Shown here piece by piece: positions 1 to 33,119 of a stretch of DNA of 33,119 bases. Position 1 is the first letter of the stretch, and every line of letters begins with the position of its first letter. The translations under genes were made by a program, and so were the position numbers. This DNA is from an uncultured Candidatus Saccharibacteria bacterium (GTDB lineage Bacteria; Patescibacteriota; Saccharimonadia; Saccharimonadales; Saccharimonadaceae). The notes below the pieces were generated by a model that did not search any database, was not told the origin of the DNA, and worked only from the letters and a program-made list of their open reading frames with translations. Location of the stretch: positions 1 to 33,119 of the forward strand of contig CAYGDZ010000001.1 of assembly GCA_964348805.1 (NCBI GenBank), in the 5' to 3' direction.

Positions 1-22
1 CTATTATACATTGGGACAGATT

Positions 23-33
23 TGGTATACAAT
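23..33 (+). promoter_or_regulatory. candidate -10 region (TGGTATACAAT) upstream of gap
   Basis: It resembles the TGGTATAAT-type element seen upstream of other genes in this window. The hexamer register is ambiguous (TATACA or TACAAT). It lies about 30 nt upstream of the AGGAG SD at 61-65. Confidence 0.3.
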
Positions 34-72
34 ATTATCCAAACAGCTAACGCTTTAAAAAGGAGTGGGAAC

Positions 73-1092
73 TTGGCGAAAACAAAAGTAGCAATTAACG
101 GCTTTGGCAGGATTGGCCGCAATGCATTCAAGATTGCATTTGAGCGCAGTGATATCGAGATCGTAGCAATCAATGACCTAACTGATAATAAAACTCTAGC
201 GCATTTGCTAAAACACGACAGTTCGTATGGTACATACGAACACGAGGTTGGTTTTGATGACGATGGCATAACTGTTGATGGCCAGAAAATCAAAATACTA
301 GCCGAGAAAGAGCCAGCTAGTTTGCCGTGGGGCGACCTAGGGGTTGATATTGTCATAGAAAGCACCGGCTTTTTTGTGAAACCTGAACTAGCCCAATCTC
401 ATATAGAGGGTGGTGGAGCCAAAAAGGTTGTTATCTCGGCTCCTGCAAAGGGTGATGGCGCAGATACAATCGTACTGGGTGTCAACGAAGACAAAATAGC
501 GACTGCCACTGATGTAGTATCAAATGCCAGTTGTACGACAAACTGTATTACGCCTGTCATGGCAGTGCTCGAGAGTAACTTTGGTATCGAAAAAGCCATG
601 ATGACAACTGTCCACAGCTACACAGCTAGCCAAAAGCTACAAGATGCACCAGCTAAAGATCTGCGTGAAGCACGTGCAGCAGCTCAAAACATCGTTCCTA
701 CAACGACTGGGGCATCAATTGCAGCAGCAAAAGCTTTGCCAGCTCTCGAGGGAGTCTTTGGTGGGCTGAGTGTCCGTGTGCCTACTCCCGTTGTTAGTAT
801 GAGTGACTTTGTTGTGCTGATAAAACGCGATACAACTGTTGATGAAATCAAACAAGTCTTTAAAAAAGCGGCCAAAGAGCCATTTTACCAAGGTATCTTG
901 GCGGTGACAGAAGAAGACCTCGTCTCATCTGACTTCAAAGGCAATTCGCACAGTGCAATAGTCGATCTGAACCTGACGAATGTCGTCGGTGGCAACTTGA
1001 TCAAAGTCGTGGCGTGGTATGACAACGAATGGGGTTATAGCAACAGGTTAGTCGAGCTAACTGCTGATATCGGTCGAACGTTGCAGACCTAG
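73..1092 (+). CDS. gap: glyceraldehyde-3-phosphate dehydrogenase, type I
   Basis: Track ORF 22..1092. It has the NGFGRIGRN Rossmann motif, the SNASCTTNC active-site Cys motif and WYDNEWGYS near the C-terminus. I place the start at the in-frame TTG at 73, 7 nt after AGGAG (61-65). Position 22 is only the longest-ORF alternative. Confidence 0.92.
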   Translation: MAKTKVAINGFGRIGRNAFKIAFERSDIEIVAINDLTDNKTLAHLLKHDSSYGTYEHEVGFDDDGITVDGQKIKILAEKEPASLPWGDLGVDIVIESTGFFVKPELAQSHIEGGGAKKVVISAPAKGDGADTIVLGVNEDKIATATDVVSNASCTTNCITPVMAVLESNFGIEKAMMTTVHSYTASQKLQDAPAKDLREARAAAQNIVPTTTGASIAAAKALPALEGVFGGLSVRVPTPVVSMSDFVVLIKRDTTVDEIKQVFKKAAKEPFYQGILAVTEEDLVSSDFKGNSHSAIVDLNLTNVVGGNLIKVVAWYDNEWGYSNRLVELTADIGRTLQT

Positions 1093-1121
1093 GCTAAATT
1101 GCTTATACTTAGAGGTATATT

Positions 1122-1574
1122 ATGAAGATATTTTTGGGCAGTGATCACAATGGCTTTCATCTGAAGGAAGATGTCTTTGCTTATTTAGTCAAACACGGTC
1201 ATGACGTAGAAGACGTAGGTGATGAAGTCTTGGACAAAGAAGATGATTTTCCGGAGTTTGCCGCAAAAGCCGCAATCAAAGTTTTGGGCAGTGAAGTTGA
1301 AGATACAAGGGCAATTCTATTATGCGGTGGAGCCCAAGGCATGGGTATGGCTGCTAATCGTTTTGACGGCATACGGGCCAGTGTCGTTTGGGACGCACAC
1401 GAAGCAAAAATAACTAGAAATGATAATGACAGCAATGTTCTGTGTCTACCAGCCAGAACACTGGAGGATGATGACGATGAATGGAAAAATATTATAGATA
1501 CATGGCTCAATACTCCATTTGCCAATGCCGAGCGATACCGACGACGAAATAAACAATTGGATAATTTACGATGA
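1122..1574 (+). CDS. rpiB: ribose-5-phosphate isomerase B (RpiB/LacAB family)
   Basis: 150 aa. The N-terminus is MKIFLGSDHNGF, with ILLCGGAQGMGMAANR carrying the conserved Cys. An AGAGG SD lies just upstream of the ATG. Confidence 0.88.
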   Translation: MKIFLGSDHNGFHLKEDVFAYLVKHGHDVEDVGDEVLDKEDDFPEFAAKAAIKVLGSEVEDTRAILLCGGAQGMGMAANRFDGIRASVVWDAHEAKITRNDNDSNVLCLPARTLEDDDDEWKNIIDTWLNTPFANAERYRRRNKQLDNLR

Positions 1575-2242
1575 GCATAGTAGTTCCAGCTATAACCGAG
1601 CAAAATGTTCAGGATATGAATGCTGAGTGGTTGAGAATGCAGCCATTTGCCAGTCGAATACATCTGGATCTGATGGACGGCCAATTCGCACCTGGTCAAC
1701 CGATTCCAATCGGTGAATTATCGTGGTCCGAAGGTTGGCAAGTCGATATGCATTTGATGTATCAGCAGCCGCTCGAGCAACTTCCTGCCATTGTCGCAAT
1801 GAACCCAAAACCTAGTTTGGTGGTTTTTCATGCCGAGGCAGAAGGTGATTTGCTGGAATTCACTAAGGGCCTGCATGATGCAGGTATAAAAGCTGGGGTG
1901 GCACTGATGCGATCTACTGTACCTAGCGACAAGGCTGATCTGATCGCTGCTGTCGATCACGTGCTGATATTTAGCGGTGACCTAGGCAAACATGGTGGCA
2001 AAGCCAATATGTTGCAACTAGAGAAAGTCCAGCTAATCCACAAGATCAACGACGAAGTCGAGATTGGCTGGGATGGAGGGGCTAATGTTGATAATGCTTA
2101 TACACTGGCGCTGGGCGGTATAGATGTTATCAATGTCGGCCATGCGTTGGCTGATGTCGAAGATCCAGAAGGTGTCTATCGCAAATTTGATTTTGAAGTC
2201 CATCGAAAAGATGTTCTGAAAAAGAAAGAGGAAAAAGAGTAA
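1571..2242 (+). CDS. rpe: ribulose-phosphate 3-epimerase-like protein
   Basis: 223 aa with an HLDLMDGQFAP metal-binding motif typical of RPE TIM barrels. The ATGA start/stop overlap with rpiB indicates translational coupling. Confidence 0.8.
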   Translation: MSIVVPAITEQNVQDMNAEWLRMQPFASRIHLDLMDGQFAPGQPIPIGELSWSEGWQVDMHLMYQQPLEQLPAIVAMNPKPSLVVFHAEAEGDLLEFTKGLHDAGIKAGVALMRSTVPSDKADLIAAVDHVLIFSGDLGKHGGKANMLQLEKVQLIHKINDEVEIGWDGGANVDNAYTLALGGIDVINVGHALADVEDPEGVYRKFDFEVHRKDVLKKKEEKE

Positions 2243-2247
2243 TCAGC

Positions 2248-3108
2248 ATGGGTGGGAAATTAACAACTGCTCAGCTAGAGCAAAAAGCCGAAACAATCCG
2301 CGAGGATATCATCACTATGCTAGAAGCTGCAGGATCAGGCCACAGCGCCGGTCCGCTCGGTCTAGCTGATATTTTTGCCGCACTGTATTTTGATATTCTC
2401 AATATTGACCCATCGAATCCATCGTGGGAGGGTCGCGACCGATTACTGCTATCAAACGGGCACTGTGTTCCTGTTCAATATGCCGCTATGGCCGAGGCTG
2501 GTTTTTTTGAAAAAGATGAGTTGAAGACTCTACGCAAGCTAGGTTCACGCCTGCAAGGCCACCCCGAGCGTGAGAAATTGCCCGGTCTCGAGACGACTTC
2601 TGGTCCATTAGGCTCTGGCCTGTCACAGGCGGCAGGTATGGCATATGTTATCGAGAAGATAGACAATCTGAAAGACCAGTGGGTATATGTTGTCATGGGT
2701 GACGGCGAGTTGAACGAAGGCAATATTTGGGAAGCCGCAATGTTCGCTGGCAAAAACAAGCTTTCGCGTCTGATTGGTATAATCGACCGGAATAACATTC
2801 AAATTGATGGTCCTACAGAATCTGTTATGCCGCTCGAAGACCTGAAGGGTAAATGGGAGTCATTTGGCTGGCACGTCCAAGAAATTGACGGAAATAATAT
2901 CGAAAGTGTCATTGACGCAGTTGCCTTGGCAAGGTCAGTCACTAATCGTCCTAGTGTTATCATAGCGCATACTGTTCCAGGCAAAGGTGTTGATTTCATG
3001 GAATACGACTATACATGGCACGGTAAACCGCCGAATCACGAGCAAGCCAAAGAAGCTCTAACAAAACTACGAACACTCAATGGCAAGATCACAGGAGAGC
3101 ACGAATGA
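2248..3108 (+). CDS. tkt: transketolase, N-terminal (ThDP-binding) subunit
   Basis: 286 aa. It has GHSAGPLG, the GDGELNEGNIWEA ThDP motif and NNIQIDG. This is the split-transketolase arrangement. Confidence 0.9.
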   Translation: MGGKLTTAQLEQKAETIREDIITMLEAAGSGHSAGPLGLADIFAALYFDILNIDPSNPSWEGRDRLLLSNGHCVPVQYAAMAEAGFFEKDELKTLRKLGSRLQGHPEREKLPGLETTSGPLGSGLSQAAGMAYVIEKIDNLKDQWVYVVMGDGELNEGNIWEAAMFAGKNKLSRLIGIIDRNNIQIDGPTESVMPLEDLKGKWESFGWHVQEIDGNNIESVIDAVALARSVTNRPSVIIAHTVPGKGVDFMEYDYTWHGKPPNHEQAKEALTKLRTLNGKITGEHE

Positions 3109-4103
3109 GCAATTTTCCATTGAATCCCAAACTGCACGATGAAGATGTCGAGCAAGAACCAATTCGTGCTGGATTTGGTCGTGGTCTCAAAATTGCTGGC
3201 GAGCAAAATGAACAGATTGTGGCCCTGTGTGCAGACCTAACCGACTCGACCCAAATGAATCATTTTCGTGATGCATTTCCTGAACGATTTATCGAAATTG
3301 GTGTAGCCGAGCAAAACCTTGTGACAGTCGCCAGTGGAATGGCAGCCATGGGTAAGATACCATTTACGTCTAGTTATGCTGCATTTAGTCCTGGGCGCAA
3401 CTGGGAACAAATACGAACTACAATATGCCTAAATAATCAGCCAGTCAAAGTTATTGGCTCGCATGCAGGAGTCAGCGTTGGCCCGGACGGCGCAACTCAC
3501 CAAATGTTAGAAGATATTGCCTTGATGCGAGTATTGCCCAATATGGTTGTCATAGCGCCTGGTGATTCTGTCGAAGCCGAGAAAGCTACATTGGCTCTCG
3601 CCGGTGACGGCCGACCAGCCTACCTGCGATTAGCCCGAGAAAAAACACCAATCTTTAGCACCAATGAATCGCCGTTCGAGATTGGCAAAGCTTATGTGCT
3701 GCGCGAGGGACGAGATATTACGCTACTGGGCACAGGAACTATGACCTACCAATTATTAGTTGCAGCCGATCTATTATCTCAGGAAGGTATCGAGGCTGAA
3801 GTTGTACATGTACCGACAATCAAACCTCTTGATGGCGACACTATCTTGGCATCACTGCGAAAGACTGGCAGGGCATTGACTGCCGAAGAAGGTCAGAGGA
3901 GCGGTGGGTTTGGCGGAGCAGTATCTGAACTGCTGAGCTCTAAACTACCAATGCCCCTAAAACGCATAGGTATGAGGGATCGATTTGGCGAGAGTGGCGA
4001 TCCGGCCGAGTTGCTGCAAAAGTTTGAACTAACCAGCGACAGCATTGTCTACAAAGCCCGAACATTTGTACACAGCATACCGCAATATAAACAAGGATTT
4101 TAG
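3105..4103 (+). CDS. tkt: transketolase, C-terminal (pyrimidine-binding) subunit
   Basis: 332 aa with GVAEQNLVTVASGMA and GPDGATHQMLEDIALMR motifs. It has an ATGA overlap with the N-terminal subunit gene. Confidence 0.9.
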   Translation: MSNFPLNPKLHDEDVEQEPIRAGFGRGLKIAGEQNEQIVALCADLTDSTQMNHFRDAFPERFIEIGVAEQNLVTVASGMAAMGKIPFTSSYAAFSPGRNWEQIRTTICLNNQPVKVIGSHAGVSVGPDGATHQMLEDIALMRVLPNMVVIAPGDSVEAEKATLALAGDGRPAYLRLAREKTPIFSTNESPFEIGKAYVLREGRDITLLGTGTMTYQLLVAADLLSQEGIEAEVVHVPTIKPLDGDTILASLRKTGRALTAEEGQRSGGFGGAVSELLSSKLPMPLKRIGMRDRFGESGDPAELLQKFELTSDSIVYKARTFVHSIPQYKQGF

Positions 4104-4111
4104 GAGGAAGT

Positions 4112-5023
4112 ATGTCAATGACAATCAAAGAAATTCGTGATCGTACTACCAGAGCTAGGCACTTGATGCAGCGTTCGCGTCAGCAAAAATTTGCGGTCGG
4201 AGCATTTAATATTGATAACCAAGAGACCTTGATAGCAGTTAGCAAGGCTGCGCAAAAGCTCAACTCGCCAGTATTGGTAGAAGTCAGTGATGGTGAAGTC
4301 AAGGCCTTGGGTTTGGATAATATCCGTGATATGGTTGACAACTACCGCGAAGAATACGGTGTTGAGATGTACATCAATCTAGACCATGCACCAACTGTCG
4401 AAGCTTGCAAGCGCGCGATTGACGCAGGCTTTGAATTCATACACATCGATGTATCACAGGCTAATCACGACGCCACGACCGATGAAATTATAGCTTCAAC
4501 AAAAGAAGTTGTTGAATATGCCAAATTCACTGGCGCACTAGTCGAGAGCGAGCCACACTACTTTGGTGGTAGTTCGAATGTACATGAGGAAGAAATCGAC
4601 TATGATGAAATCAAAAAAACATTTTCGACACCCGAGGGCACGAAATCATTTGTTGATGCGACTAGTATAGATACATTTGCCGCAGCCATTGGCAACCTGC
4701 ATGGTAAATATCCCGTACCAAAAGTTTTAGATTTAGACCTGTTACAGCGTATCCGCGACAGTATCGACTGTCAGATATCCTTGCACGGTGGATCTGGTAC
4801 CCCGCTCAATTTCTTTGAACGTGCCGCACAAATCGGTGTTAGCAAAATCAATATTAACAGCGATATGCGTGTAGCCTTCCGTGAAACGTTAGAAAAGGTC
4901 CTAGCTGACAATCCAAAAGAATATGCAATCGTCAAACTAATGCCAGAGGTGTACGAGGCTGTTCAGGTAGTCGTAGAGGAAAAGATCAAAGCCTTTGGCA
5001 GCGAGGGAAAAGCAGTTGTCTAA
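4112..5023 (+). CDS. fba: class II fructose-bisphosphate aldolase family protein
   Basis: 303 aa with NLDHA, IHIDVS and ISLHGGSGTP motifs of class II (metal-dependent) FBP/tagatose-BP aldolases. A strong AGGAGG SD sits at 4102-4107. Confidence 0.88.
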   Translation: MSMTIKEIRDRTTRARHLMQRSRQQKFAVGAFNIDNQETLIAVSKAAQKLNSPVLVEVSDGEVKALGLDNIRDMVDNYREEYGVEMYINLDHAPTVEACKRAIDAGFEFIHIDVSQANHDATTDEIIASTKEVVEYAKFTGALVESEPHYFGGSSNVHEEEIDYDEIKKTFSTPEGTKSFVDATSIDTFAAAIGNLHGKYPVPKVLDLDLLQRIRDSIDCQISLHGGSGTPLNFFERAAQIGVSKININSDMRVAFRETLEKVLADNPKEYAIVKLMPEVYEAVQVVVEEKIKAFGSEGKAVV

Positions 5024-5984
5024 ACAGCCGACAATTCTAACTATTGGCAAGGCAACCCAGGATGTCTTTTTGAAAAGTACTAAAAACTTTGTGCCACAAG
5101 AGCACAAAGGCGTTCGATATGAACAACTACCACTAGGCAAGAAATTAGATCTCGACGAGGTAATCTTTGCAACAGGTGGTAATGTCACCAATGCGGCAGT
5201 GACTTTTGCTAGGCAGGGTTTAAATAGCAAGTACATATGGGCACTAGGTACGGATGTATCATCAGAAGCAATTTTGAAAGATTTGGACAGAGAAAATGTA
5301 GATACGACTGGCGTTGTGCAGGATGAGCAGTATCGTGCTAGCTACTCGACAATATTGCTAGCAAACGATGGCGAGCGAACTATTCTAAACTACAAAGGTA
5401 CCAAGTTGGCTAGTGACGGACACCCTCTGGATTTATCTGCCATAGAACAGTCTGACTGGGTGTATCTGTCGGCCTTGGGTGATATGAAGTTGCTAGAAAA
5501 AATTATTTCGCTCGCAGCCAGGCATGATACAAAAGTGATGCTGAATCCGGCCGGGGCTGAATTAAAGGAAAGCCACAAGCTAAATAGTTTGCTTGATGAC
5601 GTGGCTGTTTTGGCTGTTAACAAAGAGGAGGCTCAGCAGATAGTAAACGGCCAAACCCTAGACGAGCTATTGCGGCATGCGACCAACCTATGTCCCGTGG
5701 TCATCATCTCGGACGGTCCAAATGGTGTTGTCGCAACCGACAGCAAAACAATCATTAGGGCCGGTATGTACGAAGACGTTCCAGTTGTCGACCGTACCGG
5801 AGCCGGTGATGCATTTGGTTCAGGATTCTTGAGCCAATGGTCGCAGGGTAAAACACTGCAAGAGTCCATAATCTTTGCCAGTGCCAATTCGACCTCTGTT
5901 GTAACAAAAATTGGCGCAAAAGCCGGGATACTGCACAAAGGAACCAAATTACATCACATGCCAATCGACGAAAAGCCGTTTTGA
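4995..5984 (+). CDS. PfkB-family sugar/sugar-phosphate kinase (ribokinase-like); substrate not assignable
   Basis: It has the GGNVTNAA N-terminal motif and the DRTGAGDAFGSGF ATP/anion-hole motif of the PfkB family. The track start is TTG 4995. An in-frame TTG at 5016, preceded by GAGGGAAAAG, is an equally plausible start. Confidence 0.85.
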   Translation: MAAREKQLSKQPTILTIGKATQDVFLKSTKNFVPQEHKGVRYEQLPLGKKLDLDEVIFATGGNVTNAAVTFARQGLNSKYIWALGTDVSSEAILKDLDRENVDTTGVVQDEQYRASYSTILLANDGERTILNYKGTKLASDGHPLDLSAIEQSDWVYLSALGDMKLLEKIISLAARHDTKVMLNPAGAELKESHKLNSLLDDVAVLAVNKEEAQQIVNGQTLDELLRHATNLCPVVIISDGPNGVVATDSKTIIRAGMYEDVPVVDRTGAGDAFGSGFLSQWSQGKTLQESIIFASANSTSVVTKIGAKAGILHKGTKLHHMPIDEKPF

Positions 5985-5986
5985 TC

Positions 5987-5995
5987 TGGTATAAT
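5987..5995 (+). promoter_or_regulatory. extended -10 promoter element TGGTATAAT
   Basis: Exact TGnTATAAT located 35 nt upstream of ATG 6031, immediately after the pfkB stop codon. Confidence 0.5.
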
Positions 5996-6030
5996 CATTA
6001 GCATAATATATGGTGGGAAAACAATAAAAA

Positions 6031-8040
6031 ATGTCAAAATTTCTACGTGATTTATTAGATGCCGAAGAACCACTTTTTGGCTTGAGTCTACGTGACCTAG
6101 AAAAGTCTAGTGGCAGGCAAGGCGTCGATGCCAGGCTGATTGCTGATATTACCCAGGAAACTCACAAAGCTATTCGCGAGCTAGGCCTGGATCACAAAAA
6201 CACCACTGGCAAAGAGTTTTATCAGGCGTTAATGGCCCGAATCGCCAGTGATAACGAAAGGGTGACGAAAATAGTTGGCGGAACTGACAGCGATGATGTG
6301 CGCCAAATGGTTCCATTGCTGGTGGCCGCAGCTAACAAGGTGAAATTTAATCGTAAAGTCTTTGTACTAAAACACGACAAAGCCAAAGACCTGTTACGGC
6401 AAATGCCACCCAAAAAGCTGATGCAGCGGCTAGGCTATAGTGATATCGAAGATTTGTTCAATGGCGAGAATTTTTCTGAAACTTACACAGCCCTGCGATT
6501 TTCCGAAGGCCCAGAGTGGCTAAACGAATATAACGAGTTGTTCAAGACTGTTACGGCTGATGATTACGAAGAACGTGATATCGAAATCGTTGTTATGGAT
6601 CATGACAAGTATGTTGATCTTGCCGAACATTTTGTGCAAAAAAAGCTGCATAATGTCACACACACTAAAGAACTAGGTGTGATCGTAGTAGTTCCAATGT
6701 ATGCGACTCGCGTAAAAGGCTTAACGCTAAAAACTCTACCCCTTTTGTTTCACTATCTAAACGAAGTAAAACTATATTCGACTTTCTTTAAACTAAAATC
6801 CAAAACAGCCAAGCGATTCGGCGAAACTGTTATGGAAACGTTGATTGCCGACCCAGCCAAGGCGGCGTCGATATCTGGCAGACATGTACACTGGCGAGTC
6901 ATACAGCGTTATTTTGGCAAGTTAAAGGATGAGAGTCACCTAGAAGCGTTTGAACCACATGTCCAGCCCGAGGATCTGCACTGGCGACGTGCCGAAGAAT
7001 TGTTGTACCAGATAGATCCTGAAATGAAATTTTACAAAGATCGCGATTGGGTCGGTATGATATATGATGGCAGTCCTGTGACACTCAACTTTGTCGACAT
7101 TGCCCTCAGTTATTCAAACGGCATTAGCTACGAAGATCGCTATGTCTATCACTTTCGCGAGAGCTTGTGGAACGAGATATTTGCCCGCTATATGGGAATG
7201 CCGAATTTAAAAGAGCAAGTACTAAATCAGCTAGACAACGACATGATAGAACCAGAAAAGCTAGGTACCGGTAAAAAAAAACGAGCTAAGGCCGCAGGGC
7301 TAAAAAAAGCGCCATATGACGCAAAAGCACTGATCGAACAGAACAAGCTAAAGCATTTGTTAGTTCGTGAAAAGTTAGTCGATGCCGCAGCTGGCAAATT
7401 GATAGGTGTCGTCGATGAGTTTGAACAAGCTTTTGAAGTTCTAGGAAAGTATCCCAGAACTGTCAGTGTTTTCGGCTCGGCACGTCTACCTCAAAGTGAT
7501 CCTGCCTGCAAAGCCGCCTATGAGTTAACGAAAAAAATCGCTCAGGAGGATTACGCAATAGTCACTGGTGGCGGACACGGTATTATGGAAGCCGCAAACC
7601 ATGCTGCCTATGATGTTGGTACCGGTTCTGTTGGCCTAAATATTGAACTACCGACCGAACAGAGCCTGAACAAATATACTACCGATCATTACACCTTCGA
7701 ACATTTCTTTAGCCGCAAAGTAGCCCTGACTTTTGACGCCAGTGGCTATGTATTTTGTGCCGGTGGTTTTGGCACAATGGACGAATTATTCGAGATCACT
7801 ACCTTGGCCCAAACTGGCATCATCCCTCGTGCGCCAATAATCTTGTATGGCAGTGATTTTTGGAATCCACTAGCTGACTATATAGAACAAACATTGAGCA
7901 AAAAGTTTGGAACTATTGGTCCGGACGATCCGCAGCTACATATCATCACCGATGACCCACTAGAAATAATCGCCTATATCGAATCTTACGAGAACGGCCG
8001 ACCCACGTTCCAGAACTACTCTAGCGTGCATCAGCTATAA
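6031..8040 (+). CDS. fusion protein: unrecognised ~430-aa N-terminal domain plus C-terminal LOG / TIGR00730-type nucleotide phosphoribohydrolase domain
   Basis: The C-terminal ~200 aa carry [22 protein letters not shown] and [12 protein letters not shown] (the PGGxGTxxE-type LOG signature). I do not recognise the N-terminal 430 aa. The two parts are joined by a Lys-rich linker, [15 protein letters not shown]. Confidence 0.8.
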
Positions 8041-8047
8041 TAGTAGG

Positions 8048-10012
8048 ATGACAAAGTTCAAGCTAGTGACAAAATATCAGCCAACTGGGGATCAGCCTGC
8101 AGCCATTACTCAGTTAGTGAAAGGATTGGAAGCTGGTGAGCGTGAACAGACGCTACTGGGCGTAACGGGTAGTGGCAAGACCTTTACCATGGCAAACATT
8201 ATTGCAAACCGTCAGACGCCGACATTGGTTTTGGCTCATAACAAAACCTTGGCTGCACAGTTATATAGCGAGTTCAAATCATTCTTTCCTGAAAACGAAG
8301 TTCATTATTTTGTCAGCTACTTTGACTATTATCAACCCGAAGCCTACATAGCTAGTCGCGATGTGTATATCGAAAAAGACAGCAAGATTAACGAAGAAAT
8401 CGACAAGCTGCGGCATGCAGCTACTGCAGCCCTGCTAACTGGTCGCGACGTGATCATCGTTGCCAGTGTCAGCTGTATCTACGGCATTGGTTCACCAGAA
8501 GCCTATAGCCAAATGTCCGTCACTGTTAAAAAAGGCGAAAGACGTTCGTTAGATAAATTCGTACGACATCTAACAGATATCCAATATCAACGAAATGATA
8601 TTGATTTTTCTCGTGGTACGTTCCGTCAGCGTGGTGATATCATCGACGTGTTTCCTGCAGGTGGAGACAATGCCTATCGTATAGAGTTTTTTGGAGATGA
8701 GGTTGAAAGCATCAGCGAGATCAACCCGCTGACTGGTGAAATTATGCGCAGACCCAGCGAAGTACACATTTTCCCGAGCTCGCACTATGTAACACCAAAA
8801 GAAAAACTAGAACATGCTCTAGTCGGTATCAAAAAAGAGTTCGAACAGCAGGTGCAACACTTTGAAAAGGCTGGTAAGTTCCTAGAAGCCCAGCGTCTGA
8901 CGCAGCGTACAAAATACGATATCGAAATGTTAGAGGAAACTGGGTTTGTAAAAGGCATCGAAAACTACTCACGTTATCTGACTGATCGCGAGCCAGGTGC
9001 CCAGCCAGCAACCTTGATAGATTATTTCCCTGACGATTGGCTACTGATGGTAGACGAATCGCACATGAGTTTGCCGCAGGTTCGTGGAATGTATAACGGT
9101 GATCGAGCTCGCAAGGAGACATTGGTCGAGCATGGATTCCGTATGCCTAGTGCGCTAGATAACCGACCACTACGCTTTGATGAATTTAATGATCATATCA
9201 ACCAGGTAATCTACGTATCAGCAACCCCGGCAGACTATGAATTGGAACATTCACCACCACCCGCACAGCAAGTTATCCGTCCAACAGGACTACTGGATCC
9301 TGTGATAGACATTCGACCATCTGAGGGTCAAGTTGACGATTTGATCGCAGAGATACGCGAGCGTACTGCTAATCATCAACGTGTATTAGTGACTACACTA
9401 ACAAAGCGCATGGCCGAAGATCTAACGACTCACCTGGAGGAGTTGGGTATCAAGGTAGCGTATATTCACAGCGATATCGACACATTAGAGCGAGGCGATA
9501 TACTAAAATCTCTGCGACTTGGTGAGTTTGACGTGTTGGTTGGTATTAACCTGTTGCGTGAGGGTTTGGACTTGCCAGAAGTCAGCCTAGTGGCAATTAT
9601 AGATGCCGACAAAGAAGGTTTCCTGCGTAGTGCCAGCGCCTTGATACAAACAATTGGTCGTGCAGCGCGTCACCTAGATGGCAAAGTCATCATGTACGCT
9701 GACCACGAAACCGATTCTATGAAAAAGGCGATCGGTGAAACTAACCGCCGCCGCAAAATCCAAGAAGATTACAATACGCAGCACAACATCACACCCGAGA
9801 GTATTGCCAAAGAAATTAGCGAAGGCTTGCGTGCTATCATACCTGAAAAAGATAAAGGTCCGACCCTAAATCTCAAGAAAATTCCTGTTGATGAATATCC
9901 ACATCTATTAAAAGAATTGACTGGCCAAATGGAGTTAGCCAGCGCCAATCTAGAGTTTGAAAAAGCTGCAGAGTTGCGTGATTCGATAGCTGAAATAAAA
10001 AAGAAGATGTAA
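8048..10012 (+). CDS. uvrB: excinuclease ABC subunit B
   Basis: 654 aa with the [12 protein letters not shown] Walker A motif, the [14 protein letters not shown]-like beta-hairpin region, helicase motifs, and a C-terminal UVR domain ([11 protein letters not shown]). Confidence 0.95.
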
Positions 10013-10017
10013 GGAAA

Positions 10018-10055
10018 AGCCCTGGCAGTCTCGTTTTGTGTAGACTGCCAGGGCT
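10018..10055. terminator. perfect 14-bp hairpin between convergent genes (putative bidirectional terminator)
   Basis: AGCCCTGGCAGTCT (10018-10031) and AGACTGCCAGGGCT (10042-10055) are exact reverse complements with a 10-nt loop. The flanking U-tracts are weak. Confidence 0.55.
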
Positions 10056-10057
10056 AG

Positions 10058-10276
10058 TTAGATTTTGAGGTCGTATGCTATGCCAACTATTGCTCCAGCG
10101 AAACCCCAGAGTATAAAGATGGCGACTGTTCCGCATGAAATCCGAAACAAAACATCCTCACCTTTTGTTGAGAGCTTATTTCCGAGCGACATCTCTATGA
10201 CCGTTGTCGCTACGAAAATTAATGCAACAAATGGCATCAAGTAGCTCAAAAAACTGTTCACACTGTTCATCCTCAA
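10058..10276 (-). CDS. small membrane protein (two predicted TM helices), unknown function
   Basis: 72 aa with two hydrophobic stretches (FVALIFVATTVI and VAIFILWGFAGAIVGIA). The start could be TTG 10276 or ATG 10270. I recognise no family. Confidence 0.5.
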   Translation of the reverse strand: MRMNSVNSFLSYLMPFVALIFVATTVIEMSLGNKLSTKGEDVLFRISCGTVAIFILWGFAGAIVGIAYDLKI

Positions 10277-10370
10277 GCCGCCTTTTGATAGATTTCAAAA
10301 AGATACGAAGACTTTGTTTATAGTAAAAATAAAATTAAACTTTGTCAAGTAGTTACACCTCGGTAATCTT

Positions 10371-10379
10371 TGGTATAAT
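10371..10379 (+). promoter_or_regulatory. extended -10 promoter element TGGTATAAT, 8 nt from gatC ATG
   Basis: Exact TGnTATAAT. Only 8 nt (AGTCATCA, no SD) separate it from ATG 10388, implying a leaderless or near-leaderless gatC mRNA. Confidence 0.55.
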
Positions 10380-10387
10380 AGTCATCA

Positions 10388-10678
10388 ATGGCGAGAATCT
10401 CAAAAGACGATGTGGTGCACTTGTCACATCTATCAAACCTCAGTTTAACCGACGACGAAGTCGAGTCTATGCAGACTGATCTAGAAAATATCTTGCAATA
10501 TGTCGGTCAATTGTCTGATATCGATACGACTGGAGTGAAGCCAACATATCAAGTCAATGAACTAGAAAATATTGATCGACCTGACGAAGTTATAGATTAT
10601 GGTGTTACTCGCAAGCAATTATTGGCGACTGCGCCAGAGCAAATGGACAATCAGATAAAGGTGCCAAAGGTTATCTAA
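10388..10678 (+). CDS. gatC: Asp/Glu-tRNA(Asn/Gln) amidotransferase subunit C
   Basis: 96 aa with the typical GatC N-terminus (VxHLSxLSxLxLTDDE). It lies directly upstream of gatA with a 1-nt TAATG overlap. Confidence 0.9.
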   Translation: MARISKDDVVHLSHLSNLSLTDDEVESMQTDLENILQYVGQLSDIDTTGVKPTYQVNELENIDRPDEVIDYGVTRKQLLATAPEQMDNQIKVPKVI

Positions 10679-12087
10679 TGGCAAGTATTCAAAATATAGT
10701 CGATGCAGTTACTGGTGGCAGCTCTACAGCTACTGCCCAGGTGCAAGACGCGATAGCTCGGGCAAATGACAAATCAGATTTCAATGCGGTTTTGAGCCTA
10801 ACAAGCGATCGTGCTTTGGAGCGAGCAGCCGAGATCGATGAAAAAATCAAAAACGGTGAAAATGCTGGGCGATTAGCTGGAGTTCCATTCATAGCCAAAG
10901 ACAACTTTTTGACATTTGGATCACCAACCACCGCAGCCAGCAAGATTTTAGAAAACTTTGAAACTCCTATACAGGCGACAGCAATTGAAAAACTAGAAGC
11001 CGAGGGTGCGATATGTATAGGCAAAGCAAACCTAGACGCATTTGCCCATGGTGGTAGTACCGAAAACTCGGCCTATGGTCCAACTAAAAATGCTGTTGAT
11101 CAAACGCGTGTAGCTGGCGGTTCATCTGGTGGCTCTGCAGTGGCGGTTGCGCTGGACATTGTTCCATTTACACTAGGTACCGACACGGGCGGCTCTATCC
11201 GTCAACCAGCAAGCTTTAACGGCGTTGTTGGCGTCAAGCCAACCTATGGCACAGTCAGCCGTTTCGGTGTGGTAGCTATGGCCAGCAGTACCGACGTCAT
11301 TGGCCCAATAACCAAAAATGTTGCAGACGCCGAGCTAGTACTAGACGTTTTAGCTGGTCGTGACGATCGTGACGGTACGACTTTGCCAGATTTCTTTGAA
11401 CCATCATCAGAAACACCTAAAAATATGCGTATCGGTATAATCTCAGGAACTATGGATGAAGGCGTAGACCCCGAAGTAAAAAAAGTTGTCACGAATTATG
11501 TTGATGAGCTAAAAGCAAAAGGTCACCAAGTAAAGGAAGTTGAGATAAAGCACCTACCCGACAGTCTGGGTATGTACTATATTATTGTTCCTGCAGAAAT
11601 TAGCTCTAATCTAGCGCGTTATGACGGCGTTCGCTACGGTACACGCGCCAGCAGTCAGGATCTAGAAGAGATGTACGGCAAAAGCCGTGACCAAGGATTT
11701 ATGACTGAGAACAAGCGACGAATTTTGATAGGTAGCTATGTACTGTCCAGTGGATATTATGACGCCTATTACAACCAAGCCGCCAAAGCTCGTACATTAT
11801 TGATACAAGATTTTGACAAAGTATTTGAGAACGAGTGTGATGTTTTGATTTGCCCAGTAGCGCCAACACCTGCATTCAAATTGGGCGAGAACACTGATGA
11901 TCCGTTGAAAATGTACAAGGCTGATGTCATGACAGTACCAGCTAGCCTGGCGGGTATACCTGCCATCAGCGTGCCAGCAGGCGTATCCAGCAATGGTTTG
12001 CCTATCGGTGTTCAGCTAATTGGACAGAGACAATCAGACGCTCCCCTGTTGGCACTGGCGCGATCTATGGAGGCTAGCCATGAATAG
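10678..12087 (+). CDS. gatA: Asp/Glu-tRNA(Asn/Gln) amidotransferase subunit A
   Basis: 469 aa with the amidase signature GGSSGGSAVAVA...GTDTGGSIRQPA. Confidence 0.95.
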   Translation: MASIQNIVDAVTGGSSTATAQVQDAIARANDKSDFNAVLSLTSDRALERAAEIDEKIKNGENAGRLAGVPFIAKDNFLTFGSPTTAASKILENFETPIQATAIEKLEAEGAICIGKANLDAFAHGGSTENSAYGPTKNAVDQTRVAGGSSGGSAVAVALDIVPFTLGTDTGGSIRQPASFNGVVGVKPTYGTVSRFGVVAMASSTDVIGPITKNVADAELVLDVLAGRDDRDGTTLPDFFEPSSETPKNMRIGIISGTMDEGVDPEVKKVVTNYVDELKAKGHQVKEVEIKHLPDSLGMYYIIVPAEISSNLARYDGVRYGTRASSQDLEEMYGKSRDQGFMTENKRRILIGSYVLSSGYYDAYYNQAAKARTLLIQDFDKVFENECDVLICPVAPTPAFKLGENTDDPLKMYKADVMTVPASLAGIPAISVPAGVSSNGLPIGVQLIGQRQSDAPLLALARSMEASHE

Positions 12088-12496
12088 TCTAGTAACAATT
12101 ATGGTTGTTGGTATCATTATCATCGGTATTATAATGTTGATGGTTATTGCGACAACCCGCAAAAGAGTTCCAGGTTTAGATCAGGAAGAGTTTCGCAGCA
12201 AGTGGCTAAAGATCGAGGCCAGCATAATCGATGACGAAGCATCATGCCACCTCGCTATCCTCAACGCAGACAAATTATTGGACACTGCGTTAAAAGCTCG
12301 CGGTTTTGCCGGCGAGACTATGGGTGAGCGTATGAAGAGCGCTCGTTCTACATTCAGTAATAATAACGCTGTATGGGCTGCCCACAAACTACGCAATCAA
12401 ATCGCTCATGAATCCGATGTAAACATAAAACCAAAAACCGCTAGGTATGCATTAAAGGCGTTCAAAAAAGCGTTGAAAGATGTTGGGGCGCTATGA
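12080..12496 (+). CDS. single-pass membrane protein with a helical cytoplasmic/extracytoplasmic domain carrying an RNxxxH (Rx4H) motif
   Basis: The track ORF starts at 12020, inside gatA. I use ATG 12080, which overlaps the gatA stop and gives an N-terminal TM helix (MNSLVTIMVVGIIIIGIIMLMVIA). The motif AHKLRNQIAHE is encoded around 12383-12415. The stop overlaps the gatB start (ATGA). Confidence 0.7.
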   Translation: MNSLVTIMVVGIIIIGIIMLMVIATTRKRVPGLDQEEFRSKWLKIEASIIDDEASCHLAILNADKLLDTALKARGFAGETMGERMKSARSTFSNNNAVWAAHKLRNQIAHESDVNIKPKTARYALKAFKKALKDVGAL

Positions 12497-13914
12497 GCAA
12501 GCTAATCCCAACGATTGGTATCGAGTGTCATGTACAGCTAGCTACTAAAACTAAGCTATTTAGTGGTGCGAATAACGATGCACGTGACGAGTCGCCAAAT
12601 AGTGTTGTTTCACCAATTGATTACGGCCTGCCAGGTATGTTGCCAGTGCTCAATCACGGTGCCGTAGAACTAGCTATCAAAGCTGGTTTGGCGCTGGGCA
12701 GCGAAATAGCACTGACCAGTCGTTTTGATCGCAAACATTATTTTTATCCAGATTTGCCGAATGGATATCAGATTACTCAGTTGTATGAACCGATTATCCT
12801 GGAAGGCTTAGTTAAAGTCCCACTTGATGGCGAGACTTTTGACGTGCGCATACATCATGCGCATCTAGAAGCTGACGCCGGTAAATTAACACATTATGAC
12901 GACTACAGTCTGGTTGATTTAAATCGTGTCGGTACACCGCTAATCGAAATTGTGTCCGAGCCTGATATTCACAGCGCACAGCAAGCACGGGCTTACGCAC
13001 AAGAATTATATTTGCTAATGACTTATGTCGGCGCAACGCACGGTGATTTGTATCACGGTAATATGCGTTTTGATGTGAACATTTCTGTTGCGCCCGAAGA
13101 TGCCAGCGAATTAGGTAAACGCGCCGAAGTCAAAAACCTCAACTCGTTCCGTGCGGTCGAGAAAGTTGTCGAGTATGAATTCAAACGCCAGAGCGAACTG
13201 CTAGAAAAGGGCGAGAAAATAGAACAAGAAACTCGTGGTTGGGATGATGACAAGCAAAAGACCTTTAGTCAGCGTTCAAAAGAAAATGCTCCAGATTATC
13301 GGTATATGCCTGATCCTGATTTGCCCCCAATTGTTATAAAGCCTGAGCAAATAGAGGCAGTAAAATCAGGTTTGCCAGTCTTGCCAAATGTTTATCGTGA
13401 ATCTTGGTCAACGCTTGGACTAGATTCATCTGTCGTCACAACTTTGTTATCTGATAGAAACGTAGCTGAACTATTGCTAGCTATACAAAAAACTGCAAAT
13501 GAATTGGCCGCAAAGCGAATTGCCAACTGGTTTGCCAGTGCTGTTGATATTGATAGCGACCAAGCGAAATTGAGCTTGGATCAAGGTAAGTTGATTGAGT
13601 TATCTAGTATGGTTGAAAAGAACGAACTTAGCTCGACCGCAGCCAAAGAGATATTTAATATCTTGATTGCAGGTACTGAACAATCACCTAGCGAGATTGC
13701 AACTGAAAAGAATTTACTGCAGGTTTCTGACGAAGGTGAAATCATCAAGATAGTCGAACAAGTCCTAGCAGACCCATCTGCGCAAAAGGCCGTAGAAGAT
13801 ATAAAATCAGGCAACGACAAAGCGATCGGATTCCTGGTTGGACAGGTGATGAAACTCTCTGCTGGCAAGGCAAACCCAGCCCTGGCCCAAAAACTAATTC
13901 GCGAACGTTTGTAA
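12493..13914 (+). CDS. gatB: Asp/Glu-tRNA(Asn/Gln) amidotransferase subunit B
   Basis: 473 aa with GIECHVQL, FDRKHYFYPDLPNGYQITQ and a C-terminal GatB/YqeY domain. Confidence 0.95.
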   Translation: MSKLIPTIGIECHVQLATKTKLFSGANNDARDESPNSVVSPIDYGLPGMLPVLNHGAVELAIKAGLALGSEIALTSRFDRKHYFYPDLPNGYQITQLYEPIILEGLVKVPLDGETFDVRIHHAHLEADAGKLTHYDDYSLVDLNRVGTPLIEIVSEPDIHSAQQARAYAQELYLLMTYVGATHGDLYHGNMRFDVNISVAPEDASELGKRAEVKNLNSFRAVEKVVEYEFKRQSELLEKGEKIEQETRGWDDDKQKTFSQRSKENAPDYRYMPDPDLPPIVIKPEQIEAVKSGLPVLPNVYRESWSTLGLDSSVVTTLLSDRNVAELLLAIQKTANELAAKRIANWFASAVDIDSDQAKLSLDQGKLIELSSMVEKNELSSTAAKEIFNILIAGTEQSPSEIATEKNLLQVSDEGEIIKIVEQVLADPSAQKAVEDIKSGNDKAIGFLVGQVMKLSAGKANPALAQKLIRERL

Positions 13915-13948
13915 CCCCAATAAATACACTGCGCAGATTAGACTGTGG

Positions 13949-13957
13949 TGGTATAAT
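13949..13957 (+). promoter_or_regulatory. extended -10 promoter element TGGTATAAT
   Basis: Exact TGnTATAAT located 42 nt upstream of ATG 14000, which itself has an AGGAG SD at 13990-13994. Confidence 0.5.
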
Positions 13958-13999
13958 AGTTATAGAACAATACTTAGTAGTGCATCATAGGAGCGATAA

Positions 14000-14257
14000 A
14001 TGACAGATCCAGCATACATATTAGTCATAATCTTGAGCGTATTTTTAGCAGTCTCTCTGCTTTTATCAATCATTTTGCTATCAATATTGATAACATTTGC
14101 TCGTAGGGTCAATGCCGTTGCGGAATCTCTGCAACATACAGCGGAAAACGTAGAAAACGTAGTCAGCGGGGTTAGCAAAGTTACATCACCAATGATTATT
14201 GCAAAACTGATAATGAAGCAGTTTAACCAAGCTAGTAAAGGAAAGGGTAAAGAATAA
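14000..14257 (+). CDS. small N-terminally membrane-anchored protein (YtxG/DUF948-like)
   Basis: 85 aa with an N-terminal TM helix followed by a helical region (AESLQHTAENVENVVSGVSKV). Its position directly upstream of a YtxH-like gene mirrors the Bacillus ytxG-ytxH arrangement. The family call is made from memory only. Confidence 0.6.
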   Translation: MTDPAYILVIILSVFLAVSLLLSIILLSILITFARRVNAVAESLQHTAENVENVVSGVSKVTSPMIIAKLIMKQFNQASKGKGKE

Positions 14258-14532
14258 TGAGTAAAAAATTCATAAAAGGAGCTTTTATCGGAGCAATTGC
14301 CGGTGCAATAGCTGGTATATTAGCTGCGCCAAAAAGTGGTAAAGAAACACGTGAAGACATCAGAAAGAAAACAGACGAAGCCAAGTCAGAGGTAGACAAG
14401 AAAGCTAATGAAGCAAAAAAAGATGCTGAAAAAGCAGCTAAAGATGCTAAGGAAAAAGCTGAAGATCTAAAAAAACGAACAGAGAACGCAGTAGAAGCTG
14501 CAAAAAGAGAGCTCAGTAAGCCTGCAAAATAG
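14257..14532 (+). CDS. YtxH-like general stress protein
   Basis: 91 aa. The N-terminus GAFIGAIAGAIAGILAAPKSGKETRE is the typical YtxH motif, followed by a Lys/Glu/Ala-rich helix. The start overlaps the upstream stop (TAATG). Confidence 0.75.
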   Translation: MSKKFIKGAFIGAIAGAIAGILAAPKSGKETREDIRKKTDEAKSEVDKKANEAKKDAEKAAKDAKEKAEDLKKRTENAVEAAKRELSKPAK

Positions 14533-14534
14533 AT

Positions 14535-14813
14535 ATGACCAAAAGTATCTTTAAAAAGACGAGCCAGAATATACAAAAAGATCAGGCCGTTGGCGCTCAC
14601 CGAGAGATTCTAGAACAACTCTTTGACGACCATTACAAGTACAGATGGCGTGTGTACAAAATGAATTTTGTTAGGGGTATTTTCTTTGGTGTTGGTTCAG
14701 TGATAGGTGCAACAATTATCGTATCTTTCGTTATTTGGATATTGACGTTACTGAACGTACCTGACAACTTTATTGATTCAATCGAGACAAAACAGAGTCA
14801 AACAGTACAGTAA
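14535..14813 (+). CDS. small membrane protein (C-terminal TM; DUF5665-like)
   Basis: 92 aa with FVRGIFFGVGSVIGATIIVSFVIWIL. It is tightly packed after the ytxH-like gene. The family call is tentative. Confidence 0.6.
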   Translation: MTKSIFKKTSQNIQKDQAVGAHREILEQLFDDHYKYRWRVYKMNFVRGIFFGVGSVIGATIIVSFVIWILTLLNVPDNFIDSIETKQSQTVQ

Positions 14814-14846
14814 ATATAAAGGGTGTGAGAGAGGGGTAGAGTAGGT

Positions 14847-17800
14847 GTGAGTAAGCAAACGGTACAATTACAGCCGTCTGATTATGTGCATTTGCATAAT
14901 CACACCCACCACAGCTTGCTGGACGGAATGACGAAAATTGACGCACTGGTAGAGCGCGTCAAAATGATGGGCATGGAGGCGGTCGCCATGACTGACCATG
15001 GCACATTGTCAGGCACAATCGAATTCTACAAAGCCTGCAAGGGTGAAGGCATCAAGCCTATTATCGGCATGGAAGCTTATGTTGCCGCCCGCAAGCATAC
15101 TGACAAAGAAGTCCAGCATGACAAAGCTCGCTATCACTTGATTATTCTGGCAATGAATAACAAGGGCTATGAAAACCTGATGCGACTGTCGACAATAGCT
15201 AATCTAGATGGGTTGTACTACAAGCCACGTATAGATCACGATTTATTAGAGAAGTACAACGAAGGCTTGATCATACTGAGCGGCTGCGCCAGTAGTGAGA
15301 TCGGTGAATCATTAAAAAATGGCAATTATGAACCTGCCAAAAAAACCGCTCAGTGGTATAAAAAAGTTTTTGGCGATCGTTATTATCTGGAGATACAAGA
15401 CCATGGTGATTGGGAGGACCAGCTAAAGATCAATAAAGGAATCGAGAAAATATCCAAAGAGCTAGATATCCCTCGTGTCTTAACCGGTGATGCCCACTAT
15501 TTGAACAAAGATGATTCTCAGGCTCATGAAATTTTATTGTGTGTAGGTACTAACGCCTATTTGTCTGACAAGGATCGTATGAGCTTGGATGGCTTTCATT
15601 TACATGTTAAGGATCCGAATGAAATTATCGAAAAATGGGGTGACCAGCCCGAGTTGATCACTACCAGTAAGGTTATTGCCGATCGTTGCGATGTTGAAAT
15701 CGAGCTCGGTAATATTTTGATACCAACATTCCCAACACCTCCGAAAGAGACCGAAAAAAGCTATTTGCAGAAACTAGTCTATCAAGGTTTGGCGTGGCGC
15801 TATGGTGGCTTGGATCGTGATAAAGCCTTGAAGTTGACAATTAACGAGGCAAAAAAGACATTAGCTGAAAATATATTAGAACGTGCAAAATTTGAACTAA
15901 GCGTTATTGATAACATGGGCTTTAACGGCTATTTCTTGATTGTTCAAGATTTTATAAACTGGGGTAAAGACCGCGGTATTATATTCGGTCCTGGTCGTGG
16001 TAGTGCGGCTGGGTCTATCATTTCATATGCCTTGAACACGACTGACCTGGATCCAATTCATTACGATTTACTGTTCGAGCGTTTTCTAAACCCCGATCGT
16101 ATTTCGATGCCAGATATCGATATAGATATTCAGGATACTCGTCGTGATGAAGTGATCCAATATTGTATCGACAAATACGGTCATGACCGTGTGGCGAACA
16201 TTGTGACTTTTGGCACCATGGCTGCGCGTGCAGCAGTGCGTGACGTGGCGCGTGTGCTAGAGTTACCATATGCCGAAGCGGACCATTTAGCAAAAATGAT
16301 ACCACCGCCTGTGCAGGGTCGTCACATTCCGCTGGCAAAAAGTATTCATGACGATCCTGATCTAAAAAAAGAGTACGAAACTAACGAGCGCGCCCACGAA
16401 GTAATTGATTTTGCATCCAGACTAGAGGGCACAATTCGTTCGCACGGTGTGCATGCCGCTGGCGTGGTGATTGCACCTGATGAACTAGTCAAATTTGCAC
16501 CACTGGAAATGGCGCAAAAAGGCGTTATATCGACGCAATATCCGATGTATCCGATTGAAGATTTAGGACTGCTAAAGATGGACTTTTTGGGACTATCTAA
16601 CCTGACAACAATCAACAATGCTATGCGAATTATCAAAAAGGTTTACAAAGTTGATATTGATTTAAATACATTGAAACTGGACGACAGAAAGACCTATGAA
16701 CTATTCCAGCGTGGTGATACAACGGGTGTATTTCAGCTAGAATCTGCTGGTATGAAACGGTATCTCAAACAATTAAAACCGAGCGTCTTTGATGATATCA
16801 TTGCCATGGTTGCCCTGTATCGCCCTGGTCCGATGCAGTTTATCGACAGCTTTATCAAGCGAAAACACGGCAAAGAAAAAATCAGCTATCTACATCCAAA
16901 AATGGAAAATGCCCTATCAAACACCTACGGAGTCCTGGTCTACCAAGAGCAGTTTATGCAGATCAGTAAAGACCTAGCAGGCTTTACTGGCGGTCAAGCC
17001 GACACTTTGCGAAAAGCTGTTGGTAAAAAGATCATGACAATGATGAAAAAAATCAAACCAGAATTTGTCGAAGGTGCAGTTAAACATAGCGACGCTGATC
17101 GCAGCACTATGGAATTATTCTGGGACCAGCTAGAAGAATTCGCCAATTATTGTTTCAACAAATCTCATGCTGCCTGCTATGCCCTGATTTCATATTGGAC
17201 CGCCTACCTAAAAGCCCATTATCCCGATGCATTCATGGCGGCATTGATGACTAGTGATCAGGGTGATATTGATCGATTAGCAATCGAAATCGCAGAAGCC
17301 CAACATATGGGACTGAAGGTACTATCGCCAGACGTAAATCTGAGTTTCGTAGAGTTTTCTGTAGTTCCGGGCGAAAATGAAATTCGCTTTGGCCTAGCAG
17401 CCGTTAAGGGCGTTGGGGTTGGTGCAGTCGAGGCTATTCTAGAAGCCCGAGAAGCCGGCCCGTTCACCTCGCCCGAAGATTTCGCAAAACGTGTACCAGC
17501 TAACAAGGTGAACCGTCGTGTCTGGGATTCGTTGATAAAGTCCGGGGCATTTGATTCTATGGCTGACCGCTCTGACCTGTTATTCAACCTTGATCTAATC
17601 CTAGGGTTTGCCTCGAAACTGCAAAAAGAAGCTTTATCTGGACAAACCGATTTGTTCGCCAATCTAGAAGTTGAGGCAACCGTAGATATTGTGCCCAGCC
17701 TAGATCTCAAGCCTGCACCCACAAAGCATATAGAGCGCGAGAGGCTGACATGGGAGCGAGAACTACTGGGGCTATATCTGAGCTCACACCCTCTGGATCC

Positions 17801-18470
17801 ATATTCATTATATTTGTCCGAACAAACCGTGCCACTAGAAAAAGTCACACTGGATATGGACGGCAAATCACTAACAGTTGGCGGTATCATCAGTACAATC
17901 CGAGCGATCACCACAAAGAATGGCAGCAAAATGGCTTTTTTGAAGCTAGAAGACAAAACAAATGAGACAGAAGTTATTATTTTTCCAAAGTTGTATCAAG
18001 ATATCGGCGAACAATTGATCCAAGATACTGTAATAAAAGTAGATGGTCGGGTAAACGCCAGAAACCAAGCCGGTAATCTGCAGGACGAGCCAAAGATTAT
18101 TGTTGAAAAAATTACCATAGTTTCTCAGGATGAGCTGGATAATTATCGTTCAACTGGCCAAAAGCCAAAAGAGCCGGTCGCCAGCAAAAAGAAAACGTCT
18201 AAATCCGCACCCGTTAATAAAAAATCAGATATTGTTGAAAAAAACCTAGTAAAAACAATGTATATTCATGTTCGTGACACAAACGACCACGATAGCCTGC
18301 GAGAGATGAAAAGGGCACTCAGCAGTGTGCCGGGTGAAAATCACGTTATTTTGGTGCTGGGTGAAGACAAAACATCGGCGCTTAGGTTACCTTTTACAAC
18401 TGATCTTTCCGAAGGCTTGATTGCAAACATCAAAAGCCTGTATGGTTCTGATCAGGTGGTTGTGAAATAG
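14847..18470 (+). CDS. dnaE: DNA polymerase III alpha subunit
   Basis: 1207 aa with a GTG start. It has the PHP domain motif HLHNHTHHSLLDG, a Pol III alpha core (GPGRGSAAGS, PDIDIDI), HhH and OB regions, and a Lys-rich C-terminal extension. Confidence 0.95.
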   Translation: MSKQTVQLQPSDYVHLHNHTHHSLLDGMTKIDALVERVKMMGMEAVAMTDHGTLSGTIEFYKACKGEGIKPIIGMEAYVAARKHTDKEVQHDKARYHLIILAMNNKGYENLMRLSTIANLDGLYYKPRIDHDLLEKYNEGLIILSGCASSEIGESLKNGNYEPAKKTAQWYKKVFGDRYYLEIQDHGDWEDQLKINKGIEKISKELDIPRVLTGDAHYLNKDDSQAHEILLCVGTNAYLSDKDRMSLDGFHLHVKDPNEIIEKWGDQPELITTSKVIADRCDVEIELGNILIPTFPTPPKETEKSYLQKLVYQGLAWRYGGLDRDKALKLTINEAKKTLAENILERAKFELSVIDNMGFNGYFLIVQDFINWGKDRGIIFGPGRGSAAGSIISYALNTTDLDPIHYDLLFERFLNPDRISMPDIDIDIQDTRRDEVIQYCIDKYGHDRVANIVTFGTMAARAAVRDVARVLELPYAEADHLAKMIPPPVQGRHIPLAKSIHDDPDLKKEYETNERAHEVIDFASRLEGTIRSHGVHAAGVVIAPDELVKFAPLEMAQKGVISTQYPMYPIEDLGLLKMDFLGLSNLTTINNAMRIIKKVYKVDIDLNTLKLDDRKTYELFQRGDTTGVFQLESAGMKRYLKQLKPSVFDDIIAMVALYRPGPMQFIDSFIKRKHGKEKISYLHPKMENALSNTYGVLVYQEQFMQISKDLAGFTGGQADTLRKAVGKKIMTMMKKIKPEFVEGAVKHSDADRSTMELFWDQLEEFANYCFNKSHAACYALISYWTAYLKAHYPDAFMAALMTSDQGDIDRLAIEIAEAQHMGLKVLSPDVNLSFVEFSVVPGENEIRFGLAAVKGVGVGAVEAILEAREAGPFTSPEDFAKRVPANKVNRRVWDSLIKSGAFDSMADRSDLLFNLDLILGFASKLQKEALSGQTDLFANLEVEATVDIVPSLDLKPAPTKHIERERLTWERELLGLYLSSHPLDPYSLYLSEQTVPLEKVTLDMDGKSLTVGGIISTIRAITTKNGSKMAFLKLEDKTNETEVIIFPKLYQDIGEQLIQDTVIKVDGRVNARNQAGNLQDEPKIIVEKITIVSQDELDNYRSTGQKPKEPVASKKKTSKSAPVNKKSDIVEKNLVKTMYIHVRDTNDHDSLREMKRALSSVPGENHVILVLGEDKTSALRLPFTTDLSEGLIANIKSLYGSDQVVVK

Positions 18471-18480
18471 TTAACGCTAA

Positions 18481-18489
18481 TGGTAAAAT
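18481..18489 (+). promoter_or_regulatory. extended -10-like element TGGTAAAAT, 9 nt from ATG 18499
   Basis: A TGnTAAAAT element followed by TGTAACCAT (no SD) and then the ATG. Confidence 0.45.
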
Positions 18490-18498
18490 TGTAACCAT

Positions 18499-19887
18499 AT
18501 GACACATCATAAAGGCTCGGTGAACGTGGGGGCGCTGAATCAGTGGCGAGGGTTTGCGTACGTCGCTATATTTTTGATTGGTTTGATACTAGCTGTTTTA
18601 TATGTTGCTAGTCTACCAAAAAACCCCAACTCTGACCCTGTGTCTAAAAATGTTTATTCGTCTGTAAAATCATTCGCAGCATCATATACAGTCAGCCGAA
18701 CATACACCTCGAAAAACAATATTGTTATTAATAATTTATGGCGACAAACGGAAGCTATATCAGGTGGTAACCAGTATGCTTGCGCGGTATCCAATGGCCA
18801 AGTCTTTTGCTGGGGGGACGGTGCTTATGGAAAGCTGGGCAACGGCAGTCTATCTCAACAGCTCAATCCGGTTGCCGTAACTCAAGCAGCCGGCATTTTA
18901 GCCGATAAAAAAGTATCCAACATTAGTACAGGCACTTCGCACACCTGTGCTGTTGCTAATGGCTTAGCCTTTTGCTGGGGCTACAATGGTAACGGCAGGT
19001 TAGGCAATGGTCTGGTAAGCGATAGTTCAAACCCAGTCACCGTAACTCAAGCAGCCGGCGTTTTAGCCGGCAAGACTGTTACTAATATTAGTGCTGGCGG
19101 CGATCATACCTGCGCCATAGCCAACGCACAAGCCTTTTGCTGGGGTTCTGGGTCGTCAGGTAGATTAGGCAATAGCAGTACTTCTCAGCAAGTCAACCCA
19201 GTGCCCGTAACTCAGTCAGCTGGTGTTTTAGCCGGAAAGTCAGTTACTGATATTAGCGCAGGCAGTGAACACACATGTGCTATAGCGAACGGGCAGGTGT
19301 ACTGCTGGGGGCTTAATAATTATGGTCAGCTAGGCACTGGTAATACCAACAACAGCCTAATACCAGTCCTTGTAACTCAAGCCGCTGGTGTTTTAGCCGG
19401 TAAGTCAGTTACCAGCATTAGTACGGGTATGAACTCTACCTGCGCTGTTGCTAACGGTCAAGCTTTTTGCTGGGGCTGGAATTATATTGGTCAGCTCGGT
19501 ACTGGTAATACTAACAACAGTCTAGTGCCAGTTCCCGTAACTCAAGCCGCCGGCGTTTTAGCCGGCAAAACTGTTACTAGTATTAGTACGAGGGCTATCC
19601 ATGTTTGCGCAGTTGCTAACGGTCAAGCTTTTTGCTGGGGTGAGGGTTCGGCCGGTAGGCTAGGTCACGGTGTCGCAAATAGCAGTTCAGCCCCCGTCGC
19701 TGTCAATGTTTCTGGTGTTTTTGCCGGCAAAACAGTTTCTAGTATTACGGCATCTACTCATAATTCGTGCGCTATAGCTAACGGTAGAGCCTACTGTTGG
19801 GGATGGAACAATTATGGACAGCTGGGCGAAGGTACCACAGTATTACAAAAGCTAGCGCCACATAGGGTTAATGATTCATATTATTAG
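18499..19887 (+). CDS. membrane-anchored RCC1-repeat (7-bladed beta-propeller-type) protein
   Basis: 462 aa. The N-terminal RGFAYVAIFLIGLILAVLYV hydrophobic segment is followed by about 7 repeats of the pattern HTCA(I/V)ANGQAFCWGxNxxGQLGxGxxxxxxxPVxV, characteristic of RCC1/ATS1 repeats. Confidence 0.85.
   Translation: MTHHKGSVNVGALNQWRGFAYVAIFLIGLILAVLYVASLPKNPNSDPVSKNVYSSVKSFAASYTVSRTYTSKNNIVINNLWRQTEAISGGNQYACAVSNGQVFCWGDGAYGKLGNGSLSQQLNPVAVTQAAGILADKKVSNISTGTSHTCAVANGLAFCWGYNGNGRLGNGLVSDSSNPVTVTQAAGVLAGKTVTNISAGGDHTCAIANAQAFCWGSGSSGRLGNSSTSQQVNPVPVTQSAGVLAGKSVTDISAGSEHTCAIANGQVYCWGLNNYGQLGTGNTNNSLIPVLVTQAAGVLAGKSVTSISTGMNSTCAVANGQAFCWGWNYIGQLGTGNTNNSLVPVPVTQAAGVLAGKTVTSISTRAIHVCAVANGQAFCWGEGSAGRLGHGVANSSSAPVAVNVSGVFAGKTVSSITASTHNSCAIANGRAYCWGWNNYGQLGEGTTVLQKLAPHRVNDSYY
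18877..19701 (+). repeat. tandem 165-nt (55-codon) DNA repeats encoding RCC1 blades, at least 5 well-conserved copies
   Basis: The string GTAACTCA(A/G)(G/T)C(A/C)GC(C/T)GG(C/T)(G/A)TTTTAGCCG recurs at 18877, 19042, 19207, 19372 and 19537, exactly 165 nt apart. More degenerate copies flank these. Confidence 0.85.
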
Positions 19888-19894
19888 GAAAAAA

Positions 19895-21556
19895 ATGAGT
19901 ATACACAATATTAAGAACGAGCATAAAATTAACCAACAAGGTTTTGTTTTGCCCGCAGTTCTAGTCTTGTCTATAGTACTACTAACACTAGGTTTGTCAG
20001 TCTTTCAGCTAACATCTACAATCGCACGCTCGCTGACAGATCAATATTGGCAAAAGGTTTCCAAGCAAGCTGCACAGGCAGGTGCATCATATATGTCAGC
20101 TTGTGTAGATCAAGGTCTGAGCGGTAGCACTTGGCCTATAAGTATTACGCAGAACGATACCTGCTTGGGCACTCCCTTGCCTACCCCCCAGCCTGAGATA
20201 TTTACAAATACAACTGATCCAAATCCTATACCAAACCCATATAGATCTAGTTTTACCATCTATAAGCCTACGGCGGGCGCCGACGGTATACAAAAAGCCA
20301 GGGTAGTGGGCACAGTCTCTATACTCAACACTACAGGAACCACGACTATTAGATCATATACAACCGAGATGACATCTATTATTAATGGCCCTATGCAGTC
20401 TACTAACCAGATCACAAGAGGTAGATACAATACATGCGCGGCAGCTGACGGCAAGGCACATTGCTGGGGGCTAAATGATTATGGCCAGCTAGGCACTGGT
20501 AATAACAATAACAGCAGTGTACCGATTGCCGTGGATACTAGCGGTGTATTAAGTGGCAAAGCAGTTACACAAATGTCAGGGAACTACTGGCATAACTGCG
20601 CTCTGGCCGATGGTCAAGCTTACTGTTGGGGCTTGAATACTAGCGGTCAGCTCGGCAATAATAGTACAACTAATAGCTCATCCCCTGTCCAAGTCAGCCT
20701 AACTGCTGGTTCAGGCTATTTGAATGGCAAGTCGGTGACTCAAGTTTCTGTTGGCCGTACCCATACCTGTGCCTTGGCTTCGGGCAGGGTTTATTGTTGG
20801 GGCTCAAATACTCACGGGCAGCTCGGTAACGGTAATAATACCAACAGCTCGTATCCAGTCGAAGTCAGTTTAACTGGTGGTTCAGGTTTCTTGAATAACA
20901 AACATGTAACACAGGTGGAAGTAGGTGCAGAACACAGCTGCGCCCTAGCCGAGGGTAGAGTTTACTGTTGGGGTTATAATGCAGACGGGCAGCTCGGTAA
21001 TAATAGCCTAGTATATACAAATGTACCTGTTGCAGTTGTTGCAACGGGCGGAGGGGCTGTACTCAACGGCAGGTTTGTCACCGAGATAGCAGGAGGCTAC
21101 TACCATACCTGTGCCCTCGCTGACGGACAGGCCTTTTGTTGGGGATTTAACGGTAGTGGACAGCTAGGTAACAACAATACTAATACTAGCTCAGTCCCCG
21201 TCGCAGTCAATATTGCGAGCGGTGCGTTGGTTGGTAAAAAAGTAGTGAGCTTGGCCCCAGGTCGCAACCACAGCTGTGTATTAGCAGATCAAGCTATTTG
21301 CTGGGGGTTGAATGACAATGGACAACTAGGTAACGGTAATAATACAAATAGTTTATTGCCCGTCAATGTCAGTACCAGCGGTGTTTTGAGTGGTAAAACT
21401 GTAACACAAGTTACAGGAGGCTACTATCACACTTGTGCTATTGCGGTTGGACAATCCTATTGCTGGGGCAACAATGCAGATGGGCAGCTCGGCAATAACA
21501 CTACAACCAGCTCCAATGTGCCTGTAAAAGCATTCGATTTCGCTTCAACAAATTAG
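19895..21556 (+). CDS. RCC1-repeat protein with PilX/prepilin-like N-terminal segment
   Basis: The track ORF begins at 19871 and overlaps the upstream gene. I prefer ATG 19895, after AGGA plus an A-run. The N-terminus QQGFVLPAVLVLSIVLLTLGLSVFQL...KQAAQAGASY resembles PilX-type minor-pilin N-termini. A ~150-aa Thr/Pro-rich region follows, then about 7 RCC1 blades (YCWGxNxxGQLGNxxxxxxxxPV). Confidence 0.85.
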   Translation: MSIHNIKNEHKINQQGFVLPAVLVLSIVLLTLGLSVFQLTSTIARSLTDQYWQKVSKQAAQAGASYMSACVDQGLSGSTWPISITQNDTCLGTPLPTPQPEIFTNTTDPNPIPNPYRSSFTIYKPTAGADGIQKARVVGTVSILNTTGTTTIRSYTTEMTSIINGPMQSTNQITRGRYNTCAAADGKAHCWGLNDYGQLGTGNNNNSSVPIAVDTSGVLSGKAVTQMSGNYWHNCALADGQAYCWGLNTSGQLGNNSTTNSSSPVQVSLTAGSGYLNGKSVTQVSVGRTHTCALASGRVYCWGSNTHGQLGNGNNTNSSYPVEVSLTGGSGFLNNKHVTQVEVGAEHSCALAEGRVYCWGYNADGQLGNNSLVYTNVPVAVVATGGGAVLNGRFVTEIAGGYYHTCALADGQAFCWGFNGSGQLGNNNTNTSSVPVAVNIASGALVGKKVVSLAPGRNHSCVLADQAICWGLNDNGQLGNGNNTNSLLPVNVSTSGVLSGKTVTQVTGGYYHTCAIAVGQSYCWGNNADGQLGNNTTTSSNVPVKAFDFASTN

Positions 21557-22050
21557 ACCTGCAGTCCGTACAGTGCGATACCAGTCGCCACACTGACATT
21601 AAACGATTCTTTTTGGCCTTTCATCGGTATTTCTATCAAATTATCACATAGCTTTCGGATATCGGGCGAGATTCCTTCTACTTCTTCACCCAAAATTAAT
21701 AGTATTTTATTTGGCGGTTGAAAGTTTTGTAATTCGATTGAGTTTGCGTCTTGCTCTAGGCCCACTATGGTATATCCATGCGTCCGGAATGCTTCGATAG
21801 TAGTCTGGACATGATTTATATGAGTGAAGGGTACAGTAGTTTCAGCTCCTAACGAGACCTTGGCGATTTCCGCAGTCGCCTTTTGGGCAATGTGCGGTAG
21901 TCTGGCGTCGTCTTTGGTCGTTGGGTAGGGCGAATATCCGCTCAGGTACAGATGCTCGACACCGAATCCATCGCAGGTGCGAAAAATCGATCCAATATTA
22001 TGCGTAGATCGAATATTATGAGCCACAACTGATATTTGTACGCCTGTCAT
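21553..22050 (-). CDS. TrmH/SpoU-family RNA 2'-O-methyltransferase
   Basis: It has SpoU motifs NIGSIFRTCDGFG, LILGEEVEGIS and IPMKGQKESFNVSVATGIALY. I use ATG 22050 (MTGVQISVVAHN...) rather than track start 22116. This is because TGGTATATT lies 6 nt upstream, and the extra 22 residues are not part of the fold. Confidence 0.85.
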   Translation of the reverse strand: MTGVQISVVAHNIRSTHNIGSIFRTCDGFGVEHLYLSGYSPYPTTKDDARLPHIAQKATAEIAKVSLGAETTVPFTHINHVQTTIEAFRTHGYTIVGLEQDANSIELQNFQPPNKILLILGEEVEGISPDIRKLCDNLIEIPMKGQKESFNVSVATGIALYGLQV

Positions 22051-22056
22051 AGAGCT

Positions 22057-22065
22057 AATATACCA
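22057..22065 (-). promoter_or_regulatory. extended -10 element TGGTATATT, 6 nt from ATG 22050
   Basis: The minus strand reads TGGTATATT AGCTCT ATG, with no SD in between. Confidence 0.5.
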
Positions 22066-22077
22066 CAGTTGATGTAG

Positions 22078-22085
22078 TGTATAAT
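22078..22085 (+). promoter_or_regulatory. -10 hexamer TATAAT (with adjacent TG) upstream of pilB-like gene
   Basis: TGTATAAT at 22078-22085. An AAGGA SD at 22092-22096 precedes ATG 22100. It is divergent from the trmH-like promoter. Confidence 0.4.
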
Positions 22086-22099
22086 AAACCGTAAGGATT

Positions 22100-23731
22100 A
22101 TGGATACAGATAACAAACAAGCTATTCGCTTTCGCGATACAGACGAAGCTGCAACTCAAAAACGGGCAGCTTTGATAGGTCTCGAGTACCTGGATACTCG
22201 CGGTATATCTGATCAGTCACCGTTGCTAGAGGGTTTATTAACTGTTGAACAAATGTACCAAGGCAAGATGGTGGTGCTAAAAAAAGGCAACGACGCCGAT
22301 CCTTATGTCTACGGCATAACCAGTGACACCCCTCAATCGTTAGTCCAAAGGCTAAAGGCTCAGTGGCAGGAAAAAGGTGTAAATACTAAATTCTTGCTAA
22401 TATCCAAGGCCGGCTATCGTGAATTTATGAAGCGGTATGATCCACCCAAGGAAGTTGTATATGATGATGTCGAGATAGCAAAAGAAGGCGACAGCGATAC
22501 TATAGAGTCTGTATCCAAAACATTAGACAGCGTACGGACCGATGACATATTGGATTATTTGATCGATCAGGCTGATTTTTTAGGCGCCAGTGACATCCAT
22601 ATCGAGAATCAGCGCGAGAGCGTACGCATTCGCTTCCGTGTCGACGGCGCGCTGCATTCGGTTGCAAATCTGTCGCACGAGAAATACCGTATTCTCAAAG
22701 CTTCACTAGCATCACGCAGTAACATATCGACTGCCAGCAACGACGCTCAGAGCGGCAGCATGCAAAAACAAGTTAGCGCCAAAGCCGACACGGCGGAACA
22801 CTTTTTGAACATGCGTATCGAAACAGTACCGACAATATATGGGCAAGATGTCGTCATACGTTTGTTTAACTTTGACGAAACATTACTAGATCTAGCGAAA
22901 ATAGGTGTTAACGAACGTGAACTATCCCAAATTAACGAAATTGTATCTCATCCACGTGGTATGGTTTTGATGGTTGGTCCGACTGGATCTGGTAAATCAA
23001 CAACCCTGTATAGTATGATAAATGCCCTTAATACGCCTGATCGCAAAATACTGACACTAGAGGACCCTGTAGAATTCCGAATACCGGGTGTCAGCCAAAT
23101 TCCAGTCAACACTGGCGGCGGACAAACTTTTGCCGAAAAGTTGCGCGCAGTACTGCGACTCGACCCAGATATAGTGATGGTTGGTGAGATCCGCGACAAC
23201 GACACCGCTCGCACTACCATACAGGCAGCTATCACAGGCCATCTAGTACTATCAACCTTTCATGCCGAAACAGCCAGCGCTGCATTTTCACGTATGATCG
23301 ACATGATTGGTATCAATCCTATATTTTCAACAGCGATTCGTTTGGTGATCGGGCAACGGCTGGTGCGAAAGCTAGACGACAACAAAGAAAGCTACACAGC
23401 CGACGAAGCTACTAGCAAGTGGATCCGTGAAGTCTTGAGTGATTTACCCGACACAACAGAAAAGCCGAATCTTGACGGAGACATAACTCTATACAAGCCT
23501 AAAATTTCTGATGATTCACCATTTGGATATAAAGGACGTGTAGTATTGATGGAGCAGCTGGTTGTCGACGAAGAAATCCAAAAGTTCCTGCGCGGCGAAC
23601 TAGCTGATGCACATGCCGAGACAATTGAAAAAGTCGCCAAACAACAGGGAATGGTGACCATGATTCAATCTGGTGTTCTGCGAGCTCTAGCTGGTGATAC
23701 CACGCTAGAGGAAATTCACCGCGTACTGTAA
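22100..23731 (+). CDS. pilB: type IV pilus assembly / type II secretion ATPase (GspE/PilB family)
   Basis: 543 aa with an N-terminal T2SSE_N-like region, Walker A GPTGSGKSTT, the Asp box/Walker B region DPDIVMVGEIRD, and the His box TGHLVLSTFH. Confidence 0.9.
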   Translation: MDTDNKQAIRFRDTDEAATQKRAALIGLEYLDTRGISDQSPLLEGLLTVEQMYQGKMVVLKKGNDADPYVYGITSDTPQSLVQRLKAQWQEKGVNTKFLLISKAGYREFMKRYDPPKEVVYDDVEIAKEGDSDTIESVSKTLDSVRTDDILDYLIDQADFLGASDIHIENQRESVRIRFRVDGALHSVANLSHEKYRILKASLASRSNISTASNDAQSGSMQKQVSAKADTAEHFLNMRIETVPTIYGQDVVIRLFNFDETLLDLAKIGVNERELSQINEIVSHPRGMVLMVGPTGSGKSTTLYSMINALNTPDRKILTLEDPVEFRIPGVSQIPVNTGGGQTFAEKLRAVLRLDPDIVMVGEIRDNDTARTTIQAAITGHLVLSTFHAETASAAFSRMIDMIGINPIFSTAIRLVIGQRLVRKLDDNKESYTADEATSKWIREVLSDLPDTTEKPNLDGDITLYKPKISDDSPFGYKGRVVLMEQLVVDEEIQKFLRGELADAHAETIEKVAKQQGMVTMIQSGVLRALAGDTTLEEIHRVL

Positions 23732-23752
23732 GTCGCGGCCTATCCAAATAAA

Positions 23753-23761
23753 TGGTATTAT
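23753..23761 (+). promoter_or_regulatory. extended -10-like element TGGTATTAT, 7 nt from ATG 23769
   Basis: TGGTATTAT TAGTGTA ATG, with no SD. Confidence 0.45.
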
Positions 23762-23768
23762 TAGTGTA

Positions 23769-24497
23769 ATGACTGTAAGTGAACAAAATTTGGAAGTATA
23801 TGATAAAACGCCTGAAAAAACTGATATTACCACTGTTGCTCATGATATAACCTGGCTATTTGACTCGTCACGTCCGGCACTTGCAGGTCTTGGGCTAGAT
23901 GACGATATTGCTTCAACGGTGCGTGGGGCTGCAAGCAAATTTTTTGACGAAACCAGGTTTGCAAAAAACAAGCTACCTGAACTCCTAGATGATAGGGAAA
24001 AGCTTCTCCAAGTAATCCCACCCAATAATGATGATATTAAAGAACGTCTTGGTAATGCAGTGCGATTCCTTGATACATGTGAAGAACTATTTACCCATGT
24101 TGAGCCTTGGCAGGACAAGCGTGCTGTTGTTATTGGTTTAATTCGTATCATAGAAAAATGTGATGTATCTATTGAAGATATTCTAGTCGCCACTAGGGAT
24201 GAACTGGCACTTCTATATTTGAAGCTAGGAGAAATCTACAGCTTCATAGAGGAGTTACGGATAGCAGCTGATCCAGCTTATGCCAGTAAACTGGATGATG
24301 ATGCTAAAGAAGATATTTTTCGAGATTCACCATTGGTTCACATATCCGAACCTCGCATTAGTATGCATATCAAAGCTGATGCAGACAACTTTTATGGTGG
24401 GCAAAAACAGTTTGATTTTATAGCCGAACATGTAGCAGGTTGTGAGCCATGCAGGCGTGAGTATGAGTTTCATAAAAGCAGGCAACCTGTTAAATAG
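23769..24497 (+). CDS. acidic hypothetical protein with C-terminal HxxxCxxC motif
   Basis: 242 aa. I recognise no family. The C-terminus carries HVAGCEPC (24429-24452). Coding is plausible from the length and the tight packing, with the stop 3 nt from the convergent malic enzyme stop. Confidence 0.6.
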   Translation: MTVSEQNLEVYDKTPEKTDITTVAHDITWLFDSSRPALAGLGLDDDIASTVRGAASKFFDETRFAKNKLPELLDDREKLLQVIPPNNDDIKERLGNAVRFLDTCEELFTHVEPWQDKRAVVIGLIRIIEKCDVSIEDILVATRDELALLYLKLGEIYSFIEELRIAADPAYASKLDDDAKEDIFRDSPLVHISEPRISMHIKADADNFYGGQKQFDFIAEHVAGCEPCRREYEFHKSRQPVK

Positions 24498-24500
24498 TAG

Positions 24501-25637
24501 CTATTCTATAACTCTTGCGATAGAAGGCACTAATCGTTCATCCATGACGGACGGTATTATTTCATCCGCAGTTGGGTTTTCTACTAGATCCGCAATCACC
24601 TTTGCCGCAGCAATCTTGTGTTCATCTGTTATTTGCTGCACGTTGTTATCCAGCGCGCCGCGGAAAATACCGGGAAAAGCCAGGGCGTTGTTAACCTGAT
24701 TCGGCATGTCACTACGTCCAGTAGCTACAACTGCGGCGCCGGCAGCTTTGGCCTCGTCAGGCATAATCTCGGGCGTTGGGTTGGCGAGTGCGAAAATGAT
24801 TGGATTTTTATCCATAGTTTTGACCATTTCAGCAGTTAACAGACCTGCACGCGAGACTCCGATGAATATATCAGCACCTTGCAATATATCTTGCAGAGAT
24901 CCATCGATACCCGAAAGGTTACTGTATTTTAGGATTTCTTTTTTGTGATCATTTAGATCAGTTCGATTTGCGCTGATAATCCCTTTGCTGTCGACTGCGA
25001 ATATACGAGGTTGAGCGTATTTGTTTAGTAGTTTGATGATTGCCGTTCCAGCAGCACCCACTCCAGACACAACAATCTTTGCGTTTGTTAGTTCGCGACC
25101 TGTGACTTTCATCGCATTGATTAGTCCCGCCAGTACAACTATTGCTGTTCCGTGCTGGTCGTCATGAAAAACTGGTATGTCTAGCTCGGCTTTCAAGCGC
25201 TCCTCTACCTCGAAACACTGCGGCGCAGCGATATCTTCTAGATTAATTGCGCCAAAGCTCGGTGCAATAGCTTTGATAGTCGTCACGATTTCGTCCACGC
25301 TATGAACATCTAGTGTGATAGGTACAGAGTCAATATCTGCAAAATGTTTGAACAGCAGCGACTTACCCTCCATCACAGGCATGCTGGCTTTTGGTCCGAT
25401 GTTGCCCAGTCCTAGTACCGATGAGCCGTCAGATATTACTGCCACTAAATTGTTTGTCCAGGTGTACTCTTTTAATTTTTCAGGATTTTCGACAATAGCT
25501 TTACTGACCGCAGCTACACCTGGGGTGTAGTAAGCACTCAGCTTGTCACGCGTTAATTCTTCGCCGTCACGTAGTTTTGTGGTTATTTTGCCTTTGTATT
25601 TTTTGTGTAGTTCTAGTGCTAGTTCATCAAAATTCAT
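24501..25637 (-). CDS. NAD(P)-dependent malic enzyme (short form)
   Basis: 378 aa with YTPGVA, NLEDIAAPQCFEVE, the VVSGVGAAGTA dinucleotide-binding motif and FALANPTPEI. Confidence 0.92.
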   Translation of the reverse strand: MNFDELALELHKKYKGKITTKLRDGEELTRDKLSAYYTPGVAAVSKAIVENPEKLKEYTWTNNLVAVISDGSSVLGLGNIGPKASMPVMEGKSLLFKHFADIDSVPITLDVHSVDEIVTTIKAIAPSFGAINLEDIAAPQCFEVEERLKAELDIPVFHDDQHGTAIVVLAGLINAMKVTGRELTNAKIVVSGVGAAGTAIIKLLNKYAQPRIFAVDSKGIISANRTDLNDHKKEILKYSNLSGIDGSLQDILQGADIFIGVSRAGLLTAEMVKTMDKNPIIFALANPTPEIMPDEAKAAGAAVVATGRSDMPNQVNNALAFPGIFRGALDNNVQQITDEHKIAAAKVIADLVENPTADEIIPSVMDERLVPSIARVIE

Positions 25638-25644
25638 ATTCTCA

Positions 25645-25653
25645 ATTATATCA
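25645..25653 (-). promoter_or_regulatory. extended -10 element TGATATAAT, 7 nt from ATG 25637
   Basis: The minus strand reads TGATATAAT TGAGAAT ATG. A GAGG lies upstream of the -10 element, so it cannot act as the SD for a transcript starting here. Confidence 0.5.
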
Positions 25654-25678
25654 CCTCTTGTATATCAGGGGTACTTTG

Positions 25679-25687
25679 TGGTACAAT
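25679..25687 (+). promoter_or_regulatory. extended -10 element TGGTACAAT upstream of rplS
   Basis: A TGnTACAAT element 43 nt upstream of ATG 25731, with AAGAGAG as a weak SD. Confidence 0.5.
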
Positions 25688-25730
25688 TTATTACTAACTG
25701 AGAAATAAAGTTTAAGAGAGATAAATTATT

Positions 25731-26258
25731 ATGAGTTTTGCATTAATCGACAAGGTAAATAAAGCGCAGATGAAGCCATCTGTTGTCGATGCTCGTAGTG
25801 GCGATACAGTAAAAGTCCACCAAAAGATTAAAGAAGGCAACAAAGAGCGTATTCAGGTCTTTGAAGGCGTTGTTATTCGCACTGACCGCAAAAACAGCCA
25901 TACTAGCCGCATAACTGTACGCAAAATTGCCAGTGGTGTAGGTGTAGAAAAGAGCTTTTTACTGCACAGCCCACTAGTTGAAAAGGTTGAAATTGTCCGG
26001 CGTTCAAAGGTCCGCCGTAACTACCTCAGCTACCTACGCGAACGTAGCGGTAAGAGTGCTCGTCTAAAAGGAACTAGCTTTGATCGTGAAACTGTCAACG
26101 ATGTACATGATCCAAAAGCAGAAGCCGAAGCCCAACGTCTAAAGGAAGAAGCCGCTAAAGCCGCAGCCGCAAAGGCTGAAGCGAAAGCAGCGGAAGAAGC
26201 TGAACTAGCAGCAAAGCAAGCTGAAGTCGAAGCTCGTCACTCTGAAACAGAAGCCTAA
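25731..26258 (+). CDS. rplS: 50S ribosomal protein L19 with ~60-aa Ala/Glu/Lys-rich C-terminal extension
   Basis: The L19 core has GDTVKVHQKIKEGNKERIQVFEGVVI and SPLVEKVEIVRRSKVRR. The tail DPKAEAEAQRLKEEAAKAAAAKAEAKAAEEAELAAKQAEVEARHSETEA follows from about 26073. Confidence 0.93.
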   Translation: MSFALIDKVNKAQMKPSVVDARSGDTVKVHQKIKEGNKERIQVFEGVVIRTDRKNSHTSRITVRKIASGVGVEKSFLLHSPLVEKVEIVRRSKVRRNYLSYLRERSGKSARLKGTSFDRETVNDVHDPKAEAEAQRLKEEAAKAAAAKAEAKAAEEAELAAKQAEVEARHSETEA

Positions 26259-26280
26259 TCAGTAGCTGTATAAAATAGTA

Positions 26281-26305
26281 TAACCACCCTTTTCTAGGGT
26301 GGTTA
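26281..26305 (+). terminator. rplS terminator hairpin
   Basis: TAACCACCCT (26281-26290) pairs with AGGGTGGTTA (26296-26305) across a 5-nt loop, followed by TT. Confidence 0.6.
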
Positions 26306-26313
26306 TTAGCTTA

Positions 26314-26371
26314 CAAAAAAAGAAGACCCTCTGGGTGACACCAAGTAAATGGCGTCACCCAGGTTGGGTCT
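26314..26371 (-). terminator. intrinsic terminator of mini-unit A (minus strand)
   Basis: A long imperfect hairpin spans 26324-26371 (AGACCC..TGGGTGAC..CC / GG..GTCACCCA..GGGTCT). On the minus strand it is followed by TCTTTTTTTGT (A-run 26315-26321 on plus). Confidence 0.7.
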
Positions 26372-26437
26372 GTTCCGTGCATCCTACTGGCCCTATGTCT
26401 TAGGATTCACGGAATGCGGCGTGTGCCGGCGGGTAGC

Positions 26438-26581
26438 TCAGCTCGAGTTGCACTCGCGGTGCAGACCTCCGATCAGGTTGTCGTTGGCGATGCCGTGCTC
26501 GCGGCCGGCGGTGTCGTCGTCGTGCTCCAATGCGATCTGGGTCAGGCTGCCGCTAAAAGCGGCGGGAGATCGTGCGTGCAT
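26438..26581 (-). CDS. 47-aa mini-ORF A (MHARSPAAFSGSLTQIALEHDDDTAGREHGIANDNLIGGLHRECNSS), GC-rich, unknown function
   Basis: It is below the track's length cutoff and I read it by hand. The SD GAGGTGA (26590-26584) lies just upstream, with 2 nt (AT) between GAGGTGA and the ATG (5 nt counted from the GAGG core). There is a promoter upstream and a terminator downstream on the same strand. By hand count it is about 65% GC, with 38 of 46 codons ending in G/C. Confidence 0.45.
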   Translation of the reverse strand: MHARSPAAFSGSLTQIALEHDDDTAGREHGIANDNLIGGLHRECNSS

Positions 26582-26632
26582 ATTCACCTCACGGTCGTAG
26601 TTTCAACCAGACGGTTATCTGGTATGAAAGTA

Positions 26633-26661
26633 ATACTATCACATACTAAAAAACTTGTCAA
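26633..26661 (-). promoter_or_regulatory. sigma70-type promoter TTGACA-17 nt-TAGTAT (with TG extension) for mini-unit A
   Basis: On the minus strand, TTGACA is at 26661-26656, followed by a 17-nt spacer and TGATAGTAT at 26641-26633. A second TTGACA lies at 26673-26668. The leader contains the hairpin ACCAGA/TCTGGT (26606-26623). Confidence 0.6.
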
Positions 26662-26687
26662 CAATTTTGTCAAATACGTTGGATATT

Positions 26688-26737
26688 AAAAAAGACCGCT
26701 CCCGGGTGATACCATAGGTATCAGCCCGGGATTGGTC
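26688..26737 (-). terminator. intrinsic terminator of mini-unit B (minus strand)
   Basis: Hairpin GACC..CCCGGGTGATACC (26694-26713) / GGTATCAGCCCGGG..GGTC (26718-26737). On the minus strand it is followed by TTTTTT (A-run 26688-26693). Its architecture is paralogous to the unit A terminator. Confidence 0.7.
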
Positions 26738-26762
26738 ATGTCTCACGTTGACCGGCTGTGGT

Positions 26763-26849
26763 CTACGCGACGCCGACGGATGGCTTGGTGTTGAGGAGGG
26801 CAACGGCGGTGCTCCCGCGCGACGCCGGTACCGGTACTGTGTTCTTCAT
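26763..26849 (-). CDS. 28-aa mini-ORF B (MKNTVPVPASRGSTAVALLNTKPSVGVA), GC-rich, unknown function
   Basis: Read by hand. The SD GAGGTGATC (9-nt match to the anti-SD) is at 26865-26857, 7 nt before ATG 26849. A terminator lies 26 nt after the stop. By hand count it is about 65% GC, with 22 of 27 codons ending in G/C. Confidence 0.4.
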   Translation of the reverse strand: MKNTVPVPASRGSTAVALLNTKPSVGVA

Positions 26850-26921
26850 GATCTGTGATCACCTCGTTCTAGGACCGCCATCAGCGGTCGGTTTTCGGAC
26901 TTACGCCCGATTACATCAGTA

Positions 26922-26930
26922 ATTGTAGCA
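26922..26930 (-). promoter_or_regulatory. extended -10 element TGCTACAAT for mini-unit B
   Basis: The minus strand reads TGCTACAAT. The ~65-nt leader contains the hairpin GACCGC/GCGGTC before the SD. Confidence 0.5.
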
Positions 26931-26974
26931 TATATATTTAAAAGTGGGTAAATTATTTTTGGACATGAAAATAG

Positions 26975-27267
26975 GCAAGAAAAACCTTTTACAACGGATG
27001 GCGCTATTGAAAGCACCATCCGTTGTACCAACAGTAAGGTGAAGTGATCACGACTACCAAGGCCTAGAGGCGTATGGTTCATGTGATATTCCAGACTGTG
27101 CCATTTGTGTGGTCTCGTCTTACAAAATACGGAGAGATTCAATGCGTTAGCCCATCCAGGACTGACTTGCGGTCTCTTGTTGGCCGTATCTGTATGCCTT
27201 TGTGTAAGTTTTTCTTGCCATTGTTTGTTTAAACTGCGTTGAGGAGCTTTGCAGCTCAACTCGAACT
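26975..27267 (-). ncRNA. candidate ~290-nt small RNA (mini-unit X): promoter- and terminator-delimited, no convincing ORF
   Basis: It is bounded by TTTACA-17-TACACT (27302-27274) and by the 11-bp hairpin ACAACGGATGG/CCATCCGTTGT (26991-27026). On the minus strand that hairpin is followed by AAAAGGTTTTTCTT. The only ATG ORF, MARKTYTKAYRYGQQETASQSWMG, lacks an SD. It matched no ncRNA family I could recognise by eye. Confidence 0.3.
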
Positions 27268-27273
27268 AACCTT

Positions 27274-27302
27274 AGTGTATTCCTAATGCTTACGCTTGTA
27301 AA
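27274..27302 (-). promoter_or_regulatory. sigma70-type promoter TTTACA-17 nt-TACACT for mini-unit X
   Basis: On the minus strand, TTTACA is at 27302-27297, followed by a 17-nt spacer and TACACT at 27279-27274. It lies immediately downstream of the unit C terminator. Confidence 0.45.
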
Positions 27303-27320
27303 CCCTTTTTTTGTGTTTTT

Positions 27321-27349
27321 TACAAAAAAACTACCTTTGCAGGTAGTTT
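27321..27349 (-). terminator. intrinsic terminator of mini-unit C (minus strand)
   Basis: The 9-bp stem AAACTACCT (27328-27336) / AGGTAGTTT (27341-27349) runs on the minus strand into a T-tract (A-run 27324-27330 on plus). Confidence 0.7.
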
Positions 27350-27676
27350 ACAGGTGTTTTCAAGAAAATTAGACAAGGAGAAGTGTCATATCGGGTGGTG
27401 TGTGGCCTAGATATGACCACACACCACCCGCTTCACATGTCACAGAATAACAACTCACGCTAGCAGACTCGTGTGTTTTGCCCGATAGGTAGTTGTGCCG
27501 GGCAACTATCGGACGCGTCATCTGTACATGTCGGATGAAGATTGCGTGACGAGTAATCTCGCTTCAATGAGATCGCTCGCCACGCGCTGGCCAGAGGTTT
27601 TTGCTGTTGCCCCTGTGCCACCTATGTTTATCGGCTGTCTGGATAGATGGCGTCCTCTGGCACACTGGTGGGTGAT
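27350..27676 (-). other. GC-rich, hairpin-dense untranslated segment between the Gly/Arg mini-ORF stop and its terminator (long 3' UTR or separate structured RNA)
   Basis: Helices read by eye: a 14-bp perfect stem at 27392-27430; CCGATAG/CTATCGG at 27482-27512; a three-helix stack GCGTG-CGAG-ATCTC/GAGAT-CTCG-CACGC at 27544-27585; and GCCAGAGG (27590-27597)/CCTCTGGC (27654-27661) closing a 56-nt domain. No ORF here has an SD. Confidence 0.35.
27392..27430. repeat. perfect 14-bp inverted repeat (CGGGTGGTGTGTGG / CCACACACCACCCG) with 11-nt loop
   Basis: The arms at 27392-27405 and 27417-27430 are exact reverse complements. There is no adjacent U-tract on either strand. Confidence 0.8.
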
Positions 27677-27877
27677 TTAAATCCGCCCTTCACCTCCGCG
27701 CCACTTCTTCGAGCCACAACCGAGCGTTGAACGCTCTTGTTGGCCACCACCTCCGCCCGAGCGGCGATCAAAAGCGCCACCACCACCGCGTGTGCGTGAA
27801 GGTCCGGCACCACCTCCGATTTGCTCTTGGGCGCTACCACGACCACCGCAGCGGTTACTGCCACGGATCCCGATCAT
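27677..27877 (-). CDS. 66-aa glycine/arginine-rich (RGG-type) small protein
   Basis: Track ORF. The SD AAGGAGGAAG (27890-27881) lies 3 nt before ATG 27877, with 6 nt between the AAGGAGG core and the ATG. By hand count it has 23 Gly and 10 Arg in 66 residues. The Gly codons are mostly GGT, matching local usage. An overlapping 78-aa frame lacks an SD. Confidence 0.55.
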   Translation of the reverse strand: MIGIRGSNRCGGRGSAQEQIGGGAGPSRTRGGGGAFDRRSGGGGGQQERSTLGCGSKKWRGGEGRI

Positions 27878-27974
27878 ACGCTTCCTCCTTGTCTGTGCAA
27901 TTTGAGAACGAACGCCCTCAATATCACTTACTATATTAATACTCCGCAGGGTAATAGTCTATAGTAGATCCTAT

Positions 27975-28901
27975 ATGATATTGGGAATCGACGAAGTAGG
28001 GCGCGGTGCATGGGCAGGACCATTAGTTGTTGGTGCGGTTGTGTTGGGTGGCGCACAGATTGATGGGCTAACAGATAGCAAGAAGCTGACGGCCAAGCGC
28101 CGAAGGGTATTGGCAGGCGAGATCAAGGAAAGAGCAATTGCTATAGGCTTGGGCTGGGTATCGGCCGAAACAATTGATCGTATTGGTTTGTCCGAAGCCT
28201 TGAGAATGGCGACTAGGTTGGCTGTCAAAAATATTGATGTTGATTACGATGAAATCATAATAGACGGAACAATTAACCTATTAGACGATTCCAGAGTCAC
28301 AACCATAAAACAGGCGGACCTGTTAGTTCCCAGTGTTTCCGCTGCCAGTATAATCGCCAAGGTTGCTCGTGACTATTATATGAGCAACGTTATACACAAA
28401 GATTACCCACAATATGGCTTTGATAGACATGTAGGATATGGTACAGCAGTCCACTCTGGTGCATTAATTACCCACGGACCGATTTATCTGCATAGGCTCA
28501 GTTTTACACCTGTCAAAAAAGCATTAGGGTTAGAAATCTCAGTACCCCAAAAGAAAGACAAAGTTACGGCGACTACTGGTCGCAAGGCCGAAGCAGTCGC
28601 AGCTGATTACATGATGGATCTGGGTTACGAGATTTTAGAACAAAACTGGCGAACAAAGATGTGTGAAATCGATATCGTGGCAAAAAAAGACGATGCAGTA
28701 TATCTGGTAGAAGTAAAATACCGCAAAAAAGCGACCAAAGGCGATGGCCTGAGTGCGATTACCCCGGCCAAGCTAAAACAAATGAAATTCGCGGCCCGCA
28801 TGTGGCAACATTGGCGTGATTTTAGGGGTGATATACGTCTGAGCGTGATATCGATGAGCGGTCAGCCGCCTCAAGTTGATGAATTTTTAGAGAATATATG
28901 A
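27975..28901 (+). CDS. rnhB: RNase HII fused to a YraN/UPF0102-type endonuclease-like domain
   Basis: The N-terminal ~190 aa carry GIDEVGRGAWAGPLVVGAV, DSKKLT and ASIIAKVARD (RNase HII). The C-terminal ~105 aa carry GRKAEAVAADYMMDLGYEILEQNWRTKMCEIDIVAKKDDAVYLVEVKYRK (YraN family pattern). It is a single uninterrupted 308-codon frame. Confidence 0.88.
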   Translation: MILGIDEVGRGAWAGPLVVGAVVLGGAQIDGLTDSKKLTAKRRRVLAGEIKERAIAIGLGWVSAETIDRIGLSEALRMATRLAVKNIDVDYDEIIIDGTINLLDDSRVTTIKQADLLVPSVSAASIIAKVARDYYMSNVIHKDYPQYGFDRHVGYGTAVHSGALITHGPIYLHRLSFTPVKKALGLEISVPQKKDKVTATTGRKAEAVAADYMMDLGYEILEQNWRTKMCEIDIVAKKDDAVYLVEVKYRKKATKGDGLSAITPAKLKQMKFAARMWQHWRDFRGDIRLSVISMSGQPPQVDEFLENI

Positions 28902-28908
28902 GTTTCGT

Positions 28909-30177
28909 CTATGACAAATTACCAAACGCAATCGAATCACCAGCAATATCATCTGTCCCAATCATAGTTGCAGGTATTAGCGCAAAATCACCATAGCGAT
29001 CATTGACGCTATTCATAGCTCGTGAGATTGCACTGCGGTCTGCCAGCGGTCGACCAGTCAAATTCATTACCATTTGTTCAGGATTAACAGGTTTGAAATC
29101 AAAAGTTGTAACCGACAACAGGCTGACCAACCCGGCATTTTTTGGCGCCTCGCTATCAATTAGCTTGCGTGCCGCATGAAAGATATCTTGGGTAGTGATC
29201 AGCTGATGGGCTACATGATGAGATTTGTGCCAATATGGCGAGCGTACATAGCGCAGTCCAATACGTATACCATTAGCGCTAATGTCGCGATTGCTCAGCC
29301 GCCTGGCAATTTTTTGCGCCAGTTTAAAGATAATCGGGTCTAATTGATCTGGATGCAGCTTTTCTTTCAGGGCGTATTGATGACCCACTTGGCTGCCAGT
29401 TTTCCAATCACGATCGTCTATCTCCCAGCCACGCAAGCGCAGCCACCAATAATAGCCGACAATACCGCCAAAAATACCTCGCAGCCTTTGCGGATCGGCG
29501 TTAGCAAAGTCAGTAACATTTTGTATGCCACCCAAATTGAGCCGAACACTATAGCGGCGATCAATACCCGGTAGGTCTTTTAAGTCTAATCCTGCAAATA
29601 TCTGGTCCATATTATTACTATCAATAATATCCAGGCCATCGGGTTTGTGCAGTCCTGCGGCTAGCTTTGCCAGTAAACGGTTTTGGGCGATACCAACATT
29701 GCAGCTGACTGCCTCGCCAACATGTATGCGAATTTGCTCTTTTATCTCGCGGCCAATTTGTTCCATTGTCATGCCATCATTCAGCGCCTTGCTGTCAGAT
29801 AGGTCTAGCACGAATTCATCGATACTGCGCGGTGACACATCGTTTGTATAATTTTCTAGCACTTCGCGGAATAACCTATGAGCTTCACGATATTTTGGTG
29901 GATCAACTGTAGTGATATGAATAGTAGGGCAGATTTTTTTGGCTTCCCGTACACGGGTTCCCAGTTTGATGCCTAACGCCTTTGCTTCGTAACTAGCCGC
30001 CAGTATGATGCCGCCGGGATTGTCATAGGCAACAACACCAACGGGCTTACCGCGCCAATGCCGCCTGGCTTGCTGTTCAATGGTGGCAAAGCACGAATTC
30101 AGGTCAATGTGCATGATTTTTGGCTCGGCACTGTTGGTACCTAGATCAACCCGACTGGCACTATGTTTTATTGGCAT
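28909..30177 (-). CDS. Y-family DNA polymerase (UmuC-like)
   Basis: It has MHIDLNSCFATIEQ (catalytic Asp region), GKPVGVVAYDN..GIILAASYEAKALGIKLG, SIDEFVLDLS, and a C-terminal NSVNDRYGDFALIPA tail like UmuC/DUF4113. The start could be ATG 30177, a 10-nt overlap with the upstream ORF, or the internal ATG at 30114. Confidence 0.88.
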   Translation of the reverse strand: MPIKHSASRVDLGTNSAEPKIMHIDLNSCFATIEQQARRHWRGKPVGVVAYDNPGGIILAASYEAKALGIKLGTRVREAKKICPTIHITTVDPPKYREAHRLFREVLENYTNDVSPRSIDEFVLDLSDSKALNDGMTMEQIGREIKEQIRIHVGEAVSCNVGIAQNRLLAKLAAGLHKPDGLDIIDSNNMDQIFAGLDLKDLPGIDRRYSVRLNLGGIQNVTDFANADPQRLRGIFGGIVGYYWWLRLRGWEIDDRDWKTGSQVGHQYALKEKLHPDQLDPIIFKLAQKIARRLSNRDISANGIRIGLRYVRSPYWHKSHHVAHQLITTQDIFHAARKLIDSEAPKNAGLVSLLSVTTFDFKPVNPEQMVMNLTGRPLADRSAISRAMNSVNDRYGDFALIPATMIGTDDIAGDSIAFGNLS

Positions 30178-30428
30178 GGTTCGGTTTCTTCTAGCGTCCA
30201 GACCAGGCTGTGGCTGTTAAAAGCCAATTTCATATACATCGACTGCTCGTCATCTGTTAGCGAAAAATGATGTACGGTGTGATGTCCGTCACGGGTTGTG
30301 TGGTAAAAATCCACCTTGCCTAGTTTGTATTGCTTTTTGTTCCAGCGCAGCTGGACAGGTGTTAGCGGTGCTTTTTTATCACCAAATACTGCTACCACTG
30401 CTATTCGTTCATTGATTGTTAGAGACAC
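30168..30428 (-). CDS. 86-aa protein translationally coupled to the Y-family polymerase (possible accessory subunit)
   Basis: It has a GTG start with AAGGA 9 nt upstream, and its stop overlaps the polymerase ATG. The sequence pattern is PLTPVQLRWNKKQYKLGKVDFYH...YMKLAFNSHSLVWTLEE. It has no UmuD Ser-Lys dyad or cleavage site. Confidence 0.65.
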   Translation of the reverse strand: MSLTINERIAVVAVFGDKKAPLTPVQLRWNKKQYKLGKVDFYHTTRDGHHTVHHFSLTDDEQSMYMKLAFNSHSLVWTLEETEPCQ

Positions 30429-30573
30429 TTTAATAATCCTTATAGTCTAAGTTTGATTAGTTTGGGTGACGATAAGCCTAGTTATGGCACGTCGGTAAAG
30501 AATTATTAAAGCTTATTTGTAAAAATCTGTTTAAGAAGTACAAACACTGCTGTCTAATATGATATCAATTTGG

Positions 30574-33099
30574 CTACAAGGCCGCAAGGCGGTCTTTGAC
30601 AGATTTTTTATTAGCATTGATCCAGCGGGCGCGATTAGATATTTCTATTAGCCCGACTTCTATAGTTCGCTTTAACGCTATCTGGTCTGTCTTATCAGAG
30701 AAGAACTCTTCAAATTTATCCAAATATTCTTTGTCCGAGAAAGACGATGCAGAATAGAGTACAAAACTATCATAATGGTGATCACCCTCGTAGGTTTTTT
30801 CAATCCATGCCCAGTTGTCTTTTAGCCATTGCCAAGCTTCGGCCCGGGTGTGTTTGTTGCGCAAGAGGTATACGTACCACGTATCGACATCTTGTGGCTT
30901 AATGATATCGCCGTTTGTCATTAATTTTAGGAATTTTTTGGCAGTTTTTACATCTCTAGTTGAAGTCAGAGCGGCTACTATGTCACTTCTCAGATCAGCC
31001 GAAGTAGTTGTTTTGTGATAATCCATTAGGTTTTTTACGACTTTGTCTTGATTATCACCAAATCGTACCGCCACACCCATAATCATAGCTCGCAGTTCAC
31101 CGCTGAGGCTAGATATATCCCTTGCATTTTCGTAGAGCTCTAGAGCTGCTTTGATGGCATCCGGGTTTTCGCCATAGAGCATCAGGCTGATTACACTAGC
31201 CCTTAGCTTAGTTGTAGAGCTATCTTCTTCCTTTTTGGCCTTCCAGCCCAGTTCTTTGTACAAAGGATTTGCTATAGAACAAGCAAATCTCTTCAAGTGC
31301 GCCTCTAGTATATCGTCCTTTTCGGCAAAGCGCTTTAGATCAGTTAGCAGCAGCGTCATAACCTCCCATACTGACTGTAATTTTTCGTGTCGATAAGCAC
31401 CTAACAAGTCCACTAATTCAGCGGCTTCTACCGTAAAAGCTTTTGATAGCAGGCTGGCTTCGTTTAGTAGCTGTAGTTTATCAATGTTACTCAGTTCATC
31501 TAGATGCGCCAGTAGATTACCCACCAAAACGCGATCATAGTGGGTAATATAGTATGATTTACTGTCTTGGTTGAGTTTTAGGAAAGATCCTTGGTTTTGC
31601 TCGCTAATTAATGATCTGCCTTCTAGTATTTGCGGTATTTTCGGGTCATTTGCAAACAAAGGTATAGGCCATAGTTTTTCTTCACTATCTGCGCCTATGA
31701 CAAAATGTTTTTGGCTTATCTCTATTTGTCCATTTTTCCTAGTTACGCTAACAACAGGGTAACCAGGTTGAGTCAGCCATATGTTCATAAATTCACCTAA
31801 ATCTTTGCCCGACTCGGTACTTAGTGCTTCCCACAAATCATCGCCTGTTGTATTGCCGTACGCGTGCTTTTTAAAGTATTCCCTCAAGCCTCTTTTAAAT
31901 ACATCTTCACCAATATAGTGCCGTAACATATTCAGCAAGTTACCACCCTTGGCGTATACGATTGCTGGGTCGAAGATAGTGCTTATTTCATCTGGGTGGT
32001 TTACATCGGTTTTCACTGATTGTACGCCTGGCAGTGAATCACGCCGCAGGGCCATCAAAGTTTCGTGCGAGGCAAATTGATCCCAAACGTGCCACTTTGG
32101 AAACATGGCATCTACGACCACGTGTTGCATCATGTTTGCAAAGCTTTCGTTTAGCCACAGGTCGTCCCACCAAGCCATTGTCACCAAATTTCCAAACCAT
32201 TGATGCGAGGTTTCGTGGCCAATAACACTGGATATCAGTTGCTTTGTTGAGACAGCAGTTGTTTCATCAGCCAGCAAATATGCTTCGCGGTAAGTTATCA
32301 AACCCCAGTTTTCCATGGCACCACTAGAAAAGTCAGGCAGCGCAACATGGTCCGCTTTTGGCAGTGGGTATTTTATGCCAAAGTATTTGTCAAAAAACTC
32401 GATGGAACGCACAGCCGAATCTAGCGCGAACTCCATACTCGCTTTGCTCTGTGCTTTTGTAGCCCATATATTCACCACTACATTATCTTTTGTGTTTCCA
32501 GATATGCTGTGTAAATCACCGACAACAAATGCCAAAAGGTATGGCGACATTTTTGGACTAGTTTCAAAGCAGGTTGTCAGTAAATCTCCTGATTCTAACT
32601 GTTCTTTTACAGGCATATTACCCAGTACTTCGACTTTGTTTTCAGTCTTTAGGGTTAGGTCGAATGTGGCTTTTGCAGCCGGCTCATCTATACACGGAAA
32701 CGCTTCGCGTGCGTGATGTGATTCGAATTGAGTTGCAATAAGTTCTTTCTTTTTACCGCCTTCTTTGTAGTAACAGGGGTATATACCGTGCATCGCATCG
32801 GTCATTTTACCCCAGAACTCTACAACTATAACTAGCTCTTTGCTGGATATCCTTGAACTAGGCTTAATAGTGATTTCATCATCTATACCGCTGCTAATTT
32901 CGGCTGGGATAGAGTTAACCAACGCCTTCTTGATCTTTATATCCTTTGCGTGCAGCATTATTGGTGCACCAGATTTTTTCAAGCTTCCTGTTATGGTCAC
33001 TGTGCCTTTGAACTTGCGGGTGAGTCTGGTGGAAACATCCAGCTGCAGTGCGTAATGGTCAGGCTGGAAATTATCGGTCAATCTGTTTACTTTTTTCAT
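30574..33099 (-). CDS. pepN: M1-family aminopeptidase N
   Basis: 841 aa with the GAMENWG exopeptidase motif, the HETSHQWFGNLVTMAWWDDLWLNESFA zinc site (HExxH-x18-E), and an ERAP1-like C-terminal helical domain. Confidence 0.93.
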   Translation of the reverse strand: MKKVNRLTDNFQPDHYALQLDVSTRLTRKFKGTVTITGSLKKSGAPIMLHAKDIKIKKALVNSIPAEISSGIDDEITIKPSSRISSKELVIVVEFWGKMTDAMHGIYPCYYKEGGKKKELIATQFESHHAREAFPCIDEPAAKATFDLTLKTENKVEVLGNMPVKEQLESGDLLTTCFETSPKMSPYLLAFVVGDLHSISGNTKDNVVVNIWATKAQSKASMEFALDSAVRSIEFFDKYFGIKYPLPKADHVALPDFSSGAMENWGLITYREAYLLADETTAVSTKQLISSVIGHETSHQWFGNLVTMAWWDDLWLNESFANMMQHVVVDAMFPKWHVWDQFASHETLMALRRDSLPGVQSVKTDVNHPDEISTIFDPAIVYAKGGNLLNMLRHYIGEDVFKRGLREYFKKHAYGNTTGDDLWEALSTESGKDLGEFMNIWLTQPGYPVVSVTRKNGQIEISQKHFVIGADSEEKLWPIPLFANDPKIPQILEGRSLISEQNQGSFLKLNQDSKSYYITHYDRVLVGNLLAHLDELSNIDKLQLLNEASLLSKAFTVEAAELVDLLGAYRHEKLQSVWEVMTLLLTDLKRFAEKDDILEAHLKRFACSIANPLYKELGWKAKKEEDSSTTKLRASVISLMLYGENPDAIKAALELYENARDISSLSGELRAMIMGVAVRFGDNQDKVVKNLMDYHKTTTSADLRSDIVAALTSTRDVKTAKKFLKLMTNGDIIKPQDVDTWYVYLLRNKHTRAEAWQWLKDNWAWIEKTYEGDHHYDSFVLYSASSFSDKEYLDKFEEFFSDKTDQIALKRTIEVGLIEISNRARWINANKKSVKDRLAAL

Positions 33100-33106
33100 A
33101 CGTACT

Positions 33107-33115
33107 ATTGTAGCA
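33107..33115 (-). promoter_or_regulatory. extended -10 element TGCTACAAT, 7 nt from pepN ATG 33099
   Basis: The minus strand reads TGCTACAAT AGTACGT ATG, with no SD. Confidence 0.5.
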
Positions 33116-33119
33116 CTTG

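Follow-up and report, generated by a model that had tools for sequence, protein, structure and literature searches.

In the type I toxin systems hok/Sok (plasmid R1) and aapA1/IsoA1 (Helicobacter pylori), a compact, highly structured small mRNA encodes a hydrophobic membrane peptide; the fold-back members carry strong hairpins at both ends and a long-distance 5'-3' helix that occludes the Shine-Dalgarno (SD) sequence. Dual-function sRNAs such as RNAIII/delta-haemolysin, SgrS/SgrT and SR1/SR1P couple a structured RNA of several hundred nucleotides to a very small ORF. The products of the pherotype genes comC/agrD and of the precursor genes of class II bacteriocins and microcins are very short peptides whose N-terminus is constant and whose C-terminus is hypervariable. 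Known arrest peptides place their conserved motif at the stalling site, close to the end of the ORF. In AT-rich genomes, GC-rich patches are a compositional signal for finding ncRNA genes.

We have analysed a stretch of 33,119 nucleotides (the window) from a member of the Saccharibacteria/TM7, in which the spacer of about 1.7 kb between rplS and rnhB holds four tiny, self-contained units on the minus strand, named C, X, B and A. The content of the spacer appears to be two folded RNAs plus two fast-evolving micropeptide genes. What was observed of its anatomy, conservation, covariation and coding signatures is, in our judgement, likely to be best explained by an accessory island that is specific to the clade and holds four small genes, each autonomous and on the minus strand; these fall into two classes. 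The same four units had been proposed in the first-pass annotation, and every element listed there was found in place or a few bases away.

In every unit, a promoter and 5' hairpin precede a strongly folding body, which leads into a GC-rich stem and a U-run. Folding was far more stable than in shuffled sequences (z-scores of -5.6 for C, -5.8 for X, -4.4 for B and -4.9 for A, with no shuffle as stable), and nowhere else in the 33-kb window (45% GC) does a patch reach a GC content of 0.6. A simple scan scored against E. coli-type consensus sequences returned 8 promoter-like sites (4.2 +/- 2.4 expected) and 8 terminator-like sites (3.1 +/- 2.0 expected), a modest enrichment. Each unit would be read from its own predicted sigma-70-type promoter, and each transcript would begin with a protective 5' hairpin and finish with a very stable GC-rich stem and U-run; transcription and termination are what we infer from these elements. 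Thirteen other distinct relatives carry these units behind the same promoters, and the promoter and terminator of each unit are conserved among relatives. This supported the earlier proposal of several tiny genes or RNAs expressed independently from one strand, with independent transcription deduced from the sequence signals. Its further statement, that the locus fits no standard feature class, went too far, since the units would be new families of sRNA and small-protein genes.

The island is bounded on the rplS side by the following element:

26280-26306, no strand assigned: 11-bp hairpin at the island end (scan and folding), with a counterpart in all relatives

This hairpin is the putative rplS terminator and may also stop read-through from unit A. 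At the other end, the rnhB -10 box TATAGT (27960-27965, plus strand) lies back-to-back with the unit C promoter and is conserved directly upstream of rnhB.

Unit X is organized as follows:

27274-27302, minus strand: promoter TTTACA-17-TACACT (scan), predicted transcription start site (TSS) about 27267
27238-27260, minus strand: 5' hairpin (folds)
27220-27233, minus strand: CA-rich linker (..AAACAAACAA..), unpaired in all folds
27208-27219, minus strand: 5' strand of helix P1, GGCAAGAAAAAC (repeat I9), 100% complementary to 26985-26974
27028-27207, minus strand: multibranch core, differing in sequence and length between lineages
26967-27027, minus strand: 3' end, with H3 (27027-26990), the P1 3' strand (26985-26974) and a U-run (26973-26967)

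This unit was present in 14/14 island-bearing genomes and is the only one found in all of them, which probably makes it the oldest; in the relative L173 it is the sole unit, which points to a stand-alone gene. Its promoter retains an invariant GTTTACA and a TAnAnT-like -10 box in 14/14 sequences, the linker is conserved across relatives as CACCAAnACAAACAAA, and the 5' hairpin keeps its pairing despite base changes. H3 (16 bp in the window) is a perfect stem of 13-17 bp whose sequence differs in each of the 14 genomes. In an alignment of hand-extracted P1 strands from 14 related sequences, P1 was 88.6% paired and 5 of the 12 pairs showed compensatory (double) changes, in 14 cells. The covariation score of 0.273 compared with 0.125 in shuffles (0/500 reached the observed value) and with a maximum of 0.144 in slid controls, statistics that are limited because there are only 14 related sequences. 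The internal helices of one subgroup contributed 82 consensus pairs, 12 of them with compensatory changes. That the unit lacks a good ORF had already been noticed, and comparison of the 14 sequences indeed indicates that it is non-coding.

Unit C would follow the same plan:

27933-27961, minus strand: promoter TAGACT-17-TAATAT, predicted TSS about 27926
27900-27922, minus strand: 5' hairpin (fold), equivalent hairpin in relatives
27885-27894, minus strand: P1 5' strand AGACAAGGAG, which is also the SD (AAGGAGG) of the micro-ORF
27677-27877, minus strand: Gly/Arg-rich micro-ORF of 66 aa, N-terminus MxGIRG[ST]N
27381-27676, minus strand: structured core; it contains H3, a perfect hairpin of 14 bp (27430-27392, repeat I2)
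27362-27380, minus strand: P1 3' strand CTCCTTGTCT (27380-27371, complementary to 27885-27894) and U-rich tract
27324-27349, minus strand: second intrinsic terminator, 9-bp stem and U7, -10.9 kcal/mol

The promoter pattern TAGACT-17-TAnnAT is kept in 11 relatives. The P1 5' strand is 100% complementary to 27380-27371 (repeat I25), and the duplex is found in 8 genomes at -17 to -28 kcal/mol with a U-run directly after it; L163 carries a compensatory A>G/T>C change and the distal pairs covary. No convincing unit C P1 was found in L003-L005. In relatives, AAUUUUUUUU comes after the P1 3' strand. The segment 27362-27380 is the predicted first termination point, and the second terminator is conserved in relatives. 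In a correction to the first-pass annotation, the U-rich sequence following the big hairpin of X and C is the 3' strand of the long-range P1.

Units X and C resemble each other in plan and P1 sequence; they are probably paralogous and would constitute class I: structured RNAs of about 300-550 nt whose 5' and 3' parts are joined by P1 (consensus AGACAAGrA.. with ..UyUCUUGUCU, U-run directly after). Because the SD of the micro-ORF coincides with the P1 5' strand of unit C, the ribosome-binding site would be base-paired in the finished transcript, and the peptide might be synthesized only while transcription is under way or once the 3' end has been trimmed. The micro-ORF seems to be optional across the clade. 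It is intact in the window, L002, L003 and L004 (pS 0.50 and pN 0.056 between L003 and L004), interrupted by an in-frame TGA in L167, replaced in L170 by an Arg/Lys-rich ORF for a 38-aa peptide and missing from L163, L165, L168, L172 and L005.

Such an arrangement could also belong to a fold-back family of type I toxin-like genes (as hok or aapA1), in which a harmful C peptide, cationic or Gly/Arg-rich, is silenced by pairing of the 3' end with the SD, and unit X and the ORF-less C units are decayed or antidote-like copies. The position of the SD inside the 5'-3' helix, the repeated loss, truncation or replacement of the ORF, and the plan and P1 sequence common to X and C are compatible with it. 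We nevertheless consider it unlikely: the peptides lack hydrophobic character, an antisense promoter was not noticed, X-C complementarity is weak in the window (by eye), and extended complementarity between X and unit A is absent, cognate pairs scoring no better than non-cognate ones. Moreover, the ORF-less C cores are 90-95% conserved, which favours an RNA function over decay.

The two remaining units would form class II, mini-mRNAs in which the N-terminal segment of the peptide is selectively maintained. Their elements are, for unit B:

26922-26952, minus strand: promoter TTTACC-19-TACAAT with upstream TG (TGCTACAAT, 26930-26922), predicted TSS about 26915
26873-26910, minus strand: leader hairpins 26910-26895 and 26889-26873, both conserved in L163 and L165
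26763-26865, minus strand: extended SD GAGGTGATC (26865-26857) and 28-aa ORF (26849-26763)
26688-26737, minus strand: clamp terminator and U6, -31.4 kcal/mol

and for unit A:

26633-26673, minus strand: promoter with tandem TTGACA boxes at 26673 and 26661 and extended -10 TGTGATAGTAT, predicted TSS about 26626
26606-26623, minus strand: leader hairpin (fold), with an equivalent hairpin of different sequence in relatives
26438-26590, minus strand: SD GAGGTGA (26590-26584) and 47-aa ORF (26581-26438)
26315-26414, minus strand: 3' UTR with hairpin 26414-26373, then clamp terminator and U-run 26370-26315 (repeats I5 and I8)

The unit B promoter spacer is 19 nt in the window, a weak point of the transcription signal there, and 17 nt in L163 and L165. 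The unit A promoter (TTGACA-17-TAGTAT, 26661-26633) has 10/12 matches plus an upstream TG; a profile made from 10 clade sequences matched these same sequences at E values of 1e-16 to 1e-23, by construction, and gave no further match in the loci searched. The unit A terminator reaches -35.9 kcal/mol. The unit B terminator is homologous to the A terminators, the stems covary across A and B, and the GACC/GGTC clamp is local to each, as the first-pass annotation had described. Its suggestion of a module duplication agreed with the homology of both terminators and peptides, from which A and B would be paralogous.

The A/B mini-mRNAs encode peptides of 28-59 aa preceded by an extended SD, (G)AGGUGAUC; that of unit B is MKNTVPVPASRGSTAVALLNTKPSVGVA, and the unit A ORF lies within a peptide family of 13 members and shares its C-terminus, IGGLHREC.SS, with L170. 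A clear SD was not found for unit A in L167, which makes its translation signal weak, and in L003-L005 the unit takes a divergent form, A', that has no ORF. The N-terminal residues, about 15, are constant (MK....[LP]AAARG[ST][TP]) and the C-terminus is hypervariable. The AAARG motif is preserved through synonymous codon changes, with pS 0.33 and pN 0.03 for unit B codons 1-15 against L163 (0.36 vs 0.045 and 0.82 vs 0.06 in other N-terminal comparisons), a sign of purifying selection on the N-terminus. At the C-termini pN equals or exceeds pS, and the peptide product may not matter, since these halves are without purifying selection. GC3 is 0.83 in the unit A ORF and 0.82 in that of unit B (0.81-0.92 in 10/11 detected ORFs; 0.66 in L168), compared with 0.41 in ordinary genes (0.28-0.44 across all 19). 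Period-3 composition is strong in the micro-ORFs and, in unit A, falls exactly on the ORF. The micro-ORFs look translated, although their length is no proof in itself: by our own estimate, ORFs of 28-59 codons in sequence of 63% GC are not improbable by chance.

Confinement of purifying selection to a short N-terminal motif would also fit regulatory leader or arrest peptides, for which translating the motif would count and the product would not; translation would control the folding or termination of the unit's own 3' region, or read-through antisense to rplS. The ORFs are rich in codons ending in G or C, against genome usage (many are presumably rare), and a structured 3' UTR and terminator directly follow the ORFs. 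This reading is nonetheless quite improbable, as there is no downstream target, the next unit having its own strong promoter; hairpin 26306-26280 would bar entry into rplS; and the conserved motif is not near the end of the ORF, where known arrest peptides have it.

We have then considered the distribution of the island. It occurs in 14 distinct genomes, the window and 13 relatives with RnhB identities of 69-89%, and is absent at 66%; the region is conserved in close relatives. Across Saccharibacteria the rplS-rnhB spacer is an insertion hotspot: in 141 loci its length varies between 8 and 2157 nt and its contents are unrelated. It measures about 60 nt in many other Saccharibacteria. The identity of C, B and X is 89-95% where that of rnhB is 82-84% (unit C core to L163/L165, 90-91% vs 82%), an apparent conservation that recombination could have inflated, and for the unit A body the figure in this L163/L165 pair is 66%. 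The relationships among unit X alleles do not follow those of RnhB. The island is a mosaic, in which some units outdo the flanking rnhB in conservation and others have been swapped for unrelated alleles; its evolution apparently proceeds through unit alleles being exchanged, like cassettes, among related genomes.

Placing these features on the plus strand (rplS 3' UTR, rnhB 5' UTR or plus-strand ORFs), or in one long minus-strand read-through RNA, is very improbable. In many relatives rplS and rnhB lie next to each other and point the same way, and gene callers overlook the A and B ORFs or place a spurious 91-aa ORF on the plus strand, the kind of omission by automated annotation that had been foreseen. 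However, the U-runs, the SD-plus-start arrangements and the period-3 frames are all on the minus strand; plus-strand ORFs showed no conservation beyond nucleotide identity; rnhB has its own -10 box; and content differs unit by unit between genomes, as separate genes would. Rfam gave no match for the units and no plus-strand RNA explaining the region, Pfam and NCBIfam gave none either, protein collections of 5.8 billion and 1.84 billion gave none outside the clade, and plasmids, phages and viral contigs yielded no match and no foreign homologue. It is scarcely credible that the spacer is non-functional debris, i.e., decaying foreign GC-rich DNA with chance promoter- and terminator-like signals: the insertion hotspot, the atypical GC composition and the dispensability of single units in some lineages would fit, but promoters, P1 helices and hairpins are upheld with compensatory changes in 14 genomes, peptide N-termini are under purifying selection, the units exceed neighbouring rnhB in conservation and foreign homologues were not found.

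Returning to the island of autonomous small genes, we tentatively favour for A and B a role in the interactions of an epibiotic bacterium, as bacteriocin- or pheromone-like peptides built from a constant leader and a variable core, and for X and C, with similar reserve, one as stable, end-clamped regulatory or protein-binding RNAs. Units A and B resemble comC/agrD and bacteriocin or microcin precursors in their brevity and their constant and hypervariable ends, and, as in comC/agrD-type precursors, alleles are replaced between close relatives. Unlike those precursors, they have neither a double-glycine nor another recognised cleavage motif, no family match and an extreme GC3, and no processing, export or immunity gene was found within about 10 kb of the island. 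Unit C is, like hok/Sok and aapA1/IsoA1, a compact, highly structured small mRNA, and shares with fold-back toxins the helix over the SD and the strong terminal hairpins. It differs from type I toxins in its Gly/Arg-rich peptide (Arg/Lys-rich in L170), in the lack of a detected antisense antitoxin, and in an RNA core conserved without the optional ORF; unit X carries the same clamp with no ORF. With dual-function sRNAs, unit C has in common a structured RNA of several hundred nucleotides with a very small ORF, but it has no match in Rfam by sequence or structure. Finally, the units stand out by GC content and fold significantly as GC-rich structured-RNA islands do, whereas here the GC excess lies partly at codon position 3 of the micro-ORFs and not in helices alone.

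The window belongs to a Saccharibacteria (TM7) genome. The gap between rplS and rnhB in it measures 1716 nt, and the ORF listing contained no credible long ORF for it. Its borders are formed by two genes:

25731-26258, plus strand, rplS (ribosomal protein L19)
27975-28901, plus strand, rnhB (RNase HII)

The first-pass annotation had placed here four small, independently expressed minus-strand units (C, X, B and A), and the promoter-like, Shine-Dalgarno (SD)-like, ORF and terminator elements that it named were all found where it had put them. As judged from sequence, the idea of independent same-strand small genes holds, with four autonomous units that are conserved in the clade. The spacer is thus described here as a conserved island of four putative small genes of two architectural classes, all of them representing undescribed families.

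Promoters were defined as -35 and -10 hexamers at 16-18-nt spacing or as an extended -10, and terminators as a GC-rich stem-loop directly followed by a U-run on the transcribed strand. Predicted sigma-70-type promoters of this kind precede A (10 of 12 positions plus the TG) and X (9 of 12), and those of C and B were identified by eye, with the B promoter of the window having a 19-nt spacer and relying on TGn-TACAAT. The predicted promoters of all four units are conserved in relatives. The putative intrinsic terminators correspond to the C and X hairpins obtained in the scan and to the clamp stems of A and B (-35.9 and -31.4 kcal/mol, respectively), which are followed by U6-7; the U-runs are present on the minus strand only. 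All four units are far more stably folded than their dinucleotide shuffles, with z-scores of -5.8 (X), -5.6 (C), -4.9 (A) and -4.4 (B). We infer from the sequence the transcription and termination of the units, the SD occlusion described below for unit C, and their biological role. The A promoter contains two direct TTGACAA boxes 12 nt apart (26662-26673 and 26652-26661, minus strand). This pair is conserved in the 10 A-bearing genomes that went into the profile, and a regulator might bind there, with its site overlapping the -35 box.

The rplS-rnhB synteny is general in Saccharibacteria. Among 141 Saccharibacteria loci, the spacer had a median length of 112 nt (~60 nt being typical), and ~40% of the loci carried insertions of 300-2150 nt. 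These contain small, unrelated accessory genes, of which at least several are encoded on the minus strand and have a promoter and terminator of their own. Therefore, the spacer is an insertion hotspot. Examples of such insertions are found in L035 (5051-6000), where another GC-rich ORF lies behind a strong promoter, L061 (5706-6000), L077 (5378-6000) and L070 (1525-2360). The particular island of the window is confined to one clade. We have found it in 14 distinct versions (window, L163, L165, L001, L166, L167, L168, L002, L170, L172, L003, L004, L005 and L173), with RnhB identities of 69-100%, and a relative at 66% RnhB identity (L176) has a spacer of just 65 nt. The units are distributed as follows:

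Unit X, in 14 of 14 genomes; L173 has X alone
Unit A, in all but L173; a divergent ORF-less version (A') in L003-L005
Unit C, in 11 of 14 genomes
Unit B, in the window, L163 and L165 only

The nhmmer searches with single sequences and profiles gave matches solely in the rplS-rnhB spacer of the island clade, with no further unit copies in up to 10 kb of flank per side or in ~160 more distant loci, and the metagenome scan returned only a duplicate of L001.

The genes around the locus encode a SpoU methylase, a PilB-like ATPase, malic enzyme, L19, RNase HII, Pol IV, aminopeptidase N, NusA and ClpB. In the clade, L19 (25731-26258) has 175 residues, with a conserved core of ~128 residues followed by an Ala/Glu/Lys-rich C-terminal extension (tail at ~26115-26258), and matches in more distant relatives span residues 1-128 only. 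RNase HII (27975-28901) is fused to a YraN/UPF0102 endonuclease-like domain. The closest relatives of this fusion were all from Saccharibacteria or Patescibacteria MAGs; a fusion of 300-310 residues (Pfam PF01351 + PF02021) is also present in the relatives with listed domains, and hundreds more full-length matches were retrieved. The other large spacer of the window (10013-10677) is ordinary. Its plus strand has a 96-aa ORF, by position only a possible gatC, that runs up to the start of the following gene, and its minus strand encodes 72 residues of a hydrophobic, membrane-like kind.

Unit X has the features of an RNA clamped at its ends. Its promoter is conserved (invariant GTTTACA and a -10 box TAnAnT), as are the first bases of the predicted transcript (AGUAGGU), a 5' hairpin, a single-stranded CA-rich linker (CACCAAnACAAACAAA), the long-range helix P1 that joins the 5' and 3' parts, the long perfect 3' hairpin H3 and the U-run. 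Inside P1 lies a core whose sequence and length are both variable. In the window, the P1 strands are 27219-27208 and 26985-26974 (repeat I9), and in the clade they change in a coordinated manner (GGCAAG/CUUGCC, GACAAG/CUUGUC, GACGAG/CUCGUC, GACGAU/AUCGUC and GAUAAG/CUUAUC). Pairing was kept in 88.6% of the cells, with double changes at 5 of the 12 pairs (14 cells), and the covariation score was 0.273 vs 0.125 in shuffles, none of 500 reaching the observed value; slid controls gave at most 0.144. H3 is a perfect stem of 13-17 bp with a different sequence in each genome. In the subgroup L003/L004/L005/L173, RNAalifold returned 82 consensus pairs, and compensatory changes were seen at 12 of these.

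Other roles for X were considered. A riboswitch or leader should lie in the 5' UTR of the gene that it controls, without an intervening promoter of that gene; the unit downstream of X has its own conserved strong promoter, and in L173, where X stands alone, only the rplS terminator follows. X was also rejected as a trans-acting antisense regulator of A, since duplex energies and longest complementary stretches were equal for cognate and non-cognate pairs, the X-A complementarity being at chance level. A 137-aa minus-strand ORF across X is not conserved and has the wrong codon-position composition.

Unit C follows the same plan as X. A promoter (TAGACT-17-TAnnAT) is followed by a 5' hairpin, the 5' strand of P1 (AGACAAGGAG(A)), a body, the perfect hairpin H3, the 3' strand of P1 ((U)CUCCUUGUCU), a U-run and a second small terminator. 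We infer that X and C are paralogues, because the order of their parts and the P1 sequence are common to both. Eight genomes have a strong P1 in unit C (-17 to -28 kcal/mol), with AGACAAGGAG, the SD of a micro-ORF, pairing with CTCCTTGTCT. Compensatory changes are present: an A>G/U>C change is seen in L163, and the distal pairs covary. By analogy with the hok and aapA1 mRNAs, occlusion of the SD in the finished transcript would limit translation of the peptide. Cross-pairing between the P1 strands of X and C appeared possible by eye in some genomes and weak in the window.

The C micro-ORF encodes 66 residues in the window. The window, L002 and L167 all retain its N-terminus (MxGIRG[ST]N), the codon differences between them there being mostly synonymous, and L003 vs L004 gave synonymous (pS) and non-synonymous (pN) differences of 0.50 and 0.056, respectively. 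The ORF is absent from L163, L165, L168, L172 and L005, and in L170 an Arg/Lys-rich 38-aa ORF takes the place of the Gly/Arg ORF. We read C as primarily an RNA gene with an optional peptide, because the ORF is dispensable in this way while the RNA core retains 90-95% identity between genomes whose flanking rnhB genes share 82-84%. In L167, the Gly/Arg-rich ORF (gap minus strand, ~87-265) has an in-frame TGA after codon 16, beyond which ~41 further in-frame Gly/Arg-rich codons follow; this interruption could be a fresh pseudogene, read-through or recoding.

Units A and B appear to be paralogous mini-mRNAs. Their terminators align and covary, and the 13 predicted A/B peptides form one family with the N-terminus MK....[LP]AAARG[ST][TP]; predicted peptides of the island start with MKNTVPVPASRGST.., MHARSPAAFSG.. 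or MIGIRGSN... Several signs point to translation of the A/B ORFs. Nearly all A/B members have an SD 4-12 nt before the start codon, often extended to (G)AGGUGAUC, which is complementary to the 3' end of bacterial 16S rRNA. The first-pass annotation had proposed to weigh covariation against codon-like conservation, and both were found, with X P1 covarying and the A/B N-termini bearing the marks of purifying selection. The pS and pN values were 0.33 vs 0.03, 0.36 vs 0.045 and 0.82 vs 0.06 in three comparisons, and the A motif is kept by synonymous change (GCG GCU GCU CGG GGC in L168 vs GCC GCG GCA CGC GGC in L001). These substitution patterns are those of a peptide N-terminus that is under purifying selection. 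An RNA hairpin (GCCGCG..CGCGGC) was rejected as the cause of the conserved block, since L168 keeps the amino acids with other codons and no hairpin. Towards the C-terminus, pN equals or exceeds pS (0.19 vs 0.06 and 0.40 vs 0.38), indels are frequent and the ends are unalignable. For B, RNAfold suggested a long-range closing helix, which was discarded because a local hairpin (GACCGC..GCGGTC), with conservation in both L163 and L165, fits better.

The composition of these ORFs is extreme. G/C at codon position 3 (GC3) is 0.81-0.92 in 10 of 11 A/B ORFs, whereas the 19 ordinary genes of the window all fall between 0.28 and 0.44 (mean 0.41), and the period-3 signal coincides exactly with the A/B ORFs. 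The window has a GC of 45% overall, and patches that reach 0.6 or more occur only in the A, B and C-ORF regions. The high GC3 may be due to GC-biased gene conversion at the hotspot or to wobble-site selection for very stable mRNA folding. The 91-aa plus-strand "gene" reported by the caller (26414-26689 in the window; 4440-4715 in L081) is an antisense shadow of the GC3-rich A ORF, not conserved and with atypical codon-position GC. Plus-strand ORFs of 91, 83, 70 and 61 aa were all rejected for lack of conservation and wrong codon-position composition.

Comparison between genomes revealed a mosaic. L163 and L165 share 84% nucleotide identity in rnhB, 95% in C, 94% in B and 89% in X, and only 66% in the A body, with 100%-identical 40-nt windows spanning ~240 nt of the island. 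For L001 and L166, identity is 82% in rnhB and 90.5% in X, and within the A ORF it drops from ~98% to ~50% mid-gene. The X core of L163/L165 is closest to that of L002 (65-67% identity, RnhB 80%) and only 42-50% identical to those of the window and L001, though RnhB is 88-90% identical. Such a pattern indicates allele exchange or recombination, and it further suggests that C, X and B are strongly constrained and that A diversifies. In the pairs L163/L165, L001/L166 and window/L163, C, X and B are more alike (89-95%) than rnhB (82-84%). This similarity suggests that co-occurring species have exchanged the units recently, or else that constraint on them is very strong.

Known families did not account for the island. 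Rfam models, applied at the family gathering threshold and including 6S, SRP, RNase P, tmRNA, OLE, ROOL, GOLLD, raiA, HEARO and riboswitches, gave no match over the whole window; the scan, which the first-pass annotation had suggested as a check, assigned the gap to no family at a permissive threshold either. The best sub-threshold match in the gap was RNAI (25.5 bits vs 47 required), the gaps of five relatives gave nothing at E ≤ 1, and ARAGORN found no tRNA or tmRNA in the gap. The peptides had no Pfam or NCBIfam match at E ≤ 1. A peptide profile search of 5.8 billion proteins returned two matches only, both from the island clade, and phmmer against 1.84 billion representatives gave two weak matches only, to large proteins with multiple matched stretches; an origin of the GC-rich ORFs in a host or other organism was rejected on the lack of peptide homologues outside the clade in these searches. 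Comparable sRNAs of Saccharibacteria or Patescibacteria did not turn up in our literature search, and we know of no small RNAs or micropeptides described for Saccharibacteria.

The criteria for mobile DNA were more than one copy, sequence-conserved terminal repeats or resemblance to mobile elements. The units are single copy per locus, with none in up to 10 kb of flank per side, which argues against a MITE or a phage or plasmid fragment; the P1 arms covary instead of being fixed as in a MITE, blastn gave no plasmid or phage match, and exact patterns gave none in viral contigs, against a phage, plasmid or viral origin. No reverse transcriptase was among the called genes of neighboring loci, against a diversity-generating retroelement or retron. 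Altogether, debris, plus-strand features and mobile DNA were rejected on the conservation, the covariation, the strand-specific signals and the negative database searches.

Saccharibacteria have tiny genomes and live attached to other bacteria. Our best guess, held with low confidence, is that A/B give rise to variable interaction peptides of this epibiotic bacterium, with X and C being stable RNAs clamped at their ends. A much bolder version, which we regard as improbable, would make the island a hypervariable interaction locus of an obligate epibiont, with A/B as effectors or kin/host-recognition signals under diversifying selection, units swapped as cassettes between co-occurring Saccharibacteria species, and the twofold G/C excess at codon position 3 as an adaptation to, or an origin from, a high-GC actinobacterial host. 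The X/C RNAs may in that case likewise be such effectors or signals under diversifying selection and, were it true, would be a new class of P1-clamped RNAs.

As to its significance, the locus would add X and C as two structured-RNA families and A/B as a micropeptide family, all of them new. For each of these the evolutionary signatures of function are clear, and annotation either leaves their region empty or mis-calls it. Annotation in such lineages should check GC-rich spacer patches for small genes opposite the strand of caller-reported ORFs. The island is also a tractable case for fast-evolving interaction genes and for wobble-site composition forces in uncultivated bacteria, because of its cassette-like mosaicism, its units more conserved than neighboring housekeeping genes and its extreme GC3.

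Among the known systems close to unit C is type I toxin-antitoxin (hok/Sok and aapA/IsoA), which also features an SD-sequestering long-distance pairing between 5' and 3' ends. Unit C shares this predicted fold-back; however, type I toxins are small and hydrophobic, whereas the island peptides are Gly/Arg- or Arg/Lys-rich without a hydrophobic segment, and no antitoxin was found, the window scan having noticed no plus-strand promoter opposite C beyond that of rnhB. The predicted SD-occluding end-to-end helix of C offers a test case for fold-back translational control beyond the classical toxin systems. A and B could possibly encode regulatory arrest peptides, although they have no downstream target. 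Precursors of RiPPs, bacteriocins and pheromones usually adjoin maturation, export or immunity genes, of which there are none among the island neighbors, and the A/B peptides match none of these families in Pfam or NCBIfam (E ≤ 1). What the 13 A/B peptides have in common with such precursors is their layout, in which a conserved leader (the N-terminal ..AAARG[ST]..) precedes a hypervariable core.

Follow-up and report, generated by a model that had tools for sequence, protein, structure and literature searches.

The window, meaning the whole stretch of DNA analysed, comprises 33,119 nt of contig CAYGDZ010000001.1 (assembly GCA_964348805.1) from an uncultured Candidatus Saccharibacteria bacterium. 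Between rplS and rnhB lies a spacer of 1.7 kb, otherwise gene-free, which houses two small units, A and B, each containing a mini-ORF. ORF A (47 aa) and ORF B (28 aa) are both on the minus strand with the borders originally predicted, and the units are arranged head-to-tail on the strand opposite to the neighbouring genes. The remaining genes of the window are housekeeping throughout; no mobility genes were found near the units in the 33-kb gene content, and a tRNA and tmRNA search detected neither. The DNA sequence is identical across three independent assemblies, which rules out an assembly chimera. Across Saccharibacteria the rplS-rnhB spacer is hypervariable in length, from 70 to 1700 nt. 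Further small units are present in it; one of these has a long-range anti-Shine-Dalgarno pairing that covaries, and in light of that pairing the spacer may represent an island of regulatory small RNAs and small proteins.

Unit A opens with a promoter containing tandem TTGACA boxes (26,632-26,674; all coordinates in units A and B are minus strand), scored 10/12 with TG in a consensus scan. The scan places the -35 box TTGACA at 26,661-26,656, followed by a 17-nt spacer and the -10 box TAGTAT at 26,638-26,633, directly preceded by TG. A promoter profile built from nine relatives matched only this clade, with E=1.9e-11 for unit A, and a 19-mer of the promoter, TTGACAAGTTTTTTAGTAT, is common to the related loci L003, L084, L086, L089 and L094. 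Both MFE and centroid folds predict a 5' stem-loop, CCAGAUAACCGUCUGG, at 26,607-26,622, just 5' of which the transcript probably starts; relatives carry a hairpin of other sequence at the equivalent position, such as CAGGUAACCACCUGG in L088 and GCAGACGAACGUCUGU in L089. The Shine-Dalgarno (SD) sequence GAGGTGA (26,584-26,590) ends 2 nt before the ATG, with its GAGG core 5 nt off. This motif had been described as a signal used across the window; it does precede ORF A, but elsewhere only the malic enzyme gene carries it, and an SD is missing from many native window genes, which seem leaderless. ORF A itself (26,438-26,581) encodes MHARSPAAFSGSLTQIALEHDDDTAGREHGIANDNLIGGLHRECNSS, the C-terminal half of which runs collinear with the L092 peptide AGRQRGLAHTDQIGGLHRECGSS in the same frame, at about 60/73 nt by a hand count on the alignment. 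Further downstream the MFE and centroid folds contain a 3' UTR hairpin, UUCCGUGAAUCCUA ... UAGGAUGCACGGAA (26,373-26,414), where relatives have a longer stem, TTCGCGAATC.. / ..GATTCGCGGAA, with the loop CUCGGGAGGG. The unit closes with a nested intrinsic terminator (26,315-26,375; terminator profile match, E=3e-14), in which an outer stem GACCC/GGGUC encloses an inner stem GGGUGACGCC/GGUGUCACCC and is followed by a T-run. In the consensus fold, 6 of 19 pairs, five of them in the terminator stem, are retained despite changes on both sides.

The putative promoter of unit B (26,922-26,952) was read from the sequence as TTTACC followed by an extended -10, TGCTACAAT, at 26,930-26,922. It is missed by a strict consensus scan, and L084 and L086 keep TTTACCC...TGATACAAT. 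A 5' stem-loop, UCGGGCGUAAGUCCGA, is predicted by the folds at 26,895-26,910, with one compensated pair (UA to CG) in L084 and L086; the L087 and L094 units have a hairpin that resembles it. The extended SD GAGGTGATC (26,857-26,865) complements the textbook 16S 3' end GAUCACCUC; the anti-SD reference is the textbook 16S rRNA end GAUCACCUCC, which may differ from this organism's own, the window being without an rRNA gene. This SD is unchanged in L084 and L086, and AGGTGATC also stands before the L087 and L089 ORFs. ORF B (26,763-26,849) encodes MKNTVPVPASRGSTAVALLNTKPSVGVA, and its orthologues in L084 and L086 encode 36 aa; over the first 15 codons they differ by three synonymous changes and one replacement, and the sole indel is 24 nt long. 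The unit B terminator, also nested and intrinsic (26,688-26,739; profile match E=1.6e-8, and folds), reads GACC..CCCGGGCUGAUACC/GGUAUCACCCGGG..GGUC followed by a T-run and is homologous to that of unit A. The combination of promoter, small ORF and intrinsic terminator is present by consensus and conservation, and judged from these elements each ORF appears to form its own transcription unit, in which a promoter and a 5' hairpin precede the long SD and the ORF, and the structured 3' UTR leads into a nested terminator.

Both ORFs are as GC-rich as first reported (about 65%), at 0.646 for ORF A and 0.655 for ORF B, with GC1/2/3 of 0.65/0.50/0.83 and 0.63/0.59/0.81, respectively. The counts of codons ending in G or C, 38/46 and 22/27, were correct, and the neighbours are indeed far lower: the 27 native genes have a GC3 of 0.23-0.47 in a window of 44.9% GC. 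Native 46-codon chunks (n=1752) have a mean GC3 of 0.418 (sd 0.078, max 0.674), placing ORF A at z=5.3, while ORF B stands at z=4.0 against native 27-codon chunks. Given their amino acids and native codon usage, the expected GC3 is 0.41, which the two ORFs exceed at z=+5.7 (A) and +4.4 (B). GC2 is also raised, at 0.50-0.70 in the mini-ORFs versus 0.27-0.53 in native genes. The third-position skew follows the frame set by SD and ATG, as had been argued; permutation tests of the 3-periodicity gave p=0.003 for ORF A, 0.05 for ORF B and 0.002 for the L003 ORF. Third-position C amounts to 0.52-0.63 (0.63 in ORF A, 0.52 in ORF B) versus 0.23 natively, and third-position G to 0.20-0.30 versus 0.19; the bias is more precisely a C3 bias than a GC3 bias.

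The original prediction also held that the GC enrichment stops at the ORF borders. A drop is seen, but at the transcript borders, the entire transcript being raised: promoters are AT-rich as described (0.18-0.24), whereas the 5' UTRs (0.47-0.54) and the 3' UTRs and terminators (0.52-0.73) are not. A Rho rut site was considered and set aside, as the excess of C over G is modest (0.36-0.42 versus 0.24-0.30) and an intrinsic terminator lies at most 100 nt downstream; one member, L089, departs from this excess with C at 0.27 and G at 0.32. Translational selection for optimal codons is unlikely, since rplS, a ribosomal protein gene, has a GC3 of 0.36 and CTC, the family's main Leu codon, is natively the second-rarest Leu codon (6%).

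Homologous units were found at the equivalent rplS-rnhB site in about ten related genomes, giving a family of 15 members, and every member detected lies between these two genes in Saccharibacteria. Among 100 loci, matches to the promoter and terminator profiles are confined to this clade, and a search with the family profile retrieved just four proteins, each of them small and from this clade; NCBI annotates one of these as a hypothetical protein. The peptides measure 28-60 aa. They share an N-terminal MK..PLAAARG(S/T) motif that is conserved, short (about 8-15 residues) and sometimes reads ..PLGG; the remainder is variable, with some C-terminal blocks, including IGGLHREC and GGIAGFNPD, also conserved. 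All are hydrophilic and rich in Gly, Ala, Ser, Thr, Asp and Asn, with Cys nearly missing, and they contain no hydrophobic stretch, unlike the membrane-spanning peptide of a type I toxin. The start codon is ATG (GTG in one member). By our own reading of the upstream sequence (L095 and L110 left out), the SD is clear or moderate in some 12 of 13 members, taking the form GAGGTGA, AGGTGATC, GGAGG or AAGGAG, and before most members up to 9 nt are complementary to the textbook 16S 3' end.

The composition is common to the family. GC3 is 0.65-0.90 in 15/15 members (13 of them at 0.80-0.90), or z=3.2-7.6 over the native-usage expectation, with codon fractions of 0.97 for GAC, 0.78 for GGC, 0.72 for CGC, 0.56 for ACC, 0.83 for AAG and 1.0 for CAG; Leu is encoded by CTC (0.63) over CTG (0.21), and Val by GTA at 0.28. 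The tandem paralogues A and B have differing promoters and scant ORF-body similarity in a four-unit DNA alignment, yet both exceed a GC3 of 0.8. Peptide variants are mosaic and distributed at odds with the phylogeny of the flanks, so that the ORF A tail matches L092 and not L084 or L086. DGR-type mutagenesis was rejected because a reverse transcriptase is absent from the window. The closest relatives by L19, L001 and L002, carry a similar scaffold of consensus promoter, 5' hairpin and nested terminator without an ORF, below the profile threshold. A metagenome scan with the promoter 19-mer returned 120 loci, of which L110 is the sole true family member; the other 119, with neither a GC-rich ORF nor a family peptide downstream, were read as chance AT-rich matches.

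Over an identical set of genome pairs, rnhB and rplS show a pS of 0.53-0.81 (dS from 0.9 to >2, or saturated) and a pN of 0.02-0.17, against a pS of 0.13-0.34 and a pN of 0.08-0.20 in the mini-ORFs. Synonymous change is 2-4 times below that of the flanks, and there is a nucleotide-level constraint on synonymous sites. The pN/pS within the ORFs is 0.56-1.25, and their dN of about 0.2 against a neutral flank dS of about 1 suggests some constraint on the peptides as well. Substitutions are spread near-evenly over codon positions (for example 10/9/13 in L091-L095), the indels in close orthologue pairs are 24, 3 and 3 nt, and the GGIAGFNPD and IGGLHREC blocks are conserved in nucleotides too, with almost no synonymous change. 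The low pS could alternatively stem from recent cassette exchange between lineages and not from selection, and strong codon selection would be unexpected in a small-population symbiont.

Taken alone, the even codon-position changes and a pN/pS near 1 resemble non-coding evolution, and these features, together with the missing synonymous change in the conserved blocks, would suit units that are non-coding small RNAs, with open frames incidental to RNA-level selection for C-rich, U-poor sequence. Given the composition, a chance open frame of such length is not unlikely. GC is raised over the whole transcript, beyond the ORF; the full transcripts out-fold shuffles (z -4.7 and -4.0), with covarying UTR hairpins and terminators; L001 and L002 carry the scaffold without an ORF; and the DNA of the N-terminal motif contains a palindrome, GCCGCG-GCA-CGCGGC, which ORF A retains as GCCGCT-TTT-AGCGGC despite differing amino acids. 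The ORF bodies, however, are slightly less structured than shuffles (ORF-only fold z of +0.98 for A, +1.17 for B and +0.09 for a third ORF), covariation is limited to the UTR hairpins and terminators, and no both-side changes were found inside the ORF in the ORF B trio. A constraint purely on RNA structure, which had been offered as the alternative to a peptide, finds no support in the ORF bodies. Across the window Rfam had no match reaching the gathering score, and none for the ORF regions at permissive E-values, its sub-threshold matches being terminator-like only and elsewhere in the spacer. Between the C-rich ORFs and the neighbouring ORF C, whose mRNA is G-rich, antisense complementarity does not rise above shuffles (z -1.7 to +0.9). 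The periodicity of C is locked to the SD and ATG frame in three independently diverged ORFs, for which there is no RNA reason, and nearly all members keep the start codon and SD. Because in-frame C3 periodicity, SDs, in-frame indels, shared peptide motifs and unstructured bodies coincide, the mini-ORFs are probably translated and not structured RNA, in agreement with what had been argued from the codon skew, and we regard purely non-coding units as unlikely.

About as unlikely, and marginally more so, is a reading in which the genes are real, the peptides are near-neutral passengers, and GC-biased gene conversion at a hot spot of recombination has produced the composition incidentally, without selection for C-ending codons as such. 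Saccharibacteria are naturally competent, the spacer is hypervariable (70-1700 nt) and the mosaic peptide variants are incongruent with the flank phylogeny, all of which would fit such a process; the raised GC at all three codon positions hints at a pressure acting on amino-acid content too. Conversion tracts should nevertheless ignore transcript borders, yet promoters and inter-unit spacers are at 18-26% GC. Sense-strand C exceeds G by about 2-3:1, whereas conversion is strand-symmetric, although codon constraints explain part of this excess, and synonymous divergence is lowered instead of increased.

The codon skew had initially been taken as the mark of a high-GC background, possibly that of host-derived peptide genes. 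If the genes had recently been imported from such a donor, be it the actinobacterial host or a phage of that host, the GC3 would be an un-ameliorated relic. The family's codon usage does appear to resemble the general actinobacterial usage of high-GC genomes, the GC1>GC2<GC3 pattern is typical of high-GC coding DNA, and small ORFs are under-annotated, such that a donor gene could escape protein databases. No search among proteins, metagenomes, IMG/VR, phages or plasmids, however, produced a homologue outside the clade. A word-indexed search of ORF A and the family profile against 5.8 billion proteins found none beyond this Saccharibacteria clade, and phmmer with ORF A against 1.84 billion representatives gave no acceptable homologue; its matches to repeat proteins of 1614 aa and 2275 aa (E 5e-6 and 2e-4) were rejected, as each score is the sum over 4-10 copies of one brief Asp-rich repeat. 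Exact look-up of the ORF A product in its 47-aa and 49-aa forms retrieved no record, peptide patterns from ORF A matched nothing in JGI metagenomes or IMG/VR, and Pfam and NCBIfam gave no match at E<=1 save one chance match (E=0.14). Nothing was found in phages and plasmids by blastn with the window region or by tblastn with two members, one of them ORF A; many phages in the collection are high-GC actinophages.

The site and the codons also speak against import. The units sit at a fixed syntenic position with native promoters and terminators in about ten genomes whose flanks have diverged to a dS of 0.9 to >2, and no mobility genes lie nearby in the 33-kb window. The preference for CTC over CTG and the use of GTA are not actinobacterial-like. 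A passive relic would be expected to decay to a GC3 of about 0.6-0.75, whereas 13 of the 15 members remain at 0.80-0.90. As the GC3 persists in every member despite saturating flank dS, the bias has been maintained in situ and is not that of a fading import. Nothing points to gene borrowing from a high-GC host, which we consider improbable, distinctly more so than biased conversion.

Finally, it is hardly credible that the true genes are instead the plus-strand ORFs at 26,414-26,689 (91 aa) and 26,349-26,600 (83 aa): the 91-aa ORF is annotated by the gene caller in the ENA record, with similar antisense calls in L084 and L092, yet such frames are just the shadow that NNC-rich codons should cast (frame-matched antisense GC1 of 0.83, an implausible protein; GC2>GC1 in the 83-aa frame), they extend into the AT-rich unit A promoter, are unconserved across relatives because the ORF A bodies differ, and showed neither a convincing SD nor a start that is conserved, with no Pfam family recorded for them.

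On balance we favour, with moderate confidence, the reading that ORF A and ORF B are paralogues in a lineage-specific micro-gene family native to one Saccharibacteria clade, in which the C-ending bias is maintained. Each member would be an autonomous monocistronic unit, transcribed from a sigma-70 promoter close to consensus and ending in a nested intrinsic terminator, with a 5' stem-loop and a long SD ahead of a C-rich, weakly structured ORF and a structured 3' UTR behind it. The genome-discordant composition would then be a maintained family trait: synonymous sites would be held at C-ending codons, or at codons ending in G where the residue is Lys, Glu or Gln, with moderate amino-acid constraint falling mainly on the MK..P(L)AAARG(S/T)(T/P) segment and on a small number of blocks near the C-terminus. 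Such units may yield abundant, stable mRNAs, and the micro-proteins predicted from them are of low complexity, dominated by Gly, Ala, Ser, Thr, Asp, Asn and His, with a conserved leader and a variable body. Selection on the mRNA, whether on its composition, its stability or a second RNA-level role, and not ordinary translational selection, presumably keeps the C-ending bias in place.

One extension of the maintained-family reading ties the recoding to the high-GC host of the epibiont, with transcripts or peptides acting on or inside it. Exported RNA could survive, pair or be translated in the actinobacterial cytoplasm, or host-directed effector peptides could be caught in an arms race; if true, the units would form a cassette for interaction with the host, placed at a variable locus of its own. 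We find this very doubtful, more so than import.

The clade-specific micro-gene family is, according to our literature searches, previously undescribed, and pipelines annotate its wrong strand. CPR bacteria, including Saccharibacteria, have tiny genomes in which small genes and RNAs are almost uncharted. Strongly atypical codon usage is here not a mark of recent transfer, the trait outlasting the saturation of neutral sites, and this calls for caution with HGT calls based on composition. The family also offers a concrete system for asking what could act with such strength on synonymous sites in a symbiont of small population size, be it mRNA stability, a second RNA-level function or biased conversion.

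Small RNAs that also encode a micro-protein are known from Bacillus subtilis (SR1/SR1P), Staphylococcus aureus (RNAIII/delta-haemolysin) and Escherichia coli (SgrS/SgrT). By analogy with these dual-function RNAs, the units appear to be short (about 230-310 nt) stand-alone transcripts outside any operon, each with its own promoter and a strong intrinsic terminator, structured at both ends and carrying a single ORF of a few dozen codons behind an SD. Unlike them, the units are confined to one Saccharibacteria clade, and the single candidate target compared, the ORF C mRNA, shows no pairing with them above shuffles. To our knowledge, persistent genome-discordant C-ending codon usage has not been described for dual-function RNAs.

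A second likeness is to leader-core precursors, such as those of RiPPs (prochlorosins) and the double-glycine precursors of bacteriocins and pheromones (ComC). The family is comparably small, may pair its conserved N-terminal segment with a fast-changing body in the same manner, and has several paralogues or alleles incongruent with the host-genome phylogeny. It differs in that a maturation enzyme, leader peptidase, C39 peptidase-ABC exporter and immunity gene are absent from the 33 kb, no precursor family of Pfam or NCBIfam matches, Cys is almost nil and the conserved segment spans only about 8-15 residues.

The intergenic-region pipeline of the Breaker laboratory reports sORF candidates in GC-rich intergenic regions of AT-rich genomes, where such sORFs are rare, at 3 of 4714 categorised regions (PMC11109978). 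Our locus, too, stood out by an island of high GC within a long intergenic stretch; a codon-usage anomaly of a comparable kind is not known from that report. Compared lastly with horizontally acquired atypical genes, the family shares a GC and GC3 far over the genome norm and a narrow phyletic range. It differs from them in having neither a donor homologue in the searches above nor mobility genes in the window, and in occupying a fixed chromosomal site with native signals, where its bias has survived saturating neutral divergence.

The window covers part of the core chromosome of a Saccharibacterium, at a GC content of 44.9%, and its genes are housekeeping genes (GAPDH, a pentose-phosphate set, UvrB, GatCAB, DnaE, PilB, malic enzyme, L19, RNase HII-UPF0102, DinB and PepN). 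On the plus strand, rplS (25731-26258) and rnhB (27975-28901) enclose a 1.7 kb spacer without a long ORF, in which the features of interest lie on the minus strand throughout, among them the GC-rich mini-ORFs ORF A (26581..26438, 47 aa) and ORF B (26849..26763, 28 aa). Both flanking proteins have extensions kept across the fetched Saccharibacteria: L19 (25731-26258) carries an Ala/Glu/Lys-rich C-terminal tail of ~55 aa, and RNase HII (27975-28901) is fused to a UPF0102 (YraN-like) nuclease domain. At 18499-21556, two adjoining genes code for proteins with RCC1 repeats (462 and 561 aa), and the GC2 of these genes is unusually high, at 0.50-0.53.

The GC and GC3 counts originally made by hand proved exact on recount, with GC 0.646 and GC1/2/3 0.65/0.50/0.83 for ORF A and GC 0.655 and GC1/2/3 0.63/0.59/0.81 for ORF B. 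The other genes of the window, here called native, have GC3 of 0.23-0.47, and 0 of 1752 native 46-codon chunks exceed 0.674. Given their own amino acids and native codon usage, a GC3 of 0.41 is expected, which places ORF A at z=+5.7 and ORF B at z=+4.4. Three-base periodicity in the ATG frame was supported by a permutation test (p=0.003 and p=0.05, respectively), and identical mini-ORF DNA is present in three independent assemblies. The third-position excess is chiefly C (0.52-0.63 versus 0.23 in native genes), with G scarcely raised. The original statement that GC enrichment stops at the ORF borders holds for the AT-rich promoters (0.18-0.24) but not for the UTRs and terminators (0.47-0.73); raised GC spans the entire transcript, ending at the promoter and the T-run. 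The gene caller annotated a plus-strand 91-aa antisense shadow instead of ORF A (26414-26689; 3684-3959 in locus L081), and similar calls in loci L084 and L092 are likewise an annotation artefact of NNC-rich codons.

Judged from sequence, each mini-ORF is its own predicted unit, running from promoter through 5' stem-loop, SD, ORF and 3' UTR to a nested terminator. On the minus strand, unit A has the predicted promoter TTGACA-17-TAGTAT with TG and the SD GAGGTGA, and unit B the predicted extended -10 TGCTACAAT and the SD GAGGTGATC. The 3' UTR of unit A forms a long hairpin, and the nested terminators share one design, GACC..CCNGGG-hairpin-CCCNGG..GGTC followed by a T-run. These SDs exceed in length any upstream of native genes, many of which look leaderless; at starts 8048, 10388, 22100, 27975 and 30574, as at many native genes, a -10-like TAnnnT stands 5-12 nt before the ATG without an SD. 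Such genes probably have leaderless or near-leaderless mRNAs, unlike the long-SD mini-ORFs.

Related loci (L numbers) were collected by fetching 80 Saccharibacteria loci through L19, closer ones through graded RNase HII homologues, and one more from a family-profile match. Across the phylum, the length of the rplS-rnhB spacer varies between ~70 and 1700 nt. Within the close clade, whose rnhB is 74-89% identical, GC-rich islands with small minus-strand ORFs occupy the same spot in all genomes. Examples, to which further members can be added, are the peptides of L084 and L086 (MKNTAPVPASRGSTAG..., orthologues of ORF B), L092 (MKIEIEMALAAARGTPLG...QIGGLHRECGSS), L088 (MKHLHSLAAARGTPLG...ATGGIAGFNPD), L091 (MKNSVIPLAALAAS..HDDPLGG...SGGIAGFNPD, with L095 similar) and L087 (MKFSIAPPLAAARGST...). 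They have in common the motif MK..P(L)AAARG(S/T) at the N-terminus and blocks distributed as a mosaic at the C-terminus. The second half of ORF A is collinear and in frame with L092 (~60/73 nt by our count), and ORF A and ORF B are therefore assigned to one family. Among 100 loci, matches to the promoter and terminator profiles were confined to this clade, each time in the rplS-rnhB spacer; one JGI contig (L110) supplied an additional member. L001 and L002 are closest by L19, yet their rnhB is just 72-75% identical. Adjoining rplS, they carry a similar scaffold of consensus-type promoter, 5' hairpin and nested terminator at the same position (L001 640-960; L002 6600-6920, minus), scoring under the profile threshold. 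Their unit body of ~250 nt is AT-normal and has no ORF, and the cassette body is therefore replaceable.

ORF A and ORF B are probably translated, as originally proposed: in members that diverged independently, the C3 periodicity keeps to the SD+ATG frame; ~12 of the 13 members inspected have, in our reading of upstream sequences, an SD that is clear or moderate; close pairs differ by frame-preserving indels (24, 3 and 3 nt); and peptide motifs are shared. The alternative of RNA structure finds the entire transcripts A and B folding beyond shuffles (z -4.7 and -4.0); the ORF bodies alone fold no better than shuffles (z +1.0 and +1.2), and neither structure nor covariation was found in them. The AAARG codons of the N-terminal motif form a GC palindrome, GCCGCG-GCA-CGCGGC, at 26545-26565 (minus) and at the same position in relatives; ORF A retains a hairpin, GCCGCT-TTT-AGCGGC, despite differing amino acids (AAFSG), and L086A has CGCGG-CAT-CCGCG shifted by a few bases. 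These independent changes are too few to count as covariation. The first 15 codons of ORF B hold 3 synonymous changes versus 1 replacement. Mismatches spread almost evenly across codon positions, a pN/pS of 0.56-1.25 and hardly any synonymous change in conserved peptide blocks argue against straightforward coding. For these genome pairs, the flank genes rnhB and rplS gave pS of 0.53-0.81 (dS 0.9 to saturated) and pN of 0.02-0.17, and the mini-ORFs pS of 0.13-0.34 and pN of 0.08-0.20. Relative to the neutral rate, replacement sites in the mini-ORFs evolve at ~0.2 and synonymous sites at ~0.4; both site classes are therefore constrained, and pN/pS is inflated because synonymous sites are. This calibration resolves much of the conflict.

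The suggestion of host-derived peptide genes, originally offered as speculation, was rejected as unsupported: the protein, metagenome, phage and plasmid searches gave no homologue beyond the clade, the GC3 is maintained, and the window genes include no mobility genes, reverse transcriptase, RiPP enzymes or exporters. No outside homologue emerged from a word-indexed search of 5.8 billion proteins (ORF A and the family profile), from phmmer with ORF A against 1.84 billion representatives (two matches, rejected as repeat-protein artefacts), from scans of JGI metagenomes and IMG/VR for the ORF A peptide pattern, or, against phages and plasmids, from blastn of the region and tblastn with ORF A and a second member (P0125). 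ORF B, too short for several tools, was searched only as a family-profile row and inside the 661-nt blastn query. GC3 is raised in 15/15 members (0.65-0.90, z=3.2-7.6), although A and B duplicated before the lineages of the window, L084 and L086 parted; a passive relic would have sunk to ~0.6-0.75 under the observed neutral divergence.

As for what maintains the C-ending codons, ordinary translational selection is unlikely: GC3 is 0.36 in rplS, and CTC, the main Leu codon of the family, accounts for 6% of native Leu codons. Our best guess is selection on the mRNA itself, for composition, stability or a second RNA-level role, which would fit the transcript-wide GC rise ending at the promoter and T-run and the conserved synonymous sites. 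The main alternative to it is biased gene conversion at this recombining, mosaic locus. The G-rich mRNA of the neighbouring ORF C was tested as a pairing partner, with a negative result.

Two further small units occupy the spacer. The third unit adjoins rnhB and contains a Gly/Arg-rich 66-aa sORF (MIGIRGSNRCGGRG..., 27677-27877, minus) with a native-like GC3 of 0.48. Its SD region AGACAAGGAGGAAGCG (27880-27895) is complementary to CACUUCUCCUUGUCU (27373-27388), ~490 nt downstream and immediately before a terminator (27349-27328), and the pairing covaries (GGAGAGGC/GCCUUCUCC in L089, GGAGAAUGC/GCAUUCUCC in L092, GGAGUAAA/UUUACUCC in L003), which suggests that the SD is sequestered over a long range or that the 3' end yields an anti-SD sRNA. 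The best-conserved part of the spacer, 27296-27675 (minus; 86% identity to L084 and L086), contains the hairpin GCGGGUGGUGUGUGG...CCACACACCACCCG (~27390-27432) and matched no Rfam family, the sole match being RNAI-like, sub-threshold and on hairpins; this stretch may represent either a structured 3' domain or an ncRNA in its own right. The fourth unit (26990-27302, minus) has a promoter-like TTTACA-17-TACACT (27302-27274) and a strong, covarying terminator (27027-26990). Its body is poorly conserved and held no convincing ORF; what L001, L002, L003, L088 and L092 have in common with it is limited to a CAAACA..GACAAGAAAAA motif and the terminator.

Read together, the mini-ORFs appear to belong to a new micro-gene family, restricted to one clade and of the sORF or dual-function kind, that maintains a codon usage at odds with its genome. 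The family is a clean counter-example to the rule equating atypical GC3 with recent transfer, and offers a way into the biology of small CPR genes. The peptides are hydrophilic, rich in Gly, Ala, Ser, Thr, Asp, Asn and His. HDD or HxD motifs are frequent in them, and neither a hydrophobic segment nor a known domain was found. Two likenesses stop short of class membership. In its stand-alone structured transcript the family is like dual-function sRNAs, and the one candidate partner tested, the ORF C mRNA, gave no pairing. In its short conserved N-terminus followed by a variable body it is like leader-core precursors, and no RiPP enzymes or exporters lie near it in the window.
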